From Thermoprotei archaeon (GTDB taxonomy: Archaea > Thermoproteota > Thermoprotei > Thermoproteales > B15-G16), in NCBI GenBank assembly GCA_003649205.1, contig QMRC01000002.1:259482-323481 (forward strand): 64,000 nucleotides of DNA. The letters are read 5' to 3'. This document shows, piece after piece, positions 1-64,000 of this stretch (the stretch's first letter is position 1; every line of letters starts with the position of its first letter). Under the pieces are notes generated by a model. It was not told where the DNA came from, did not search any database, and worked only from the letters and a program-made list of their open reading frames with translations. A program made the translations under genes and the position numbers.

Positions 1-37
1 AGAGCACGTAGAGCAGCTCAAGATCCCACAAGACTTT

Positions 38-964
38 GTGAATAAGCAGCTCAGGATATTGAATGCACTCAAGTCCATGGGAGCAAACCTAATACTAAGT
101 TGTACACCCTACGAAATAATCGACCTACCTCCAGGAACACATGTAGCTTGGGGAGAATCAAATGCAGTAATCTACGCTAACTCCATACTTGGACTACGAA
201 CAAATAGAGAAGGTGGACCCCTCACAGTTCTAGCAGCTATCCTAGGTAAGGTACCTAAGTACGGTCTACACCTAGATGAGGTAAGAAAACCAACACACCT
301 AGTAGAGGTTAAGTACTCACAACCACTTAATCACCTAGTAGCTAGTGCACTAGGTTACATCATTGGTGAACTCGTCGTTACCGGAGTTCCACTAATTAGG
401 GGGAATATCATTAAGTACTTCTCGGAGTCCCCACATGGACATGAACTAGTTAAGCTCTTTCTAGCATCACTAGCAACATCATCGCAAGTAAATCGCTGCA
501 TCATACCTAACCTATCACGTGACTACGGTGGTGAAGTACCGAGTAAAGTCATTGAGGTAGAGGAAAAAGACATTAGAAAGGCAATTGATGAACTTAGCTC
601 TGGCGCTACACCAGACGCCATAGCTATTGGGTGCCCACACTGTTCGCTAAAGGAAGTAATGCTCACCTACAAAATACTTGAACGTGAAGGTATTAGGGCT
701 AGGAAGCTATTTCTCCTCTTCACCTCTAGGAGAGTTAAAGAAGAGCTTAGGAGACTAGGCGTCTTAAGCAAATTGAGTGAACGTGGAGTACTGGTGTGTG
801 CTGATACCTGTATAGTCGTCTCACCCATAGTACGTACTCTAGGTATTAAGGTTGTTATGACAAATTCAGGTAAAGCAGCTCACTACCTTAGGAGAATGCA
901 TGGTATTGATGTGGTGTTAGGTGACTTGTATGACTGCATTAAGGAGGTGCGTAACGGTGCATAG
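38..964 (+). CDS. Aconitase X catalytic subunit (phosphomevalonate dehydratase large subunit-like); 5' end probably lies before the window
   Basis: CTPY, WGESNA, ARTNRE-like LRTNRE, GCPH and DTC motifs; shorter than full-length family members. Confidence 0.85.
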   Translation: MNKQLRILNALKSMGANLILSCTPYEIIDLPPGTHVAWGESNAVIYANSILGLRTNREGGPLTVLAAILGKVPKYGLHLDEVRKPTHLVEVKYSQPLNHLVASALGYIIGELVVTGVPLIRGNIIKYFSESPHGHELVKLFLASLATSSQVNRCIIPNLSRDYGGEVPSKVIEVEEKDIRKAIDELSSGATPDAIAIGCPHCSLKEVMLTYKILEREGIRARKLFLLFTSRRVKEELRRLGVLSKLSERGVLVCADTCIVVSPIVRTLGIKVVMTNSGKAAHYLRRMHGIDVVLGDLYDCIKEVRNGA

Positions 965-1379
965 TTCATTACTTAGGTTTAGAGTTAGGTTCATTGTAGG
1001 TAGGAGACGAATATGTGCACCGCTCCTTATAGAGAGATGCCCCATATCGCCACTAGGTGATATAGACCCTAAGACAGGTGTTTTGAAGAATCCAAAGTGT
1101 AGAAACTATGGGAAATCAATTAGTGGTAAGGTATTTGCTTACCCAGTGTCATGTGGCTCTACTGTAGGTAGCTACGTACTCTACCAGCTTAGTAAGGTGG
1201 GTAGAGGACCTCAAGCAATTGTCGTTAAGCAAGTTGACCCAGTACTCCTAGTAGGCTGTATCTTAGGTGGTATTGAGTTAGTTGAGTGTAGTCATGAGGA
1301 CTTCTGGTACATGGCTAGGGATGGTTACGTAGTTGAGCTAAATCCAGAAGAACATACACTGACTCTAATTCCTCAGTAG
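957..1379 (+). CDS. Aconitase X swivel subunit (DUF126, PMDh small subunit-like)
   Basis: ISPLGDIDPKTG and GSTVGSYV motifs; overlaps the large subunit gene; GTG 957 is a likelier start than 921. Confidence 0.85.
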   Translation: MHSSLLRFRVRFIVGRRRICAPLLIERCPISPLGDIDPKTGVLKNPKCRNYGKSISGKVFAYPVSCGSTVGSYVLYQLSKVGRGPQAIVVKQVDPVLLVGCILGGIELVECSHEDFWYMARDGYVVELNPEEHTLTLIPQ

Positions 1380-1461
1380 CTGAATAAGCATCGTACTCTA
1401 GACGAGCTTACTCGAACTAACATTTAAATGAGATGGCAATGGTTACAACACAGGTGTCACT

Positions 1462-2109
1462 ATGGTCAAAGTTAGGTGGCATGGTCATGCATGTTTTGAG
1501 ATCTCAACACCAGAAGTAACCGTAGTTATTGATCCACATGACGGGATCTCACTAGGTATCAAGAAACCAGAGGTAAAGGCAGACATCGTACTGATTAGTC
1601 ACGACCACTTCGACCACAATAAGGATGCTGTAGTAGCTAAACCTGGAGCAGAGATACTGAAGATGTTTCGTGGTGAGAAAGAGGTAAGAGGTGTGAGGAT
1701 TAAGGGAATTGAGACTGCTCACGACGATGTAGGTGGTAGAGAGAGAGGAAAGAACATAGTTTACGTAATTACCGTAGGTGAAGTAACGTTCTGTCACCTA
1801 GGTGATCTAGGACACATACTGACAGAAGACCAGGTTAGAGAGATCGGAGCAATTGACGTACTGATGATACCAGTCGGTGGAACGTACACAATAGGACCGG
1901 AGGAAGCTAAGTCCATAGTCAAGCAACTAAATCCCAAGGTAGTAATACCAATGCATTACAAGATACCAGGACTACAGCTACCACTACTCCCAGTATCGCA
2001 CTTCCTAAAGTACTTCGAGAAAGTCAAGAAAATAGACAGCAACGAAATAGAAATAACGAGAGAAACGCTACCAGCAGAAACAACAATCTACGTACTATCA
2101 CCACCGTAG
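1462..2109 (+). CDS. MBL-fold metallo-hydrolase
   Basis: WHGHACF, SHDHFDH, HLGD and PMHY motifs. Confidence 0.9.
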   Translation: MVKVRWHGHACFEISTPEVTVVIDPHDGISLGIKKPEVKADIVLISHDHFDHNKDAVVAKPGAEILKMFRGEKEVRGVRIKGIETAHDDVGGRERGKNIVYVITVGEVTFCHLGDLGHILTEDQVREIGAIDVLMIPVGGTYTIGPEEAKSIVKQLNPKVVIPMHYKIPGLQLPLLPVSHFLKYFEKVKKIDSNEIEITRETLPAETTIYVLSPP

Positions 2110-2180
2110 CTAAATCACCTAGGAAAATCGAAGCTCAAACCACCACTACACTTTTATACCTATACCAAACTCGAAGCCCT

Positions 2181-2666
2181 GTGACACAGGTAAAAATAGA
2201 GAAAGCAAGAGGTTCCCTACTAAGAGAAGTGATTAAGCAGTGGAAGTACTACCTAAGAGATCAGGGACCAAGCAAACTAGATAACTACATCCTAGACATC
2301 GAGAGTGAGGAGATACTACACAACACAGTAACAGCACTAGTAGAGAGCGGAGATACTGAAGTACTTGTAGCTAAAGAAGGAAGCAAAGTAGTGGGATTCA
2401 CAGTAGTAACCGTGAACACATTCCAGAACCTCTACCAAACAAAGAAGCTCATAGGAGAGATATCTGCAATCTACGTACATAGGGAATACAGAGGTAAGGG
2501 AGTAGGATCTAAATTACTTGAAGAGGCAATGAAGTACCTACAAAGCAGGGGAGTTGAGATAGTACTTGCAGAGGTAAGAGCAGATAACGAAGCATCGATG
2601 AAGTTATTTACCAAGTATGGGTTTACTGTAGATCACACAGTTCACGTACTCTTGAAGGAGCTATAG
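2181..2666 (+). CDS. GNAT family N-acetyltransferase
   Basis: VHREYRGKGVG acetyl-CoA motif; N-x-A-S...YGF. Confidence 0.85.
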   Translation: MTQVKIEKARGSLLREVIKQWKYYLRDQGPSKLDNYILDIESEEILHNTVTALVESGDTEVLVAKEGSKVVGFTVVTVNTFQNLYQTKKLIGEISAIYVHREYRGKGVGSKLLEEAMKYLQSRGVEIVLAEVRADNEASMKLFTKYGFTVDHTVHVLLKEL

Positions 2667-2695
2667 TTAAAAACCGAGAAGTAGCTCTAGAGGAT

Positions 2696-2753
2696 TGACC
2701 GGGGGCTCCCCTGACACGTGAGTGATCACGTGGGATGAGGGGGAGTGCGGTCT
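2696..2753 (+). ncRNA. K-turn hairpin small RNA (atypical H/ACA-like candidate)
   Basis: GACCG..GCTCCC-CTGA-CACGTGA loop TCACGTG-GGAT-GAGG-GGGAGT..CGGTC; TTAAAAA box at 2667; no ANA tail. Confidence 0.5.
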
Positions 2754-2755
2754 CC

Positions 2756-3535
2756 TCACCTCTCTTCCATGCTCAGCAAGTACTCACGTAATCTAGCTAC
2801 ATCACCTCTATACAGCTTGAAGAGTTGATCAGGGTAGTTTAGAATCACGTAGTTAGTATACCTCATCCTAGCTAACACCTTCAGTACCTTGTGGTGATTA
2901 ATCGATACCTTGATACCAGTTTCAACACTAGCCTCCACACCCTCCCTTAGCTTATCACCTAAGTGAATTATGTCTATGTAACCAATGTTCTCTATGAGGG
3001 TCCTCAAATCATCGATACTACATCGTGAATCTCTACCAAGCTCAAAGCATATGGTGAAGAGAGCAGGTACCGTGACTCTACCGATAACTCGACTTACAAT
3101 ATCCCTAACGGAGCATTGACTTGGTCTACAGAGCCAAGAGAGCTTGACACCATATGCAGCTGCTAGCTTGAGTATGGTCCCTAGGTAGGTGTTGATGGTG
3201 TTACTAGGTGTGTCAGACTTCACTAATGTACGTGATGGCTTCATAACTACGTGACTACACCCGATCTCTGAAGCAATCATCATCAACCTCTCAATGGTTG
3301 TGCCTAGGTTCCTGCTAGAGATCTTGGGTGTAGGTACCTTGATTATCTCGATCTTATCCATGAACACCTCCATGGGTTCAGTAATGTCGTAGATTAGTGC
3401 ATCAAGAAGCAACCTCTTCTCCCTAGTTAAGTCCACCTCAACAACATCTACTTGCTCAACTACCTTCTCAACTTCACGAGGTGCTTTCTTGAGTAAGCTG
3501 TAAGGTATTGCAACACCTAGCTTCAAGAGGGACAC
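2756..3535 (-). CDS. Xylose isomerase-like TIM-barrel protein, divergent
   Basis: Family-like layout (IGCSHVV, IIHLGD, MRYTNYVILNY); metal ligands look degenerate. Confidence 0.5.
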   Translation of the reverse strand: MSLLKLGVAIPYSLLKKAPREVEKVVEQVDVVEVDLTREKRLLLDALIYDITEPMEVFMDKIEIIKVPTPKISSRNLGTTIERLMMIASEIGCSHVVMKPSRTLVKSDTPSNTINTYLGTILKLAAAYGVKLSWLCRPSQCSVRDIVSRVIGRVTVPALFTICFELGRDSRCSIDDLRTLIENIGYIDIIHLGDKLREGVEASVETGIKVSINHHKVLKVLARMRYTNYVILNYPDQLFKLYRGDVARLREYLLSMEER

Positions 3536-3537
3536 CT

Positions 3538-3612
3538 ACATGTGGCCACTGGCTCCGCCGCCTCCTCATTCAGCCCCGAGAGAGGGGATGTCGGAGACGG
3601 CTCAGGTCTACC
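3538..3612 (-). ncRNA. H/ACA-like K-turn guide RNA A
   Basis: GCCGTCT-CCGA-CATCCCC loop GGGGCTG-AAT-GAGG-AGGCGGC, then 13-14 nt and ACA; TATA-like box upstream. Confidence 0.65.
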
Positions 3613-3663
3613 TAGGTGAAGCCCCTTGATATACTTAACCTAAGTCTGAGAGGTAGGAGGTGA

Positions 3664-3736
3664 TTATATGCTGAGAAATTGGTGAGGTCGCTTCATCCCA
3701 ACCCAATTGGGGAGTCGGCGACCTAGCCGCCATGAC
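3664..3736 (-). ncRNA. H/ACA pseudouridylation guide RNA B, predicted target 16S U518 (E. coli numbering)
   Basis: GGCGGCT [AGGTCG-CCGA...GAT-GAAG-CGACCT] CACCA, ATA 15 nt after the stem; guides match UGGUG-UC-AGCCGCC. Confidence 0.8.
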
Positions 3737-3784
3737 TAAGTTCGAGTAAGGGGTTCATATACTTACCGTAGGTTGAGTAGAGTA

Positions 3785-3856
3785 GGATATTGCAAGGGGC
3801 CGGGGCTCACCTTCATTGACTCCCAGAAGGGAGCCTCAGGTGAGTGAACCCCACCG
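3785..3856 (-). ncRNA. H/ACA-like K-turn guide RNA C
   Basis: CTCAC-CTGA-GGCTCCC TTCT GGGAGTC-AAT-GAAG-GTGAG, a canonical K-turn; ATA 15 nt after the stem. Confidence 0.7.
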
Positions 3857-3905
3857 AGAATTTCCTCGTGCTCTACTGATCTTAAAACTGTATCTACTTC
3901 TCTAG

Positions 3906-3971
3906 CTATGGCTCATGGGAGGTGCGTGTCATCACCTACCTCAGGTACCGTGAGGTTCTTCATCGCCATAA
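3906..3971 (-). ncRNA. Box C/D sRNA
   Basis: ATGAAGA-acctcacggtac-CTGA-GTGATGA-cacgcacctccc-ATGA with terminal stem TATGGC/GCCATA; first guide complements conserved 23S GUACCGUGAGG. Confidence 0.85.
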
Positions 3972-4008
3972 CTCACAGTGATGCTGGGGTAAATTATTGT
4001 TTCTCAGA

Positions 4009-4059
4009 TCAGAAGAGGCTAGCCTACATCACTTCCTCAGCCCGTATAAGATTCATCAC
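4009..4059 (-). ncRNA. Box C/D sRNA
   Basis: GTGATGA-atcttatacggg-CTGA-GTGATGT-aggctagcctctt-CTGA. Confidence 0.8.
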
Positions 4060-4110
4060 CTCACTCACCTAGGTGTATCAATAGTCTTAAACATAGCGTC
4101 ACTACAGCAT

Positions 4111-4167
4111 TCAGCAGGGGTGCGTTATCTTCATAGGGAATCCGTTAACTCCCGGCGGTCTCATCAC
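4111..4167 (-). ncRNA. Box C/D sRNA
   Basis: GTGATGA-guide-CGGA(degenerate D')-ATGAAGA-taacgcacccctg-CTGA. Confidence 0.7.
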
Positions 4168-4223
4168 TATTAATACGGTTCATACTAGACAGCCTAAATA
4201 CCTGAGCCTAAGTCACTACACAG

Positions 4224-4769
4224 GTGATTAACTTGGTCACCGTATGTGTAGCATCTAGAAATCCAGTGAAAATAAGGGGTACTGAGAGAGCGTTCAGGAA
4301 GATACTTGGTGTAGATGTGGAGGTGATACCTATTGAGGTAAGTACCTCAGTAAGACAACCAATCTCGATAGATCAAGTCATTAAGTGTGCAATTGAGAGA
4401 GCAGAGAGGGCACGTGAAGCACATACATGCGACTTTGCTGTTGGAGTTGAGGCAGGTATATGGATTGTGGAGGTACGAGGGTATGGACAGATACCTATTA
4501 ACACACACGTAGCTGCAGTATTGACTAAGGATGATACGCTATCACTAGGTATAGGGCCTTCATTCCCCATACCCGAGGACATGTACAGTATGATAACTAC
4601 TCACCATAAGGAATTGAGTAAAGTTGTTGAGGAGGTACTCGGTGTACGTGACATAGGAAGAGACATAGGGCTAGTAGGTATCCTTTCAGGAGGTAAAGTG
4701 AAGAGAGAAGACTTAGTCTACTACGCTGTGGCCATGGCATTGCTAGGTATCACGAGTAGGTACTACTGA
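4224..4769 (+). CDS. yjjX: Non-canonical purine NTP phosphatase (DUF84)
   Basis: ASRNPVK, QP, VGVEAG and GLVGILSGGKVKR motifs. Confidence 0.85.
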   Translation: MINLVTVCVASRNPVKIRGTERAFRKILGVDVEVIPIEVSTSVRQPISIDQVIKCAIERAERAREAHTCDFAVGVEAGIWIVEVRGYGQIPINTHVAAVLTKDDTLSLGIGPSFPIPEDMYSMITTHHKELSKVVEEVLGVRDIGRDIGLVGILSGGKVKREDLVYYAVAMALLGITSRYY

Positions 4770-4848
4770 CGTCATAATGAACATATGATGTAATTCTTAA
4801 ATAATTTGTCGCACTACACAACCCAAGCTTTGCAGAGGTACAGCATAC

Positions 4849-5133
4849 ATGGAGGTCCACTCACTAATTAATACAATTGCTATGGTTGTGATACCAATTT
4901 ACGCAGTAGCGGCACTTCTCTTTGTGATAAGGGTCTTGAAGGGACCCACTATACCGGATATGGTACTTGCAATCAGCTGTCTCTCCTACGACCTATGTGT
5001 GCTTATGTGCTTCCTAGCAATTTACATAGGCTCATCTCTTCTTGTATTGGGTGCTCTATGTCTAGCTCTTTGGGCATACATACTCGACATATCTGTAGCC
5101 AAGTACTTGGAGGGTAGGGAATTGGGTGAGTAA
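4849..5133 (+). CDS. mnhF: Mrp/Mnh antiporter subunit F (MbhB-like)
   Basis: KGPTIPD motif, 3 TM helices. Confidence 0.85.
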   Translation: MEVHSLINTIAMVVIPIYAVAALLFVIRVLKGPTIPDMVLAISCLSYDLCVLMCFLAIYIGSSLLVLGALCLALWAYILDISVAKYLEGRELGE

Positions 5134-5135
5134 TC

Positions 5136-5534
5136 ATGTTAGTGCAGGACCCGTACTCAGTACTTAAGCTGGCGGCTCTAATCATAGGTGGTGTGCTCAC
5201 GGTAGTTGGTGCTTTATGCGATCTAATTGGTGCAATTGGTCTACTCAGATTTCCAAACTACTTCGTTAGACTACACGCAGCAACAGTAGCGACCATAGGT
5301 GGGGCTGTGTATCCACTCTTTGGAGTAGCCATTATGAGTCTAGCTTGTGACTTCCTAGGAGTAGCTAGGTGGTTCATATCCGCAATATCTTTCCTCACAG
5401 CAATAATAATAACACTAACAGCACCAACAGGATCACACGCAGTAGCTAGAGCAGCACACAAAGCTGGGGTGCCTGTACATCCGAAAGCATGTGATTTACT
5501 TGAAGAAGATAGGAAGAGAGGTGTTGTGAAGTGA
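5136..5534 (+). CDS. mnhG: Mrp/Mnh subunit G (MbhC-like)
   Basis: GLLRFPNYFVRLHAAT and TAPTGSHAVARA motifs. Confidence 0.9.
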   Translation: MLVQDPYSVLKLAALIIGGVLTVVGALCDLIGAIGLLRFPNYFVRLHAATVATIGGAVYPLFGVAIMSLACDFLGVARWFISAISFLTAIIITLTAPTGSHAVARAAHKAGVPVHPKACDLLEEDRKRGVVK

Positions 5535-5800
5535 GCTACGTAATCGTGCTTGAGGTACTACTAGCGATAGCATTTACAGTAGCTGTCATCTGTACGTACA
5601 TGGTTGTGAAAGAGAGGGACTTAGTGAAGGCAGTAGTTCTCTCTGCACTACAGTCAATCATGTACACACTAGCGTACTACCTACTTATGGCACCTGACAT
5701 AGTGCTCGCTTACGTAGCTGTTGGTGTAGGGATTTACTCAGTAGTTTTACTCTTTGCAATTAGTAAGACTGAGAGATTTGAGGAGGTTGAGGCTAGATGA
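5531..5800 (+). CDS. DUF4040 subunit (MbhD-like)
   Basis: LMAPDIVL motif, 3 TM helices, operon context. Confidence 0.8.
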   Translation: MSYVIVLEVLLAIAFTVAVICTYMVVKERDLVKAVVLSALQSIMYTLAYYLLMAPDIVLAYVAVGVGIYSVVLLFAISKTERFEEVEAR

Positions 5801-6630
5801 GGGGTACCGAGCTAATTGTCGTGATGTGTACCGTGATACTGATAGTGGCCGTAACTACAGCTGTAATCATGGGCATTACAGCGTACACACCAGGACCTGA
5901 AGTTAGACCACTAGCGAAGTTCTACCTAGAGAACTGTCTAAATCTCTGGAATAGAGCGTACTGGGCAGCTAGTCCAGAAGCTGTGTGCTCAATGTTATGG
6001 GACTACAGAGGTATTGATACGCTATACGAAACAACGGTCTTCTTCTTAGCGATAATTGGCGGAGTTACAGTCTTTAGATTAATTGAGGTTACACCACCAC
6101 TTGAGTCACTTAGTGAGAAAATTAGGAGGGTGCTTGGTCTATCGGTGATAGTGAGGACAATATCCAAGATCGTAGCCTCGATCATATTGATAGTGGCAGT
6201 TGCAATTGCAGCACATGGACACTTAACACCAGGTGGTGGTTTTCAAGCTGGAGCAGCAATATCCGTAGCTCCGCTCATGATTATAATAGCGCTATCGAGG
6301 TACTTCCTCGAAGAAAGAAAGCTAACAAAGGAGAGAATGTTAGCTTTGAGAACAGTAGGTCTACTGACTATCTGGTGCACAGTCATCATACCACTAATCT
6401 TCGCCCTAGTAGGACAAGTAGTCTATGCAATGCAGAACCAAGCAAAACCGTGGACAACATTTCCAGGCTTCCCCACTGGACAGCTAAGTACCTGGATAGC
6501 TGGATCGCTCTTCATATACAACATGGCTGAGTTCGTAGCTGTCGGAGCGGGATTTACACTCCTATTCCTACTATTGTCCCTACCTGAAGAAGTCTTTAGA
6601 GAGTTCATGAGGAGGTTGACTAGGAAATGA
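5797..6630 (+). CDS. mnhB: Mrp/Mnh subunit B (fused MbhE/F-like)
   Basis: DYRGIDTLYE and HGHLTPGGGFQAG motifs. Confidence 0.9.
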   Translation: MRGTELIVVMCTVILIVAVTTAVIMGITAYTPGPEVRPLAKFYLENCLNLWNRAYWAASPEAVCSMLWDYRGIDTLYETTVFFLAIIGGVTVFRLIEVTPPLESLSEKIRRVLGLSVIVRTISKIVASIILIVAVAIAAHGHLTPGGGFQAGAAISVAPLMIIIALSRYFLEERKLTKERMLALRTVGLLTIWCTVIIPLIFALVGQVVYAMQNQAKPWTTFPGFPTGQLSTWIAGSLFIYNMAEFVAVGAGFTLLFLLLSLPEEVFREFMRRLTRK

Positions 6631-7019
6631 GTATGCTAGAGTTCACACTACTAATGTACTGCTACGCAGCATTGATAGCAGTACTAGCAATATCACTCTA
6701 CGGATTAGTACGTAGACCAAACATACTCAAGAAGATAATTTGCCTCTCAATATTTGGTGATACAGCAAATACACTCATAATATTCCTGGGGTTTAGAACA
6801 AGAAATCCAATACCACCTATAGTACCAACACTTACACCAACTAAATCTCTTATGATGGAATTCACAAGAAGAGCAGTTGATCCTGTACCACAATGCTTAG
6901 TTTTAACAGCCATTGTGATCAATATGGCAGTACTTATGTTCCTCATATTCCTAGCAATCCAGATCTACCGACACTACGGTACTCTAGATGTGAGGAAAGT
7001 AGCTAGGTTGAGGGGTTAG
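6627..7019 (+). CDS. mnhC: Mrp/Mnh subunit C (MbhG-like)
   Basis: DPVPQCLVLTAIVI motif. Confidence 0.9.
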   Translation: MSMLEFTLLMYCYAALIAVLAISLYGLVRRPNILKKIICLSIFGDTANTLIIFLGFRTRNPIPPIVPTLTPTKSLMMEFTRRAVDPVPQCLVLTAIVINMAVLMFLIFLAIQIYRHYGTLDVRKVARLRG

Positions 7020-7021
7020 GT

Positions 7022-7546
7022 ATGGGCTCTACAACTCTTAGCAAGTTAGGTAAGATCATTGTGCTGACAGCCTTCTTCTTCCTAATATACGTCATAGCAT
7101 CAGCCTCAATTACGTTACTAGATGTAGTTGTTGGTTTAGCAGCTTCATCAGTAGTAGCTGTCTTAGTCGCTGAGATACTGGTTAAGTCCCCACCTAGCAA
7201 GCTCATAGATTTGAGGAGGTGGGGGTGGTACATTCTGTATGCACTACATTACTTCACAGTAATTGAGTGGAGAGCACACATAGATGTAATTAGGAGGATA
7301 CTTCATCCAAAGATGCCAATTAACCCAGGTATTGTCCGTGTACCATACCACGTAGTGACTGACTATGCTACAGTACTAATAGCTAACTCCATAACCAATA
7401 CACCGGGCACGGTAGTTGTTGAAGTTGATGAGAGTAGGAAGTACTACTATGTTCACTGGATAGATGTGATCTCTACAAAGGAGGAGATTTGCTACGAGAA
7501 GATCTCCAAGACATTTGAGAAGTACGCTAAGAGGATCTTCGACTAG
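7022..7546 (+). CDS. mnhE: Mrp/Mnh subunit E (MbhA-like)
   Basis: INPGIV and ANSITNTPGT motifs. Confidence 0.9.
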   Translation: MGSTTLSKLGKIIVLTAFFFLIYVIASASITLLDVVVGLAASSVVAVLVAEILVKSPPSKLIDLRRWGWYILYALHYFTVIEWRAHIDVIRRILHPKMPINPGIVRVPYHVVTDYATVLIANSITNTPGTVVVEVDESRKYYYVHWIDVISTKEEICYEKISKTFEKYAKRIFD

Positions 7547-7548
7547 AG

Positions 7549-9144
7549 GTGGTGTGTATGAACCTCGAGTACACACCCATACTACACGTACCAGCACTAG
7601 TACCAATACTAGCTGTTGGATCAGCTTTTGCACTACCACTAATACATCTAGTGACCAAGAGCAGGAAGGTATGTGAGTACTTCGTAGTGACGATAACCGG
7701 TATCGAGCTAGTACTAACGACGATTGTCCTACACCTAGCATACACAAGTACTAAACCCATCATCTACACCTTTGGTGCTTGGCCACCACCGGTAGGTATC
7801 GTGTATGAGATAGATCGCTTCAGCGCACTACTTGGTGTATTAGCAGCAGTGCTCTTCTTCACAGCAGCACTCTACAGTACTAAGTACCTTGAGAAGGATT
7901 ACGGAGTTGAGTGGTACTACACACTGCTTCTCGGATTTGAAGCAGGTATCGTAGGTTGCGCATACACAGGTGATATCTTTAATCTCTTCGTAATGTTCGA
8001 AGTACTATCCATATCAGCTTACGCACTGGTAGCATTTAGGAAGGATGTACCTGAAGCAGTTGAAGGCAGTCTCAAGTACGCAATCGTTGGTTCAGTAGCA
8101 ACCACGATATACTTCATAGCAATTACCTTCATCTACGGAAGCTTTGGAACACTTAACATGGCCGATCTAGCAGCTAAAGTGAGAGGGTTAACATTTCCAG
8201 TAACAGGTACAGCACTAGGTAACGTACACGTGGCAACAGGCATAGCACTAGCACTCATCGTGTGGGCATTCTCAATAGAGGCAGCACTAGTACCAAATCA
8301 CTTTTGGTTACCAGACGCGTACGTTGGTGCACCAGTAACATTCTCAGCAATATCATCGGGAGCAGCGGTCAACATCAGTCTCTACATAATTGCTAGGTAC
8401 CTCTACACCATACTACAGGGTAGAGATGGACCAGCAGCACCGACAGTAGAGGCAGTACTTATAGCGTTGGTAGTCATGGGTTGTCTCTCAGCTATAGTCG
8501 GTTCAGTTCTCATGATAGTTCAGAAGGACATCAATAGGCTGATAGCGTACAGCACGATAGTGAATTCAGGTTACATAGCTATTGGACTAGGCATCGGGAC
8601 ACCACTTGGAATAGTAGCAGCTCTCTTCCACATGATAAACCACGCAGTAGCTAAGGCATTGCTCTTCTTCTGTGCAGGAAACTACGTACACGTAGTAGGT
8701 TCGAGAGATCTAGATGACTTAGCTGGTGTAGGTAAGAAGATGCCACTAACAACCATTGGACTCGTTGTAGGTGCACTTGCACTAGCAGGAGTACCACCAC
8801 TAAACTGCTTCATGAGCAAGCTAATACTAGCTCAAGCCCTCTTCGAGGCAAACCTCACACCACTAATAGCAGTGATCGTATTTGCAAGCGTACTCTCACT
8901 AATGGCGTACTTAAAGATCATATACAATGTCTACTGTAGAGCACCAGTCAAGAAACTACCTGAAGCAAGAGAACACCCACTAATGGCATACCCAGTAATT
9001 GCGTATGCGATTACATGCATAGTTTTCGGACTACTCGCACCAATACTAGTACCCACAGCAATAGAACCAGCAGTAACTGACTTATTGAACACAGATAACT
9101 ACATTAAGGCAGCTATGGAGATAGCTGAGAAGTTACTGAGGTGA
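7549..9144 (+). CDS. mnhD: Mrp/Mnh subunit D (MbhH-like ion-translocating subunit)
   Basis: GDIFNLFVMFE, HFWLPDAY and HMINHAVAKALLF motifs. Confidence 0.9.
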   Translation: MVCMNLEYTPILHVPALVPILAVGSAFALPLIHLVTKSRKVCEYFVVTITGIELVLTTIVLHLAYTSTKPIIYTFGAWPPPVGIVYEIDRFSALLGVLAAVLFFTAALYSTKYLEKDYGVEWYYTLLLGFEAGIVGCAYTGDIFNLFVMFEVLSISAYALVAFRKDVPEAVEGSLKYAIVGSVATTIYFIAITFIYGSFGTLNMADLAAKVRGLTFPVTGTALGNVHVATGIALALIVWAFSIEAALVPNHFWLPDAYVGAPVTFSAISSGAAVNISLYIIARYLYTILQGRDGPAAPTVEAVLIALVVMGCLSAIVGSVLMIVQKDINRLIAYSTIVNSGYIAIGLGIGTPLGIVAALFHMINHAVAKALLFFCAGNYVHVVGSRDLDDLAGVGKKMPLTTIGLVVGALALAGVPPLNCFMSKLILAQALFEANLTPLIAVIVFASVLSLMAYLKIIYNVYCRAPVKKLPEAREHPLMAYPVIAYAITCIVFGLLAPILVPTAIEPAVTDLLNTDNYIKAAMEIAEKLLR

Positions 9145-9485
9145 TGAGGATGAACCTCCTCATGTTGATACTATACGTAGCAACCTCAATGGTGCTAGCA
9201 TCAGCAATCATGTATGTAGTGTACAGAGTAGTATCGAGATCAGAGAGACCATCACCAGAGAAGACAAAGGTCTACGCCTGTGGAGAAGACTACACACCAG
9301 AGAGAGCAAGTGCATCAGACATAAACCTCTACACAGCAGTTTGGAGACTCTCATTCAGAAACCTCTACAAGTACATTAGGGAGAAAGGACATACAGGGGT
9401 GCTGAGTGACTGGTTCTTCTGGATGTACCTCTTCATGATAATAGCTCTCGTAGTACTGTACCTAGTATCTGTAACTCTATGGTGA
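9141..9485 (+). CDS. MbhI/NuoA-like membrane subunit
   Basis: KVYACGE loop and HTGVLSDW C-terminal helix. Confidence 0.7.
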   Translation: MMRMNLLMLILYVATSMVLASAIMYVVYRVVSRSERPSPEKTKVYACGEDYTPERASASDINLYTAVWRLSFRNLYKYIREKGHTGVLSDWFFWMYLFMIIALVVLYLVSVTLW

Positions 9486-10456
9486 TGTGTATGTGGATGT
9501 ACATACTCGAGACCGTACTCTACCCAGGACTAGTCTTCACACTACTGGGAATAATCTTCACGAACTGGTACGTGAGAAAGGTAAAGGCACACATGCAGAA
9601 TAGGATAGGTCCACTCTACACAGGACCCTTTGGACTACTACAACCAATTGCAGACCTCATAAAGCTATTCAGCAAGGAAGACATAGTCGTGAGCGGTTAC
9701 CCAGCTAGAGCACCTGCATTCTTCCTAACACTAGCAATGGGATCACTAGTAGCTCTACTACTCATGACACCAATAGCACCATACCCACTACAAGCACCGT
9801 ACGACATCTACATAGCACTCTACCTCCTCGTATGGCCAACAGTAGCAATAGCTATAGCGGGTTACCTAACACCAAGCCCATTCACTATAGTTGGGACAGC
9901 TAGAGTACTAAGCCTAACACTAGCCTACGAACTAGGCTTCGTACTATCGGTACTCGTACCAGTGGTACTAGCAAGTAGGTACCTAGGAGCTGAGTACAGC
10001 CTATACACAACTTGTACAAGAGCGTGGATGCTCTGGACAAAACCACTACCAGCAATACTACTAGCAATCTCACTACTAACAGCAATACTATCGCTACAGT
10101 GCAAGACAATGATGAAGCCATTTGACATACCGGAAGCAGAGACAGAGATAGTTGCAGGTCCATTTACAGAGTACTCAGGACCGAAGTACGCACTCATACT
10201 GATGCTACACGATCAAGAGCTCTTCGTAGGAGCACTTCTACTATCGCAACTATACTTCGGAGGACCAATACCACTAATCAACAACCCACTACTAGCAGCT
10301 GTGGTGACCTTCGTGGAGTACCTAGCAATAACACTGGTAGTGACCTGGATCCACGCATCAACACCAAGGTACAGGGTAGAGCAAGCACTGAATTGGTTCT
10401 GGAAGTACCTACTACCATTAAGCGCACTAGCATTAGTAGTCTCAATGGTAGTCTAG
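9479..10456 (+). CDS. Complex I subunit 1 family (NuoH/MbhM-like)
   Basis: QNRIGP, LLQPIADLIKLFSKE and PFDIPEAETEIVAGPFTEYSG motifs. Confidence 0.9.
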   Translation: MVMCMWMYILETVLYPGLVFTLLGIIFTNWYVRKVKAHMQNRIGPLYTGPFGLLQPIADLIKLFSKEDIVVSGYPARAPAFFLTLAMGSLVALLLMTPIAPYPLQAPYDIYIALYLLVWPTVAIAIAGYLTPSPFTIVGTARVLSLTLAYELGFVLSVLVPVVLASRYLGAEYSLYTTCTRAWMLWTKPLPAILLAISLLTAILSLQCKTMMKPFDIPEAETEIVAGPFTEYSGPKYALILMLHDQELFVGALLLSQLYFGGPIPLINNPLLAAVVTFVEYLAITLVVTWIHASTPRYRVEQALNWFWKYLLPLSALALVVSMVV

Positions 10457-10487
10457 GAAGAAAATCGTGATAAATGATCAATCAAAG

Positions 10488-10772
10488 TTACTGAAGAGTA
10501 AGCAAACTCCTCAATCTCCTATACAGTTCTAGGAACTCCAACCCCTTCCCTGTAGTTCTGAATACTAATACACTCCCCCTCTTCTCGACAGCAATCAAAC
10601 CACTTCGAATAGCAATCTTAAGGTACTTCTCCAACGTCGGTTGATTTAGGTTAGTACTGTACAGCAACTTCGTCTTCCTAATGCCACCAATAGCACACTT
10701 AACGAGATCAGCAATGATATCGATGTAAGACCTCTTACCAGTGATCACGAGATTACCCTCTTCATTCATCAA
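10488..10772 (-). CDS. Winged-HTH transcriptional regulator
   Basis: KRSYIDIIAD..RKTKLLYSTNLN..TTGKG; paralog of 12857..13129. Confidence 0.85.
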   Translation of the reverse strand: MMNEEGNLVITGKRSYIDIIADLVKCAIGGIRKTKLLYSTNLNQPTLEKYLKIAIRSGLIAVEKRGSVLVFRTTGKGLEFLELYRRLRSLLTLQ

Positions 10773-11096
10773 TATGAAACACCTCTACACACATACTGAA
10801 CAACACTCACGAATTAATTAAATTTACACAATTAACATGCATAGAGCAGTAGCGTATACGCAGATACTATCAAGTTTACATACTTCACATACATAGTTGA
10901 GATTTACGGTATCGATAATATGTACAATATGTATATCACTACAGCTACTGTGTATATAACGTACACTAATGCACAATATTCAGGTACTGAAAGGACTGAC
11001 ACATCATACACAACCCTCGAATAAGGTTTAACGTTTTTTAATGTCTTCTACTTAGTGACCAGTGAAGAAGCATGCACAAAAAACTAACTAAGGTAT

Positions 11097-11780
11097 GTGA
11101 ATACTTTGGTGTTACTAATGACTAGACTACTAGTGCTCACACTAGGCTTTGAGGAGAAGTTCGCATTCAGAATGCTCACAAGGCATGGACTAGATAGAGG
11201 AGATAGAATTCTCATACTAACTGGGAGAGCAGTTGAGAGAACAGTAAAGGCAATAGAGACAATCAAGGAATTCGTTAAGAAGTACTTCCCAGGTGAGATA
11301 GATGTTGAATTCTATGAAGTAGATCTCTCGAACTTTATAGAAGCAGTTAGGAGGATAAGAGATGTACTGAGTAGGTACATACCATCTTACGACAAGGTAA
11401 TAATTAACCTAACAGGAGGAATGAGAGTACTGATACTAGCAACCTTCACAGCACTTCTCCTACTATCGGTAAATCTAGGTGAGAGGATCACACACATAGA
11501 GGTTGAGTTTGAGGATGGTACGTACCTAGTCAAGATACCACAGAACCTACCTAGAATGCTCCTAAATGTGAGATCACTAACAAGGGAGAGGATAGAGCTA
11601 CTAAGAGCAATACAGGAATTAGGAGAGGTCACTGTAAAGGACTTAGCAAAGGTATTGGGTAAGGATGAGTCAACAATTAGGAGACAAATCTATGAGTTAG
11701 AGAAGTTAGAGTTAGTCGAGGTAACTAAGACAAGACCAACAAAAATCAAGGTAACAGAACTAGGTAGACTACTCATATAG
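11097..11780 (+). CDS. csa3: CRISPR-associated CARF-wHTH regulator Csa3
   Basis: TLGFEEKF, NLTGGMR and VEFED CARF motifs plus C-terminal wHTH. Confidence 0.9.
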   Translation: MNTLVLLMTRLLVLTLGFEEKFAFRMLTRHGLDRGDRILILTGRAVERTVKAIETIKEFVKKYFPGEIDVEFYEVDLSNFIEAVRRIRDVLSRYIPSYDKVIINLTGGMRVLILATFTALLLLSVNLGERITHIEVEFEDGTYLVKIPQNLPRMLLNVRSLTRERIELLRAIQELGEVTVKDLAKVLGKDESTIRRQIYELEKLELVEVTKTRPTKIKVTELGRLLI

Positions 11781-11850
11781 AGAACGAGTATAGGATGCTG
11801 GTACGGATATCAGATACACAATGTACGCAAGGTACTGCGTAGCTCGTGGA

Positions 11851-12267
11851 TTACATGATGTGGAGGTTTGTAGTAATAGCTTCACTACTGCTTCCCCTAC
11901 TAACAGTAATCTCCATCTCAGTAACGTCATGCATACAGTACGAGACTATATCCCAAAACAAATTATGAGTACTCCTCATACTTGACCTAACAGCAGATAT
12001 CGTAGGAGCTAAAGTAGGTGAAGAAACTGTTCCTACAGTAGCAATGCCGTCGATGAGTTCTTCTGGTTCCTGCTTTATCTCTATGCTAGCTTCCACTTCC
12101 GGTGCCTTATCTTCAACACCTGCATTTGAGAACTCTACATCTAGTACTCCAGTCTTCACTGTACCACTAACCTTTAGAGTATCAGTCCAGATAGCATACC
12201 CTGCTGCTACTAGTAGCACCAGCAGTGCTGGTATTAGTGCTAGTATGGGGAGTGTTGCCTTCCTCAT
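11851..12267 (-). pseudogene. Probable truncated secreted protein with SipW/TasA-like N-terminus
   Basis: SD GAGGTG, signal peptide, then AGYAIWTDTLKVSGTVKTG; sequence after about residue 70 looks unrelated. Confidence 0.4.
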
Positions 12268-12856
12268 ACCCCACACCTCGTGCTGTGTCGATTTCTTTCA
12301 ACCCTTTTATCTTGTGCATTTCTCATGCATATTCTCAAGATATCTCTGTAATATATTTGCATTGTATATCATTAATTTACCTAGTTGCAATTCATTCCTT
12401 GAGTTGGTACACAGATTAGGTATGTGCTATCTAGATGTGTATTACGTATTTCCTCCGAATACTAGTATAGTTCACTAGCTACTTGACTTTCCGGTCCGGA
12501 GCTGCTGCTTATCAGGAGATATGTTGAGATCCCCTCCTCGGTCTTGAATCTTCGATGTGTTTGGTAGTTTGGTTGTGGTTTTAATCTCTAGAGTTTTTCT
12601 CCCTACGTACCTTCCTTGCTGTGCTATATCTCGATCTTTGACTTTGATTCTACCATTATCTCACAGGGTACTGTTCGTGCTATATGTACTATCGGTCTAT
12701 ACTACTTGTATGTACTTTAAGTATATATCTTTAGTGCAATTTTGTACTCAGTTTTTGTTTGTAGTTTTCTTGTTGTGGGTTTTAGGTCTAGATATGTATA
12801 TAGCGTAACTGTGATTAGTTATAGTGATGGGTCTGTTAATTACGGGGTTTTGCTCG

Positions 12857-13129
12857 ATGGGTTCTATGCGGAGGAGGTGTATGATTGATATTTTAGCGGA
12901 TATTCTTAGGTGTGCTGTTGGTGGTGTTCGGAAGACGAAGCTCATGTATGCTGTAGGTCTCAACTATGGATCTCTTAGGAGGTATGTTGATCTTGCTGTT
13001 AAGCTCGGTCTTCTCTGTGTTGAGTTTCGTGGTAGGTATGTTGTTCTTAGGACTACGGATAAGGGTCTTCAGTTTCTTCAGTTGTATGAGATGATTAGGT
13101 CTTTTCTCGATGGTGGTTGTGAGGAGTGA
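12857..13129 (+). CDS. Winged-HTH transcriptional regulator
   Basis: RRCMIDILAD..RKTKLMYAVGLN..TTDKG; start uncertain (ORF track gives 12824). Confidence 0.8.
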   Translation: MGSMRRRCMIDILADILRCAVGGVRKTKLMYAVGLNYGSLRRYVDLAVKLGLLCVEFRGRYVVLRTTDKGLQFLQLYEMIRSFLDGGCEE

Positions 13130-13171
13130 TTGAGTAGGAGTTATATTCTCGTCTCCTCTCACTGTTGTGTG

Positions 13172-13224
13172 GTGATGACTAACTGGGCCGGCCTTGATTG
13201 GTGATGTGTACCCGCCCCCTCTGA
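13172..13224 (+). ncRNA. Box C/D sRNA
   Basis: GTGATGA-ctaactgggccggcc-TTGA-GTGATGT-gtacccgccccct-CTGA. Confidence 0.75.
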
Positions 13225-13263
13225 TGTGTGTTGTGGTTATTTACTTGTCTTCTGTGTTTTCTG

Positions 13264-13313
13264 GTGATGAGGTTTTGTTTGGCAGAGTGGTGAAGAGCGT
13301 TGGGGACCTCTGA
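13264..13313 (+). ncRNA. Box C/D sRNA overlapping the ATPase start
   Basis: GTGATGA-ggttttgtttgg-CAGA-GTGAAGA-gcgttggggacct-CTGA. Confidence 0.75.
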
Positions 13314-14307
13314 TTTTGTTGAGCCTAGGTTTGTTGATAGGGTTGTTGAGTTTAGGGTTTTGGAGGAGTTGTGTAGTCGTGTTGTTGCTCTTCCTATCTT
13401 TCTCTATGGTCCTGAGGGTTGTGGTAAGTCTAGGTTGTTTAGGGAGTTTGTTGCTAGGTTTGATGGTGTTGGTGTGTATGTTGATGCTTTAGAGCGTACT
13501 AGGGTTGATAGGGCTCTGTTCTTTAGTCCTGTTGTTTCTGAGCTTAGGGAGTTCGTTAGGGTTATTGCTGGTGCTGTTTCTGGTTCTGTTGGTGTTTACT
13601 TAGCTGATCGCGTATTTGACTTAGTTTCTAGGGTTGGTGTTAGGAGATGTATTGAGGGTGAGAGGGTTGTTGTGGTTGTTGATGATGTTGTTAGGGCTAT
13701 TGGTGTTGATCAAGTTGAGTGGTATGTTAAGTGGTTGTATGAGTCTATTCGTAAGTTTGTTGAGGAATTTCATCCTCGTGGTCTCGTTGTTGTTGCTACC
13801 ACTTCTGAGGGTGTTAGTAGGAGGTTGGTGTCGAGACATAGGCACGCTGTTGTGTATCTGTTGTGGAATCTCGACTATGATTCATTCTATGAGTTAGCTC
13901 GTGAACTTGGTGCTCCTAGTCGTGAGGTTGTTGATCGTGTTTGGGAGTTTGTTGGCGGTAATCCTGGTAGGTTGGTTGAGATTGCTTCTGTTTTTCGGTG
14001 GGATGTTAGTTCCTGGATTGAGTTGTTGAGGGGTAGGTTGTTTGAGGTTTTTCGTATTGTTAGGAGTGAGGATCTTGTTGGTGAGTTATTGAGGGTTATT
14101 GAGGATCCTGATGTCTTTATTCATGAGGCTTCTCCCAGGTTTGAGAAGTTGCTGAGTATTCTTGAGGAATATAATCTGGTGATCTACAAGTACTGTATGT
14201 TGCTTAGTCGTGAGTACCTTAGACCTTGTCCTGAACTTGGTGTTGGTAAGTACTATGCTTGGCAGCTTCCTGCGTACAGGGTTGTTCTTGAAGAGTTTGC
14301 TAGGTGA
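13300..14307 (+). CDS. Archaeal ATPase (ATPase_2 family)
   Basis: FVDR, YGPEGCGKS Walker A, VVVDD Walker B, TTSEG and GGNP. Confidence 0.85.
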   Translation: MGTSDFVEPRFVDRVVEFRVLEELCSRVVALPIFLYGPEGCGKSRLFREFVARFDGVGVYVDALERTRVDRALFFSPVVSELREFVRVIAGAVSGSVGVYLADRVFDLVSRVGVRRCIEGERVVVVVDDVVRAIGVDQVEWYVKWLYESIRKFVEEFHPRGLVVVATTSEGVSRRLVSRHRHAVVYLLWNLDYDSFYELARELGAPSREVVDRVWEFVGGNPGRLVEIASVFRWDVSSWIELLRGRLFEVFRIVRSEDLVGELLRVIEDPDVFIHEASPRFEKLLSILEEYNLVIYKYCMLLSREYLRPCPELGVGKYYAWQLPAYRVVLEEFAR

Positions 14308-14351
14308 TTGTGGTGGAAAGTTATTTCTATTGGTTACGTGGTTTGTTCTCA

Positions 14352-14403
14352 GTGATGAGCGACTGCCGCCCTGACTCTGGATGAGGATAGCCGCGTAGTC
14401 TGA
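14352..14403 (+). ncRNA. Box C/D sRNA
   Basis: GTGATGA-gcgactgccgcc-CTGA-ATGAGGA-tagccgcgtagt-CTGA. Confidence 0.85.
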
Positions 14404-14456
14404 TCTTGGTAATTGATATCTCCCTGTACTGAGCTACGTCAACTAGGTGATGTACT

Positions 14457-14969
14457 GTGGGTGTGTACGATGTTGTTGTGAAGAGGAGGAGTATTAGGAG
14501 GTACAGGAAGGAGCCTATTCCTAATGAGCACCTTAAGATGATTCTCGATGCTGCTAGGTTAGCCCCTAGTGCGGGTAACAGGCAGCCTTGGCACTTTGTC
14601 GTCGTTACTGATGAGAAGCTTAAGAGGAAGCTTGTTGATGCCTGTATGGGTCAGAGCTTTATTGCTGATGCTTACTGCGTTGTGGTTGGCCTTGGTGATA
14701 GGGAGATTTCTCCGAAGTGGTGTGTTGTAGATACTACCATAGCTATGGAGCACATGGTCTTGGTAGCTACTGACCTCGGTTACGGTACTTGCTGGATTGG
14801 TGCATTTGATGAAGGTAAGGTCCGTGAGTTACTGAAGATACCCGATAGATATGTCGTTGTTGCTCTATTGACTATTGGTGTACCTGATGAATCGCCACCA
14901 CCTAGACCGAGGAAGTCATTAAGGGAAATCACATCTCGTGACGTCTACGGAAGACCACTTGAGCTATAG
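14457..14969 (+). CDS. Nitroreductase family protein
   Basis: RRSIRRY, APSAGNRQPW and GYGTCWIG motifs. Confidence 0.92.
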   Translation: MGVYDVVVKRRSIRRYRKEPIPNEHLKMILDAARLAPSAGNRQPWHFVVVTDEKLKRKLVDACMGQSFIADAYCVVVGLGDREISPKWCVVDTTIAMEHMVLVATDLGYGTCWIGAFDEGKVRELLKIPDRYVVVALLTIGVPDESPPPRPRKSLREITSRDVYGRPLEL

Positions 14970-14982
14970 ACGTTGGTTGAGG

Positions 14983-15543
14983 TTATAGTCCTAGCTCATG
15001 GCTTATCTTCTTCAGCGCATTGAGGCTTAGCTCTAGGAACTCCTCGAGGCTCAGTCCTATCTCCTCACATAGCTTTATCTTCTCTCTATTTGCTCCTCTC
15101 GCGAAGTCTCTGTCCTTGAACTTCCTCTTGAGGGTATCTAGCTTTACCTCCTCTAGCTTCTTATGTGGCATGACTAGTGCTGCTGCTACGATTAGCCCTG
15201 ATATGTTATCTGCTGCTATCAGTGCCTTAGCTAGCTTGGTCTTCGGTTCATGACCTGTCTTTTCGTTGTGTGCTCTAATCGCTTCTAATGCCTCTTCAGG
15301 TAGCTTACCCTTCAGCATCTCAGCACCCACTATACCGTGTCTCTCCATCTGTGACTTAGTCATCTCGTAGTCTATGTCGTGTAGTAGACCTACGAGACCC
15401 CATAGCTCCTCAACTTCACCTAGTCTCTTAGCTAGTTCCCTCATGATTGCTTCAACAGCTATCATGTGCTTAATCAACTTCTCATTCTTGACGTGTTCTC
15501 TAATTAGCTTAAGTGCTTCATCTCTAGTTATCATGTTTCTCAC
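14983..15543 (-). CDS. HDIG domain phosphohydrolase
   Basis: H...GLLHDID...HG...AHN...AD. Confidence 0.88.
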   Translation of the reverse strand: MRNMITRDEALKLIREHVKNEKLIKHMIAVEAIMRELAKRLGEVEELWGLVGLLHDIDYEMTKSQMERHGIVGAEMLKGKLPEEALEAIRAHNEKTGHEPKTKLAKALIAADNISGLIVAAALVMPHKKLEEVKLDTLKRKFKDRDFARGANREKIKLCEEIGLSLEEFLELSLNALKKISHELGL

Positions 15544-15578
15544 CTACTTCCTTGCAGTTTTCTCAGGGTATTTTTGAG

Positions 15579-16394
15579 TTATGTAGTGAAGATCTTTGCT
15601 ATTGGTGGTGTTCTTCTCTTGTGCTCTGTTGTCCTCACCATCTCAAGTACTTTATCGACTACCTTCTTGGGTACTCCAGTTACTTCAGGTACTCTCTCTG
15701 GTTCAATTCCTCTATCGAAAACTGCGTGTAAAACTAGGTCAACTTCTTCGTATCTCACACCTAGCTCTTCTTCAGCCATGTGACCTGGCCATAGTCTTGG
15801 ACTACTTGGTTTGTAGGCTATTCTCTCAGGTACTCCTAGGTAGACTGCTAGTGCTCTTACCTGTGTTTTGTAGAGGTCTCCTAGTGGTAGTATGTCTACT
15901 GCTCCATCTCCGTACTTCGTGAAGTACCCTATGAGTAACTCACTCTTATCACTCGCACCAACTACAAGACCATTGAACTCATTAGCTACTGTGTAGAGGA
16001 GTACTGCTCTAGTTCTTGCCCTTATATTTCCGACTGTCTTGTACGATAGTTCCCTACCAAAGCTACTCGATACTTTCTCACTGAACTGATCAACTAACTC
16101 ATCTATGTAGATGATCCTGTACTCTATCTTTAATGCACTCACTAGATCTATAGCATCCTTGATATCTACTTCAGGTGTTGTTCTGCTATCTGGCATTATG
16201 AGTGCGATGATGTTCTCTGGACCAACAGCTCTCGTACATAGGTACACTGTCGTGCTTGAATCGACACCACCACTGACACCTACGATCAGCTTCTTGACAC
16301 CACTATTCTCGTAATGGTACTTAATAAAGTCAAGTATCTTCTTAGTCACTGTCTCTCTATCGAACTTTAGTAAGTCCTCGATCGTTATCCTCAC
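15579..16394 (-). CDS. nadE: NH3-dependent NAD+ synthetase
   Basis: GVSGGVDS, GNIRARTR and GYFTKYGDG motifs. Confidence 0.95.
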   Translation of the reverse strand: MRITIEDLLKFDRETVTKKILDFIKYHYENSGVKKLIVGVSGGVDSSTTVYLCTRAVGPENIIALIMPDSRTTPEVDIKDAIDLVSALKIEYRIIYIDELVDQFSEKVSSSFGRELSYKTVGNIRARTRAVLLYTVANEFNGLVVGASDKSELLIGYFTKYGDGAVDILPLGDLYKTQVRALAVYLGVPERIAYKPSSPRLWPGHMAEEELGVRYEEVDLVLHAVFDRGIEPERVPEVTGVPKKVVDKVLEMVRTTEHKRRTPPIAKIFTT

Positions 16395-16516
16395 GATACC
16401 ACCAACTACATCAGTGAACTCGAAGATATTTACGACTTCGCTGGTTACTCGATATGTGGGACTAGACCGAATCCAGTAAATCCTTATAACTTAGGTATTA
16501 CTGATTACGTAGATCG

Positions 16517-17250
16517 GTGATACATCTGAGAGGGTACTATTCCCAGTACTCATAACCCTACTCGTGATCACATTGTTAGTGATGCCTCAAGCCCTCTGTG
16601 AGAATAAGCCTATTGTCGTTACCACAACCTCTGTTTTAGGTAGTACAGTTCGTGATCTTGCTCTGATCTCGTTGACGTAGTCGTAATAGCTACACCTACA
16701 GTGTGTCCTGCTCACTACGACATTAAGCCTAGCGATGTCGAGGTCTTAAGAGAGCTATCGTGGTTCTCTACCACGGCTTTGAACCCTGGGTTGAGACTTT
16801 GGTTAAGGCATCCGGTACCAAGGCTAAGTTAGCGAAGATTCCTGGACCTTGGAATACACCTATTGAGCTAGCTAAGAGGTATAGGGCTGTAGCATTAGCT
16901 CTTGAGGAAGTTCTTGGAGTTAAGCTTAGAGGTGGATTGAGCAAGTGCTTGAAGGCTATCAACGAGACTGGTGCTGAGTTAGAGACACTAGCTGAGAGAC
17001 TCGGTATTGTTCACGTTGCTTTGACGAGTTTTCCAGGTACTGAACTTGGTCTCAATAATGTGTGACTTCCACCATGAGGTACAATGTTGAGAAACTCATA
17101 GCTGCTATCAAGGAGGTTGAGGTACTGAGTAAGGTTAGGTCGTACCTAGCTGAGTTCACTACTCTAAGGAGCTTAGTGTACGTTCTAATAATTGCTGTCG
17201 CTGCTGAACTAGCTGTAATTGTTATCTTATATGCTTTATCTGAGGATTAG
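16517..17250 (+). pseudogene. Zn/Mn ABC substrate-binding protein, multiply frameshifted
   Basis: Signal peptide plus IVVTTTSVLGS in one frame, CPAHYDIKPSD in a second, YHGFEPW in a third; C-terminal TM fragment at 17062..17250. Confidence 0.75.
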
Positions 17251-17265
17251 AGGAGGTGATTTCCG

Positions 17266-17673
17266 GTGAAGTACCTAACAATTGAGGAGGCATCTATCTT
17301 CCATGGTCATCTAGGCCCATTCCTAGCTCTTGGATACGTAGCTGGTAGGTTCTGTGTTGAGGTTCTTAAACCCGAAACTGAGCACGATCTAGAGGCTGTG
17401 GTCAAGGTACCTCTCCGTACACCATATACCTGCATTCTCGACGGTATTCAGTGTAGTACAAAGTGCACCCTAGGTAAGGGCAATATCAGGGTTGAGAAGG
17501 GTAGTGAGGACGATATAGTAATCACAATTAGGTCTAAGAGGACAAGTCGTGGAGTTGTGTTGAAGGTTAAGAACGAGGTCATTGCTAGAATACTTAGCAT
17601 GGATTTGGAGAAGGGTGCTAGATACGTCCTAAGTAGGGGAATTGATGAGCTATTCGATGTTCAGTATGTTTAA
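17266..17673 (+). CDS. FmdE family protein
   Basis: FHGHLGP and CILDGIQCSTKCTLGKGN motifs. Confidence 0.88.
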   Translation: MKYLTIEEASIFHGHLGPFLALGYVAGRFCVEVLKPETEHDLEAVVKVPLRTPYTCILDGIQCSTKCTLGKGNIRVEKGSEDDIVITIRSKRTSRGVVLKVKNEVIARILSMDLEKGARYVLSRGIDELFDVQYV

Positions 17674-18373
17674 AGTTCCTCCCATAGCATTGAATAGGGA
17701 GTACGCCGTTGAGCTGTGTAACGTATCTACCACGTACTTTGGATCCAGGACGCCGGCTATACGCAACGTGAATCTAAGGATTAGGTACGGTGAATTTATT
17801 TTGATTACTGGACCTAATGGTGCTGGTAAGACAACATTACTTGAGACCATTCTTGGTCTACTAACTCCCTCATCAGGTACAGTTAAGGTATTTGGTCATG
17901 ATGTCTCTAAGAGAGCTAAATTAATCAGGAGATACTGTAGCTACGTACCACAGGACTTCATGAAGGAACCATACGAAGTATTCACGGTGTACGAAGTAAT
18001 TAAGCAAGGTCTCGTTACCTGTCACTACAGACCTAAGGACGTTGACAAGGAGATACGTGAGGTATCTAAGCTACTTGGTATTGAGGACCTACTCACGAGA
18101 CCAATTGGTTCTTTAAGCGGTGGACAGCAACAGAGAGTATTCATCGCTAGAGCACTCATCAGAAGACCGTACCTACTACTCCTAGATGAGCCATTTAGCA
18201 ATCTAGATCGTGACTCAAGAACTGAACTAGCTGAGGTACTGTCTAAGCTATGTACTGACTCAGGTACCACCATTGTGATGGTGTCTCACGATCTGTCGAC
18301 CATACCGAGAGCCTGTACACGAGTAGTATCAATGATCAATGGATCAATAGTCTCCATAAGTGAGGTGAAGTAG
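17642..18373 (+). CDS. Metal ABC transporter ATP-binding protein (ZnuC-like)
   Basis: GPNGAGKT, YVPQ, LSGGQQQR, LLDEP and SHD. Confidence 0.9.
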   Translation: MMSYSMFSMFKVPPIALNREYAVELCNVSTTYFGSRTPAIRNVNLRIRYGEFILITGPNGAGKTTLLETILGLLTPSSGTVKVFGHDVSKRAKLIRRYCSYVPQDFMKEPYEVFTVYEVIKQGLVTCHYRPKDVDKEIREVSKLLGIEDLLTRPIGSLSGGQQQRVFIARALIRRPYLLLLDEPFSNLDRDSRTELAEVLSKLCTDSGTTIVMVSHDLSTIPRACTRVVSMINGSIVSISEVK

Positions 18374-18396
18374 GTACGAGTACCTTAGCACTAGCA

Positions 18397-19209
18397 TTGG
18401 TAGCTGCAGCTCTCACAGGTTCGCTCTGTGGACTTTCAGGACTACTCATAACTAGGCTCGGTCTAACAACTATCTGCTTCACGATAGCACATGCAGCGTT
18501 GGCAGGTGCAACACTAGGTCTCGTACTGTCTATAGAGCCAATTGCTGTAGCTCTAGTATTCGCTATTGTGATTGCTGCACTACTCAGCGTACTGATGACG
18601 ATGCTTAGGGTACCTGTCGACCTCATATCCATGAGCTTCTTCTCACTCTACACAGCGCTAGCACTTCTCTTCATCTACCTAACACCTGGAACAGCAATGG
18701 CAACTCAAGTCCTTAGCACTGTACTGTGGGGCAGTGTACTGGCTATGACGTACGAATACATCACGTACATAGCTATCCTACTCATAGCCTACATCACGTA
18801 CTTAGTACTGTACATGGATAGGGTACTCATGGTGTTGTTCGACCTGAAGCTAGCTGAGGCTGAGGGTTTGGATACACGATCAGTACTTATGACACTGCTC
18901 CTACTCTCTAGCTTCGTAATCTCTGTATCACTTAAGCTAACAGGTGGGTTCCTGGTCTTCACCATATTCTATGGACCAGCTCTAGCTACGTTGAATCTCA
19001 ATGTACGTAGTGTGAGGAAAATGTTAGCTACGTCACCACTAATAGGAGCGATGTGCAGTATAGCTGGCGTCATAGTGAGTTACGTACTCGATCTACCTGT
19101 AGGATGCTGTATAGTGCTATCGATGTGTACTGTTGTAGCAGCTACATCACTTCGTAGATTAATTGAGGTTGTGAGGAAGGCGGCACCCATGATCACGAGA
19201 TTCAGGTAG
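18397..19209 (+). CDS. Metal ABC transporter permease (ZnuB-like)
   Basis: IAHAALAG, LWGSVL and FDLKLAEAEG motifs. Confidence 0.85.
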   Translation: MVAAALTGSLCGLSGLLITRLGLTTICFTIAHAALAGATLGLVLSIEPIAVALVFAIVIAALLSVLMTMLRVPVDLISMSFFSLYTALALLFIYLTPGTAMATQVLSTVLWGSVLAMTYEYITYIAILLIAYITYLVLYMDRVLMVLFDLKLAEAEGLDTRSVLMTLLLLSSFVISVSLKLTGGFLVFTIFYGPALATLNLNVRSVRKMLATSPLIGAMCSIAGVIVSYVLDLPVGCCIVLSMCTVVAATSLRRLIEVVRKAAPMITRFR

Positions 19210-19884
19210 CTACGGGCTAGTCCTCGCATAGGGACAAATCGACTTGTATATGCAGTACTGGCACTCCCACTCAAATCTTGGGTGTGCTAAGTTCTCTAGA
19301 GTTTCCTTAACTAGCTTAGCAACATCGTCATCCGTTAAGTACTCACTTACCTCAATTAACTTGAGACCAGCATCAGGACATACGTAGAGTAGGAATGAGT
19401 ACTTAGCTCCTGTCAACCACCTATATAGCATTACCTGAAGCTTGTGATGATCATACGGTATCTTAGGGCTCCTAGTGAACTTTATATCCACCACAACTTC
19501 AGGTACCTCTCCCTTAAGCAACACGATATCAGGTGTACCAATGACGGTAACAACTCTGTTACCTAAGTTAACTAACTTAGTGAACTCCCTCTCGTAGACA
19601 ATAACGTAGTCACCAAGTTTCTCACCAAGAACACGTGTAAAACCCTCATGAATTAACTCACCAACAATCGGTGACACACCATGAGCAGTAACCCAAGACT
19701 GAATGTAATTACCACTGAGATCAAATACCCTCCTCTGACTACAGGTAACTAACTCATGAACAAACACAGCATCTTGAACACTCAATACACTACGTCTCAC
19801 ATGGTACTTCCTAAACCAGTGATCTAAGATAGCTCTGTATATGAGGGTACTCAACTCACTAACAACTGAACTCATAGGAACCAC
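19210..19884 (-). CDS. Solo Cas4-like PD-(D/E)XK nuclease
   Basis: C...GELIH...GTPD...DIK...QVMLY...CQYCIYKSIC (four-Cys Fe-S staple). Confidence 0.8.
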   Translation of the reverse strand: MVPMSSVVSELSTLIYRAILDHWFRKYHVRRSVLSVQDAVFVHELVTCSQRRVFDLSGNYIQSWVTAHGVSPIVGELIHEGFTRVLGEKLGDYVIVYEREFTKLVNLGNRVVTVIGTPDIVLLKGEVPEVVVDIKFTRSPKIPYDHHKLQVMLYRWLTGAKYSFLLYVCPDAGLKLIEVSEYLTDDDVAKLVKETLENLAHPRFEWECQYCIYKSICPYARTSP

Positions 19885-20098
19885 GTAGTGATGTTACGTG
19901 AAACGAAATAAAGCTAACTACTAAGCGACATATGCTCAACCGAACTACATAGTCTCTCTAGAGAATATGAGGAGTCAACATAAACCCCTCGTGTAAATAT
20001 GTGAATAATTGAGACCAGAGCTATTCAATGGAGTTTCGAGCAAGTGCTAAATACCCTTCTATATCGTGTATCAGAAAACTAATGACAAACTGAACAAA

Positions 20099-20118
20099 TG
20101 TATAATACAGCTTATACA
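20099..20118. promoter_or_regulatory. Candidate operator palindrome upstream of the sugar ABC binding protein
   Basis: TGTATAA-N6-TTATACA perfect inverted repeat. Confidence 0.4.
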
Positions 20119-20210
20119 GATTAGGAGAGACTAGGTGACCTAGGTAAAGTAGTTAGACATAGGTAACTTATATTTCTTCATGTGAAGCTAGAGATGATGG
20201 GGTTGTAGTC

Positions 20211-21782
20211 ATGTCTGCTCCTGCAGGTAGGATAATCTACGCAGTACTAGGTCTTATCATCATAGCTATAATCCTATCAGGTATATCGATTTACTATGCC
20301 TCAGTAGCTGCATCAGCAGTTAGTGAGGTAGCTAAGGAGATTAGGACTCTCAGATCAGAGGTAGCAGGACTACCAACTAAGGTAGCTGAGGCAGTTAAGG
20401 GTGTAGTACCACCACCAGCCAAACCGCCAGCACCACCAGCACCACCAAAACCAAAGGTAACGCTCACCATAGAGTATGGTGAGCCATGGAAGATGTGGGT
20501 TGACATGGCTATATCGAAGTTCAAGGAGAAGTACCCAGAAGTCGAGATCAAGCCAATGATGATACCGTACGGTGTTGAGTTCAGTACCAAGATCACACTA
20601 GACCTAAAGGCAGGTACTGCAGGAGACATAGTGATCTACGACAGCTTCATGACAGCGGAGTACGCAACAGCTGGATTACTACTAGACCTAACAGACTTCG
20701 TCAAGACGTGGCCAGATTGGGACAAATTCCCAGAGCCAATGAAGAAGATCGTAAGCTTCGGTGGTAAGATCTATGGTGTAATGATTGATACAGACGTGAG
20801 AATGATTTGGTACAGAAAGGACATCTTCAAGCTAGCTGGATTACCAGAGGAGTGGCAGCCAAAGACATGGGATGACATAATCAAGGCAGCACTTAAGCTA
20901 AAGGAAGCAGAGGACAAGATAATGAAGGCACTAGGTATCAGAGAGTTCTACCCAATCTACATACCAGCAGGTACGATATGGGCCGAAGCAACAACAATGC
21001 AAGGCTTCTACATGCTACTACTCGGTGCAGATGCACCACCATACAATAGACTATATGACTACAAGACAGGTAAGTGGATCGCTGCATCACCAGCAATCTA
21101 CTACGCATTCAAGTTCTACTACGACATCTACGTGAAGCATAAGGTAGCACCAGTAGAGTACAACTTCGCAAGAGACGTCTGGGGTACACATAGAAAGGCC
21201 TTCGCTAAGGGCAACATAGCAATGGAGCTAGGTGGTTCATGGGAGTGGGGAGAAGGTTGGGGACCAAAGGGTGTAGAACCAATACCTGATAGGGAGAAGA
21301 AAGTAGGGTTTGCTAAGATGCCGGGCAGGACAGGTGGTGCGGCAGGTGAACCAAAGTGGGTAACCATCTCAGGAGGTTGGGCAGTTGGCATCAATGCTAA
21401 GATAGCTAAGGAGAAGGTAAAGTACGCTTGGGAATTCATTAAGATACTATGTAGCAAGGAGGTTCTAGCAAAGTGCTGTGCTACATATGGTAAGGTGTGT
21501 CCGAGAATTGATGCGGTTGAGGTACCAGAGTATGCAAAGGATCCATACCTAGTCAAGGTCCTAGAGTACGTCAAGTTCACAGATTATAGAGATGCATTAC
21601 CAGGATATAGTAAGGTAAGCTTCTTCATACAGAAGGTAACTGAGGAGATCATAACAAAGAGCATAACACCAGAGAAAGCAGTTGAGAGGTTCTACAAGCT
21701 AATGGTAGATGAGTTCGGTAAGGACAAGGTGGAGATAGTCAAGCCAGAGGAGTTAGCTAAGCTAGGTGTCAAGCTAGAGTAA
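20211..21782 (+). CDS. Carbohydrate ABC substrate-binding protein (CUT1)
   Basis: N-terminal TM, Pro-rich linker, WYRKDIF..PKTWDD and SGGWAVGI. Confidence 0.9.
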   Translation: MSAPAGRIIYAVLGLIIIAIILSGISIYYASVAASAVSEVAKEIRTLRSEVAGLPTKVAEAVKGVVPPPAKPPAPPAPPKPKVTLTIEYGEPWKMWVDMAISKFKEKYPEVEIKPMMIPYGVEFSTKITLDLKAGTAGDIVIYDSFMTAEYATAGLLLDLTDFVKTWPDWDKFPEPMKKIVSFGGKIYGVMIDTDVRMIWYRKDIFKLAGLPEEWQPKTWDDIIKAALKLKEAEDKIMKALGIREFYPIYIPAGTIWAEATTMQGFYMLLLGADAPPYNRLYDYKTGKWIAASPAIYYAFKFYYDIYVKHKVAPVEYNFARDVWGTHRKAFAKGNIAMELGGSWEWGEGWGPKGVEPIPDREKKVGFAKMPGRTGGAAGEPKWVTISGGWAVGINAKIAKEKVKYAWEFIKILCSKEVLAKCCATYGKVCPRIDAVEVPEYAKDPYLVKVLEYVKFTDYRDALPGYSKVSFFIQKVTEEIITKSITPEKAVERFYKLMVDEFGKDKVEIVKPEELAKLGVKLE

Positions 21783-21797
21783 TCTCTCACGCCTTAG

Positions 21798-21830
21798 TTC
21801 TTCAACTTTTTCTCTCTTTCACGTTTTTCC
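21798..21830 (+). terminator. Oligo-T intercistronic terminator candidate
   Basis: Pyrimidine tract with two T5 runs directly after the SBP stop. Confidence 0.45.
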
Positions 21831-21888
21831 TCACGTGGTAACCCCTTTATCTGTCCTCAGTTGAAGTAGTTACATGTGGTGGGGGTAG

Positions 21889-22776
21889 ATGGGTTTACCG
21901 GCTGAGCTTACAGGTAGATTACTACTCCTACCAGCGCTAGTGTTGATTGGTCTCTTCGTTATATTTCCTGTTGCCTGGGGTGTCTACATTAGCTTTACGG
22001 ACATGACGTTAGTAGGTCCTAAAGCTGTGAAGTACGGATTCGTTATGTTCAAGAACTACCTAAGACTCTTAGCAGATCCAGATTTCTGGAATTCACTACG
22101 TGTTAGCTTTCTGTTTACCGTGTTCTCTGCTCTCATAGGTCAAGCTTCTTTAGGATTAGCACTAGCGCTTGTGCTTAGGATGGAGGGTATTAAAGGTAAG
22201 ACCGCTGTAGCTCTCGTAGTATTTATTGCCTGGATCATACCAGAAGTAGTTGCTGGCTTCACATGGGGTTCTTTCGCTATGAAGTGGGGTTACCTCAATG
22301 CTATGCTCGATCCCATATATAGACTACTGGGTATGAAGTACATTAACTGGCTCTACGAGAAGCCACTAGAGACAATAATCATAGCTAACATCTGGAGAGG
22401 TACGGCTTTCTCCATGATTCTCTTCACAGCAGCACTAGAGAGCATACCGAAGTTCCTCTATGAAGCTGCTGAAGTTGATGGTGCTAGTTCGTGGCAGAAG
22501 TTCAGGTACATAACCTTCCCACTTCTATCCTACGCCATACTCATCGACTTCATACTCATCACCATCTGGACATTCATGGTCTTCACAATGATCTACGTAA
22601 TGACTGGAGGAGGTCCAGGTACAGCTACTGAGCTATGGACAATATTCGTCTACAAAAGAGCATTCACACCACCTTACACACTAGGCTACGCTGCTGCAGC
22701 TGCTAACATCATGTTCATGATAGTTCTAGCACTCATAGTCACGTACCTGGTAATGATTAGGAGGATTAGGTGGTGA
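21889..22776 (+). CDS. Sugar ABC permease (MalF-like)
   Basis: LYEAAEVDGAS EAA loop. Confidence 0.92.
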   Translation: MGLPAELTGRLLLLPALVLIGLFVIFPVAWGVYISFTDMTLVGPKAVKYGFVMFKNYLRLLADPDFWNSLRVSFLFTVFSALIGQASLGLALALVLRMEGIKGKTAVALVVFIAWIIPEVVAGFTWGSFAMKWGYLNAMLDPIYRLLGMKYINWLYEKPLETIIIANIWRGTAFSMILFTAALESIPKFLYEAAEVDGASSWQKFRYITFPLLSYAILIDFILITIWTFMVFTMIYVMTGGGPGTATELWTIFVYKRAFTPPYTLGYAAAAANIMFMIVLALIVTYLVMIRRIRW

Positions 22777-23630
22777 TGAGTATGGTGTACATGCCAAGAG
22801 CATTTACTCGATTACTACCAGTGTACATCTTCATGGCTGTAGTCTTCGTATTCTTTGCTGCACCACTCGCCTGGCTTATCATAACTGCATTTGATCCAGA
22901 GGCCTCAGCGGAATTTCACGTACCTAAGGGAGTAACTACGAAGTGGTTCTCCGAGTTAATTAAGCCTGTAGGTGGTAAGTACGCTAAGGTCTATCCGTGG
23001 ATGTGGATCGTCAATAGCCTCATAATATCTACAGCTGTCGCTACGTTGGTTACGGCCCTATCCGTGCTAAGTGCTTTCTCACTAACCAGGTACAGCTTCA
23101 GAGGTCAAAGTGCAGTCCTAAACCTCTTCATAATACTGAGACTAATGCCACCAATGGTAATAGCCGTACCTATCGTTGTGCTCTTCGCTAAGTTGGCACT
23201 AGTGAACACGTACCATGGACTAATACTCGTGATGTCAGCACTCATACTACCATTTACCCTACTCATAGCTGACGGCTACTTTAGGACAATACCGTCAGTG
23301 TACGAGGAGGCGGCTATGGTTGATGGATGTTCAAGACTTAAGGCATTTCTCAAGATTACGCTACCGCTAGCAACACCAGGTATAGTCACAATATGGTTAC
23401 TAGCATTCGTCACTGCCTGGGGTGAGTTCCTAATGCCATTAGTCCTCATAGGTGACCCGTACCTCTACCCAGCATCGATAGGTATCTACTACTGGTTCGG
23501 TATGTATGGTAGGATCGAGTACGGTAGAATATGTGCATTCTCCATAGTGTACTCAATACCGTCAATAGTGGTGTTCCTCATTACTAGGAAGTACCTACAG
23601 AGAGGTATTGCTGGTCTAGTGACGAGGTAA
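22770..23630 (+). CDS. Sugar ABC permease (MalG-like)
   Basis: YEEAAMVDGCS EAA loop; AWGEF. Confidence 0.92.
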   Translation: MVMSMVYMPRAFTRLLPVYIFMAVVFVFFAAPLAWLIITAFDPEASAEFHVPKGVTTKWFSELIKPVGGKYAKVYPWMWIVNSLIISTAVATLVTALSVLSAFSLTRYSFRGQSAVLNLFIILRLMPPMVIAVPIVVLFAKLALVNTYHGLILVMSALILPFTLLIADGYFRTIPSVYEEAAMVDGCSRLKAFLKITLPLATPGIVTIWLLAFVTAWGEFLMPLVLIGDPYLYPASIGIYYWFGMYGRIEYGRICAFSIVYSIPSIVVFLITRKYLQRGIAGLVTR

Positions 23631-23636
23631 AGTTAA

Positions 23637-23685
23637 TCAGCGCTACTTGGTTTCTTCACCCATCAGTAGAGGGACTGCTCATCAC
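23637..23685 (-). ncRNA. Box C/D sRNA
   Basis: GTGATGA-gcagtccctcta-CTGA-GTGAAGA-aaccaagtagcg-CTGA. Confidence 0.88.
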
Positions 23686-23749
23686 CACTACCCCACTTGA
23701 ATTACGTACTTAAAGGTGTACCACTCTTACAAGTAACTGAGGGGGTTTC

Positions 23750-24052
23750 TTGCCATCTCTCGTAGTTAGTGATGAGGTGTATAGGAAGTTCCTCAGACTA
23801 AAGAGCGAGTTAGAGCTAGTAGCTTCAAGACCTCTCAGCGTTAGTGAAGCTCTTGATATGATTCTCAGATATGCTGAGTTTGCTCTAGCCTCTGGACCTA
23901 GATTTCGTGAGTTTAGAATTAAGTTAACGAGGTTAAGGTCTAGAATTGACTTTGAAACCCTACGAATAGCTATCAGTGATCTAAGGAGTAGTGAAGAGGA
24001 GGTGCTTAGTAAGGTTGAGGAAGTATGTCTTAGATACCGTACTATGGGTTGA
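23750..24052 (+). CDS. Putative VapB-type antitoxin
   Basis: RHH-like LVVSDEVYRK..SVSEAL; overlaps the PIN gene. Confidence 0.6.
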   Translation: MPSLVVSDEVYRKFLRLKSELELVASRPLSVSEALDMILRYAEFALASGPRFREFRIKLTRLRSRIDFETLRIAISDLRSSEEEVLSKVEEVCLRYRTMG

Positions 24053-24434
24053 GTACCTGATAGGTAGTGATGTAGGTAAGGTGATTGCTAAGATCATAGA
24101 GAATCCACAGGTGATCATCATCGTACCACTGACTCAGCTAGCTGAGCTACACTACGTAGTACTGAGGACTCTTGGTGAAGATGTTGCTAGTGAATTCACA
24201 AGTACAGTACTTAGCGAGACAGTAGTCGATGTTGGTGATCCCCAGACATACCTACTAGCTGCTGAGCTAAAGGCTAGGTACTTCCATAACCTAAGCCTAT
24301 CAGAGTGCATCCTAGTTGCTACTGCTAGGAAGTTCTCTGCCTCACTAGTACTACGTAGTGAAGTTATTAATCAGGTAAAGGAGATGGGTAGTGAACTAGG
24401 TATTGAAGTGCTTGGTGTTGAGGACATTAAGTGA
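24015..24434 (+). CDS. PIN domain VapC-like toxin
   Basis: YVLDT..E..LAE..LSLSE; later acidic ligands are divergent; TTG 24015 likely start. Confidence 0.75.
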   Translation: MRKYVLDTVLWVEYLIGSDVGKVIAKIIENPQVIIIVPLTQLAELHYVVLRTLGEDVASEFTSTVLSETVVDVGDPQTYLLAAELKARYFHNLSLSECILVATARKFSASLVLRSEVINQVKEMGSELGIEVLGVEDIK

Positions 24435-24479
24435 TGAGACCTCCTCTCACTGAGAGGTGAGGAGAGGGTAAGGTGCTGA
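24431..24479 (+). ncRNA. Box C/D sRNA whose box C contains the PIN gene stop codon
   Basis: GTGATGA-gacctcctctca-CTGA-GTGAGGA-gagggtaaggtg-CTGA; first guide complements archaeal 16S GAGAGGAGGU. Confidence 0.88.
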
Positions 24480-24529
24480 TCAGCAGCGCAGTGGGTTCTT
24501 CACCTATCTGCCGCTGCTCCCCTCATCAC
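24480..24529 (-). ncRNA. Box C/D sRNA
   Basis: GTGATGA-ggggagcagcgg-CAGA-GTGAAGA-acccactgcgctg-CTGA. Confidence 0.85.
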
Positions 24530-24539
24530 GTGATTTAGT

Positions 24540-24665
24540 CTAGATCTCAGTTCTCTTGACGAATCCACATGCACCACATAGCAGCCAGTACGTTCCTCTG
24601 TACTTGACTAAACTCAGCTTAGCACCACACCTAGGACATTTCCTCTCCTCAACCACAGTAATCAC
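24540..24665 (-). CDS. Small CPxCG zinc-finger protein (41 aa; below the ORF track cutoff)
   Basis: Manual translation MITVVEERKCPRCGAKLSLVKYRGTYWLLCGACGFVKRTEI. Confidence 0.75.
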   Translation of the reverse strand: MITVVEERKCPRCGAKLSLVKYRGTYWLLCGACGFVKRTEI

Positions 24666-24726
24666 CTCGTGATGTTGCTCTAGAGGAGTTAAGTATATTT
24701 CCTCAAACCCACTACGTACTAAGACG

Positions 24727-24776
24727 GTGATGAGCTGGGTTCAAGACAGATTAGTGAAGAACACGCCCTTCTCTGA
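24727..24776 (+). ncRNA. Box C/D sRNA antisense to the GNAT 3' end
   Basis: GTGATGA-gctgggttcaaga-CAGA-GTGAAGA-acacgcccttct-CTGA. Confidence 0.8.
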
Positions 24777-25566
24777 TCCCGTACCAAGCCCACTCATCAA
24801 TTATCTCAAACCCAACACTCCTATACGCCCTGATAGCTCTCTCATTACCCTTCTCAACCCATAGAGCTACAGTACTCGTGTGCTCTAGAGCTACCTTAAC
24901 CATGACCGACGTAATTCTCTTACCTAACCCACGACCACGGTACTCCGGAGCCACCCAGATGGAGCCTATGAGCCAGATCTCTGGTTCAGCTACGTAGGCA
25001 GTACCAACACCAACAACTCTATCGTCGACAACGATTCCGTACGTGTACCTACTCTTCTTGAGGAGAGGTGCTCTAGACCTAATGAACTCATCACCAGGGT
25101 GCCTGGAGATTAGTTCATCAATTTCCTCTGGACGTAGCTTCCTGTACTCAACATCGAGGATTAGCTTCTCTCTACCTTTCTCAAGCTTCATGATGTAGAA
25201 TGGAGTTACTGACTCTACAGCTACATTTGACTGTATTACGTCTCTGAGGTAGTATGGTGCAGACAGCAGTATCTCGTGTTCACGGTATTTGGAGCAGAGC
25301 CACTTAACTAGTTCAGGAACTACGTCTATGTTATCAGTGTAGAGGATAGCAGCTATGCGTGTTCTAGCTCCTGACTTTAGGAGACCAAGGTATGCTAGTG
25401 CATACCCAATCACTCCATCATCCATTATGCATGCTATGACATCTGTTACATCTGGCTCATTCCTTATGTCGTGTATTGTGAATGCGTGGAGTACTGGATC
25501 TCTAAGTGCGTAGTTAAGTACTGCGGTGAAGGAATTTGGTTTGAGTATTACCTTCAGCTGAATCAC
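24751..25566 (-). CDS. GNAT family acetyltransferase (C-terminal GNAT domain)
   Basis: VAPEYRGRGLG and NERAIRAYRSVGF. Confidence 0.88.
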   Translation of the reverse strand: MIQLKVILKPNSFTAVLNYALRDPVLHAFTIHDIRNEPDVTDVIACIMDDGVIGYALAYLGLLKSGARTRIAAILYTDNIDVVPELVKWLCSKYREHEILLSAPYYLRDVIQSNVAVESVTPFYIMKLEKGREKLILDVEYRKLRPEEIDELISRHPGDEFIRSRAPLLKKSRYTYGIVVDDRVVGVGTAYVAEPEIWLIGSIWVAPEYRGRGLGKRITSVMVKVALEHTSTVALWVEKGNERAIRAYRSVGFEIIDEWAWYGIREGRVLH

Positions 25567-25680
25567 CTCAAATCGAGTTGCTTAGTTGGGGTTATTTCTC
25601 AGTGGTCTTGAGATATCCTTGAGCTCGGTGTGTTGGATGGGAGATACCTCATAAACTACCTGTACTACGTTAGTTGGTGA

Positions 25681-25729
25681 GTGATGAGCATTACGGGCTC
25701 TGAGTGGTGACGACTCGGTTCTCGGCTGA
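25681..25729 (+). ncRNA. Box C/D sRNA
   Basis: GTGATGA-gcattacgggct-CTGA-GTGACGA-ctcggttctcgg-CTGA. Confidence 0.88.
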
Positions 25730-25731
25730 CT

Positions 25732-25950
25732 TTAGGTCTTTCTCAGTTCCTTTTCCATAGCTTTTCTCACGACCTCAGATTCGAGGTATATGAACGCTAC
25801 TGCACCGAAGATACAGGCTAGTACTCCAGCTAGTTTCGTTACTGGTTCCAGCTCTATGTACATGCTCATGACGATAGCACCAACACAACCAAGCACTGCG
25901 TATAGTAGTGATCTGATGAGACTGAGACTCGGAGTAGCTGCCATACACAT
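25732..25950 (-). CDS. Small two-TM membrane protein
   Basis: Two hydrophobic helices and a charged tail. Confidence 0.6.
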   Translation of the reverse strand: MCMAATPSLSLIRSLLYAVLGCVGAIVMSMYIELEPVTKLAGVLACIFGAVAFIYLESEVVRKAMEKELRKT

Positions 25951-26004
25951 CCCTCATCTCTGCTTTCCTTCTTTCTGGTTATCTCTGTTAGCAAATGTTC
26001 TTCA

Positions 26005-26053
26005 TCAGTCGATTCCGAGGTCATCATGTATCAGCCGAGTGAGGCTTCATCAC
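26005..26053 (-). ncRNA. Box C/D sRNA
   Basis: GTGATGA-agcctcactcgg-CTGA-ATGATGA-cctcggaatcga-CTGA. Confidence 0.9.
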
Positions 26054-26104
26054 TCTCTACGGAGTACTACTTATCTAGTGATTAATGTCGTTACGTCTTT
26101 GTCT

Positions 26105-26153
26105 GTGATGAGGGAGTATTGAGCTGATTGTTGATGAGGGTGCGAGTTGCTGA
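26105..26153 (+). ncRNA. Box C/D sRNA
   Basis: GTGATGA-gggagtattgag-CTGA-TTGATGA-gggtgcgagttg-CTGA. Confidence 0.9.
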
Positions 26154-26203
26154 TCAGTGAAGCGAGGCTCGGACACCAATTACCCCTGACGTGCACTCAT
26201 CAC
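26154..26203 (-). ncRNA. Box C/D sRNA with degenerate internal boxes
   Basis: GTGATGA and CTGA at the typical 50-nt span; D'/C' not clearly recognisable. Confidence 0.55.
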
Positions 26204-26204
26204 C

Positions 26205-26257
26205 TCAGTTGGGCTAATCCACGATCATTGAGTCACTAAACCCTCGGGATTCATCAC
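26205..26257 (-). ncRNA. Box C/D sRNA
   Basis: GTGATGA-atcccgagggttta-GTGA-ATGATCG-tggattagcccaa-CTGA. Confidence 0.65.
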
Positions 26258-26326
26258 CGGTTACCGTGGTTAGAGACTTATACCTAACTACCGTAGTGTA
26301 GAGGTGAGGGAGAAGACCTTTTTCTC

Positions 26327-26375
26327 ATGATGAGTTTGGGCGAAGCTGATTAGTGACGAAGCGTGCCGATACTGA
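26327..26375 (+). ncRNA. Box C/D sRNA
   Basis: ATGATGA-gtttgggcgaag-CTGA-GTGACGA-agcgtgccgata-CTGA. Confidence 0.88.
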
Positions 26376-26479
26376 TCACCAGTACTCATGTATTACCCCG
26401 GTAATTCTCATCTCTTACCTCGGGTAATCTACTTGACAACCCTATATTAACTATGAGACTTCGGTAATTGGGGTTTCAC

Positions 26480-26614
26480 TTGAGTATATGCAGGTATAGG
26501 ACTCGTAAGTTGTGGTGCTGTTTGGAGTGTGGTTTTAAGTGGTTTAGTGATGGTGATTTCGATAAGTGCCCTAGATGTGGTGCTAGGTGTATTGCTCTGT
26601 TATCCTCTCTGTAG
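26480..26614 (+). CDS. Small zinc-ribbon protein (44 aa; below the ORF track cutoff)
   Basis: Manual translation MSICRYRTRKLWCCLECGFKWFSDGDFDKCPRCGARCIALLSSL. Confidence 0.7.
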   Translation: MSICRYRTRKLWCCLECGFKWFSDGDFDKCPRCGARCIALLSSL

Positions 26615-26622
26615 GTTACTTG

Positions 26623-26677
26623 TCAGCGGTACTCTTTCTCTTCATCGGTTTTCCTCACGAGGGGCGAAATTCGTCAT
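26623..26677 (-). ncRNA. Box C/D sRNA
   Basis: ATGACGA-atttcgcccctc-GTGA-ATGAAGA-gaaagagtaccg-CTGA; first guide complements crenarchaeal 16S AGGGGCGAAAU. Confidence 0.82.
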
Positions 26678-26748
26678 CCGCTTTCGGTACTTGTTGAGGG
26701 TATAGATATTTCTTCCCCACTTCTTGAATGTGTATCTGGTGATTTCAC

Positions 26749-27708
26749 ATGACTACTATCCTCGTTACCGGTGGTGCAGGTTTCATCGGTAGTCACTTAG
26801 TTGATAAGTTGCTGGAGATGGGGTTTAGAGTTAGAGTAGTTGATAATTTGAGTAGTGGGTCTCTAGACAATATCAAGCACAATATTGGTAATCCAAATTT
26901 CGAGTTTATTCATGGAGACCTTAAGGATTTTAATACATGTCTAAAGGCTGTACAGGATGCTGATGTTGTATATCACCTAGCTGCTAATCCAGAAGTTAGA
27001 GTAAGTGTTACGGAACCTGAAGTTCATTTCAGAGAAAATGTTATTGCTACATTCAATCTTCTTGAAGCTTGTAGGAAAGTTGGATGTGTTAGGAAGTTCA
27101 TTTTTGCTAGCTCTAGTACGGTCTATGGTGATGCAACAATATTTCCAACACCTGAAGGTCATGTGCTGAAGCCAATAAGTGTCTACGGTGCATCTAAAGC
27201 TGCGTGTGAGGCATTGATATGCTCGTACGCGCATCTCTACGGCTTTAGAGCTGCATCCATAAGATATGCCAACATAGTGGGTCCAAGATTAAGACATGGA
27301 GTTGTGTACGACTTCCTAATGAAGTTGAGGAGAAATCCCAATGTTTTAGAGGTTTTAGGTGATGGTACGCAGAGAAAGAGCTACCTATACATCACAGATG
27401 CCGTTGATGCTACTGTGCTTATAGCTGAGAGATTAGCTACAACCTTTGACACGTACAATGTAGGTAATGATGACTGGATCACTGTACGTGAAATAGCTGA
27501 AATAGTGTGCTCAGTCTTAGGTTTAAAACCCAAGATCGTGTTCACAGGTGGAACACCAGATGGACGTGGTTGGCCTGGTGATGTCAAGTTCATGCTATTA
27601 GACACAAGAAAGCTCAAGGAACTAGGTTGGAGACCTAAATACAGCAGTAAAGAAGCAATTAGGCTGACCGCAGAAGCTCTTGCACATGAGCTACATCTAA
27701 AACCCTAA
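26749..27708 (+). CDS. NAD-dependent epimerase/dehydratase (UDP-glucose 4-epimerase-like)
   Basis: TGGAGFIG, ASSSTVYG and YGASK motifs. Confidence 0.9.
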   Translation: MTTILVTGGAGFIGSHLVDKLLEMGFRVRVVDNLSSGSLDNIKHNIGNPNFEFIHGDLKDFNTCLKAVQDADVVYHLAANPEVRVSVTEPEVHFRENVIATFNLLEACRKVGCVRKFIFASSSTVYGDATIFPTPEGHVLKPISVYGASKAACEALICSYAHLYGFRAASIRYANIVGPRLRHGVVYDFLMKLRRNPNVLEVLGDGTQRKSYLYITDAVDATVLIAERLATTFDTYNVGNDDWITVREIAEIVCSVLGLKPKIVFTGGTPDGRGWPGDVKFMLLDTRKLKELGWRPKYSSKEAIRLTAEALAHELHLKP

Positions 27709-27760
27709 TTACCTAGTTAGAGGTGAAGTCTTCTCAAATACTTAGGGGGTGAGTTAGTGA

Positions 27761-28099
27761 ATGCAGGAAATAGAGATTAAGCCTAAAGGGAGATGGGAAG
27801 TTGTGTTTCAAGAAGCAGATAAGTGGCAATGTGGTATCTACGTTCCTGAGTTTACGTCTATGGAGGAGATTACTTGGTTGGAGAAACATGATGCTCCAGA
27901 GCTATTCTACCTAGTAAGAGGTTCAGTGGTATTAGTTATAAGTCCTGATGGAAAGGAGATAAGAGAAGTACCTATGCGAGAAGGTGTAATCTACATAGTA
28001 GATGAGTGGCACAATGCGTATAGACCGAGAGGTGTAGAGGGTACTGTGCTTGTGATAGAGAGGGTAGGTATCTCAACTCAATACCTAAAACTGAAGTAG
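27761..28099 (+). CDS. Small cupin-fold protein
   Basis: EKHDAPELF..G and WHN cupin-like metal motifs. Confidence 0.6.
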   Translation: MQEIEIKPKGRWEVVFQEADKWQCGIYVPEFTSMEEITWLEKHDAPELFYLVRGSVVLVISPDGKEIREVPMREGVIYIVDEWHNAYRPRGVEGTVLVIERVGISTQYLKLK

Positions 28100-28100
28100 T

Positions 28101-29369
28101 TCATAGATCTCTTCTCAATCCAACATCAATATTCACTACCCAACCCCTCTTAGCACCTGCCTCGATACCTGCCTTCAGTACCCGCTCTGCAATGTCCTTA
28201 CTTGGTGCGAGAGCTATTAGTGAGCCTCCTAATCCTGCACCTGAGATCTTTACTCCTAGAGCACCAGCACTTAGTGCAGCATCTCGAATTCTCTCGAGTT
28301 CAGGTAAGCTTAAGTCGTAGAGGTCTCTAAGTAAGGCGTGTTGCTGATTCATTATAACACCAATTAGGTGAAGTATGGGATCACTGGATCTAAGCGCCTT
28401 CTCTACATCTCGTCTCCACTCATCACCCAATATCGAGGTTATGTAGTCCAGATCTGGTACCTCACCTCTCATAATCTTAAGCGCTAACTCGGTAGATCTG
28501 TGCTCTCTAATCGTGAAGAGTATCCTAGCTCTAGGTTTTTCAGGTAATCTCTCGAGGAATGGTCTTATTTCCTCCTCACTAATTTCCTCCCACTTAGGCT
28601 CGTAGTATTTCCTACCAAGTTTTCTCCTAAGTGATTCAGGTAGATCTGACATCCCTAGAAGGAGTTCTAAACCCCGATCTATGTCAGCTTGCCTCCTTGG
28701 ATGTATCTCAGCTGTACTATGCTTGATACCTGAGTCAAGCACTACAAAGATACCTCTTCTAAAGGGTATCTCCTCAACTCTATATGGTGGCCTTGTCTCT
28801 ATCTTAATTACTCCACCAAATGCAGATCCATACTGATCTAACCTACCACAGGGTATGCTCATTATGTCATGCTCAGCATGGTAAGCTAGCTCCGCAATCT
28901 GTTTCCTATCTAAACCAAGTTCAAATACCTCATTCACTGCACCAAGAAATGAAACCGTAAAAGCAGCACTACTACCAAGTCCACCACCAATAGGCACCTC
29001 ACTTAGTATAGCTGCATCGAATCCAGAAATTTTATAACCCTGCTCCCGTAACGCTATGATAGCTGCTCTGATATAATTACCAAACCATCTACCCTCCTTG
29101 AGCGCTAGATTCTCAACATTAAACTCATCTATGTACTCAATACCTTCATCCTTTAAATTAAACGATACAACTCTACAAACACTATCTTCCCTACGATGAA
29201 TAGCGCAGTAAGATCGTAAATTAACACCTATTGAGACAACAGGTAAACCTTTGTAGTCTTGATGTGTATTTAGAAAGTCAAGTCTTCCCGGCGATGAGAC
29301 TACAACCTGGGGATTGTAACCAAACTCCTCTCTAAATCTCCTTAACATTTCAACTAGCATACTAAACAC
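28101..29369 (-). CDS. GHMP kinase, galactokinase-like
   Basis: PIGGGLGSSAA, CGRLDQ and KISGAGLGG; sugar motif variant GRLDFLNTHQDY. Confidence 0.88.
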   Translation of the reverse strand: MFSMLVEMLRRFREEFGYNPQVVVSSPGRLDFLNTHQDYKGLPVVSIGVNLRSYCAIHRREDSVCRVVSFNLKDEGIEYIDEFNVENLALKEGRWFGNYIRAAIIALREQGYKISGFDAAILSEVPIGGGLGSSAAFTVSFLGAVNEVFELGLDRKQIAELAYHAEHDIMSIPCGRLDQYGSAFGGVIKIETRPPYRVEEIPFRRGIFVVLDSGIKHSTAEIHPRRQADIDRGLELLLGMSDLPESLRRKLGRKYYEPKWEEISEEEIRPFLERLPEKPRARILFTIREHRSTELALKIMRGEVPDLDYITSILGDEWRRDVEKALRSSDPILHLIGVIMNQQHALLRDLYDLSLPELERIRDAALSAGALGVKISGAGLGGSLIALAPSKDIAERVLKAGIEAGAKRGWVVNIDVGLRRDL

Positions 29370-29403
29370 CCAATACCTCTACACTAGGTTTTGAAAATTA
29401 CAA

Positions 29404-30438
29404 TTAACCGATGGCGACTACTTGACCAAGGTACTGATTCAACTTCTTAAGAGCTCTATAACAAGCTTCTCTAAGTTCTCTAGCCTTCTGCTCGGGTACT
29501 CCATCGTACGTGAATGTCCAGTAACCCCACTCAATACCTGCTGCATACTTCAATTTATCTCGATCTCTATAAGGCTGATAGAACTCTACGTGCATGTGGT
29601 AGTAGGAGTAGTCCTTACCATCTGTTGGCTTCTGGTGTATCACCATCATGTACGGTAAGTCACGATCAAAGAGTGCGTTGTACATTGCTGTAACAACTCT
29701 CAGAGCATCTGCTAAGTGGAACCTCTCTTCATCACTTAAATCCGGTAGAGCCTGTACATGCCTCTTTGGGTATACATGAACTTCATATGGCCACATAGCG
29801 AAGTATGGTAGGAGGATGATGAAGTGCTTATTCTCGTAAATTAACCTAACTTTCTCACGATATTCAAGGTTAATGATGTCACAGAGCAAGCACCTACCTC
29901 TTCTCCTCATGTAGTTTCTAAACGACTTAAGCTCACAGCGTATCCTCGGTGGTATGAATGGTAGTGCATAGATCTGTGAGTGAGGGTGAGTTAGTGAAAC
30001 ACCGATCTCCTTACCCTTATTCCTAAACTCTGCAACGTACTTCACAGGCTTGAGAGATCCCAACTTTAGGTACTCCTCAGTAAATACGTCAATCACCTTC
30101 TTCGCATGATCAAGAGTTAAATCACAGAGATCACCCTCGTGACTTGGAGTCTCAACAACTACTTCACATACACCAATCGCTCGTCTAGCTCTGAAAAGAC
30201 CAGCGACTCCATGAGTTGGCTGTGGAGCATTCATTGTTAGGGCAGGGAACTTATTTGGTAACACAATGACATCCCATTCACCTAAATTCCTAGTCTCTGG
30301 AGCACCAGGGCAAAATGGACAGGAAAAACCCTTCTCTTCAGGTCTCCAAGGTCTATGACCTCTATGACCAGCAACAATAATCCACTGTCGAAGTAGTGGA
30401 TTCCACCTAACTTCGTGTACTTTGGTATTAGTTGACAT
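29404..30438 (-). CDS. galT: Galactose-1-phosphate uridylyltransferase
   Basis: RWNPL, CPFCPG, NKFPAL and HPHSQ active site. Confidence 0.93.
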   Translation of the reverse strand: MSTNTKVHEVRWNPLLRQWIIVAGHRGHRPWRPEEKGFSCPFCPGAPETRNLGEWDVIVLPNKFPALTMNAPQPTHGVAGLFRARRAIGVCEVVVETPSHEGDLCDLTLDHAKKVIDVFTEEYLKLGSLKPVKYVAEFRNKGKEIGVSLTHPHSQIYALPFIPPRIRCELKSFRNYMRRRGRCLLCDIINLEYREKVRLIYENKHFIILLPYFAMWPYEVHVYPKRHVQALPDLSDEERFHLADALRVVTAMYNALFDRDLPYMMVIHQKPTDGKDYSYYHMHVEFYQPYRDRDKLKYAAGIEWGYWTFTYDGVPEQKARELREACYRALKKLNQYLGQVVAIG

Positions 30439-30570
30439 AGAATCACCACACTGGAGGTAAAGATAACTACCCATATAATTAACACTAACTCAAAGACCTA
30501 GATAGATAAGCTTGCTTTAACTGAGAAATACTATCACCTATCACGGTTAATTCCTGAGAGGTGAAATCCT

Positions 30571-31920
30571 CTGGAGAGACCTAGAATAGCTGTTATCTTC
30601 ATAGCACCGCCCACTGGGGCTATTGGTGGTCCTCCAGATGTTGAGAAGTGGTTCAGTAACATCAAGAGCAAGGTCAGAGATAGGCTAGTGCAGCTATATC
30701 CTGATACTGAGTTTAGATTCCATGATGTAGAAAAGCCAGAAGACGCGTTGAAGGTCCTTGAGGATGAGGCAGAGGCTACGGGTTTTCTAGTGTTCATACT
30801 GAATTGTATAGCAGGTTTAGCAAGATTCTTCCTTAGAAGTGGTAAACCAGTTATCGCAGTAGCTGAGACATATGGTGGGTCTGGAGAGTACTTGCTCGAC
30901 TACCCTAGGGCTAGGGAAGAAGGTTATCCCGTAGTTGGTATTTCTGCAAGAGACATAGCTAGTGATGTTGTGCTAAGAAAGGTCAGACTTCTAACAACTA
31001 TTCACAAGCTAAGGAATTCTCGCGTTCTCTTTGTAGTGAGTCCTGCTGAGAGGTGGCTAGTTGAACTTGAGTACCCTCTAAGCATCGACCTGTATTCATC
31101 CATTAAGAGTGTTGCAGCTATCACCGGTATAACTCCTATCGTACTCGATGTTCGTGAGTTTAGAGAGAAGTACTATGAGAAAGTTAAGAATGAGGAAGTG
31201 GAGAAAATTGCTGAGAAGTGGATTAGAGAGGCTAAGAGAGTAGATGAGGAAGTTCTCGATGAAGTTAAGAAATCAGCTAAACTCTACATAGCTCTGAGAA
31301 ATGCAGCAAGAGACTACGGAGCAAATGCAGTAGCTATTAACTGTATAGTATTGAGGAACGCTGGTTTCATAGATGCTTGGCCATGTCTAGGGTACATGGA
31401 ATTATGGAATGACGGTATTGCACCGGTATGTGAAGCAGATCCCTACTCAGCAGCACTAATCCTAGCTATCCAGTACCTGACAGGTAGACCAAGCTTCATA
31501 GTTGATGTAGCTATCGATGAGGTAAGTAATGAAGCAGTGTACTACCACTGCTATGCACCTACAAGACCGTATGGCGATGAGAGGAAGGTACCCTATGTAA
31601 TAACAACAGCACATTTAGGAGTAAAGCACGCATCAATATACGTGGAGTTACCTACAGATGAAGTAGTGACAGCAGTCGGCTTCTCACCCGAAGAGAGGCT
31701 GATACTGCTTCACACTGCTAAGGTAACAAAGCTAGAGTACTCACCACATGCTTGCTCTGTAAAACTAATTGCGAAGACAAACACAAGAGCAATAGTTAGG
31801 AATTGGAGATGGAGATCTGGATGGCATAGGGTAATCGTATTTGGTGACTATCGAGAGGAGATTTCTGAACTAGCTACTTTACTCGGATTGAAAGTCCTTG
31901 AGGAAGATAAGGGGTGGTAG
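30571..31920 (+). CDS. L-fucose/L-arabinose isomerase-like protein 1; probable CTG start
   Basis: PCLG..VCEAD..YHC..GWHRV; frame open 39 codons upstream of GTG 30688 to a CTG behind GAGGTGA. Confidence 0.7.
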   Translation: MERPRIAVIFIAPPTGAIGGPPDVEKWFSNIKSKVRDRLVQLYPDTEFRFHDVEKPEDALKVLEDEAEATGFLVFILNCIAGLARFFLRSGKPVIAVAETYGGSGEYLLDYPRAREEGYPVVGISARDIASDVVLRKVRLLTTIHKLRNSRVLFVVSPAERWLVELEYPLSIDLYSSIKSVAAITGITPIVLDVREFREKYYEKVKNEEVEKIAEKWIREAKRVDEEVLDEVKKSAKLYIALRNAARDYGANAVAINCIVLRNAGFIDAWPCLGYMELWNDGIAPVCEADPYSAALILAIQYLTGRPSFIVDVAIDEVSNEAVYYHCYAPTRPYGDERKVPYVITTAHLGVKHASIYVELPTDEVVTAVGFSPEERLILLHTAKVTKLEYSPHACSVKLIAKTNTRAIVRNWRWRSGWHRVIVFGDYREEISELATLLGLKVLEEDKGW

Positions 31921-33278
31921 GTATGAGTGTAAAAGAGGTAAAGGTGAAGGTTCAACCAATTAGGCTTAAATCAGCTCTCGAGATTTGGAACAGCAATGAA
32001 ACACCTGTAGCTAAAGATGCGTGGGTTCATGGACCTAAGAAACCTAGAGATGTCATTAGAGGTGAAGAGCCTTCACCATGTGATGTCAGTCTTGAAGCAT
32101 TAGCGAGACAGGGACTAATAGAACTTCTACCACCGATAACCATTGAGAAGAGAGATGATGTACGTAAAGTACCTAACGATGTAGATCTAATCGTCATCAA
32201 TGATAGTGGTGATTGGTTTGCAGATAATGGTATACTGGATGAGCTGGCTGCGCTGGGTAAGCCAATAGCTCCAGAGTGGGATTCATGGGGGTACGCTATC
32301 CATGGAAGAATATCGAAGTTCCGATTAAGAAAGTACGCAAAAGTTCTTCGCTTCATACCTATGGGAGTAAATGATGTACAAGTTCTCATCAGAGCACTTA
32401 GAGCCTATAGATTCATCAGAACAATGAGAGTTCTCTACATAGGTACCTACCCCTCTCACAGCGTTACCATAGGACCGCACATAGATTTCAACTACCTTAA
32501 GCAGAGATTCGGCATCGAGTTCAAGAAAATAGACATCGATGAGTATGTGAAAGCTATAGACGAGATACCTGATGAAGATGTGAAATCAATAGTTGAAGAG
32601 TGGAGAAGAAGGTTCATAATACTTGACAATAGGGAGAAGAAGCTAACGCTCTATGCTAAGATCTACAAAGCACTTAAGTTACTACTGCAGAGGTATAATG
32701 CAAATGCACTTACCGTTGACTGTGCCGCATTACCAGATTTAGAGTTTGTACCTTGCGTTGCGTACTCACTGCTCATAGATGATGGGATACCCTGTAGCTG
32801 TGAAGCGGACATACCCGCTCTCATTGCGATGGCTATACTCATGGGAGTTTCCGGCGGCCCTGTACTCATGGGTAATCTCAATGAAAACGCTACTCACGTA
32901 GACATCGAACAAAATGTCGTAGTGGTAAATCACGATGTAGTACCAACGACAATGATAGCACCTAGCTGTAGTGTATACATGAGAGACTACCATGCCATGG
33001 GAAAGGGCTCAACACTATATGGTGAATTACCAGCAAACACGATCGTCACCTTAGCAGGAATGAATTGGGATATGGATACGATATGGGTTACTACAGGGAC
33101 CATAGAGTGGACACAGGATACAGTACACTGTCGAATAGCTGTTGGCATTAAAGTACGTGATGCAAAGAGAGTGAGCAAGGATGCAGCTTCGCATCATGTA
33201 GTGATGACGTTCGGGAACTACGTAGAGGAGATAAAGGTAGTAGCTAAGTTGTTAGGTATAGAGTTTATGCAGCTTTAA
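31914..33278 (+). CDS. L-fucose/L-arabinose isomerase-like protein 2
   Basis: PCVA..SCEAD..GN..NHD..CRI..SHHVV. Confidence 0.7.
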   Translation: MVGMSVKEVKVKVQPIRLKSALEIWNSNETPVAKDAWVHGPKKPRDVIRGEEPSPCDVSLEALARQGLIELLPPITIEKRDDVRKVPNDVDLIVINDSGDWFADNGILDELAALGKPIAPEWDSWGYAIHGRISKFRLRKYAKVLRFIPMGVNDVQVLIRALRAYRFIRTMRVLYIGTYPSHSVTIGPHIDFNYLKQRFGIEFKKIDIDEYVKAIDEIPDEDVKSIVEEWRRRFIILDNREKKLTLYAKIYKALKLLLQRYNANALTVDCAALPDLEFVPCVAYSLLIDDGIPCSCEADIPALIAMAILMGVSGGPVLMGNLNENATHVDIEQNVVVVNHDVVPTTMIAPSCSVYMRDYHAMGKGSTLYGELPANTIVTLAGMNWDMDTIWVTTGTIEWTQDTVHCRIAVGIKVRDAKRVSKDAASHHVVMTFGNYVEEIKVVAKLLGIEFMQL

Positions 33279-33357
33279 TACACTCCATAACACCCCCAAG
33301 AATACATCTTTTCACACATACAGAAGTTCATAGCTTACAAGATGTACAGCACCATAA

Positions 33358-33398
33358 CTGTACTTTGCAGTACAGATAGATTGGGAAAACTTTAAATC
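33358..33398 (+). promoter_or_regulatory. Inverted repeat plus BRE/TATA upstream of the second ABC operon
   Basis: CTGTACT-N4-AGTACAG followed by GGGAAAAC-TTTAAAT. Confidence 0.5.
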
Positions 33399-33444
33399 AA
33401 CTTATTATTACACTATATACCCGAAGACCACTAGAGGTGTCAAT

Positions 33445-34470
33445 ATGGAGAGAAAGGTGTCGCTATCTATATTCATAGTAGCGATAATCGTCACAGCAAT
33501 TGTTGCTGGGGTTGCTGGCTACTTCCTAAGACCAGTACCACCACCACCGAAGAAACCAGGTGAAGGAATGGTAATTTACTGGATTGGCGGTGCAGCTGGC
33601 GATCCATTCGACGCGAGGCTGTATAAGGGTGCTAAGGATGCAGCTGATCTACTAGGTATAAAGTTGGTGTACGTACATACAGGTTGGGACCCAGATAAGA
33701 TGGTTGCTGAGTTCAAGAGAGCGATAGCAGCACATCCAGATGGTATCGTAGTGATGGGACATCCAGGATATGAAGCACTAACACCGCTCTTCGAAGAAGC
33801 AGCGAAGAAGGGCATACTAGTTACACTAGCTAATGTAGATATACCAGAGCTAAGAAAGAAGTACTGGTTCTGTGGATACGTTGGTCAGAACCTATACCAG
33901 TCAGGATACATACTAGCTAAGACAGCACTGGAGAAGTTCAAGGACAGATTAAAGCCAGGTGCTAGGGTAGCAATATTCTCCGGTAGTTGGGAGCAACCAG
34001 CTAGAGCGCTCAGAGCAAGAGGTGTTGAAGATGCTTTCAAAGAGGCAGGTCTAATAGTTGACAGAGTCTCACACCCACCATCAGTGTATGGAAGCCCAGC
34101 TGAAGGTCTACCATACGTAGCAGGTTACCTAGCAAAGCACCCAGACTGTGTACTCATATGCTTTGATGGTGGTGGTACAACAGCTGCCGCAGCAGACTAC
34201 TTAAAGGCAATAGGTAAGAAACCAGGAGAGATCATAGTAATTGGATTTGACCTAACACCAGGATCCATCAAAGGTCTGAAGGAAGGTTACGTACAGCTAG
34301 TAATTGATCAGCAACCATACCTACAAGGATTCCTGACAGTACTTAACCTATTCCTAAGCAAGAAGTACAAGATGCTAGGACTATACATTGACACTGGTGG
34401 TTTCGTAATTGATAAAGAACTACTTGAGAAGCTAGGTATTGAGAAGCTAGTTGAGCAAGGATATAGATAG
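33445..34470 (+). CDS. Monosaccharide ABC substrate-binding protein (CUT2)
   Basis: PDGIVV, YVGQN, GFD and IDQQPYLQG motifs. Confidence 0.9.
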   Translation: MERKVSLSIFIVAIIVTAIVAGVAGYFLRPVPPPPKKPGEGMVIYWIGGAAGDPFDARLYKGAKDAADLLGIKLVYVHTGWDPDKMVAEFKRAIAAHPDGIVVMGHPGYEALTPLFEEAAKKGILVTLANVDIPELRKKYWFCGYVGQNLYQSGYILAKTALEKFKDRLKPGARVAIFSGSWEQPARALRARGVEDAFKEAGLIVDRVSHPPSVYGSPAEGLPYVAGYLAKHPDCVLICFDGGGTTAAAADYLKAIGKKPGEIIVIGFDLTPGSIKGLKEGYVQLVIDQQPYLQGFLTVLNLFLSKKYKMLGLYIDTGGFVIDKELLEKLGIEKLVEQGYR

Positions 34471-34578
34471 TCGTGAAAACTAATTCCTCTGTTTTTCTTT
34501 TTCCTACTGATCACAGGTATATTTACACACGAGAAGTGTTATATAGGGGAGTATATTGATCGGTTTGAGGGACTAGTT

Positions 34579-35382
34579 ATGGTTAGAGAAAGCGAGTACT
34601 TAGTATTCACTAAGAACCTTGTTAAGAGATTTGGGGATGTCGTTGCCTTAAAGGGTGTTAACTTTAGAGTCGGATACAATGAGGTTGTTGGTCTCGTTGG
34701 TGATAACGGTGCTGGTAAATCAACACTAGCTAAAATACTGGCAGGGATCTATGTTCCAGATGAGGGTGAGATCTATGTTAAGGGTCAGAGATTTCGTAGA
34801 TTGACCCCTCAGAAAGCTCGTGAACTAGGTATTGAGCTTGTGCATCAGGAAAGAACTCTCGCAGAGGATCACCCCATTTGGAGAAACATCTTCATGGGTA
34901 GGGAGATCACAGGGCCATTAGGCTTTCTCAGGATTAAGGAGATGAAGGCAGCTGCTGAGAAACTACTCAATGAGATAGGCCTTAAAGCTATACCACCCGA
35001 TACACCTGTAAAGTTCCTATCAGGTGGCTATAAGCAAGGTGTTCAGATAGCTAGAGCTGTACAATTTGAAGCTGATTTAGTAATACTTGATGAGCCAACA
35101 ATACAGCTATCAATATCCGAAGTACATAGAGTTCTAGAATATGTTCATGGGCTAAAGAAGAGGGGGAAGTCTTGCGTTTTCATAACTCACAACATATACC
35201 ACGTATATCCTGTAGCTGACAGATTTGTTATCATAGATAGAGGTAAGATAGTTGCTGAGTTCAGGAAGGTAGATGTCACTCCTGAAGACTTAACGCATAT
35301 ATTGGTCTCAATAGCTAGAACAGGTACTATACCTGAGAAGTACGAAAAGATAAATCTGCTGAACGTTGCAGGTAGCAATTAG
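34579..35382 (+). CDS. Monosaccharide ABC ATP-binding protein
   Basis: GDNGAGKST, LSGG, LDEPT and THN. Confidence 0.92.
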   Translation: MVRESEYLVFTKNLVKRFGDVVALKGVNFRVGYNEVVGLVGDNGAGKSTLAKILAGIYVPDEGEIYVKGQRFRRLTPQKARELGIELVHQERTLAEDHPIWRNIFMGREITGPLGFLRIKEMKAAAEKLLNEIGLKAIPPDTPVKFLSGGYKQGVQIARAVQFEADLVILDEPTIQLSISEVHRVLEYVHGLKKRGKSCVFITHNIYHVYPVADRFVIIDRGKIVAEFRKVDVTPEDLTHILVSIARTGTIPEKYEKINLLNVAGSN

Positions 35383-36413
35383 TGGGGGCTGGTAATATGG
35401 TTAGTGAAAGTAGGGGGAACATCGTATTTAACGTATTGACAACACTGTGGACCAGATACAGATTGCAAACAACTGTCTTCACTATATTCTGCGGTCTATG
35501 GCTTATCTTCTACGCTATTAGTCCATCATCCTTCGCTAGACCATTTACGTACACAGCAATACTCTCTGTTGCACCATTCACGATAATACCAGCACTCAGC
35601 TTAACCTACGTAATCATAACGGGTGAGATGGACCTCTCGTTCCCTTCTATAATGGCTTTAGGTGCTTGGGTACTGACAGTTACATGGCATGCCTTCGGTC
35701 CAACACCACTAGGTCTAATCCTTGCGCTACTAGCTGGTCTAATGGCTGGCTTCATAAATGGTGTCTTAGTGACCAAGTGCCACATACCATCACTCATAGC
35801 CACTATAGGCACCATGTTTGTATGGCGAGGATTTGTGCTGATAGCTACTGGTGGCTTCAGCATATCAATTGGTATGTGGAGAGGAACTCCGATATATCAA
35901 GCCCTCGTCGGTAGATTTGGTGGAATCCCCATTCAGATTGTGTGGGCTGTAGTTATAGCAGTAATCCTATGGATCTTCTTAAACCTGCATAAGTTCGGTG
36001 CACACGTCTACTATACAGGAGACAATAGAGTAGCTGCTCAGATGTTAGGTATAAACACTGATAGAGTGATCATAACGGTGTTCATGATACATGGGATGCT
36101 CTCAGCATTCGCTGGTGTACTGGTAGCTCTTGAGATGGGATCCTTCTGGCCAGCTCTAGGCGAGATCTATCTACTAGAGTCGATAGCAGCAGTCGTTGTT
36201 GGTGGTACACCGATAACTGGTGGTACAGGGACTATATTCGGTACTTTCATCGGTGGACTGATATTGAAGTGGATTGAGACGGGTATACTAGCTGTTGGTG
36301 TTACTGGATTCTGGATAAAGCTAGTCTACGGTCTTGTGATAATAATTGCCTTGATAGCACAGGTAATCATTAGGAAACGTGAAATCAGGAGAATGAAGAT
36401 CATCGGTGCGTAG
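35382..36413 (+). CDS. Monosaccharide ABC permease (RbsC-like)
   Basis: GEMDLS, IPSLIATIG and IAAVVVGGT motifs. Confidence 0.92.
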   Translation: MGAGNMVSESRGNIVFNVLTTLWTRYRLQTTVFTIFCGLWLIFYAISPSSFARPFTYTAILSVAPFTIIPALSLTYVIITGEMDLSFPSIMALGAWVLTVTWHAFGPTPLGLILALLAGLMAGFINGVLVTKCHIPSLIATIGTMFVWRGFVLIATGGFSISIGMWRGTPIYQALVGRFGGIPIQIVWAVVIAVILWIFLNLHKFGAHVYYTGDNRVAAQMLGINTDRVIITVFMIHGMLSAFAGVLVALEMGSFWPALGEIYLLESIAAVVVGGTPITGGTGTIFGTFIGGLILKWIETGILAVGVTGFWIKLVYGLVIIIALIAQVIIRKREIRRMKIIGA

Positions 36414-36415
36414 CA

Positions 36416-37129
36416 CTAAGTTAACTTAAACCTCTTAACTTCACTACCATTAACTTTCTTCAGTGTGACTTCAGTACCCTTAATAACAATGTACCCTCTA
36501 TGCTCATTTGGCTCTACATCAATTATTGATCCTCTTAATCCAGCTCCCTCGTAGTTAATGTCCTCAGCTAGAAGACCAGAGTGAATGATTCTATATTCAG
36601 GATCTACGTGTAGGATCTGTGTATGACCAATAATCCACCAAGCTCCCTTCCTTAACCTCCCTTCCCTCTCCTCTAGATCTCTAGCTTTCCTTGTGGCATT
36701 GACTATGGCCTCAAAGGTGGTTGAGTACTTTCGGTAATACTCATTGAAGATAACGTTGAATTGTCTATGTCCATGCTCAAATACGAGTACTATGTTTTCG
36801 ATACTGATTACCTTGATTGGTACGATCTCGATGCTAATTGCTTTACCACCTAGCTCATCAATTATCTTCCTTCTGTAGAGTAGTACTCCATCATCTCTTG
36901 CGCCGACAATGTATATTACCTTACTCGTACCAACCCTCCTACCATATCTAATGACCCTACCTAGTACTGATGCTACTTCACTGATCCTAGCTCTATCTTC
37001 TCTATGGAATCTAGCTAGGAAGTCACCTAGTATCACGAGTGTTGTACATCGCTCTCTCTCGAGTAGTTTCTTAAGTAGTTCGATTGGTGTTCGAGGGTAT
37101 CTGAAGTCTCCAATAATTACGTAGCTCAA
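36416..37129 (-). CDS. Calcineurin-like metallophosphoesterase, degenerate
   Basis: IGDFR, LGDF, GARD, HGH and GHTQ at the positions of the canonical motifs. Confidence 0.65.
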   Translation of the reverse strand: MSYVIIGDFRYPRTPIELLKKLLERERCTTLVILGDFLARFHREDRARISEVASVLGRVIRYGRRVGTSKVIYIVGARDDGVLLYRRKIIDELGGKAISIEIVPIKVISIENIVLVFEHGHRQFNVIFNEYYRKYSTTFEAIVNATRKARDLEEREGRLRKGAWWIIGHTQILHVDPEYRIIHSGLLAEDINYEGAGLRGSIIDVEPNEHRGYIVIKGTEVTLKKVNGSEVKRFKLT

Positions 37130-37175
37130 GTACTACACCTTTTCAATGTAGCAGGGTGTAGAAGTTATTAAAATA

Positions 37176-38234
37176 CTGTACGTTAAGGTTCTCTATCTTG
37201 GTGAGATTACGGAGATTACTGGTGTATTTATTGAAGCTTCGTGGAGACATGTTGATCTAAGTACCTTAGCACGTAGGAACACTGTTCCTAAGCTTGTATT
37301 CGCTAGTTCTGGTAGTGAGGTTAGTGAAGTGGAGATTCCAGTAGGTTCACGTATTGAGCTTAGGTATCTTGGTCGTAGGTTCTGTAGTAGATTTGTTCGA
37401 GGTAGGTACTGTCTAAATCCTTTGACTAGAGTTCGAACTGAAGCGCTTCCTTGGTGTGATAGGTGTCTTAGTGAGATTCCGAGTATAAAGTGTGTTTTGG
37501 GTGATCCTCAGTGTAGTGAGGAGGAGGCTCCAAAGTCTAGGAAGTGCGTCAATAGTGGTGTTTTTGAGGAGAGATGTAGGGTTCCCAGGTATCACTATGT
37601 ATTGATCTACCCTGTATCTCCGAGCTCTGTATACATCAAGGTTGGTATCAATAGGGAGACAACATTTCCTACTAGAGTACTTGAACAGGGAGCACCTATT
37701 GCTGTTGTGTATGCTAGGACACCAAATGTATGGAAGGGTAGGGTTCTTGAGCTTGGTTCTAGGGAGGTATTGAGGAAGTTAGAGGGTAGGTCTATTGCTG
37801 AGGGTATTCGTATTGCTCATGCTAGTGAAGTTAAGAAGACTCTAAGTGTTGTCTCTACATCGCTCAAGTACCTAGGATTACAGACATACTCTCTAGATAC
37901 TTTCCTACTCGGTACTACTGAGGCTAGTAATTTGCTGGATAAGCTGGTTAGTGTCGGTAGAGCGGTATGTAAGTACTTAGTGGAGCAGTTTCGTGAATTT
38001 GCTCTGGAGAATTCACTTGTACTCAATCTCTGGAGTCACGTATATCTCATCGATCAGAGTAAGCTAACGAGTAACTTCGTTGCTGTTGATAGTGTTGAGA
38101 GAATTTCTTCACTTGAGGGTGAAGTGGTTGGTTGGATAGGTTCAGTTATGTTGTTGAGGTGTAGAGATGCTCTATATCTACTTAACTTCCATAGGTTCTC
38201 TGGGTCGTTACTTAGGTTGCGAGTTACTCAATGA
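37176..38234 (+). CDS. DUF2797-like Cys-rich protein; start uncertain
   Basis: Cys clusters, YIKVGI and RVLEQGA; frame open upstream of GTG 37329 with CTG at 37176. Confidence 0.65.
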   Translation: MYVKVLYLGEITEITGVFIEASWRHVDLSTLARRNTVPKLVFASSGSEVSEVEIPVGSRIELRYLGRRFCSRFVRGRYCLNPLTRVRTEALPWCDRCLSEIPSIKCVLGDPQCSEEEAPKSRKCVNSGVFEERCRVPRYHYVLIYPVSPSSVYIKVGINRETTFPTRVLEQGAPIAVVYARTPNVWKGRVLELGSREVLRKLEGRSIAEGIRIAHASEVKKTLSVVSTSLKYLGLQTYSLDTFLLGTTEASNLLDKLVSVGRAVCKYLVEQFREFALENSLVLNLWSHVYLIDQSKLTSNFVAVDSVERISSLEGEVVGWIGSVMLLRCRDALYLLNFHRFSGSLLRLRVTQ

Positions 38235-38622
38235 GAACAGCGTTAACTACTCCGTCTTGTCCTGGTCGAGATGTTACTCTTGCTTTACCTACCTCGGTCT
38301 CTATGACTGATCCTTTCGTCACTATACCTCTCCTAGCGTACTCTCTGTTAGCTGGGTTCTCGAGAACTCTAATGATTCTAGCTTTTACACATTTCTTCTG
38401 TGATGGTATGTAGACGTTAGCGTAGGCTACTGTCTTCAGCTTTAGCTTGTTATTTCCTCCAAATGTTCTTTCGATCTTTAATCTATTCTCAGAACCAACC
38501 TTAGTCTCTGTAGGTGGTCCACCGCATAGACACTTTGGCTTGATCTTCTTGTGTTTACCCTTGATTCCACCAGATGGTTTTCTCAAGTCGTTACCCTGGA
38601 AGTAAGATGCTAACTTAGCCAT
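38224..38622 (-). CDS. rps8e: 30S ribosomal protein S8e
   Basis: RKPSGG, NPANREYARRG and VTSRPGQDGVVNAVL. Confidence 0.97.
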   Translation of the reverse strand: MAKLASYFQGNDLRKPSGGIKGKHKKIKPKCLCGGPPTETKVGSENRLKIERTFGGNNKLKLKTVAYANVYIPSQKKCVKARIIRVLENPANREYARRGIVTKGSVIETEVGKARVTSRPGQDGVVNAVLIE

Positions 38623-38682
38623 GTACCTACCCTACCTCAAGCTCTAGCTAGGTACTTGATCCCTAGGGGTTTTAATCATTTC

Positions 38683-39366
38683 CTACTTCACAGGTCTTTC
38701 CATATTCTCTCGAACTAGGTACCTAACGTAATTGAGTAAATCGAGGGAGAGCTCTCTTTTTCTCCTCAAGCAGGTAAGTACGGCGTTACTCAGTAGATTA
38801 ACTATGTACTTTATCTGTGGGTACAAACTGATGAACTTGGTTGTAGATCCGTATTCCTCGAGTACTATCTGGTGTATAAGTGCTTCAGCTACGTACTGTG
38901 CAACTTCTCTCACATTAACTAGGTTACTACCTGAAATTCCAACTCCAATGCACTTACCATCTACGTAAGCTACCTCTAGAACACGTTCATCAAGGACATT
39001 TAGGTGTATGTAGTGAAGTGGATAGAGACGACAGCTTAGTGGTCTAATACTATATACGCAACATGTCGGTACACCATGTGTAGTTCTCAGTAGGATACAG
39101 TACTTGTCATGTCTTAGCTTAATTACCTCACCTCCAAGTAGCTCCTCAACTACGCAGTACTTCTCAATGAACTTAACCGGACTTATCCCGAGGAAAGTAC
39201 TTATGCGATATATATCTCCGAGAGTTAGATTTGGACTATACTCTCTACAGCAGAATCCACATCTCATGCAGCGAAATGGTATGTAGTCACTCAGTAGAAC
39301 TCTTCTAAATCCCTGTAACCTATGTAGCTTATCCATGAGAGCGATCTGTTTTGTTGTGTAGTGCAT
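38683..39366 (-). CDS. YkgJ family cysteine-cluster protein
   Basis: FRCMRCGFCC and CVYSIRPLSCRLYP. Confidence 0.88.
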   Translation of the reverse strand: MHYTTKQIALMDKLHRLQGFRRVLLSDYIPFRCMRCGFCCREYSPNLTLGDIYRISTFLGISPVKFIEKYCVVEELLGGEVIKLRHDKYCILLRTTHGVPTCCVYSIRPLSCRLYPLHYIHLNVLDERVLEVAYVDGKCIGVGISGSNLVNVREVAQYVAEALIHQIVLEEYGSTTKFISLYPQIKYIVNLLSNAVLTCLRRKRELSLDLLNYVRYLVRENMERPVK

Positions 39367-39455
39367 CTCGTACTCCTCACAACGCTCTAGTTACCTCTCA
39401 TTGGGTTAGAGCTAAATTATACCTTACGTTACGTAGCTATTGGTGGTGTTTGATT

Positions 39456-40748
39456 TTGAGTGAGAAACCTAGGTGGTTACAGATTTTCGAGGAGATTAAG
39501 GAGTTTCTGGATAGGTACGATCCAGAGCGCAGATTCTCATTTACTGGTGATCTACATGAGAAGTTCATGAAGTTGAGAGAGGACTTTAGGACAGAGTACG
39601 TGATGTCTTATGTAGGTAGTGAGCTTGGTAAGGCTAGTGAGTGGGTTCAGCAGCTCTGTCGTAGGATTGAGGAAGTTAGCAAGCTCTTTGGGTTATCCAC
39701 GGTATTGCTCTCTAAGGAGCTTAAGAGCTTTGTTGAGAATCCTCTAGCTCACTTGAAGAGTAAGATATTCAACTACATGTACGATCTCTTCAGAGGTAAG
39801 GTGACACCTGAAGAATTTGATAGAGTAGCGTCAGCAGCTATTAGGACTAGTCTACGTACTAACTTGAGGACTGTGTACCAGGACTGGGTCTTCTTGACCT
39901 TGCTGAAGCTTCTTGGTGAGAGAGGAGGTAGGTTGGTGTACCCTGAACATCGTGCTCTCTCACTTGAGAGGCATGGTAAGCAGAAAGCTGGTTGGATACC
40001 ACCTAACGCGATTATTAGGTTTGAAGATGGGAGAGCACTTAGTTTCTTCTTGGAGGCTCCTCGACCTATTGGATGGGAAGATACTGAGGATCTAGTTAGA
40101 GCTTGGAAGCTCTATGTCGCGCTTAGACCTGATATGATGCTGTACTCAGGTGAAGTACATAACATAATCCAGCTGGATAGTGATCCACCAATCAAGAGAC
40201 CTAACGTAATTATCGAATGTAAGGAACTCGATGACTGGTACGTAAGGGTCAGGTACATTAGAGGTCCATTTGCTAAACCACTAACTGCTGAGGAGTGGCG
40301 CTCTAAGTGGCTTAGAGGTCTCTGGGATGGTTTAGCTGATGTACTCGGTATTCAACGTAGTGAAGTTGTTAAGCATGTTGAGGAGAAGAAATCACTTAAG
40401 CTAAGTGACCAGCAGATAGTTGCTCTCTACAAATCTGTTTACAGACCTGATAGGATGTTTGTGATTTCTAGAGCTAGAGTACCTAGTTTCGTGAAGTCAA
40501 ATCTAGAGAACTACGGTATCACTGTCATTGATGATGTCATGTTTGATGAGGAGAGGCTTGAGGAGCTTGTTAATTACCTACATCGTGAAGTAGCTAGGGT
40601 GAGTATGGGTAAACCCGTTCTTGAGATGGATGAGGAGCTGTATGATTTAGTGGTGAAGGTTTGGAGAGAGTTGGAAAGTAGGTTAGGTAGGAGGTTGAGT
40701 TTGAGCGAAGCTTTGAAGTATGTTTTGAAGAGTTTCTTAAGTAAGTAA
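39456..40748 (+). CDS. Hypothetical protein with a possible PD-(D/E)XK nuclease core
   Basis: YQDW..LRPD..IIECKE; C-terminal RHH-like tail; TTG 39456 likelier than 39351. Confidence 0.55.
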   Translation: MSEKPRWLQIFEEIKEFLDRYDPERRFSFTGDLHEKFMKLREDFRTEYVMSYVGSELGKASEWVQQLCRRIEEVSKLFGLSTVLLSKELKSFVENPLAHLKSKIFNYMYDLFRGKVTPEEFDRVASAAIRTSLRTNLRTVYQDWVFLTLLKLLGERGGRLVYPEHRALSLERHGKQKAGWIPPNAIIRFEDGRALSFFLEAPRPIGWEDTEDLVRAWKLYVALRPDMMLYSGEVHNIIQLDSDPPIKRPNVIIECKELDDWYVRVRYIRGPFAKPLTAEEWRSKWLRGLWDGLADVLGIQRSEVVKHVEEKKSLKLSDQQIVALYKSVYRPDRMFVISRARVPSFVKSNLENYGITVIDDVMFDEERLEELVNYLHREVARVSMGKPVLEMDEELYDLVVKVWRELESRLGRRLSLSEALKYVLKSFLSK

Positions 40749-40845
40749 CTCCTTAGTGAGAACTTATTTGTAGGAATTTGTGATAGCGCTCGTCCCGCGA
40801 CTGATCTGTGATTTAGTGATTGAAGGGTGTTGCTGGGGTGGTGTC

Positions 40846-41373
40846 ATGAGATTGACAACTAGCCTTAAGGTAAGCTTGACGGCGCTCATGAGTAGCCTTG
40901 CGGCTGCTTTTCAGGTAGCTGGTTTGGAAGTACCATTTCCACTACTTCCCTTTCTCAAGTATGACCCTGTTGGTGTACCAATAATACTGGTATCGCTTAT
41001 AGTTGGTATCAAGGGTGGTATCGTAGCTGACTTGTTAACGGCTATAGCCATAATGTTTCGTGGTGATATTGTTGGTGCCTGGATGAAGTTCCTAGCTGAG
41101 TTAACTACGTTTGTCCCCTTTACACTGGCTTTTAGGAAGCTACCTGAATCGAGGATTAAGTACATCGGTAGTACAGCTATTGGCGTTGTATCGAGAGTCA
41201 TCTTGATGAACGTTGCTAACATAATTGTGTGTCCCATAGTGTTCAAGGTACCTTTATCGGTTGCTCTCTCATGGATACCTCTCATCAGTTTCTTCAATGC
41301 AACGATAGCACTTATGTACATACCCGTCAGTCTCTATCTCTATAAGCTAGTTAGGAAGGTACTTGAGGAATAG
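40846..41373 (+). CDS. ECF transporter S component
   Basis: PFLKYDP motif, 5-6 TM helices, abuts ecfT. Confidence 0.8.
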   Translation: MRLTTSLKVSLTALMSSLAAAFQVAGLEVPFPLLPFLKYDPVGVPIILVSLIVGIKGGIVADLLTAIAIMFRGDIVGAWMKFLAELTTFVPFTLAFRKLPESRIKYIGSTAIGVVSRVILMNVANIIVCPIVFKVPLSVALSWIPLISFFNATIALMYIPVSLYLYKLVRKVLEE

Positions 41374-42135
41374 CTATGGTACGTACAGCCCGAACTCAAT
41401 GAGTACCAACGGTATTAGTGGAGCTAATGTAAGTAAGAAGAGTACATCACAGTACCTAAGCTTTGGTACATCTCTAAAGCTCTTTAGCCTACTTGAGTAG
41501 TGTCTCAGCTCTAGTACCTCAGCTACGTTATGTGCTCTCTCAATGTACCACAGTATCAGGGGTGTGAGCACGTTCCTGAGGTAGTTGACCTTCTGTGTTA
41601 GTGATGTACCTCTAAGTGTGTAACCTCTCAAGTTCATAGCTTCCTTAACGTGTTGTACATCTTCAATAGCTGTTGGTACGAATCTTAATGTCAAGATCGT
41701 ACTCTCTACGATTGATGGTGGGAGACCTAGCTTGTAGAGTAGGTACCTCATGTGAGCTGGTTTAGTAGTACAGAGTAGGAGGACTATGGTGCTTATAGCT
41801 ACCATGAACTTAAATGCTATCGTACCTACAGTAACTAGTGCTTTACTGATCTCAACACCGTGTAGTAATGTAAGTGACGCGAAGTATATCGTAGTGAAAG
41901 CTGTGATAATTGGTGATACAGTAATGAGCACTGTAAGGACTTTCCTCCATACTTTTCCTATAAGTGTCAATGTAGTTGTTACCACGGCTAGGTAGACAGT
42001 AGTCATTGTATGACCTAGAAATAATGCTATCATTAGCGAGATGGTGTAGGCTAACTTCGCCCTAATGTCGAGCTTATGAACTGGTGTCTCCAGATGCTCA
42101 TACACTAAGCTTGCTCTTATGTAGTTCAAGAACAT
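41374..42135 (-). CDS. ecfT: ECF transmembrane T component
   Basis: HKLDIRAK, LRFVP, LRG and LRHY motifs. Confidence 0.88.
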   Translation of the reverse strand: MFLNYIRASLVYEHLETPVHKLDIRAKLAYTISLMIALFLGHTMTTVYLAVVTTTLTLIGKVWRKVLTVLITVSPIITAFTTIYFASLTLLHGVEISKALVTVGTIAFKFMVAISTIVLLLCTTKPAHMRYLLYKLGLPPSIVESTILTLRFVPTAIEDVQHVKEAMNLRGYTLRGTSLTQKVNYLRNVLTPLILWYIERAHNVAEVLELRHYSSRLKSFRDVPKLRYCDVLFLLTLAPLIPLVLIEFGLYVP

Positions 42136-42955
42136 ACCTCAGATACCTAGCTACGTCCTCAAATCTAAAAGGTCTACCCTTAAGACCAATCGCTGCATTT
42201 ACCTTCTCAACTACCTCAATTATCTGTGGTTTCACAAGACCATACTTCTCAAGAACTTCACTAGGCCGATACATCACATCTTCAGGTCTTCCTGATAACA
42301 CTACCTGTCCAGCGTATATCAGGTAGATCCTATCTACGTCGAGTAACGTCAAGAAGTCCATGTCGTGAGTAATCACAATTACTGAACCAATTGAGGACTT
42401 TAGGCTATTCAAAATACTAGCAATCTTCTCCTTACAACAGTAGTCTAACCCTATCGTTGGCTCGTCAACGATCAATAGCTTTGGATTACGAGCAATAGCT
42501 ATAGCAATCGCTAATCTCTTCTGCTCGCCCCAAGACAACTTAAATGGATTTTTATCAAGATACTCCTCTAGACCAACCTCTTCGAGTAGCTTAGCTATGT
42601 CTTCATCACTGGTCTTCATTCCTAAACTCTCGAGAGTTGACTTAAGTTCATCTCTAACAGTTACGTTGCAGAATATGTGCTTTGGATTTTGAGGTACGTA
42701 ACCGATTAACTTTGCTAACTCATTCCAGGACCACTCCTTGATATCTCTACCAAAGAGCCTAACGGTACCCTTACTTGGTCTCGCTAATCCCATTATGATC
42801 TTGGCCAAGGTAGTCTTACCTGAGCCATTAGGCCCTACGATAGCTACTAACTCAGCTTCATGTACGACAATGTTAATGCTCCTAAGGACGTAATCTTGCT
42901 CAGGTAAGTACTTGAACCAGACATCACGTAGCACTACAACTTCTCTAGAATGCAC
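42098..42955 (-). CDS. ECF ATPase A'
   Basis: GPNGSGKT, QNP and NPFKLSWGEQKR. Confidence 0.88.
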   Translation of the reverse strand: MHSREVVVLRDVWFKYLPEQDYVLRSINIVVHEAELVAIVGPNGSGKTTLAKIIMGLARPSKGTVRLFGRDIKEWSWNELAKLIGYVPQNPKHIFCNVTVRDELKSTLESLGMKTSDEDIAKLLEEVGLEEYLDKNPFKLSWGEQKRLAIAIAIARNPKLLIVDEPTIGLDYCCKEKIASILNSLKSSIGSVIVITHDMDFLTLLDVDRIYLIYAGQVVLSGRPEDVMYRPSEVLEKYGLVKPQIIEVVEKVNAAIGLKGRPFRFEDVARYLRYVLELHKSKLSV

Positions 42956-43779
42956 TTAACCACCTCCTTAGCAAAGTCATCAGGATTAAGTGGTACCTTA
43001 CCTATTCTACCCAAGTACTTCCATAGTCTTACAATGTAGGGATCCCCTACATTAGCTTTCAGTAAGTAATCACCTTCAAGAGCAGACCCAACATCACCGA
43101 AGTACAGTACCTTACCATTGTGAAGTACTATGACCTTACTACTGTGGGGCATGACTAGCTCTAACCTGTGTTCAGCAATCACTACAGTTATGCCGTGTTC
43201 ATGGTGAATTCTCACAACTTCATTGATGAGCTTCTTAGATGTCAAAGGATCTAGCCACGTACTTGGCTCGTCTAGAACCAAGATCTCAGGTAGTTGAACC
43301 AGCGCAGTAGCTAAGACAACTCTCTGCTTTTCACCACCTGATAGTTCAAATGTTCTCCTATACCTAATACCCTCAAGACCAAGTAACTTAGCAACCCACT
43401 CAACTCTCTCCACGATAACACTAGGTGGTAAACCTAAGTTCTCAAGAGGGTAAGCTAGCTCATCCTCCGTTATCAGCATCAGTATCTGGGCTTCTGGATC
43501 CTGAAATACAGCAGCGACCTTACTCGTGACTTCAGCTATATCAGAAGTGGATACATCAAGGCCGCACACAGTGATCTTCCCACGTAGTTCACCACCATAG
43601 AAATGAGGTATGAGACCTGTTAGACATCGAAGTAAAGTTGTCTTACCTGAACCGGAACAACCAATCACTAGTACGAAATCTCCCCTCTCAATACTTAGGT
43701 TAATACCACGAAGAACCCAATCCCCTCTCTTAGAGTACCTATACCAAACATCCTCAAAAGTAATGACTACATCACCCAT
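42934..43779 (-). CDS. ECF ATPase A
   Basis: GCSGSGKT, FQDPEAQ, LSGGEKQR and EHR. Confidence 0.88.
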   Translation of the reverse strand: MGDVVITFEDVWYRYSKRGDWVLRGINLSIERGDFVLVIGCSGSGKTTLLRCLTGLIPHFYGGELRGKITVCGLDVSTSDIAEVTSKVAAVFQDPEAQILMLITEDELAYPLENLGLPPSVIVERVEWVAKLLGLEGIRYRRTFELSGGEKQRVVLATALVQLPEILVLDEPSTWLDPLTSKKLINEVVRIHHEHGITVVIAEHRLELVMPHSSKVIVLHNGKVLYFGDVGSALEGDYLLKANVGDPYIVRLWKYLGRIGKVPLNPDDFAKEVVKCILEKL

Positions 43780-44749
43780 TGTACTCCCTCAGTACACGAA
43801 CTAGCTCTCTAAGGAATAAACCGACATCAGTAACTACACCTCTAATTTGTGTACTACCTCTATCGTAGACTCTAGCTATGACAGCTGGGTTGATGTCAAC
43901 AAATACAACCTTAACGTGATAGGGTAGCATATTGCAAATGCCAATTCCAAGGAGCATCGTAGCTAGGACAAGAACTAGGTCAACTCCTTTAACAATTTCC
44001 TCACGAATTACGTCTTGAGCTTTAACCATGTCCGTTATTGTGTCCTTTAGAGGACCATCATCCCTAATAGAGCCAACGATAATGTACTTGACACCACGCT
44101 TAATACACTCATATAGCACACCATCACGAACGATACCTAGCTCAACAGCTTTAGCTATTGAACCGCAGGAATTGATCTTATTGATAGTCCACACGTGAGT
44201 AGCGTGGTGAACATATTTACCATCTCTCAGCGACACCCCAAGTGATGTACCGAAGATCGATGCCTCGAGATCATGAACAGCAAAACCATTACCAACTACC
44301 AAAACATCAACATAACCCATTCGAACTAATTCAGCGAGTGCATCTCTACCACCTGAATGAATAACTGCAGGACCAGCAGCAACAAAAACTCTACCACCCC
44401 TCCTCTTGACATTAATCAGCTCCTCAGCAGTCTCCCTAATGACTAAGTACGTAGGTCTCTCAGTAGATACTGGACTAGTCATGAAGCGAAAACCAGGTTC
44501 CTCCTCAATAACTCCTTTCTCACCAACGACAACTAGCATACCCTTCTTAACCTTTCTAGGTTCAAGAGAGTAAGCTTCCTTCTTCACAGGATCGACAACG
44601 ATACAGCAGTCCATCCTAACATTCTTAACCTCAATCTTCTCTCCATTTAGTATTATCCACGTCCTCTTATTGCTAGTAACGTAGAATCCATCAGGTAGAA
44701 CACCATCGTCAGGAGCTGGCTTCAGTTCAACGCTTTCCATAGGTGACAC
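43772..44749 (-). CDS. TIGR00300 family (LOR/SDH domain, ornithine cyclodeaminase-like)
   Basis: DGVLPDGFY, FRFMTSPVSTE, GPAVIHSG and GSIRDDGPL. Confidence 0.88.
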   Translation of the reverse strand: MSPMESVELKPAPDDGVLPDGFYVTSNKRTWIILNGEKIEVKNVRMDCCIVVDPVKKEAYSLEPRKVKKGMLVVVGEKGVIEEEPGFRFMTSPVSTERPTYLVIRETAEELINVKRRGGRVFVAAGPAVIHSGGRDALAELVRMGYVDVLVVGNGFAVHDLEASIFGTSLGVSLRDGKYVHHATHVWTINKINSCGSIAKAVELGIVRDGVLYECIKRGVKYIIVGSIRDDGPLKDTITDMVKAQDVIREEIVKGVDLVLVLATMLLGIGICNMLPYHVKVVFVDINPAVIARVYDRGSTQIRGVVTDVGLFLRELVRVLREYNG

Positions 44750-44806
44750 CTCAGTACATTGATCAATTAAGTATTTTAGATTTAGGTCAAGTACGTGTAC
44801 TAGTGT

Positions 44807-46726
44807 ATGAGTATTGGGAAGAGAAGTAGGGTAAGGGAAGTTGTTCGGGAAGTATTTAGGAGGAAGGCTTTTAGATTCGGTTGGTGTAGTACCTGTAGAT
44901 CCTATGTACTTAGGGTAAGTACCTGTCCTGTATGCGGTAATTCTGTTAAGTTCATAGATGCTACGTTACCTAGAGATGTTAGGTTAGCTCACGAGTACGA
45001 TATTGAAGTTACGAGAGAAGCAATTGCTAGGTCATGTGGGGTATCATCTGAGTACCTCGATAGGGTGCTACCACGTTCAGGTACCGTACTACTGAACAAG
45101 GTTCAGTACGTTGATGCTGCTGATGAGGTTATCGTTAGTGGGTACATCATTGGTACCAGGTTCTTTGATTTGTTAAGGCAAGAGTGGGTATTTAGGCCAC
45201 AGTACGAATTTGCTTCGTTGATTATTCGAGAGAAGATAGGCTACTACGGTATTGTTAGAGGGAGTAGGTTAAGTGTAGGTGAAGTTATCGAGCGTAGTGA
45301 TGTGCTTGAAGGCGATTTACCTAGTGATGTTGGTTACTATGTTCCTCTAGAGACGAGAGATGGTAAGTTTCAGGGTGTAGGTAGAGTAGTTGGTAAGGAC
45401 AGATTGAAGGTTGTTAAGACATGGTCTAGTGTTGAACCACTTGAGCTAGAGGGTACGTGTACTGTAGATCGTATTATTGAGGTAAATGCTACGGTACTTG
45501 AAGCTCTTGAAAGAGATTCGCTGAAATTCATTGAGAGTTGCCTCAGGAAGTACTCAACATATGTTCCCTTAGTGACGTTCTCTGGTGGAAAGGATAGTAC
45601 AGTCGTGCTACACCTATCTTCTCAGGTAGGTGTTAGGGAAGCTATATTTAATGATACGGGTCTGGAATTTCCAGAGACGTACAGGAATGTAGATGACGTA
45701 GCTAGCAAACTCGATGTTGTGGTGCACATTGCATCTGCTGGGGATACTTTCTGGAATTTACTTAAGAAGTTCGGTCCACCAGCTAGAGACTACAGATGGT
45801 GTACGAGAGCCTGTAAGCTAGTACCAATGGCGAGAAAGGTTAGGGAGCTCTATGGTTCGAGACCCATCATGAGTATTGTTGGTCAGAGAATGTATGAGTC
45901 AGTGCAGAGAGCATTAGCTGGTAGAGTGAGTACAGGAAACCCAATCATACCGAAGAACATACTCATATCACCAATATACTACTGGACAGCACTGGAAGTA
46001 CAGCTATACGCAAAGCTCAGGAAACTACCACTCAATGAACTGTACCTCAAAGGATTTGAACGAGTAGGTTGCTGGCTCTGCCCAACATCTAGACTTGCTG
46101 AGTTCAAGATAGTTGAGACGTCTTATCCAAATCTATGGTCAAAGTGGAGAGGTTACTTACTCAAGTATGCACGAGTGAAGAAATTACCACGAGAATGGGT
46201 TGAGTATGGCCTTTGGAGGTGGAGGTTCAAGTACCCAGGAGATGTAGCAAACTTAGTTAAGAAACTTGGGTACAGACCAAGTGACCTTCTTGAGAAGACA
46301 GCAATTACGAGGTGTATCATCACGGAGAACATCAGGATTGGCGAGGTACATAGCCTAGGTATAGTGATGGTAAATTGTTGTGAAATGAATTTAGGTGAGC
46401 TATGTAAGTACCTAAGCAAGATACCTGGAACAACAACCTGTAAACAGCTATCTGATACTGTGATCGTACTTGAGAACAGATTAGGTAAGGCAACAGTATT
46501 CAGTACGGGTAGGGTATCAGTACAATGTAGCTCCCTGGAGAGCTGCTTCAAGCTCCTAACTGAGATCGCTAAGTGCATAGCTAAGCTAAAATGCTGTAGT
46601 GAGTGTGGTCTTTGTACTGGGTTTGGAGAGGATTCAACTAGGGGGTGCCCAGTTATAAGTGCTTACGTAGCTAGTGTTGAGAGGCAGGTAAGGGAGAAGA
46701 CCGCACATGTAAGGTCTACTCACTGA
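44807..46726 (+). CDS. PAPS reductase family Fe-S protein
   Basis: SGGKDS, RWCTRACK and RVGCWLCP; N-terminal Zn ribbon. Confidence 0.85.
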   Translation: MSIGKRSRVREVVREVFRRKAFRFGWCSTCRSYVLRVSTCPVCGNSVKFIDATLPRDVRLAHEYDIEVTREAIARSCGVSSEYLDRVLPRSGTVLLNKVQYVDAADEVIVSGYIIGTRFFDLLRQEWVFRPQYEFASLIIREKIGYYGIVRGSRLSVGEVIERSDVLEGDLPSDVGYYVPLETRDGKFQGVGRVVGKDRLKVVKTWSSVEPLELEGTCTVDRIIEVNATVLEALERDSLKFIESCLRKYSTYVPLVTFSGGKDSTVVLHLSSQVGVREAIFNDTGLEFPETYRNVDDVASKLDVVVHIASAGDTFWNLLKKFGPPARDYRWCTRACKLVPMARKVRELYGSRPIMSIVGQRMYESVQRALAGRVSTGNPIIPKNILISPIYYWTALEVQLYAKLRKLPLNELYLKGFERVGCWLCPTSRLAEFKIVETSYPNLWSKWRGYLLKYARVKKLPREWVEYGLWRWRFKYPGDVANLVKKLGYRPSDLLEKTAITRCIITENIRIGEVHSLGIVMVNCCEMNLGELCKYLSKIPGTTTCKQLSDTVIVLENRLGKATVFSTGRVSVQCSSLESCFKLLTEIAKCIAKLKCCSECGLCTGFGEDSTRGCPVISAYVASVERQVREKTAHVRSTH

Positions 46727-46788
46727 GCTAATGAGATCCCGATTGAGTAGTGATAAATCTCGACTAAGTACCACGTCCTTTAAGGACT

Positions 46789-47808
46789 ATGTGTTACCTA
46801 GCTAGGTTAGGTTACGAGAGCTGTAACTGCTTAATTGATGGTAGGAAACCCTGTGAGGTGGGTTTACGTTACGAGAATGGTAAGGTGTATAGGTTGGTGT
46901 ATGACATTCAGCTGAGTAGACCAGAGGATTACCTATCGATCTATCAGTCATGCTGTAACCATGACTGTAAGATGTGTCATAGCTTCTACTTCTCAAGGAA
47001 ACCGGTGGGTAAGTGGATGTCACCAGAGGACATAGTTGACGTTGTTCGCAATTACGTGAAGAGAATAACGGTTTGGGAGCCTAGGGATAGGGCAACTATG
47101 TGGCATGCGAGCGACCTCTGCATGCACTGTGGTTCATGTGTACTACGTGGTGAACCAGGGCCATTCTGTCCACGAAGACTTGAGCCATGGCAGGTAACTC
47201 TCTCAGAGCAGGGCTTTGGTCCTGCTCGTAATATCGTCTCATTCACTGGTGGTGATCTCTTGTGTAGACCGGAGTTCTACACTAAGGTATTTGAGCTAAT
47301 TAAGAGTGAGGTGAAGAATGTCTGGGTTAAGGTTGAGACTAATGGTTATGGTCTCGTGAAGGAAATAGTTGAGGAGTACGCTACTGCTGGTCTTGACTCT
47401 GTTTGGCTTGATCTAAAGGCCTTTAGTGAGGATGTATACAGATGGTTGACAGGTACTACCAATAGGTGGGTGTTAAAGGTTCCTGAACTACTTCTCGAAC
47501 ACAATATCGTTCTCGAAATTGTTCTACTCTACATACCTGGTGTCGTTGAGCTTGATGAATTGGGAAAGTTCGGTAAGTACATTGCTGATATTGATCCAGA
47601 GATACCTGTCATGTTACTCGCTTACTTTCCTCGGTATAAGCTGAGTAATAGGGAACCTACATTGCTTGAGATGGTTAGGGGGTACCACGTACTGATTGAT
47701 GCTGGTTTAAAGAGAGTTAAGGTTGGTAATTGCTCAGTATTCTGTAAGACTGCCAGTGATTGGGAACTTCTCCTAACATTACTACCCAAAGATGCTATTG
47801 CTGGATAG
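46789..47808 (+). CDS. Radical SAM protein (PFL-activase-like)
   Basis: CNHDCKMC, FTGGD and ETNG; extra CxxCxxC...C insert. Confidence 0.88.
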   Translation: MCYLARLGYESCNCLIDGRKPCEVGLRYENGKVYRLVYDIQLSRPEDYLSIYQSCCNHDCKMCHSFYFSRKPVGKWMSPEDIVDVVRNYVKRITVWEPRDRATMWHASDLCMHCGSCVLRGEPGPFCPRRLEPWQVTLSEQGFGPARNIVSFTGGDLLCRPEFYTKVFELIKSEVKNVWVKVETNGYGLVKEIVEEYATAGLDSVWLDLKAFSEDVYRWLTGTTNRWVLKVPELLLEHNIVLEIVLLYIPGVVELDELGKFGKYIADIDPEIPVMLLAYFPRYKLSNREPTLLEMVRGYHVLIDAGLKRVKVGNCSVFCKTASDWELLLTLLPKDAIAG

Positions 47809-48139
47809 GTGGAGTCTTGGTTATCACTATAGGTCTTCTCTCGACAAGTGCCTTCGCTATCTTACTCCTAGCACTCTCAAGACATCTCCAAAGCGTGCCA
47901 CGTGAAATACCCATTCTCTGAGCAGCTTCACTCTGAGTTAGGTGTTCCAGATAGACCAATCTAAAGGCTTCTAATTCATCCGGTGTTAGGTACACTGGCT
48001 CATTCTGTACAGGTACTCCGCCTTCAAATGGTATGAACACTACATCCTTTATATTGATTGATATGTGTCTAGGTACAGGTGGTCTCCCTCTTCTTCCTCT
48101 TCTCCAACACCAATGCCATCCTGGTGGTGTTGCCATCAT
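47795..48139 (-). CDS. DUF134 DNA-binding protein
   Basis: RGRP, ELEAFRLV and MGISRGTLWR. Confidence 0.9.
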   Translation of the reverse strand: MMATPPGWHWCWRRGRRGRPPVPRHISINIKDVVFIPFEGGVPVQNEPVYLTPDELEAFRLVYLEHLTQSEAAQRMGISRGTLWRCLESARSKIAKALVERRPIVITKTPPIQQ

Positions 48140-48221
48140 GTACTCATCAAGACCTCGAGTGAGTACTTACCTGTGGTCTGATTAAAACGTTAATTTTAGA
48201 CGTGGACTAAGTTTTACCTAG

Positions 48222-48270
48222 GTGATGAGTGAGCTGGGTACTGAGTAGTGAGGAGATGAAACCCCACTGA
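48222..48270 (+). ncRNA. Box C/D sRNA
   Basis: GTGATGA-gtgagctgggta-CTGA-GTGAGGA-gatgaaacccca-CTGA. Confidence 0.88.
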
Positions 48271-48303
48271 TAAGTGCTTAAGCTATGAGTGCGGTGAGTT
48301 TGC

Positions 48304-49215
48304 ATGTCCAGTAGGTATATAGTAAGGATATTTACTTTGCTGGCTATAGTGGTCTTTGTAGTGGCATCTCTCTGGTATATCACCTACATGTCAAGACCTA
48401 GCAGGTCTACTGCACCAACTACTAGAGTAGGTGTTATGTCCATAGGTTCACTAAAGTCTACTAAGATCACCATTCTTGTCGATAACAATCCATACAATGA
48501 TTTGGTAGCAGTATGGGGTCTTAGTGTACTTATTGAGTTACCTAGTGGAGAATGCCTACTATTTGATTGCGGTCCTTCACCTACTGCACTTCTCGAGAAC
48601 TGCAAGAAATTAGGTATTGAAATAGATCGTGTAAGGTATATTGTCCTCTCTCATGAACATGGCGACCATGTTGGTGGTATCACAGCATTATCTAGCTTAA
48701 GTAAATCCATTACTGTATTCGTACCTAATGGATTTCCTCTAACCTTAATTCATGAGCTGAAATCGACTGGATTTAGGGTTACCATAGTTAACTCAACATA
48801 CCTCATTACGAGTGGTGTAGCTATTGTAGGGCCTTTTAGAGCGGGTACACTGAGTGAACAGGTACTGGTCCTCAATGTAAGTGGTGTAGGTTTAGTTGTA
48901 GTAACTGGCTGTGCACATCCGGGCATAGAAAACATAGTCACGAGTATTTCAGAGACCCTTAGTGAGAGCATATTCTTAGTTGTAGGTGGTTTCCACCTAG
49001 TTGGAGCTGATGTAGTGAGGTTGAGTAAGGTAGCTCACACATTCGAGAAGCTCAATGTAAAGTACGTTGTACCAATTCACTGTAGTGGTGATAGAGCTAG
49101 GGAGTTCCTACGATCTAGGCTAGGTAATAGAGTAGTACTCGGTCACGTAGGTACATATATTGAGGTATCGAGTAAGGGTATCACCATCAAGGACTTACCA
49201 CCAGGAGTAGGGTAA
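48304..49215 (+). CDS. MBL-fold hydrolase with N-terminal membrane anchor
   Basis: SHEHGDHVGG, TGCAHPG, GGFH and HCSG; hydrophobic N-terminus. Confidence 0.85.
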   Translation: MSSRYIVRIFTLLAIVVFVVASLWYITYMSRPSRSTAPTTRVGVMSIGSLKSTKITILVDNNPYNDLVAVWGLSVLIELPSGECLLFDCGPSPTALLENCKKLGIEIDRVRYIVLSHEHGDHVGGITALSSLSKSITVFVPNGFPLTLIHELKSTGFRVTIVNSTYLITSGVAIVGPFRAGTLSEQVLVLNVSGVGLVVVTGCAHPGIENIVTSISETLSESIFLVVGGFHLVGADVVRLSKVAHTFEKLNVKYVVPIHCSGDRAREFLRSRLGNRVVLGHVGTYIEVSSKGITIKDLPPGVG

Positions 49216-49256
49216 AAGCTGTAATTTCAGTTTTTTAGCAATTCTCCTAAACGCCA

Positions 49257-49305
49257 TCAGCTTCTCGACTACTCATCAACACTCAGCTGAGGTGCGACTC
49301 ATCAC
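49257..49305 (-). ncRNA. Box C/D sRNA
   Basis: GTGATGA-gtcgcacctcag-CTGA-TTGATGA-gtagtcgagaag-CTGA. Confidence 0.88.
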
Positions 49306-49363
49306 TACCCAGTGCAGACCTTGGAAAAAGGTAAATTTGGTGCCAAATCAACAATATAGATCA

Positions 49364-49419
49364 GTGATGAGTTTGCTTAGCCCCACCTGACGAGCGGTGA
49401 GGAATCCGGCAGGAGCTGA
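49364..49419 (+). ncRNA. Box C/D sRNA, double guide to the 16S 5' region
   Basis: GTGATGA-gtttgcttagccccac-CTGA-GTGAGGA-atccggcaggag-CTGA; guides complement GUGGGGCUAAGC and UCCUGCCGGA. Confidence 0.9.
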
Positions 49420-49429
49420 TTCTCTACAT

Positions 49430-50310
49430 CTACTTCCTGACTCTGATTGCTACTACCGTTGCATTTACTGAGGTATTGAATGCATCGGCTATGGGCTTGC
49501 ACTTAGCTTTAAGGAGATATGTGATAGGTGTAGTCCAATGAAGCTCATCTACAGCCTCAAAGTTAGCCATACCCTTACACACGACGATGTCACTTCTACT
49601 AACAAGTTCATCAACTACCTCGCTATAATGTCCCTTCACTAGACTTGAGAAGTACTTAGTTCCTCCATCAACTACATTTGCGAATTCATCAAAACCTAGT
49701 TCTAGTAATTCTCCATAGGTTACATCGTTTTGAAAGGGTTCTGACTTACCAATAACATAGATTTCACAGCTTGGATTAACGCGGCGTTTTACATACCTCA
49801 GTAACTCCCTATCAAATATGACCTTGCACAGTTATCTGGTATGAAGACTATGGACTTAGCTCTTTTGATGTACCTATAGAGCTTATCAATTTCATCTATC
49901 TTAGGCTCCTCCAGAAGTACCTCACTTAATCTCTCTATGGAGAAGCTATAGGTTGCTACACCTGGGTCAATAGCATTTGCACTTACTGAAGCAATTACTA
50001 ACTTCCTAAAGATCTCATACTCATTGCCACAGTAAAGCAGATCTCTAACCCTACGTAGTACATCCTCAGCAATTTCATTACACCTCTTCTTATACTCACG
50101 GTAGGGATCGTATCCAATGTATGCACGAACTATCCTGTAGGCTTCACTAGCTACAACAACTGTTAACGCATTTGGTGATGCTAATTCAAATATCTTATTC
50201 GCCACTAGCTTCAGTACATGAAACTTCTCCTCATCACTTAAGTCACTACTCAGGATTTCTCTAGCTCTAACACTGAGTATGCAAACAGGACACTCAGGTC
50301 TACACCTCAT
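49430..50310 (-). pseudogene. DUF89/ARMT1-like damage-control phosphatase with one frameshift
   Basis: DPY..K, ANAID and DNC in one frame; VIFD, QNDVT, KGMANFE and LKAKC in the next; 1-nt loss near 49824. Confidence 0.85.
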
Positions 50311-50371
50311 AGCAACCACTAGAGTTGAAGGCAAAAAGCAGAGAGCTTATAATCCTTTCTACATTAGGTAC

Positions 50372-51529
50372 CTACTTAACTCTACGGAGGATAGCAACAG
50401 TAACAGTAGTCCCTACACCGCCAATACTCTGTACGAGACCTATCTCTGGTGATGGCACCTGCATACTACCCGCTTTCTCCATCAGCTGTAGAGCTACCTC
50501 AGCTACCTGATACACACCAGTAGCACCAACAGGGTGACCACGAGCCTTAAGTCCACCACTTGGGTTAACTGATGGCTTTCCACCTGGATCAAATACACCT
50601 TCCTTGAGCAGCTTCACAGCTTCTCCTCGCCTTGAAAAGCCAAGATCTTCAATATCTATGAACCCAAGTACAGAGAAAGCATCGTGCACTTCAGCAACAT
50701 CTACATCTCTAGGCTCCACCTTGGCCATTCTATACGCACGTTCAGCAGCTTTGACAGTAGCTGTGAAGCTAGCTATATCTGGTCTCTGCGCAAGGTACAT
50801 GTAGTCAGTAGAGCAGGCTATACCAGCAACCTCAACAACAGCATCACTTACTCTACGAGCTTCCTCTAGTGGACACAGCACGACTGCTGCAGCACCATCC
50901 GATATAGGAGCACAGTCAAGCACTCTAATTGGATCAGCTATGAGCGGAGACTTCAGTACATCGTCAACCGTTATTCGCTTATGGAACTGCGCATGAGGAC
51001 ACTTCATAGCATTTTCATGCATTTTCACAGGCCAGAGAGCCATGTCCTCTCTAGTCACATTGTACTTCCTCATGTAGTACCTCATGATTAGTGCATTGAG
51101 TGCTGTGAAGCTAGTACCGTAGAATAGCTCGTAATCTGCATCAGCAGCCTTCGCTAGAGCATACGTAACCTCACGTGTAGTAGCTTCTGTCAGCTTCTCA
51201 ACACCACCAACCAAGACGTAGTCGTAGAGACCTGATGCAACTGCCATGTACCCTGTCAAGAGAGCAACACCACCCGAACCACAAGCCGCCTCCACCTTAA
51301 ATGCAGCTCTACCACACAGACCACAGTAATCAGCTAGCAACGCACCTAGAGAATCTTGATCACACAAGCTAGATGAACACATGTTACCAACGATGATAGC
51401 TTCAATCTCTGGACAACCAGCATCCTCAATAGCTCTCACAGCTGCTTCATAGAATAGCTCCCTCAAGCCTTTATCGAAGTGCCTACCAACCTTAGTCAAC
51501 CCAATACCTACAATAGCTACCTTCCTCAC
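50372..51529 (-). CDS. Acetoacetyl-CoA thiolase
   Basis: VEAACGSG, EVHDAF and GHPVGATG. Confidence 0.93.
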   Translation of the reverse strand: MRKVAIVGIGLTKVGRHFDKGLRELFYEAAVRAIEDAGCPEIEAIIVGNMCSSSLCDQDSLGALLADYCGLCGRAAFKVEAACGSGGVALLTGYMAVASGLYDYVLVGGVEKLTEATTREVTYALAKAADADYELFYGTSFTALNALIMRYYMRKYNVTREDMALWPVKMHENAMKCPHAQFHKRITVDDVLKSPLIADPIRVLDCAPISDGAAAVVLCPLEEARRVSDAVVEVAGIACSTDYMYLAQRPDIASFTATVKAAERAYRMAKVEPRDVDVAEVHDAFSVLGFIDIEDLGFSRRGEAVKLLKEGVFDPGGKPSVNPSGGLKARGHPVGATGVYQVAEVALQLMEKAGSMQVPSPEIGLVQSIGGVGTTVTVAILRRVK

Positions 51530-51539
51530 GTACCATCAC

Positions 51540-52604
51540 CTACCTCACATACCTAATAATTCTCCTAAACCTAGCATAGAGACCATAGTCAATGTAGGTC
51601 TTGTCATTGACGTAATCTCTAACAGTTGGTGCTAAGTTCTTCCTCTCCTCAATACCATCCTTCACAATCAAGGAAATAGCATCTGAACCCGCACCTGATC
51701 CATATGAGACGACGAGTATCCTCTCACCAGGTTTAGCGACGTCGAGTACAGCAGCTAAACCAAGGAGACTCGACGCAGCGTAGGTATTACCTATTTCAGG
51801 AGCTAGTAGACCCGGAAGTACTTTCTCCTTCGGTATACCCAGCATAGCTGCTGCCCTCAGTGGAAATGCGCCATTTGGCTGGTGGAATACCACATAGTTG
51901 AAGTCACTAGCTCTCAACCCAAGTTGACTCATTAGCTCTCTTGCAGCATTGACCACGTGTCTGAAGTACGCTGGATCACCAGTAAATGCCTCAGCATGTT
52001 TAGGGTATGGAGATAGCTCTCTACGCCAGAAATCAGGTGTGTCGGTTACATAGGATACGGAACCCTCAATAGAGGCTACTGCTCTCGAGTCATCAGGTCC
52101 AAGTACGTAGGCTGCACCACCTGAAGCTGCTGAGAACTCAAGGTGGTCACCAGGATTTGCCTGTGCTGTATCTGCTCCAATAGCTAGGGCGTACTCAACC
52201 ATACCACTCGCAACGAGTCCTGTACATATCTGAAACGCTTCTGTACCTGCCTTACAAGCAAATTCAATATCTGCAGCCAATACGTGAGGAGTAGCACCTA
52301 TAGCCTCAGCAACTATGGTAGCTGTTGGCTTAACAGCATACGGTTTGGACTCGGTACCAACGTACACAGCACCTACCTTACTACCTTCGATACTAGCTCT
52401 CTTAAGAGCATTCTTAGCAGCCTCAACAGCTATGGTAGCTACATCTTCATCGATGCCGGCGACAGCTTTCTCCTTAAGCATCAAGCTCTTGACGTAGTAA
52501 TTCACGTCATAACCCCAAATCCTAGCAATCTCCTCAACCTTAATCCTGTACCTAGGAATGTACACACCCCAACCATGAATGCCAACACCAACTCTCGTCC
52601 TCAC
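51540..52604 (-). CDS. Hydroxymethylglutaryl-CoA synthase
   Basis: [21 protein letters not shown] and GNTY. Confidence 0.95.
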
Positions 52605-52609
52605 CTAAC

Positions 52610-53014
52610 TCACCTCTTTGGTCTAAACTTGAGAGCATACATCACAATACCAAAGTCACCATCCTCTCTAACGCGACGGAAAGTAGCTACAACTTCAGTA
52701 CCGGGCTTTAGCTCAGTAACATCACAGTCCACTACTTGAGTAAGTACTCTAGTACCATCCCTCAACTTAACAATACCAACTACGTAAGGTGTGTAGTAAT
52801 CGAAGCCACTAGGTGGCGTCCTGATGATGGTGAACTCTTCTAGAACACCTTCAGTGGGCAGCTCAATTAACTCTAAGTCACGTGAGTAACAGATAGGACA
52901 ACACCTTCTCGGTGGGAACCAAGTCCTTCCACATCCTCTACACTTGGAACCCACTAGTCTATAGTAGCTGGGTATGTTTCTCCAGTACCTCGGTACGGAT
53001 GCCACTGTACGCAA
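52610..53014 (-). CDS. DUF35 Zn-ribbon/OB-fold scaffold of the thiolase-HMGS complex
   Basis: CRGCG..FPPR..CPIC and YALKFRP; cluster context. Confidence 0.92.
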   Translation of the reverse strand: MRTVASVPRYWRNIPSYYRLVGSKCRGCGRTWFPPRRCCPICYSRDLELIELPTEGVLEEFTIIRTPPSGFDYYTPYVVGIVKLRDGTRVLTQVVDCDVTELKPGTEVVATFRRVREDGDFGIVMYALKFRPKR

Positions 53015-53095
53015 TCCTCCTTGCAGTTGTCGAGTCTGACTTCGACAGTGACTTTTATATATAAGTTTAGGTCAAGTCATGTACAAAGATCTTAG

Positions 53096-54352
53096 GTGTT
53101 ATTGATGAAGCGACATGATATAGTTGATGAGTTTGTTCAGGAGATAATCGATGGTAGGGTTAAGCTTCATGAGGTTGAGAGACTTGTTAATGGTGATTCG
53201 AATCTAGCTACTGTCATTAGGAGGAGATTTCTTGAGAAGGTACTTGGTGTAGAGCTCAAGAACATTGGTACGTACAGTATTGATTTCAATGAAGTTGTTG
53301 GTCGTAATTGTGAGAATACCATTGGAGTTACTCAGGTACCGCTGGGTATCGTAGGTCCCTTACGAGTTCTCGGCGATTATGCGAGAGGGGACTTCTACGT
53401 ACCTCTTGCTACAACAGAAGGAGCGTTAGTTGCATCAGTGAATAGGGGTTGCAAGGCTATTACCCTCTCTGGTGGTGCTAGGGTTAAGGTATTGAGAGAT
53501 TCAATGGCAAGAGCACCTGTCTTCGAGCTACCTAGTGTTGAGGATGTACCTAAGTTCATTGAGTGGGTTAGATCTCACTTCAATGAGCTTAAGAAGGTAG
53601 CTGAGTCAACTACTAGGTACGGTAAGTTGATTGAGATCACACCATTTGTTGCTGGTAAATTCGTGTGGTTGAGGTTTAGCTTCACAACTGGTGATGCTAT
53701 GGGTATGAACATGGTCACCATAGCTACTGATAGAGCTGTTAAGTACATCGAGGAGGAATTTCCAGGAGCTAGATGCATATCGTTGTCAGGTAATATGTGT
53801 GTTGATAAGAAGCCTACATCACTCAACGTAGTTCTTGGTCGTGGGAAGACTGTAACAGCTGAAGCCACTATTAGGAGAGATGTCGTGGAGAAAGTTCTGA
53901 AGACCAGTCCTGAAGCTATAGCTAAGGTAAATACTGTCAAGAACCTACTGGGTAGTGCCTACGCTGGTTCTCTAAGTTTTAATGCCCACTTCGCAAATAT
54001 AATTGCAGCGATATTCATAGCTACAGGACAGGATGTTGCTCAGATTGTTGAGAGTTCTCTAGGATTTACCTACGTTGAGGTAGTGAATGGAGATCTCTAC
54101 ATCTCTGTAACATTACCATCTCTCGAGGTTGGTACTGTTGGTGGTGGAACGAGATTACCTACACAGATGGAGGCACTCAAGATACTTGGTTGTCAGGGAT
54201 CTGGAAATCCGCCAGGTACAAACGCACTGAAGTTTGCTGAGATAGTTTGCGCTACTGTACTTGCAGGTGAGTTGAGTTTACTAGCTGCTTTAGCTGCTGG
54301 TCATCTAGCTGAGGCACATGTGAAGCTAGGTAGGGGTGGAGTACGTGGCTGA
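53096..54352 (+). CDS. hmgA: HMG-CoA reductase (class I)
   Basis: [21 protein letters not shown] and GTVGGGT. Confidence 0.96.
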
Positions 54353-55175
54353 TGTGGAGCTACTCGGTGCTGGTGAGTACAGAGTGGTTAGTAGTGATGA
54401 AGCTACGTACCGCTACCTCAGCTACCTAGTGAATGCTGTTGTCGGTAATTCACTTGAGGAGCCTGTCATTGAAGTGCTCGGTAGTTCTCTCAGGATCAAA
54501 TTCAGGAGGTCAACCATTGTCTGCATTGGTTGCTGTACCGAAGTACGTACGTTACTTGCAGGTAGAGAAGTACCTAAGTGGAGAGCAGTACCTGTACTAC
54601 CTAATCAAGAACTTGAGATTGACTGTCTAGGTACCTACATCGCTTACATAGGTGTTAGAGGTCTATCAATTAGTGAAGACAGAATTATAGTGACATCAGA
54701 GGTACGTGATCCTGATGAGCGTGAGCTATTAGCTAGGTATGTACCGAGTAAGTACGTTAGTGTGGGTACTGAGGTACCTGTACTACTTTTCGGTGGTGTA
54801 GACTATACAGACGATGTCACTATTGAGCATAAATTCGAGGGTAGACCTATCATAGTGATGAGATCTGAGCAACGTAACGTGAAGTACCTACTAGATCCAG
54901 TGAACTGCCAGCTAATTCTCGACAATTCGGTTGTTGGCGTTATTCCTGAAATCTACGTAAATCTACTAGCTATAGTACCTAGAGGGTCATCCCTTAAACT
55001 AGTCTTCAGCACTGAAGTTCCCGAGCTTCCAACGCCTAGAGAATTGGCTCACCAAGTAAAGAAGGTTATTGAATCCTCTACTGAAGCTGCTAGACGTGGT
55101 GCTGAGTTAATTCGTGTTCGTATCAATGGTGTTGAGTACGATGTTTGGATTGAGGATTTAGGTGCTGCGTGGTGA
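54336..55175 (+). CDS. Uncharacterised protein with an AHS2/PxpC-like N-terminus
   Basis: VNAVVGN..PVIE and YIGVRG resemble AHS2; C-terminal [14 protein letters not shown] resembles biotin-carrier N-terminal hairpins. Confidence 0.45.
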
Positions 55176-55179
55176 CTTC

Positions 55180-56733
55180 ATGAGTATTCAGGAGAAGTTG
55201 AGTGAACTTCGTAGATTGAAGGAATTGGCTAAGCTTGGCGGAGGCCCCGAAGCCATTAGGAAGCAGCATGAGAAGGGTAAGTTAACAGCTCGTGAGAGAT
55301 TGGAGTTGCTCCTCGATGAGGGTAGTTTCATTGAGCTAGATATGTTCATTCAGCATAGGTGTACTGAGTTCGGTATGGAGAGTAGGAGGGTTTTAGGTGA
55401 TGGTGTTGTTGCTGGTCTAGGTACTATTGATGGTAGACCAGTTGCTGTGTATGCTCAGGACTTCACCTTCATGGGTGGTAGCGTTGGTGAGATGCATGCG
55501 AAGAAGATAGCTATGTTAATCGACTTAGCGCTTAAGCTGGGTATTCCTGTCATTGGATTAAATGACTCGGGTGGTGCTAGAATTCAGGAAGGTGTTGACT
55601 CTCTTGCAGGTTATGGTGAGATCTTCTACAGAAATGTCATGGCGTCTGGCGTTATTCCTCAGATAGTAGCAATACTTGGACCCTGTGCTGGAGGTGCTGT
55701 TTACTCACCGGCTCTCTCAGACTTCATATTCATCGTCAAGAAGATAGCGTTCATGTATATTACAGGTCCTAGAGTAGTTAAGGCAGCAACTGGTGAGGAG
55801 GTTACTCATGAGGAGCTAGGTGGTGCTGATGTACATGCAACGCGATCTGGTGTTGTACACTTTGTCTACGATAGTGAGGAGGAGTGTATTGAGGGTATTC
55901 GAAAACTACTATCATACCTACCACTCAATAACATGGATGACCCACCATACGTAGATACTGGAGATGACCCTGAGAGAAGGGATTACGAGCTAGATAACAT
56001 GGTGCCAGCAGATCCGTACGAGATTTACGACATGTACGAAGTAATCGAGAGAGTTGTCGATAGAGGAACATTCTTTGAAGTACAGAAGCACTTCGCACCG
56101 AATGCTATAGTCGGTTTCGCTAGATTAGGTGGTTACGTTGTTGGTGTAGTAGCTAACCAACCTAAGTACCTAGGTGGTTGCCTAGATATCGACTCAGCTG
56201 ATAAGATAGCTAGGTTTGTGCTCTTCTGCGATGCATTCAACATACCGATAATAACGTTTGTTGATGTTCCAGGTTTCTTACCAGGAACAGATCAAGAGCA
56301 TAGAGGTGTCATTAGACACGGTGCTAAGGTAGTGTATGCCTACTCAGTAGCCACTGTACCCAAGATAACGGTCATAGTTAGGAAAGCTTATGGTGGAGGA
56401 TACATAGCGATGGGTTCAAAGCACCTAGGTGCAGATGTGGTCCTTGCATGGCCAACAGCAGAGATAGCCGTTATGGGACCTGAAGGAGCTATCGAGATCA
56501 TCTACAGAAAGGAACTAGCAAAAGCAGATAATCCTCAAGAACTTGTCAAGAAGTTCGTACAAGAGTACAGGAGAAGGTACGCAAATCCATACATAGCAGC
56601 TTCTCGAGGCTACATAGATGATGTAATAGAGCCATCAGAAACGAGACCTCTACTGATTAAACTCCTACGCCTACTCAAGAGGAAGAGAAGCATCAGGAGG
56701 TTACCGAAGAAACATGAGGTCCCACCTCTCTAG
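55180..56733 (+). CDS. Acyl-CoA carboxylase carboxyltransferase subunit (PccB/MmdA-like)
   Basis: GKLTARER, DSGGARIQEG, GPCAGGA and RKAYGG. Confidence 0.93.
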   Translation: MSIQEKLSELRRLKELAKLGGGPEAIRKQHEKGKLTARERLELLLDEGSFIELDMFIQHRCTEFGMESRRVLGDGVVAGLGTIDGRPVAVYAQDFTFMGGSVGEMHAKKIAMLIDLALKLGIPVIGLNDSGGARIQEGVDSLAGYGEIFYRNVMASGVIPQIVAILGPCAGGAVYSPALSDFIFIVKKIAFMYITGPRVVKAATGEEVTHEELGGADVHATRSGVVHFVYDSEEECIEGIRKLLSYLPLNNMDDPPYVDTGDDPERRDYELDNMVPADPYEIYDMYEVIERVVDRGTFFEVQKHFAPNAIVGFARLGGYVVGVVANQPKYLGGCLDIDSADKIARFVLFCDAFNIPIITFVDVPGFLPGTDQEHRGVIRHGAKVVYAYSVATVPKITVIVRKAYGGGYIAMGSKHLGADVVLAWPTAEIAVMGPEGAIEIIYRKELAKADNPQELVKKFVQEYRRRYANPYIAASRGYIDDVIEPSETRPLLIKLLRLLKRKRSIRRLPKKHEVPPL

Positions 56734-56929
56734 GGATTACTGTGATGATGAATTAATTGTCGCACTCGCTTCCGCAATAGCACTCTACATGGTACAGAGA
56801 TCTAGAGCACCAAGAGTTAAGAAATCGAAATCACATAGCACACACCACTATATGGATACCGAGGAAGTAGTTACTAACCACGATAGTTGGCATATCCTTG
56901 GTAGATTACTTGAACTGTGTAGTGTATGA
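56714..56929 (+). CDS. Small carboxylase accessory subunit (epsilon/OadG C-terminal-like)
   Basis: ELIVALASAIALY and SWHILGR motifs; operon context. Confidence 0.6.
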   Translation: MRSHLSRDYCDDELIVALASAIALYMVQRSRAPRVKKSKSHSTHHYMDTEEVVTNHDSWHILGRLLELCSV

Positions 56930-57282
56930 AGAGGAGGTTTAGAGTGGTTATTGATGGTAAAGTATTCGAAGTTGAGGTCGAGGATAACGTACTTAATAAT
57001 GTACGTGAGTTACTGAGGACAATTCTTCAGCAGTGTAGACCCGGTATTACTAGAGCTGAGGTTGGTGTTATTACCTCTCCAATACCTGCTAGAGTGGTCG
57101 AGGTTAGAGTAGCTGAGGGTTGTGAAGTCAAGGTTGGTGATGTAGTTACCATTCTCGAGTCTATGAAGTCAATAATCGAGGTCAAAGCACCTATGTCAGG
57201 AATAGTGACTAAGGTCTTCGTTAAACCTGGTCAAGTAGTTAAGAAAGGTGATCCACTGGTCAAGATTGAGGTGAGGAGGTAA
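56926..57282 (+). CDS. Biotin carboxyl carrier protein
   Basis: LESMKS biotinylation motif. Confidence 0.92.
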   Translation: MKRRFRVVIDGKVFEVEVEDNVLNNVRELLRTILQQCRPGITRAEVGVITSPIPARVVEVRVAEGCEVKVGDVVTILESMKSIIEVKAPMSGIVTKVFVKPGQVVKKGDPLVKIEVRR

Positions 57283-57285
57283 TTC

Positions 57286-58764
57286 ATGGAGATAAGGAAG
57301 GTGTTGATAGCTAATAGAGGTGAGATAGCAGTTAGAGTAATCAGGACCTGTAGAGAGCTAGGTATACGGACCATTGCTGTGTACTCAGATGTTGATAGGT
57401 ATTCACTTCACGTTAAGTTAGCTGATGAAGCACACTACATAGGACCTCCAGAACCGAGTAAGAGCTACCTAAACATAGATGCTATAATTAAGCTGGCGAA
57501 GAAATTAGGTGTCGACGCTATACACCCCGGTTATGGTTTTCTAGCTGAGAACCCAGAATTTGCTAAGAAATGCATTGAAGAAGGTATAGTATTCATAGGA
57601 CCTCCACCTAGAATTCATGAGTGTCTTGGAGATAAGCTACGTGCTAGGAAATTAGCTACTGAAATTGGTGTACCAGTACCCCCTGGTTCCTTTAAACCAT
57701 TGACTCCTGATGAAGCAGTTGAGATGGCGGAGAAAATCGGTTATCCCGTTATCGTGAAACCCGCAGGTGGTGGAGGAGGCATTGGTATGCAGGTAGCTAG
57801 AGATGAGAAAGAGCTGAAGAGAGCCGTGACATATGCTAGTGAACTATCTAGAAAGTACTTCGGTCGAGAGGAAGTCTACATAGAGAAGTACTTCACTAAT
57901 GCCAAGCACATTGAGGTTCAGATAGCAGGTGATGGTAGGGGAAATATAATTCACTACTTTGAACGTGAATGCTCTGTACAGAGGAGGTACCAGAAAGTAA
58001 TTGAGGAAACACCATCACCAATCCTAACTGAGGAGAGGGGGCAACGACTATTCAATTATGCGATTAAGATAGCTAGAGCACTCAACTACGAGAACTTAGG
58101 AACTGTAGAGTTTGTATACGATCTCGATAGTGATGAATTCTACTTTCTAGAAGTAAATACGAGAATACAGGTTGAACACCCTATAACTGAGGAGGTAACA
58201 GGTATTGATCTCGTTAAGGATCAGATATACATAGCGTGGTGTAGAGAACTCCCCCACTCACAAAACGAGATTTCTAGGAGAGGACACGCAATTGAGTTTA
58301 GGATCTATGGAGAGGATCCACTAACCTACATACCACAAACAGGGAGAGTAGAGTACCTCGAACTACCTGGAGGACCAGGAGTGAGAATAGACTTAGGAGT
58401 TACCGTAGGCCAACAGGTTACACAGCACTACGATACTCTACTCATGAAACTCATTGTATGGGGTAGAACTAGAGCTGAAGCAATAGCTAGAGGGACTAGA
58501 GCACTAAAGGAGTTAAAGATCTTGGGAATTAAGGTCAATACACCACTTCACAGAGCTGTACTCAAGACTAGGGACTTCATAGAGGGTAGATACACGACAA
58601 CACTACTCTCAAGAAATGATGTTAGGGAATTGGTCATGAATGAAATCGAGCTATGGAATAACGAGCTCAAGACCAAGACACCCACGTACAAATCCAAAAG
58701 TACACAGATCGTAATTACCGATAGATGGGTACTCACGAAGTACCTAGTAGAGCTACTCACGTGA
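57286..58764 (+). CDS. Biotin carboxylase
   Basis: IANRGEIA, HPGYGFLAEN, RECSVQRR and NTRIQVEH. Confidence 0.95.
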   Translation: MEIRKVLIANRGEIAVRVIRTCRELGIRTIAVYSDVDRYSLHVKLADEAHYIGPPEPSKSYLNIDAIIKLAKKLGVDAIHPGYGFLAENPEFAKKCIEEGIVFIGPPPRIHECLGDKLRARKLATEIGVPVPPGSFKPLTPDEAVEMAEKIGYPVIVKPAGGGGGIGMQVARDEKELKRAVTYASELSRKYFGREEVYIEKYFTNAKHIEVQIAGDGRGNIIHYFERECSVQRRYQKVIEETPSPILTEERGQRLFNYAIKIARALNYENLGTVEFVYDLDSDEFYFLEVNTRIQVEHPITEEVTGIDLVKDQIYIAWCRELPHSQNEISRRGHAIEFRIYGEDPLTYIPQTGRVEYLELPGGPGVRIDLGVTVGQQVTQHYDTLLMKLIVWGRTRAEAIARGTRALKELKILGIKVNTPLHRAVLKTRDFIEGRYTTTLLSRNDVRELVMNEIELWNNELKTKTPTYKSKSTQIVITDRWVLTKYLVELLT

Positions 58765-58788
58765 TCAGTCCTAGAAGTACACAGTAAT

Positions 58789-59421
58789 CTACGTAGTTAC
58801 CTCAAATAAGACACCTATCAAGGGATCATCCCTATACTTCTTGATAACACCTCTAGGCGTCTCAATCTCTGCATCAGCACAAGTCATTAGGTGTGTTGTT
58901 ACGTAGTAACTACCCCTAAATGACCAAGTGATTCTGTACTTAACCTCTAACCTCCTATACACAACTTCAACGTCTACAGTACTAGCTTTCAACCACTCAG
59001 TAGTCCCTCGAACAGAATCAACGTAACGTGGTGGGTAGTAGGTCCAGGGGATCTCAACAAGGAGTTCATGTAGCTTAGCTAAGGCATCGCAAAGCTCCTC
59101 AATATCCTCGTAACTACTTGAGAGCAAGACCTTCAAACCAATAGCTAAGCAAGTCCTATCCTCAGCGAGCTTTGAAGTACCAAAAATCTCAGCAAACACC
59201 CTCGCAGCGCTGTAATTAAGCTCCCATGAAGTGAAGTCAAGTAAAGTACCTTCACCGTACTCAAGTGAGTAAGTACACGACATAGCATCACAAAATAGCT
59301 TCTTACTACTACTTAACCACTTGAAGAACTCACGGAGAACCTTACTAGCAGATCGATACTTAGCACAGTACTTCCTGAACATACCTTCAACGTACTCAGC
59401 AACATTCCTCAAGGACATCAA
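58789..59421 (-). CDS. Hypothetical protein
   Basis: 210-aa ORF with plausible composition; no motif recognised. Confidence 0.6.
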   Translation of the reverse strand: MMSLRNVAEYVEGMFRKYCAKYRSASKVLREFFKWLSSSKKLFCDAMSCTYSLEYGEGTLLDFTSWELNYSAARVFAEIFGTSKLAEDRTCLAIGLKVLLSSSYEDIEELCDALAKLHELLVEIPWTYYPPRYVDSVRGTTEWLKASTVDVEVVYRRLEVKYRITWSFRGSYYVTTHLMTCADAEIETPRGVIKKYRDDPLIGVLFEVTT

Positions 59422-59473
59422 TTGTCAATGTACAAGACACAATATAAAGCATGCTCAGAATACAGGAAATAAG

Positions 59474-59944
59474 CTAGCCACGTACAGCGAGAGACCTCTC
59501 AACTAACTTCCTAAGCTGATGTATTAACTCATCAACTGAGCAATACACGTACCTATACCTATCCCCTCTCACGTAATGAGGGTAGAACACAGCCTTTCTA
59601 CAACCTTCATAAAACACAACAACTAGTATCCCATAGGGTACGTAAGGTCTACCAAACTCATCAACATAAGCAACCCTCTCAGCACTAAATCCTCGAGGCT
59701 TAGAGGAAACTCTACACTTCCTAGATATGTACTTAAGCGCTGATATCACCTCCCTAACCTCCTCAATACACCTCTCATCAGCCACATCATACAGCTTCAC
59801 AGAAATACCGAACTCACTAAGCGACTTGAGAAAATCAATGTAACGCCTTATACTTGGGTAAGAGCTATGTCGTGAGTCATAGACCACAATTATCCTATCT
59901 ATATCCTTAAGATCAAATCTAAACAACCACCTATACCTAGGCAT
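59474..59944 (-). CDS. Hypothetical protein
   Basis: 156-aa ORF with ATG start; no motif recognised. Confidence 0.6.
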   Translation of the reverse strand: MPRYRWLFRFDLKDIDRIIVVYDSRHSSYPSIRRYIDFLKSLSEFGISVKLYDVADERCIEEVREVISALKYISRKCRVSSKPRGFSAERVAYVDEFGRPYVPYGILVVVFYEGCRKAVFYPHYVRGDRYRYVYCSVDELIHQLRKLVERSLAVRG

Positions 59945-60121
59945 TCCACGTCATGTAGCTCAGCTAGCTATAATTAAAGTACATTGACGATGCTTGTAGC
60001 GAAGCAACATACAGAACACATACTAAAACCAAGTACCTCAGTAATGTGAAACGTAGAGCGAACTAGTATTAGATGTACGTACAAGAAAGTAAGTGGAGAA
60101 TTAGAGAGAAAACCTACACAC

Positions 60122-60790
60122 TTAACTTCGCTTAGCGTACTTACTTATCAACTTAGCAAATGGAGGTAGAATTCTCGTCTGTAGGTACACAGTAGCTGGA
60201 CCTCTAACCTCAACTACAATACCTTCACCACCAAAGAGAGTACTCTTCCAACCACCAAACTTCCTAATACACCAATCTACATTAGCTGGCATAGCTACGA
60301 AGTGAAAGTTATCGATGATAATTCGCTCACCGGGAGCTACTTCAACCTTCTGCAGACCACCATATGCGTTAACCCAGACACCACCGTAGCCACTGACCTT
60401 AAGCCACATAAGCTCACCCTCAGCCAAGAAACCTCTCAACCCTCTCCAAGCAATACCCAGCTCAACATCACCGTAGTGAGCAAGGTACGAAGTATCTTGA
60501 ATAACCCACTCATCACCATTCAACTCAATAAACTCTATATCACCAGGAACACCAGGAGCAAACCAGAGTTCACTAGGTGACTTAGCAACATACGTATTGA
60601 GGAACACCGTCTCATCAGCAGCGAAAGCACGTAAGAGACCACGAAGAAAACCACCACCAGTATGTGTCTTAATCTCAACATCACCTCTAATCAGCACCAT
60701 AGCACCAGCTTCAGCAGTAACGCACTCACTAGGCTCAAGATATACCTTAAGGAGCGAGTACGCAGGCTTACATTCAACACACCACTCCAA
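60122..60790 (-). CDS. AIM24/TIGR00266 family protein
   Basis: AEAGAM, ETVFLN, GEG and GPATVYLQTR; TTG 60790 likelier than 60859. Confidence 0.9.
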   Translation of the reverse strand: MEWCVECKPAYSLLKVYLEPSECVTAEAGAMVLIRGDVEIKTHTGGGFLRGLLRAFAADETVFLNTYVAKSPSELWFAPGVPGDIEFIELNGDEWVIQDTSYLAHYGDVELGIAWRGLRGFLAEGELMWLKVSGYGGVWVNAYGGLQKVEVAPGERIIIDNFHFVAMPANVDWCIRKFGGWKSTLFGGEGIVVEVRGPATVYLQTRILPPFAKLISKYAKRS

Positions 60791-61071
60791 ATACACCACC
60801 CAACAGCAAAGTAAGGAGCAGAAGTAAATAAGTTTTAAGTATGCACATTGACGCAACACCTACCTAGTAGAACAACTACTTACCAACTAACTAACCCTCA
60901 CCTCATCACGTAACCTACCTCAAAGCACCCCCTCACTTAGCACCGAGTGTAATGCTAATTTACAAAATTTACCAGTAGGATAAGGTTCCTAGGTGAGACT
61001 AGGTAAGGAGAACATAGTACCCAACCTTAAAATACCGCAACACCGTGAATACACAATGGTAGTGAAGAATC

Positions 61072-61482
61072 ATGGTCTTCCTACAGAGGAGAAAGTCAAT
61101 ACATATAGTACTAAAAGAGTGCATCACATCGCTGAGAAAATGCCAGGCATGGTTACTAGCAAGTAGGAGAGCCATGAAGAGAGACATAGCAGGGCTAGTG
61201 ATATTAGCGGGACTCCCACCATCAATAATATCTGACACGTACTTCGGTGCAGCAATAGCTGAGTTAAGTAGAGTACGTAAGAAGTTACTGAAGGCAAGTA
61301 GAGATGAGGAGGCACCAATAGCGATAAGGAGTCTACTAGAGGAAGTAGCAGAGATCATACCTAGTTCAACTAAGACACTGAAGAAACTAACGGTAGATGA
61401 ACTGTATAAAATAACAGAGGAATGTATTAGTAAATTGAGCACGATACGTACTGAACTAGCGTGGCTATACCCTGAGGAGTAG
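61072..61482 (+). CDS. Hypothetical helical protein
   Basis: 136-aa ORF with amphipathic helical pattern. Confidence 0.55.
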   Translation: MVFLQRRKSIHIVLKECITSLRKCQAWLLASRRAMKRDIAGLVILAGLPPSIISDTYFGAAIAELSRVRKKLLKASRDEEAPIAIRSLLEEVAEIIPSSTKTLKKLTVDELYKITEECISKLSTIRTELAWLYPEE

Positions 61483-61688
61483 CTTCAAAGTACCGTGAAA
61501 ATCCTCGTAAATACCGAGAAACCTACCTAACTCCCAAGAACCTACACCACCAACTCAAGGTCCAGAAACCTAGCACCTAGTTAAGAATTCAACAGCTAGG
61601 TATAGATGCTCAGTAAGAGACACACGGTATAGATCGACTAGCTAATGAACCACACACCTACACATATACGCAGCTGAAGAGGATCAAA

Positions 61689-62927
61689 TTACTTGCTGTA
61701 GGACCTATGTTCATGAACAAAGTACGTAATCAATATTGTGAGTACAGGCGCAGCTAATGCTAGGTAAATCACGTATAGAGGATTAAGTGAGTACGCGTAA
61801 CCCATGAGAGTACCCACAGCAATAGCGGATACATTGAGTGCAAACATCGTTACACCCATAGCTCTACCTCTCAACTCAATGGGAGAGAGATCAGTTAAGA
61901 GAGCGGAGATGGCAGGTGATGATATCGATGTAGCAACGGTAAGAACTGATGGAACAGCGAGAGCAACATACCTATGGGGAATCACAGCAAGGAAAAGTAG
62001 CGCAATAAACTCAATAGAACAACCAATGAAGATGCTCCTTCTACGACCAATAACATCACCCAACCTACCTAGAGGAACACCAACAAGAAGACCAGCAGCC
62101 ATAGCTAGAGACAGCGCAATACCCCACTCAAACTTCGAAAGACCAACAACATCAATAACATACAGCACTAGATAATTCCTAAAGAAGACAAGGTAGAAAG
62201 CAGAAGGAACATAGATCGAGATAAGCAACCTCAAATCCCTACTACTTAAACGCCAGAAATCAACAATTGACCTAATGCTCTCCTCTAGAAAATACCTCAA
62301 AGCACGTCGAGATCTAGGTACTTGAACACGAAGAGTCTCAGCAAGCTTCAACCTAAGACAAGCAGCTACAAGAGCTAGAAACGAGAACAGCATAAGCATG
62401 TACCTAAGACCAGGATCAACACCCCATCTCTCAACAACATAACCAACTAGGTAAGGTGATGGAATAGCAAATGCATGAGGAACAACACGACTAATAGCAA
62501 AGCCAAGTGCTCTAGCAGAACTAGGTAGTGAATCAGCGTATAGAGCCATGAGAGCAGGAGCATACACACCCCTAACCAACTCATGAATTACAGAACCAAC
62601 AGCATACTCGCACCACGACCTAGCAAGAGAGTACAGGAGATATGTTGAAGCAAGGAGAAATGTACCGATGATAACTACCTTCCTCCTACCAAGAGCATCA
62701 GCAATGTAACTACCAATGAGTAGAGTAGATACAAAAGCAGCACTACTCAAACTAACAACATAACCAATCTCAACACTACCAGCACCAAGAGCACGAAGGT
62801 ATAGAGATTCATAGATGAAGATACCCTCACCAAGAGAGAATATACACCAAGTAACTATGAGAATACCTGAATTACCACGAAGAACACAACGAAGTTCCCT
62901 AAACAAATCTCTAACAACACCAAACAT
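61689..62927 (-). CDS. MFS transporter
   Basis: IADALGRR and LGDVIGRR motif A repeats; about 12 TM helices. Confidence 0.92.
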   Translation of the reverse strand: MFGVVRDLFRELRCVLRGNSGILIVTWCIFSLGEGIFIYESLYLRALGAGSVEIGYVVSLSSAAFVSTLLIGSYIADALGRRKVVIIGTFLLASTYLLYSLARSWCEYAVGSVIHELVRGVYAPALMALYADSLPSSARALGFAISRVVPHAFAIPSPYLVGYVVERWGVDPGLRYMLMLFSFLALVAACLRLKLAETLRVQVPRSRRALRYFLEESIRSIVDFWRLSSRDLRLLISIYVPSAFYLVFFRNYLVLYVIDVVGLSKFEWGIALSLAMAAGLLVGVPLGRLGDVIGRRRSIFIGCSIEFIALLFLAVIPHRYVALAVPSVLTVATSISSPAISALLTDLSPIELRGRAMGVTMFALNVSAIAVGTLMGYAYSLNPLYVIYLALAAPVLTILITYFVHEHRSYSK

Positions 62928-62976
62928 AGCAACTTAGAAGGAGAAGAACAGAGAGAAATAAGTGATAGCTTATGAA

Positions 62977-63315
62977 TTACGGCTCCTTCTCAACAACAAC
63001 AGCAGTACCATAGACCAGAATCTCAGCAGCACCAGACATGACCTGAGTAGAAGTAAAACGAACACCAATAACAGCATTAGCACCAAGAGCCTTAGCCTTC
63101 TCAATCATCCTCCTAAGAGCCTCCTCCCTAGCCTGAGCCATGAGCTCAGTATACTCAACAACCTCACCACCAGCAATATTACGAAGAGCAGCAACAAAAT
63201 CCCTACCAATATTCCTAGCCCTCACAACACTACCACTAACAATACCGAGAACCTTAACAATTCTGTAACCAGGAATAGACTCAGTAGTAGTAACAATAAC
63301 TTCACCCTCGCTCAC
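62977..63315 (-). CDS. YbjQ (UPF0145) family protein
   Basis: TTTESIPG, GGEVVEY, GANAVIG and YGTAV. Confidence 0.93.
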   Translation of the reverse strand: MSEGEVIVTTTESIPGYRIVKVLGIVSGSVVRARNIGRDFVAALRNIAGGEVVEYTELMAQAREEALRRMIEKAKALGANAVIGVRFTSTQVMSGAAEILVYGTAVVVEKEP

Positions 63316-63400
63316 GAGATCACCCCCAAGACTAGGAATAAAAGTGAAGAAGTAATTTCTAAATTATTCTCGTGACAGAGCTAAGGAGGTAGCTAACTAA

Positions 63401-63901
63401 GTGACACGAAATTTCACACTAAGAGGAGCAGTAGCAGGACTAGTAACAGGCATCGTAGTGACAGCGTACACGTACATCAAGTGGAACACCATAGAGAAAC
63501 TAGTAATCGAACTAGTGAAGATACAGGTACCAGGAGAAACAGTACAGGAAGCAATAGCAAAAACACTAGCAACACTAGAATTCACAAAACCACTAATACC
63601 CATCTACAACATAGTGGCAATGACAGTAGTAGGAGCACTCTTCGGACTACTAGCAACATACCTAGCAACAAAAATCGAGACAAGAGACTACGTAATAGCC
63701 ATAGCAACAGGACTAACATACACAGCACTAACCACAGCACCAGCACTAACACTCAACCCACAAATACTGAGTACAGTACTGAAGTACATACCACTACAGG
63801 AAGTGCTACTACCAGGAATAACCTACACAACAACACTCACCATACTCAGCACAAGAGGACCCTGGAGAGAAATAGAAGAAGTAAAACCAAAGATATACTG
63901 A
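63401..63901 (+). CDS. Four-TM membrane protein
   Basis: GAVAGLVTG and four hydrophobic helices; SD GGAGGT upstream. Confidence 0.75.
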   Translation: MTRNFTLRGAVAGLVTGIVVTAYTYIKWNTIEKLVIELVKIQVPGETVQEAIAKTLATLEFTKPLIPIYNIVAMTVVGALFGLLATYLATKIETRDYVIAIATGLTYTALTTAPALTLNPQILSTVLKYIPLQEVLLPGITYTTTLTILSTRGPWREIEEVKPKIY

Positions 63902-64000
63902 GCATCAGTAAGTAATCACATCAACACCCAACTTCTCAGCCAACCTCCTAGCTCTATCACCAATAAAGCAAGTAACCACAACAAGCCTAGGAACAACACC

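What the first reader, a model, noticed from the sequence alone, without database searches (positions are those of the whole stretch)
3538..4167. Six-gene tandem array mixing H/ACA-like and C/D guide RNAs
Seen: the apparently empty gap of about 690 bp holds six co-oriented minus-strand units roughly 100-125 bp apart. Three are box C/D sRNAs and three are K-turn hairpins ending in ACA/ATA, each preceded by an AT-rich TATA-like box. Known: archaeal C/D and H/ACA RNPs both use L7Ae K-turns, and their genes are usually dispersed. Inference: this is a dedicated guide-RNA locus, sorted by class and built from promoter-plus-guide cassettes.
Basis: partly seen in the sequence, partly recalled or inferred. 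Interest (0 to 1): 0.82.

Follow-up and report, generated by a model that had tools for sequence, protein, structure and literature searches.

The report
Six guide-RNA genes in a row
A 690-base gap in an uncultured heat-loving archaeon holds three methylation-guide and three pseudouridine-guide-like small RNA genes in tandem, each with its own promoter-like box: real and tidy, but made of known kinds of RNA.

Summary
On the minus strand of window 3541-4200 lie six co-oriented cassettes. Each has an AT-rich TATA-like box followed by a small RNA: three box C/D sRNAs (CD1-CD3), then three K-turn hairpins (D, E, F) ending in AUA, AUA and ACA.

Evidence of function is comparative. A sister-species contig (L012) keeps the whole array. 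Differences are 24 of 371 columns in RNA bodies, 3 of 46 in TATA-like boxes and 49 of 230 in spacers.

- **CD3:** both guides match 16S rRNA of all four relatives tested, 26 nt apart.
- **F:** it has homologs in another family of the same order. Both stems have changed there, but the 3' tail and NCA box have not. That tail pairs with a conserved 23S segment.
- **Hairpin geometry:** stem length plus distance to ANA is 24-25 nt. This fits archaeal H/ACA RNAs that lack a lower stem, as in Pyrobaculum and Sulfolobus.
- **D and E:** no convincing target. The genome's own rRNA is not assembled.
- **Expression:** untested.

The genome has about 160-185 C/D candidates and other sRNA islands, so clustering is not unique to this locus. 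These are new members of known kinds; the mixed six-gene arrangement is a modest novelty.

The parts
4193..4200 (-). TATA-like box of cassette CD1
   Evidence: AT-rich 8-mer beginning 33 nt before the C box. It falls in the genome-wide AT peak at -31 to -26 upstream of C boxes. Not covered by L012, whose contig ends at CD1.
4111..4167 (-). CD1, box C/D sRNA: C box 4167-4161, D' 4144-4141, C' 4134-4128, D 4114-4111
   Evidence: Pattern hit. 2 of 57 columns differ in L012, one in the D' box and one in the loop. The stretch just after the C box matches 9-10 nt in the T-arm of at least 10 of the genome's own tRNAs and in 23S of relatives, but not in N+5 register with the D' box chosen.
4085..4093 (-). 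TATA-like box of cassette CD2, with a T-run 22 nt after the end of CD1
   Evidence: Begins 32 nt before the C box. 1 of 9 columns differs in L012.
4009..4059 (-). CD2, box C/D sRNA: C 4059-4053, D' 4040-4037, C' 4032-4026, D 4012-4009
   Evidence: Canonical boxes with 12- and 13-nt spacers. Sub-threshold Rfam C/D hits of about 21 bits. 4 of 51 columns differ in L012: guide position 1, two loop positions, and one U-to-C change in the D guide. That U-to-C change turns a G-U into G-C against a 10-nt 23S match seen in G002 only.
3990..3998 (-). TATA-like box of cassette CD3
   Evidence: Begins 32 nt before the C box. 0 of 9 columns differ in L012.
3907..3970 (-). CD3, box C/D sRNA with a 6-bp terminal stem: C 3966-3960, D' 3944-3941, C' 3935-3929, D 3916-3913
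   Evidence: - Fold z-score -2.46.
- Rfam sR42 22.7 bits, E 0.005, with the same D' guide region aligned.
- D' guide matches 12 nt (one G-U) of 16S and 11 Watson-Crick nt of 23S in 4 of 4 relatives.
- D guide matches 16S 26 nt upstream with one internal mismatch in 4 of 4 relatives.
- 2 of 64 columns differ in L012.
3880..3887 (-). TATA-like box of cassette D, with a T4 run 20 nt after the end of CD3
   Evidence: 1 of 8 columns differs in L012.
3786..3858 (-). D, H/ACA-like K-turn hairpin: outer stem 3844-3838 with 3812-3806, GA pairs 3837-3836 and 3814-3813, inner hairpin 3835-3818, AUA 3790-3788
   Evidence: - Fold z-score -2.77.
- GA-stem 9 with 15 nt to AUA.
- 1 substitution in L012, G-U to A-U in the inner stem. 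The tail is identical up to AUA, then a 5-nt indel follows.
- Single copy in the genome.
3755..3764 (-). TATA-like box of cassette E
   Evidence: 0 of 10 columns differ in L012. It shares a 20-nt repeat, 80% identical, with the box of F.
3665..3734 (-). E, H/ACA-like K-turn hairpin: outer stem 3723-3717 with 3692-3686, GA pairs 3716-3715 and 3694-3693, AUA 3669-3667
   Evidence: - L012 keeps the 8 nt before the stem and the first 7 nt after it.
- L012 changes an A-C mismatch next to the GA pairs into A-U.
- L012 has ACA where G000 has AUA, at the same position.
- E is the least canonical unit: 3 unpaired nt lie between the GA pairs and the inner stem, and the inner hairpin is -5.4 kcal/mol.
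3629..3638 (-). TATA-like box of cassette F
   Evidence: 1 of 10 columns differs in L012.
3539..3608 (-). F, H/ACA-like K-turn hairpin with a single 3' guide: outer stem 3601-3593 with 3565-3557, GA pairs 3592-3591 and 3567-3566, tail 3556-3544 (invariant 9-nt element 3552-3544), ACA 3543-3541
   Evidence: - Homologs in genus g8 of family f2: G038 26.8 bits, G043 21.7, G022 19.8. They have different stems and the same tail.
- Pairs counted on A6: 90.8% of cells paired against 73.2% in shuffles.
- The tail is complementary to 11 nt of 23S in 4 of 4 relatives.
- ACA ends 5 nt before the GTG of ORF 2756-3535.

Best explanation
The gap is an island of six separate guide-RNA genes of an archaeon of a deep-branching family. 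Its same-order relatives include genomes with intron-bearing 16S genes. The order's name is my inference; no tool named it.

Each cassette has a TATA-like promoter element about 25-30 nt before the RNA's 5' end. The RNA is about 51-73 nt long and its K-turn would be bound by L7Ae.

CD1-CD3 would assemble with Nop5 and fibrillarin and direct 2'-O-methylation. CD3 uses both guides on one 16S region, acting as a dual guide or chaperone.

D, E and F would assemble with Cbf5 and Nop10 as atypical H/ACA RNAs. They have a single K-turn hairpin and no lower stem, but an ANA box kept at the classic distance. F uses only its 3' tail to bind 23S rRNA.

- **Shown here:** the sequence architecture, purifying selection on RNAs and boxes, stem covariation in F, guide complementarity for CD3 and F, and the presence of the protein genes.
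- **Inferred:** transcription from six promoters, RNP assembly, and the modified nucleotides.
For: **Architecture**
- Boxes and spacers of CD1-3.
- K-turn hairpins whose GA-stem length plus distance to ANA is 24, 25 and 24.
- The same offset holds genome-wide. 9 of 26 scan candidates have ACA at 23-26 nt, against 1 of 17 in the reversed-genome control.

**Selection**
- Against L012, differences are 24 of 371 columns in RNA bodies, 3 of 46 in TATA-like boxes and 49 of 230 in spacers. Fisher p for bodies against spacers is 1.3e-7.
- The changes inside stems keep pairing: G-U to A-U in D, A-C to A-U in E, G-C to G-U in F.

**Promoters**
- 185 C/D candidates show an AT fraction of 0.67-0.75 at -31 to -26, against about 0.56 elsewhere.
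- The three C/D cassettes here place their AT-rich boxes exactly there.

**Guides**
- CD3 D' guide: 12 nt (one G-U) to 16S and 11 Watson-Crick nt to 23S.
- CD3 D guide: 16S, 26 nt away from the D' site. Both hold in 4 of 4 relatives.

**F family**
- Model R1 finds full-length homologs in 3 of 7 g8 genomes.
- On A6, 6 of 15 pairs change on both sides. 90.8% of cells pair, against 35-60% when partners are slid.
- 14 of the last 17 tail columns, including the 9-nt element and the CA of the box, are invariant.
- RNAduplex gives -26.6 to -27.3 kcal/mol with the same 23S segment. That site is the best in 16S plus 23S for 2 of 4 tails and second best for the other 2.

**Positive control for the class**
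- Another hairpin of this genome (C13:52107-52148) has a 6+7 bp bipartite match around a U of 16S in 4 of 4 relatives. Shuffled flanks gave 0-5 hits per replicate for the whole set of nine RNAs.

**Proteins**
- Cbf5 with DKCLD, TruB_N and PUA domains.
- Nop10, fibrillarin, Nop5 and two L7Ae-family genes.

**Copy number**
- All units are single copy.
Against: - No expression data exist: no RNA run was listed for this DNA.
- Nothing reaches Rfam gathering scores. The Pyrobaculum H/ACA-like families give only a 14-bit partial hit to D.
- The genome's own rRNA is not assembled. All target tests use rRNA of other families.
- D and E have no convincing bipartite target in those rRNAs, in the genome's 40 predicted tRNAs, or genome-wide.
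- CD1 and CD2 guides have only 9-10-nt or mismatched matches. CD1's best match is out of register with its likeliest D' box.
- In F, the 23S duplex is not followed directly by a U. A target uridine can be proposed only by letting 2 rRNA nt bulge and opening the closing G-C pair.
- Gar1 was not found with Pfam. The same search also missed Sulfolobus among the controls.
- Five of the six units are known from only two closely related species.
- I set the RNA boundaries used after I had seen the alignment.
Confidence: 0.8

Rival explanations
1. The six RNAs are real but are made from one or two long precursors. Transcription would start at the first promoter and be cut up by nucleases, with K-turn-bound proteins protecting the mature pieces. 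The AT-rich boxes would then serve mainly as spacers or terminators.
For: - All six units are co-oriented.
- Clusters of two or three C/D genes are read in the literature as polycistronic, and most archaeal C/D genes were reported to lack their own promoter (PMC7994747, section 9 passages read).
- T3-T4 runs follow CD1, CD2 and CD3 by 16-22 nt and overlap the next AT-rich box.
- F runs straight into ORF 2756-3535 with only 5 nt between ACA and GTG.
Against: - Each unit has an AT-rich box at the distance where the genome's C/D genes, most of them solitary (129 of 154 clusters are singletons), show their AT peak.
- Those boxes are conserved (3 of 46 columns differ) while the rest of the spacers is not (49 of 230).
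- Lui et al. 2018 state that most archaeal C/D sRNAs are independently transcribed (PMC6009581, passage read).
Confidence: 0.2
2. D, E and F are L7Ae-binding K-turn hairpins with another role and do not guide pseudouridylation. Possible roles are rRNA-folding antisense chaperones, or regulation of a 5' leader; F would be the leader of the TIM-barrel ORF.
For: - No canonical target was found for D and E.
- F's rRNA duplex is not followed directly by a U.
- F ends 5 nt before the start codon of a co-oriented ORF that has no AT-rich box of its own.
- In S. islandicus, a Cbf5- and L7Ae-bound hairpin without guide regions (sR666) is described (PMC11077068, passage read).
- The neighbouring hairpin at 2693-2770 has no ANA box and no pocket.
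Against: - ANA or NCA sits at 24-25 nt from the GA pairs in D, E, F and the g8 homologs of F. That is the spacing set by L7Ae and the PUA domain of Cbf5 in H/ACA RNPs.
- The g8 homolog of F in G038 is not followed by a co-oriented ORF and ends in a T-run.
- One hairpin of the same class in this genome has a clean bipartite target around a U.
- Atypical H/ACA RNAs with a single 3' guide are proven guides in S. islandicus (PMC11077068).
Confidence: 0.12
3. The units are chance motif matches, decayed relics, or copies of a mobile MITE-like element that resembles sRNAs.
For: - Rfam gives nothing at gathering score.
- MITE-like elements resembling C/D sRNAs exist in one Pyrobaculum species (PMC6009581, passage read).
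Against: - All units are single copy in the genome.
- The control rate of the C/D pattern is 24 hits in the reversed genome, and three fall here within 260 nt.
- RNA bodies are three times better conserved than spacers.
- F is conserved across families with covarying stems.
Confidence: 0.03

Closest known systems
Archaeal box C/D sRNAs (for CD3, Pyrococcus sR42, Rfam RF01127)
   Same: - C, D', C' and D boxes, and about 12-nt guides.
- Terminal stem in CD3.
- Dual guides aimed at nearby rRNA sites.
- Fibrillarin, Nop5 and L7Ae genes present.
- CD3's D' guide region aligns with that of sR42.
   Different: - Scores are below every Rfam gathering threshold: 22.7 against 38 bits for sR42.
- Two C-to-D' spacers are long, 16 nt in CD1 and 15 nt in CD3.
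- CD3's D box is a one-letter variant of CUGA.
- CD1 and CD2 targets are unresolved.
Atypical H/ACA-like sRNAs of Pyrobaculum (sR203-sR210) and Sulfolobus islandicus (sR109, sR136, sR148, sR563)
   Same: [quoted passage not shown]
- GA-stem within the reported 8-13 range.
- F has only a 3' guide, like sR148.
- They coexist with a few classic-looking H/ACA hairpins in the same genome, for example C7:38832 with a 7-bp lower stem.
   Different: - D, E and F keep an ANA box at the classic distance, whereas the S. islandicus atypical RNAs are described as lacking the ACA motif.
- No sequence-level membership in the Rfam Pyrobaculum families.
- They come from a different family of the order.
- Three of them lie side by side, next to three C/D genes.
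Known clusters of archaeal C/D sRNA genes (two or three genes; Pyrobaculum sR100-sR101-sR21, sR34-sR40)
   Same: Neighbouring guide genes separated by tens of nucleotides, sometimes with their own promoters (PMC6009581 and PMC7994747, passages read).
   Different: - Here there are six co-oriented genes of two RNP classes, each with its own conserved TATA-like box.
- In the papers I read and the three literature searches that returned results, I saw no mixed C/D plus H/ACA array. Supplements were closed and subscription papers are not held.

Membership tests
Archaeal box C/D sRNA | Box C (RUGAUGA-like) near the 5' end and box D (CUGA-like) near the 3' end, able to form a K-turn | tested here: met
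   3 of 3 units. CD3 has one-letter variants of both boxes, flanked by a 6-bp terminal stem.
Archaeal box C/D sRNA | Internal D' and C' boxes with guide spacers of about 12 nt | tested here: met
   D' and C' are present in 3 of 3 units. Spacers are 16/13, 12/13 and 15/12 nt, so 4 of 6 lie within 12-13.
Archaeal box C/D sRNA | Guide complementary to rRNA or tRNA, with the target paired to the fifth nucleotide upstream of D or D' | tested here: inconclusive
   Met for both CD3 guides against rRNA of 4 of 4 relatives. CD1 and CD2 have only partial or out-of-register matches. The genome's own rRNA is not assembled.
Archaeal box C/D sRNA | Match to a curated Rfam family at gathering score | tested here: not met
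   0 matches at gathering score. Best below it: sR42 22.7 of 38 bits, sR12 21.5 of 38. Rfam's archaeal C/D families are built from single genera, so this says little about the kind.
Archaeal box C/D sRNA | Partner proteins fibrillarin, Nop5 and L7Ae encoded | tested here: met
   Fibrillarin at 345.7 bits, next to Nop5 at 245.3 bits on contig C1. Two L7Ae-family genes.
Classic archaeal H/ACA sRNA | K-turn in the upper stem, 8-11 layers above the pocket | tested here: met
   Tandem GA pairs plus a 3-nt bulge. GA-stems are 9 (D), 9-10 (E) and 11 (F). Range taken from PMC4652768, introduction.
Classic archaeal H/ACA sRNA | ACA/ANA box 14-16 nt from the base of the upper stem | tested here: met
   15 nt (D), 16 nt or 15 nt with a tenth A-U layer (E), and 13 nt after an 11-layer stem (F). 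The box is kept in L012, as ACA in E.
Classic archaeal H/ACA sRNA | Lower stem of 5-9 bp closing a pseudouridylation pocket | tested here: not met
   - No conserved lower stem.
- The 6-bp pairing that RNAfold proposes for F loses a pair in L012.
- E has none.
- D has at most 4 G-C pairs.

Hence these are not filed as classic H/ACA RNAs.
Atypical H/ACA-like sRNA (Pyrobaculum and Sulfolobus type) | Single K-turn hairpin without a lower stem, with free 5' and/or 3' flanks | tested here: met
   D, E and F. Predicted 5' leaders are about 11-14, 8-11 and 5-7 nt, judged from TATA spacing (inference).
Atypical H/ACA-like sRNA (Pyrobaculum and Sulfolobus type) | Flank(s) complementary to rRNA or tRNA next to a uridine | tested here: inconclusive
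   - F: 11-nt Watson-Crick match to 23S in 4 of 4 relatives, extended by 4-5 bp across a 2-nt bulge in the g8 homologs. The candidate U lies 15 nt from the NCA box.
- D: only an 8-bp G+C-rich match.
- E: only a 5-bp plus an interrupted match.
Atypical H/ACA-like sRNA (Pyrobaculum and Sulfolobus type) | Cbf5, Nop10, L7Ae (and Gar1) encoded | tested here: met
   Cbf5 with a PUA domain, Nop10 and L7Ae family. Gar1 was not found with PF04410, but that model also missed Sulfolobus acidocaldarius among the controls.
Atypical H/ACA-like sRNA (Pyrobaculum and Sulfolobus type) | Association with Cbf5 and guide-dependent pseudouridine | not testable with these tools
   Needs RIP-seq, pseudouridine mapping or reconstitution.

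The most novel reading that the evidence does not exclude
F-type RNAs may be substrate-completed H/ACA guides.

Their invariant 3' tail lies exactly where a classic H/ACA RNA has the 3' strand of its lower stem, directly before the ACA/NCA box. It is complementary to 23S rRNA. The rRNA itself would then supply the missing lower-stem strand that the PUA domain of Cbf5 normally grips. The RNP would become competent only once it is on its substrate.

On this reading the six-gene array is a lineage-specific guide island. Cassettes of both RNP classes were gathered there and share promoter and terminator elements.
Probability: 0.15. Interest if true: 0.6.

Novelty: new member of a known kind. Interest (0 to 1): 0.4.

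Why it matters
- **New lineage.** Atypical H/ACA-like guides were so far described in Pyrobaculum and Sulfolobus islandicus. This extends them to a third, deep-branching lineage of the same order as Pyrobaculum-like genomes. It also shows an intermediate form: no lower stem, but the ANA box kept at the classic distance.
- **A test case.** F is a compact case of a single-3'-guide H/ACA RNA. Its guide and box are frozen across families while both stems have turned over.
- **Gene arrangement.** The array shows that guide genes of the two RNP classes can be gathered into one intergenic island with individual, conserved promoter boxes. That bears on how archaeal guide genes arise, move and are expressed.
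- **Annotation.** The genome carries roughly 160-185 C/D genes and a dozen H/ACA-type hairpins that standard Rfam scanning misses entirely.

Tried and rejected
**Expression.** The look-up of sequencing runs listed no RNA holder, so nothing can be said about expression. The four DNA runs were laid. X1 may be the source of this DNA. X2 and X4 hold the sister-species form, with the same substitutions as L012. One X2 contig holds a CD3-like stretch (3911-3965) in another context.

**Neighbours aiming at neighbouring rRNA sites.** Best hits of 15 guide segments gave 4, 4, 5 and 0 adjacent pairs in four rRNA sets. Shuffles with mean about 1.3 reached these values in roughly 3-7% of 300 trials. The pairs also differed between sets. 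Rejected.

**Homologs of D and E outside the genus.**
- Model R2 (E) matched 4 of 62 genomes at E up to 1: G000, G001, G031 at 24.4 bits and G051 at 17 bits.
- Model R3 (D) matched 6 of 62. The four outside the genus scored 16-20 bits and are G+C-rich.
- Their alignments do not show a K-turn hairpin with shared flanks convincingly. They are not counted as homologs.

**Weak R1 (F) hits not examined.** Of the 17 of 62 genomes with an R1 match at E up to 1, I looked at alignments for G038, G043, G022, G044 and G052 only. The other ten, in g3 and g6 with E 0.05-0.55, were not examined. G044 lacks the inner hairpin and G052 lacks the tail, so both are doubtful. Both are still among the 7 rows of A6 counted.

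**Other negative or uninformative tests.**
- blastn of the whole gap found only G001 among 40 other genomes.
- The search for related loci with the YjjX-like protein found no relative in genome contigs.
- Synteny: 35 of 40 relatives have a YjjX homolog at 33-42% identity. 4 of 13 loci read have one divergent C/D-like gene just upstream, with other guides and no array.
- The three hairpin cassettes are not recognisable duplicates of each other, apart from a 20-nt promoter repeat shared by E and F.
- A genome-wide search for targets of D, E and F found nothing that stands out.
- A candidate classic site for E, a U in a 23S hairpin loop of the relatives with a 5-bp 5' duplex and an interrupted 3' duplex, is only a weak lead.

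- scan_promoters_terminators was not used because it models bacterial sigma-70 sites.
- Supplements of the papers were closed. Target tables of Pyrobaculum and Sulfolobus guides may bear on CD1, CD2, D and E.
- Bernick et al. 2012 (RNA), the original H/ACA-like paper, is not held. What I say of it comes from PMC4652768 and PMC11077068.
Full report
**Setting**

The window is contig C2:259482-323481 of a 2.07-Mb, 31-contig genome bin, 93.8% complete. No rRNA is assembled in it. Relatives of the same order carry archaeal SSU and LSU rRNA.

The finding lies in the 688-bp gap between two ORFs:
- ORF 2756-3535 on the minus strand, with a weak TIM-barrel hit.
- ORF 4224-4769 on the plus strand, NTPase_I-T/YjjX family, E 4e-41.

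**What is there**

Read on the minus strand, the gap holds three box C/D units:
- CD1, 4167-4111
- CD2, 4059-4009
- CD3, 3970-3907

Each has C, D', C' and D boxes.

Three hairpins follow: D (about 3858-3786), E (about 3734-3665) and F (about 3608-3539). In each, an outer stem is interrupted by tandem GA pairs and a 3-nt bulge, which is a K-turn. A G+C-rich inner hairpin sits above it. The 3' tails carry AUA, AUA and ACA.

Every unit is preceded by an AT-rich 8-10-mer. It begins 32-33 nt before the C box, or 37-43 nt before the hairpin stem.

Rfam finds nothing at gathering score in the whole window. With permissive thresholds, CD3 resembles Pyrococcus sR42 (22.7 bits, E 0.005, same D' guide region). 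CD2 resembles several C/D families at about 21 bits.

**Is it more than chance?**

- A strict C/D pattern gives 185 hits in the genome against 24 in the reversed genome. I dropped one half of contig C3, which looks like an inverted duplicate. Three hits fall here within 260 nt.
- A K-turn-hairpin scan gives 26 candidates. 12 have a stable inner hairpin and 9 have ACA at 23-26 nt from the GA pairs. The control gives 17, 1 and 1.
- D and F are among the candidates. E is not, because its inner hairpin is -5.4 kcal/mol.
- All units are single copy, so they are not a repeat family.

**Comparative evidence**

Only one other species-level genome of the genus is held (G001), and its contig stops inside D. 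A metagenome contig of the same sister species (L012) carries the whole array up to the start of CD1.

In the pairwise alignment, differences fall as follows:

| Region | Differing columns | Share |
|---|---|---|
| Six RNA bodies | 24 of 371 | 6.5% |
| Five covered TATA-like boxes | 3 of 46 | 6.5% |
| Remaining spacer | 49 of 230 | 21% |

Fisher p for bodies against spacer is 1.3e-7. I fixed the boundaries from boxes, stems, ANA positions and TATA spacing, but after seeing the alignment.

Inside the C/D units, the changes sit in the D'-C' loops, in a D' box, at guide position 1, and at one guide position where U becomes C. Inside the hairpins, the stem changes keep pairing and the rest fall in loops or the 5' leader of F.

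E has AUA in one species and ACA in the other, at the same position. In D, the sequences diverge by a 5-nt indel right after AUA. That is what one expects at an RNA's 3' end.

**Promoters**

Across all 185 C/D candidates, the AT fraction rises to 0.67-0.75 at -31 to -26 from the C box, against about 0.56 elsewhere. Most of those candidates are solitary: 129 singletons, 20 pairs, 4 triplets and 1 quadruplet at gaps of 200 nt or less.

The three C/D cassettes here place their boxes in exactly that window. With the usual archaeal distance of about 25-27 nt from TATA to start (established knowledge), the RNAs would begin:
- 2-3 nt before the C boxes.
- About 11-14 nt (D), 8-11 nt (E) and 5-7 nt (F) before the hairpin stems.

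For E, that predicted start coincides with the point where conservation against L012 begins.

**Guides of the C/D RNAs**

The genome's own rRNA is missing, so I used 16S and 23S of four same-order relatives from two other families.

- **CD3:** the D' guide matches 12 nt of 16S (one G-U) and 11 Watson-Crick nt of 23S. The D guide matches 16S 26 nt upstream of the first site, with one internal mismatch. All of this holds in 4 of 4 relatives. Two guides of one RNA aiming at one 16S region is the dual-guide pattern reported for about 45% of Pyrobaculum sRNAs (PMC6009581, passage read).
- **CD2:** the D' guide has a one-mismatch match to 23S in 4 of 4 relatives. The D guide has a 10-nt match in one relative only; that match becomes perfect with the sister species' U-to-C change.
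- **CD1:** the stretch after its C box matches 9 nt of the T-arm of at least ten of the genome's own tRNAs, and 10 nt of 23S. It is not in N+5 register with the likeliest D' box.

CD1 and CD2 therefore stay without firm targets.

**What the hairpins are**

The defining numbers of archaeal H/ACA RNAs are a GA-stem of about 10 layers (8-11, or 8-13 in H/ACA-like forms) and an ACA/ANA box 14-16 nt from the stem (PMC4652768, introduction and the Pyrobaculum section read).

| Hairpin | GA-stem layers | nt to ANA | Sum |
|---|---|---|---|
| D | 9 | 15 | 24 |
| E | 9 or 10 | 16 or 15 | 25 |
| F | 11 | 13 | 24 |

The same sum, 23-26, recurs in the other hairpins of the genome.

None of the three has a conserved lower stem, so they are not classic H/ACA RNAs. 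They match the atypical, lower-stem-less class described in Pyrobaculum and proven functional in Sulfolobus islandicus. There, one member (sR148) works with a single 3' guide (PMC11077068, passages read).

The genome encodes a Cbf5 with DKCLD, TruB_N and PUA domains, plus Nop10 and two L7Ae-family proteins. Gar1 was not found with Pfam, but the same search also missed Sulfolobus among the controls.

As a check that the class works as expected here, another hairpin (C13:52107-52148) has a 6+7-bp bipartite match around a U of 16S in 4 of 4 relatives.

**F is conserved beyond the genus**

A covariance model of F was searched in 62 genomes of the order. It found full-length matches in 3 of 7 genomes of genus g8, in another family.

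Their outer stem and inner hairpin have different sequences, but the K-turn is in place. From the base of the stem to the box, 14 of 17 tail columns are identical, including a 9-nt element (window 3552-3544) and the CA of the ACA/NCA box.

On the model-fitted alignment of 7 rows, two of which are doubtful:
- 90.8% of cells pair, against 73.2% in shuffles (0 of 500 reach it) and 35-60% with slid partners.
- 6 of 15 pairs change on both sides. 32 of 500 shuffles reach that count.

The conserved tail is complementary to an 11-nt stretch of 23S that is identical in all four relatives. In the g8 RNAs, the pairing continues for 4-5 bp beyond a 2-nt rRNA bulge. Energies are -26.6 to -27.3 kcal/mol. 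This is the best site in 16S plus 23S for two of four tails and second best for the other two.

A uridine directly after that extended duplex, 15 nt from the box, is my candidate target. For F itself, this needs the closing G-C pair of its 11-layer stem to open, and it leaves one mismatch against the heterologous rRNA. I hold this site assignment at about even odds.

For D and E I found no convincing homolog outside the genus and no convincing target.

**How unusual is the clustering?**

- The genome is dense in guide genes. The window alone has 19 C/D candidates. A second 1.18-kb gap (25567-26748) holds six of them on alternating strands.
- Clusters of two or three C/D genes are in print (PMC7994747; PMC6009581).
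- What stands out here: all six genes are co-oriented. The C/D triplet is the only co-oriented one of five clusters of three or more. Three of the roughly 13 H/ACA-type hairpins of the genome sit side by side.
- If 13 genes were spread at random over about 2,000 gaps, the expected number of triples in one gap is about 7e-5. This is a rough figure that ignores gap size.
- Mixed neighbourhoods recur. Two other H/ACA-type hairpins lie within 50 nt of a C/D candidate, while only about 4% of the genome lies within 200 nt of one.
- The g8 homologs of F are not in an array. YjjX homologs of 13 relatives have at most one C/D-like gene upstream. The island was therefore assembled in this lineage.

**Verdict**

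The locus is a real island of six guide-RNA genes built from promoter-plus-RNA cassettes. The RNAs are new members of two known kinds, and the mixed, ordered arrangement is a modest novelty.

Still open are transcription, RNP association, the modified nucleotides, and the targets of CD1, CD2, D and E. The lineage's own rRNA and small-RNA sequencing would settle most of it.

Noticed in passing
window 2693-2770 (+): A seventh K-turn hairpin lies between the convergent GNAT gene (ends 2666) and the TIM-barrel ORF (ends 2756). It is conserved in G001 and L012. It has a 10-layer GA-stem, then a 3x1 internal loop and a 5-bp lower helix. It has no ANA box at the usual distance and no pocket. This recalls the guide-less Cbf5/L7Ae-bound hairpin sR666 of S. 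islandicus. An AT-rich box overlaps the GNAT stop codon.
   Followed up: partly
window 25567-26748: A second sRNA island. Six C/D candidates lie on alternating strands in a 1.18-kb gap without a convincing ORF. Sub-threshold Rfam C/D hits reach up to 30.3 bits. Further small groups lie at 13172-13313, 24431-24776 and 49257-49419. The window has 19 C/D candidates in all.
   Followed up: partly
genome contig C13:52107-52148 (-), outside the window: An H/ACA-type hairpin whose two flanks match 6+7 nt around a U in a highly conserved 16S stretch in 4 of 4 relatives. It is the clearest pseudouridine-guide prediction in this genome.
   Followed up: partly
genome contig C3: C/D hits on contig C3 occur in mirror-image pairs; for example, 14278 pairs with 277106. 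The contig looks like an inverted duplication and is probably an assembly artefact. I used only its first 146 kb for counts.
   Followed up: no
window 3533-3543 (-): The ACA box of F ends 5 nt before the GTG start of the co-oriented ORF 2756-3535. That ORF has no AT-rich box of its own, so its mRNA may start at F's promoter and carry F as its leader.
   Followed up: no
L022, L023, L028, L030 (relatives' YjjX loci): In 4 of 13 relatives' loci, a single C/D-like gene lies divergently just upstream of the YjjX homolog, as CD1 does here. Three of them (genus g4) share guides with each other but not with CD1.
   Followed up: partly
window 3911-3965, run X2: One metagenome contig of run X2 holds a CD3-like stretch (5 differences, 2 gaps) flanked by unrelated sequence. 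A relative of CD3 therefore exists in another genomic context or organism.
   Followed up: no
window 3626-3645 and 3754-3773: The promoter regions of E and F share a 20-nt direct repeat, 80% identical, centred on the TATA-like box. It is the only sign of common descent between cassettes.
   Followed up: no
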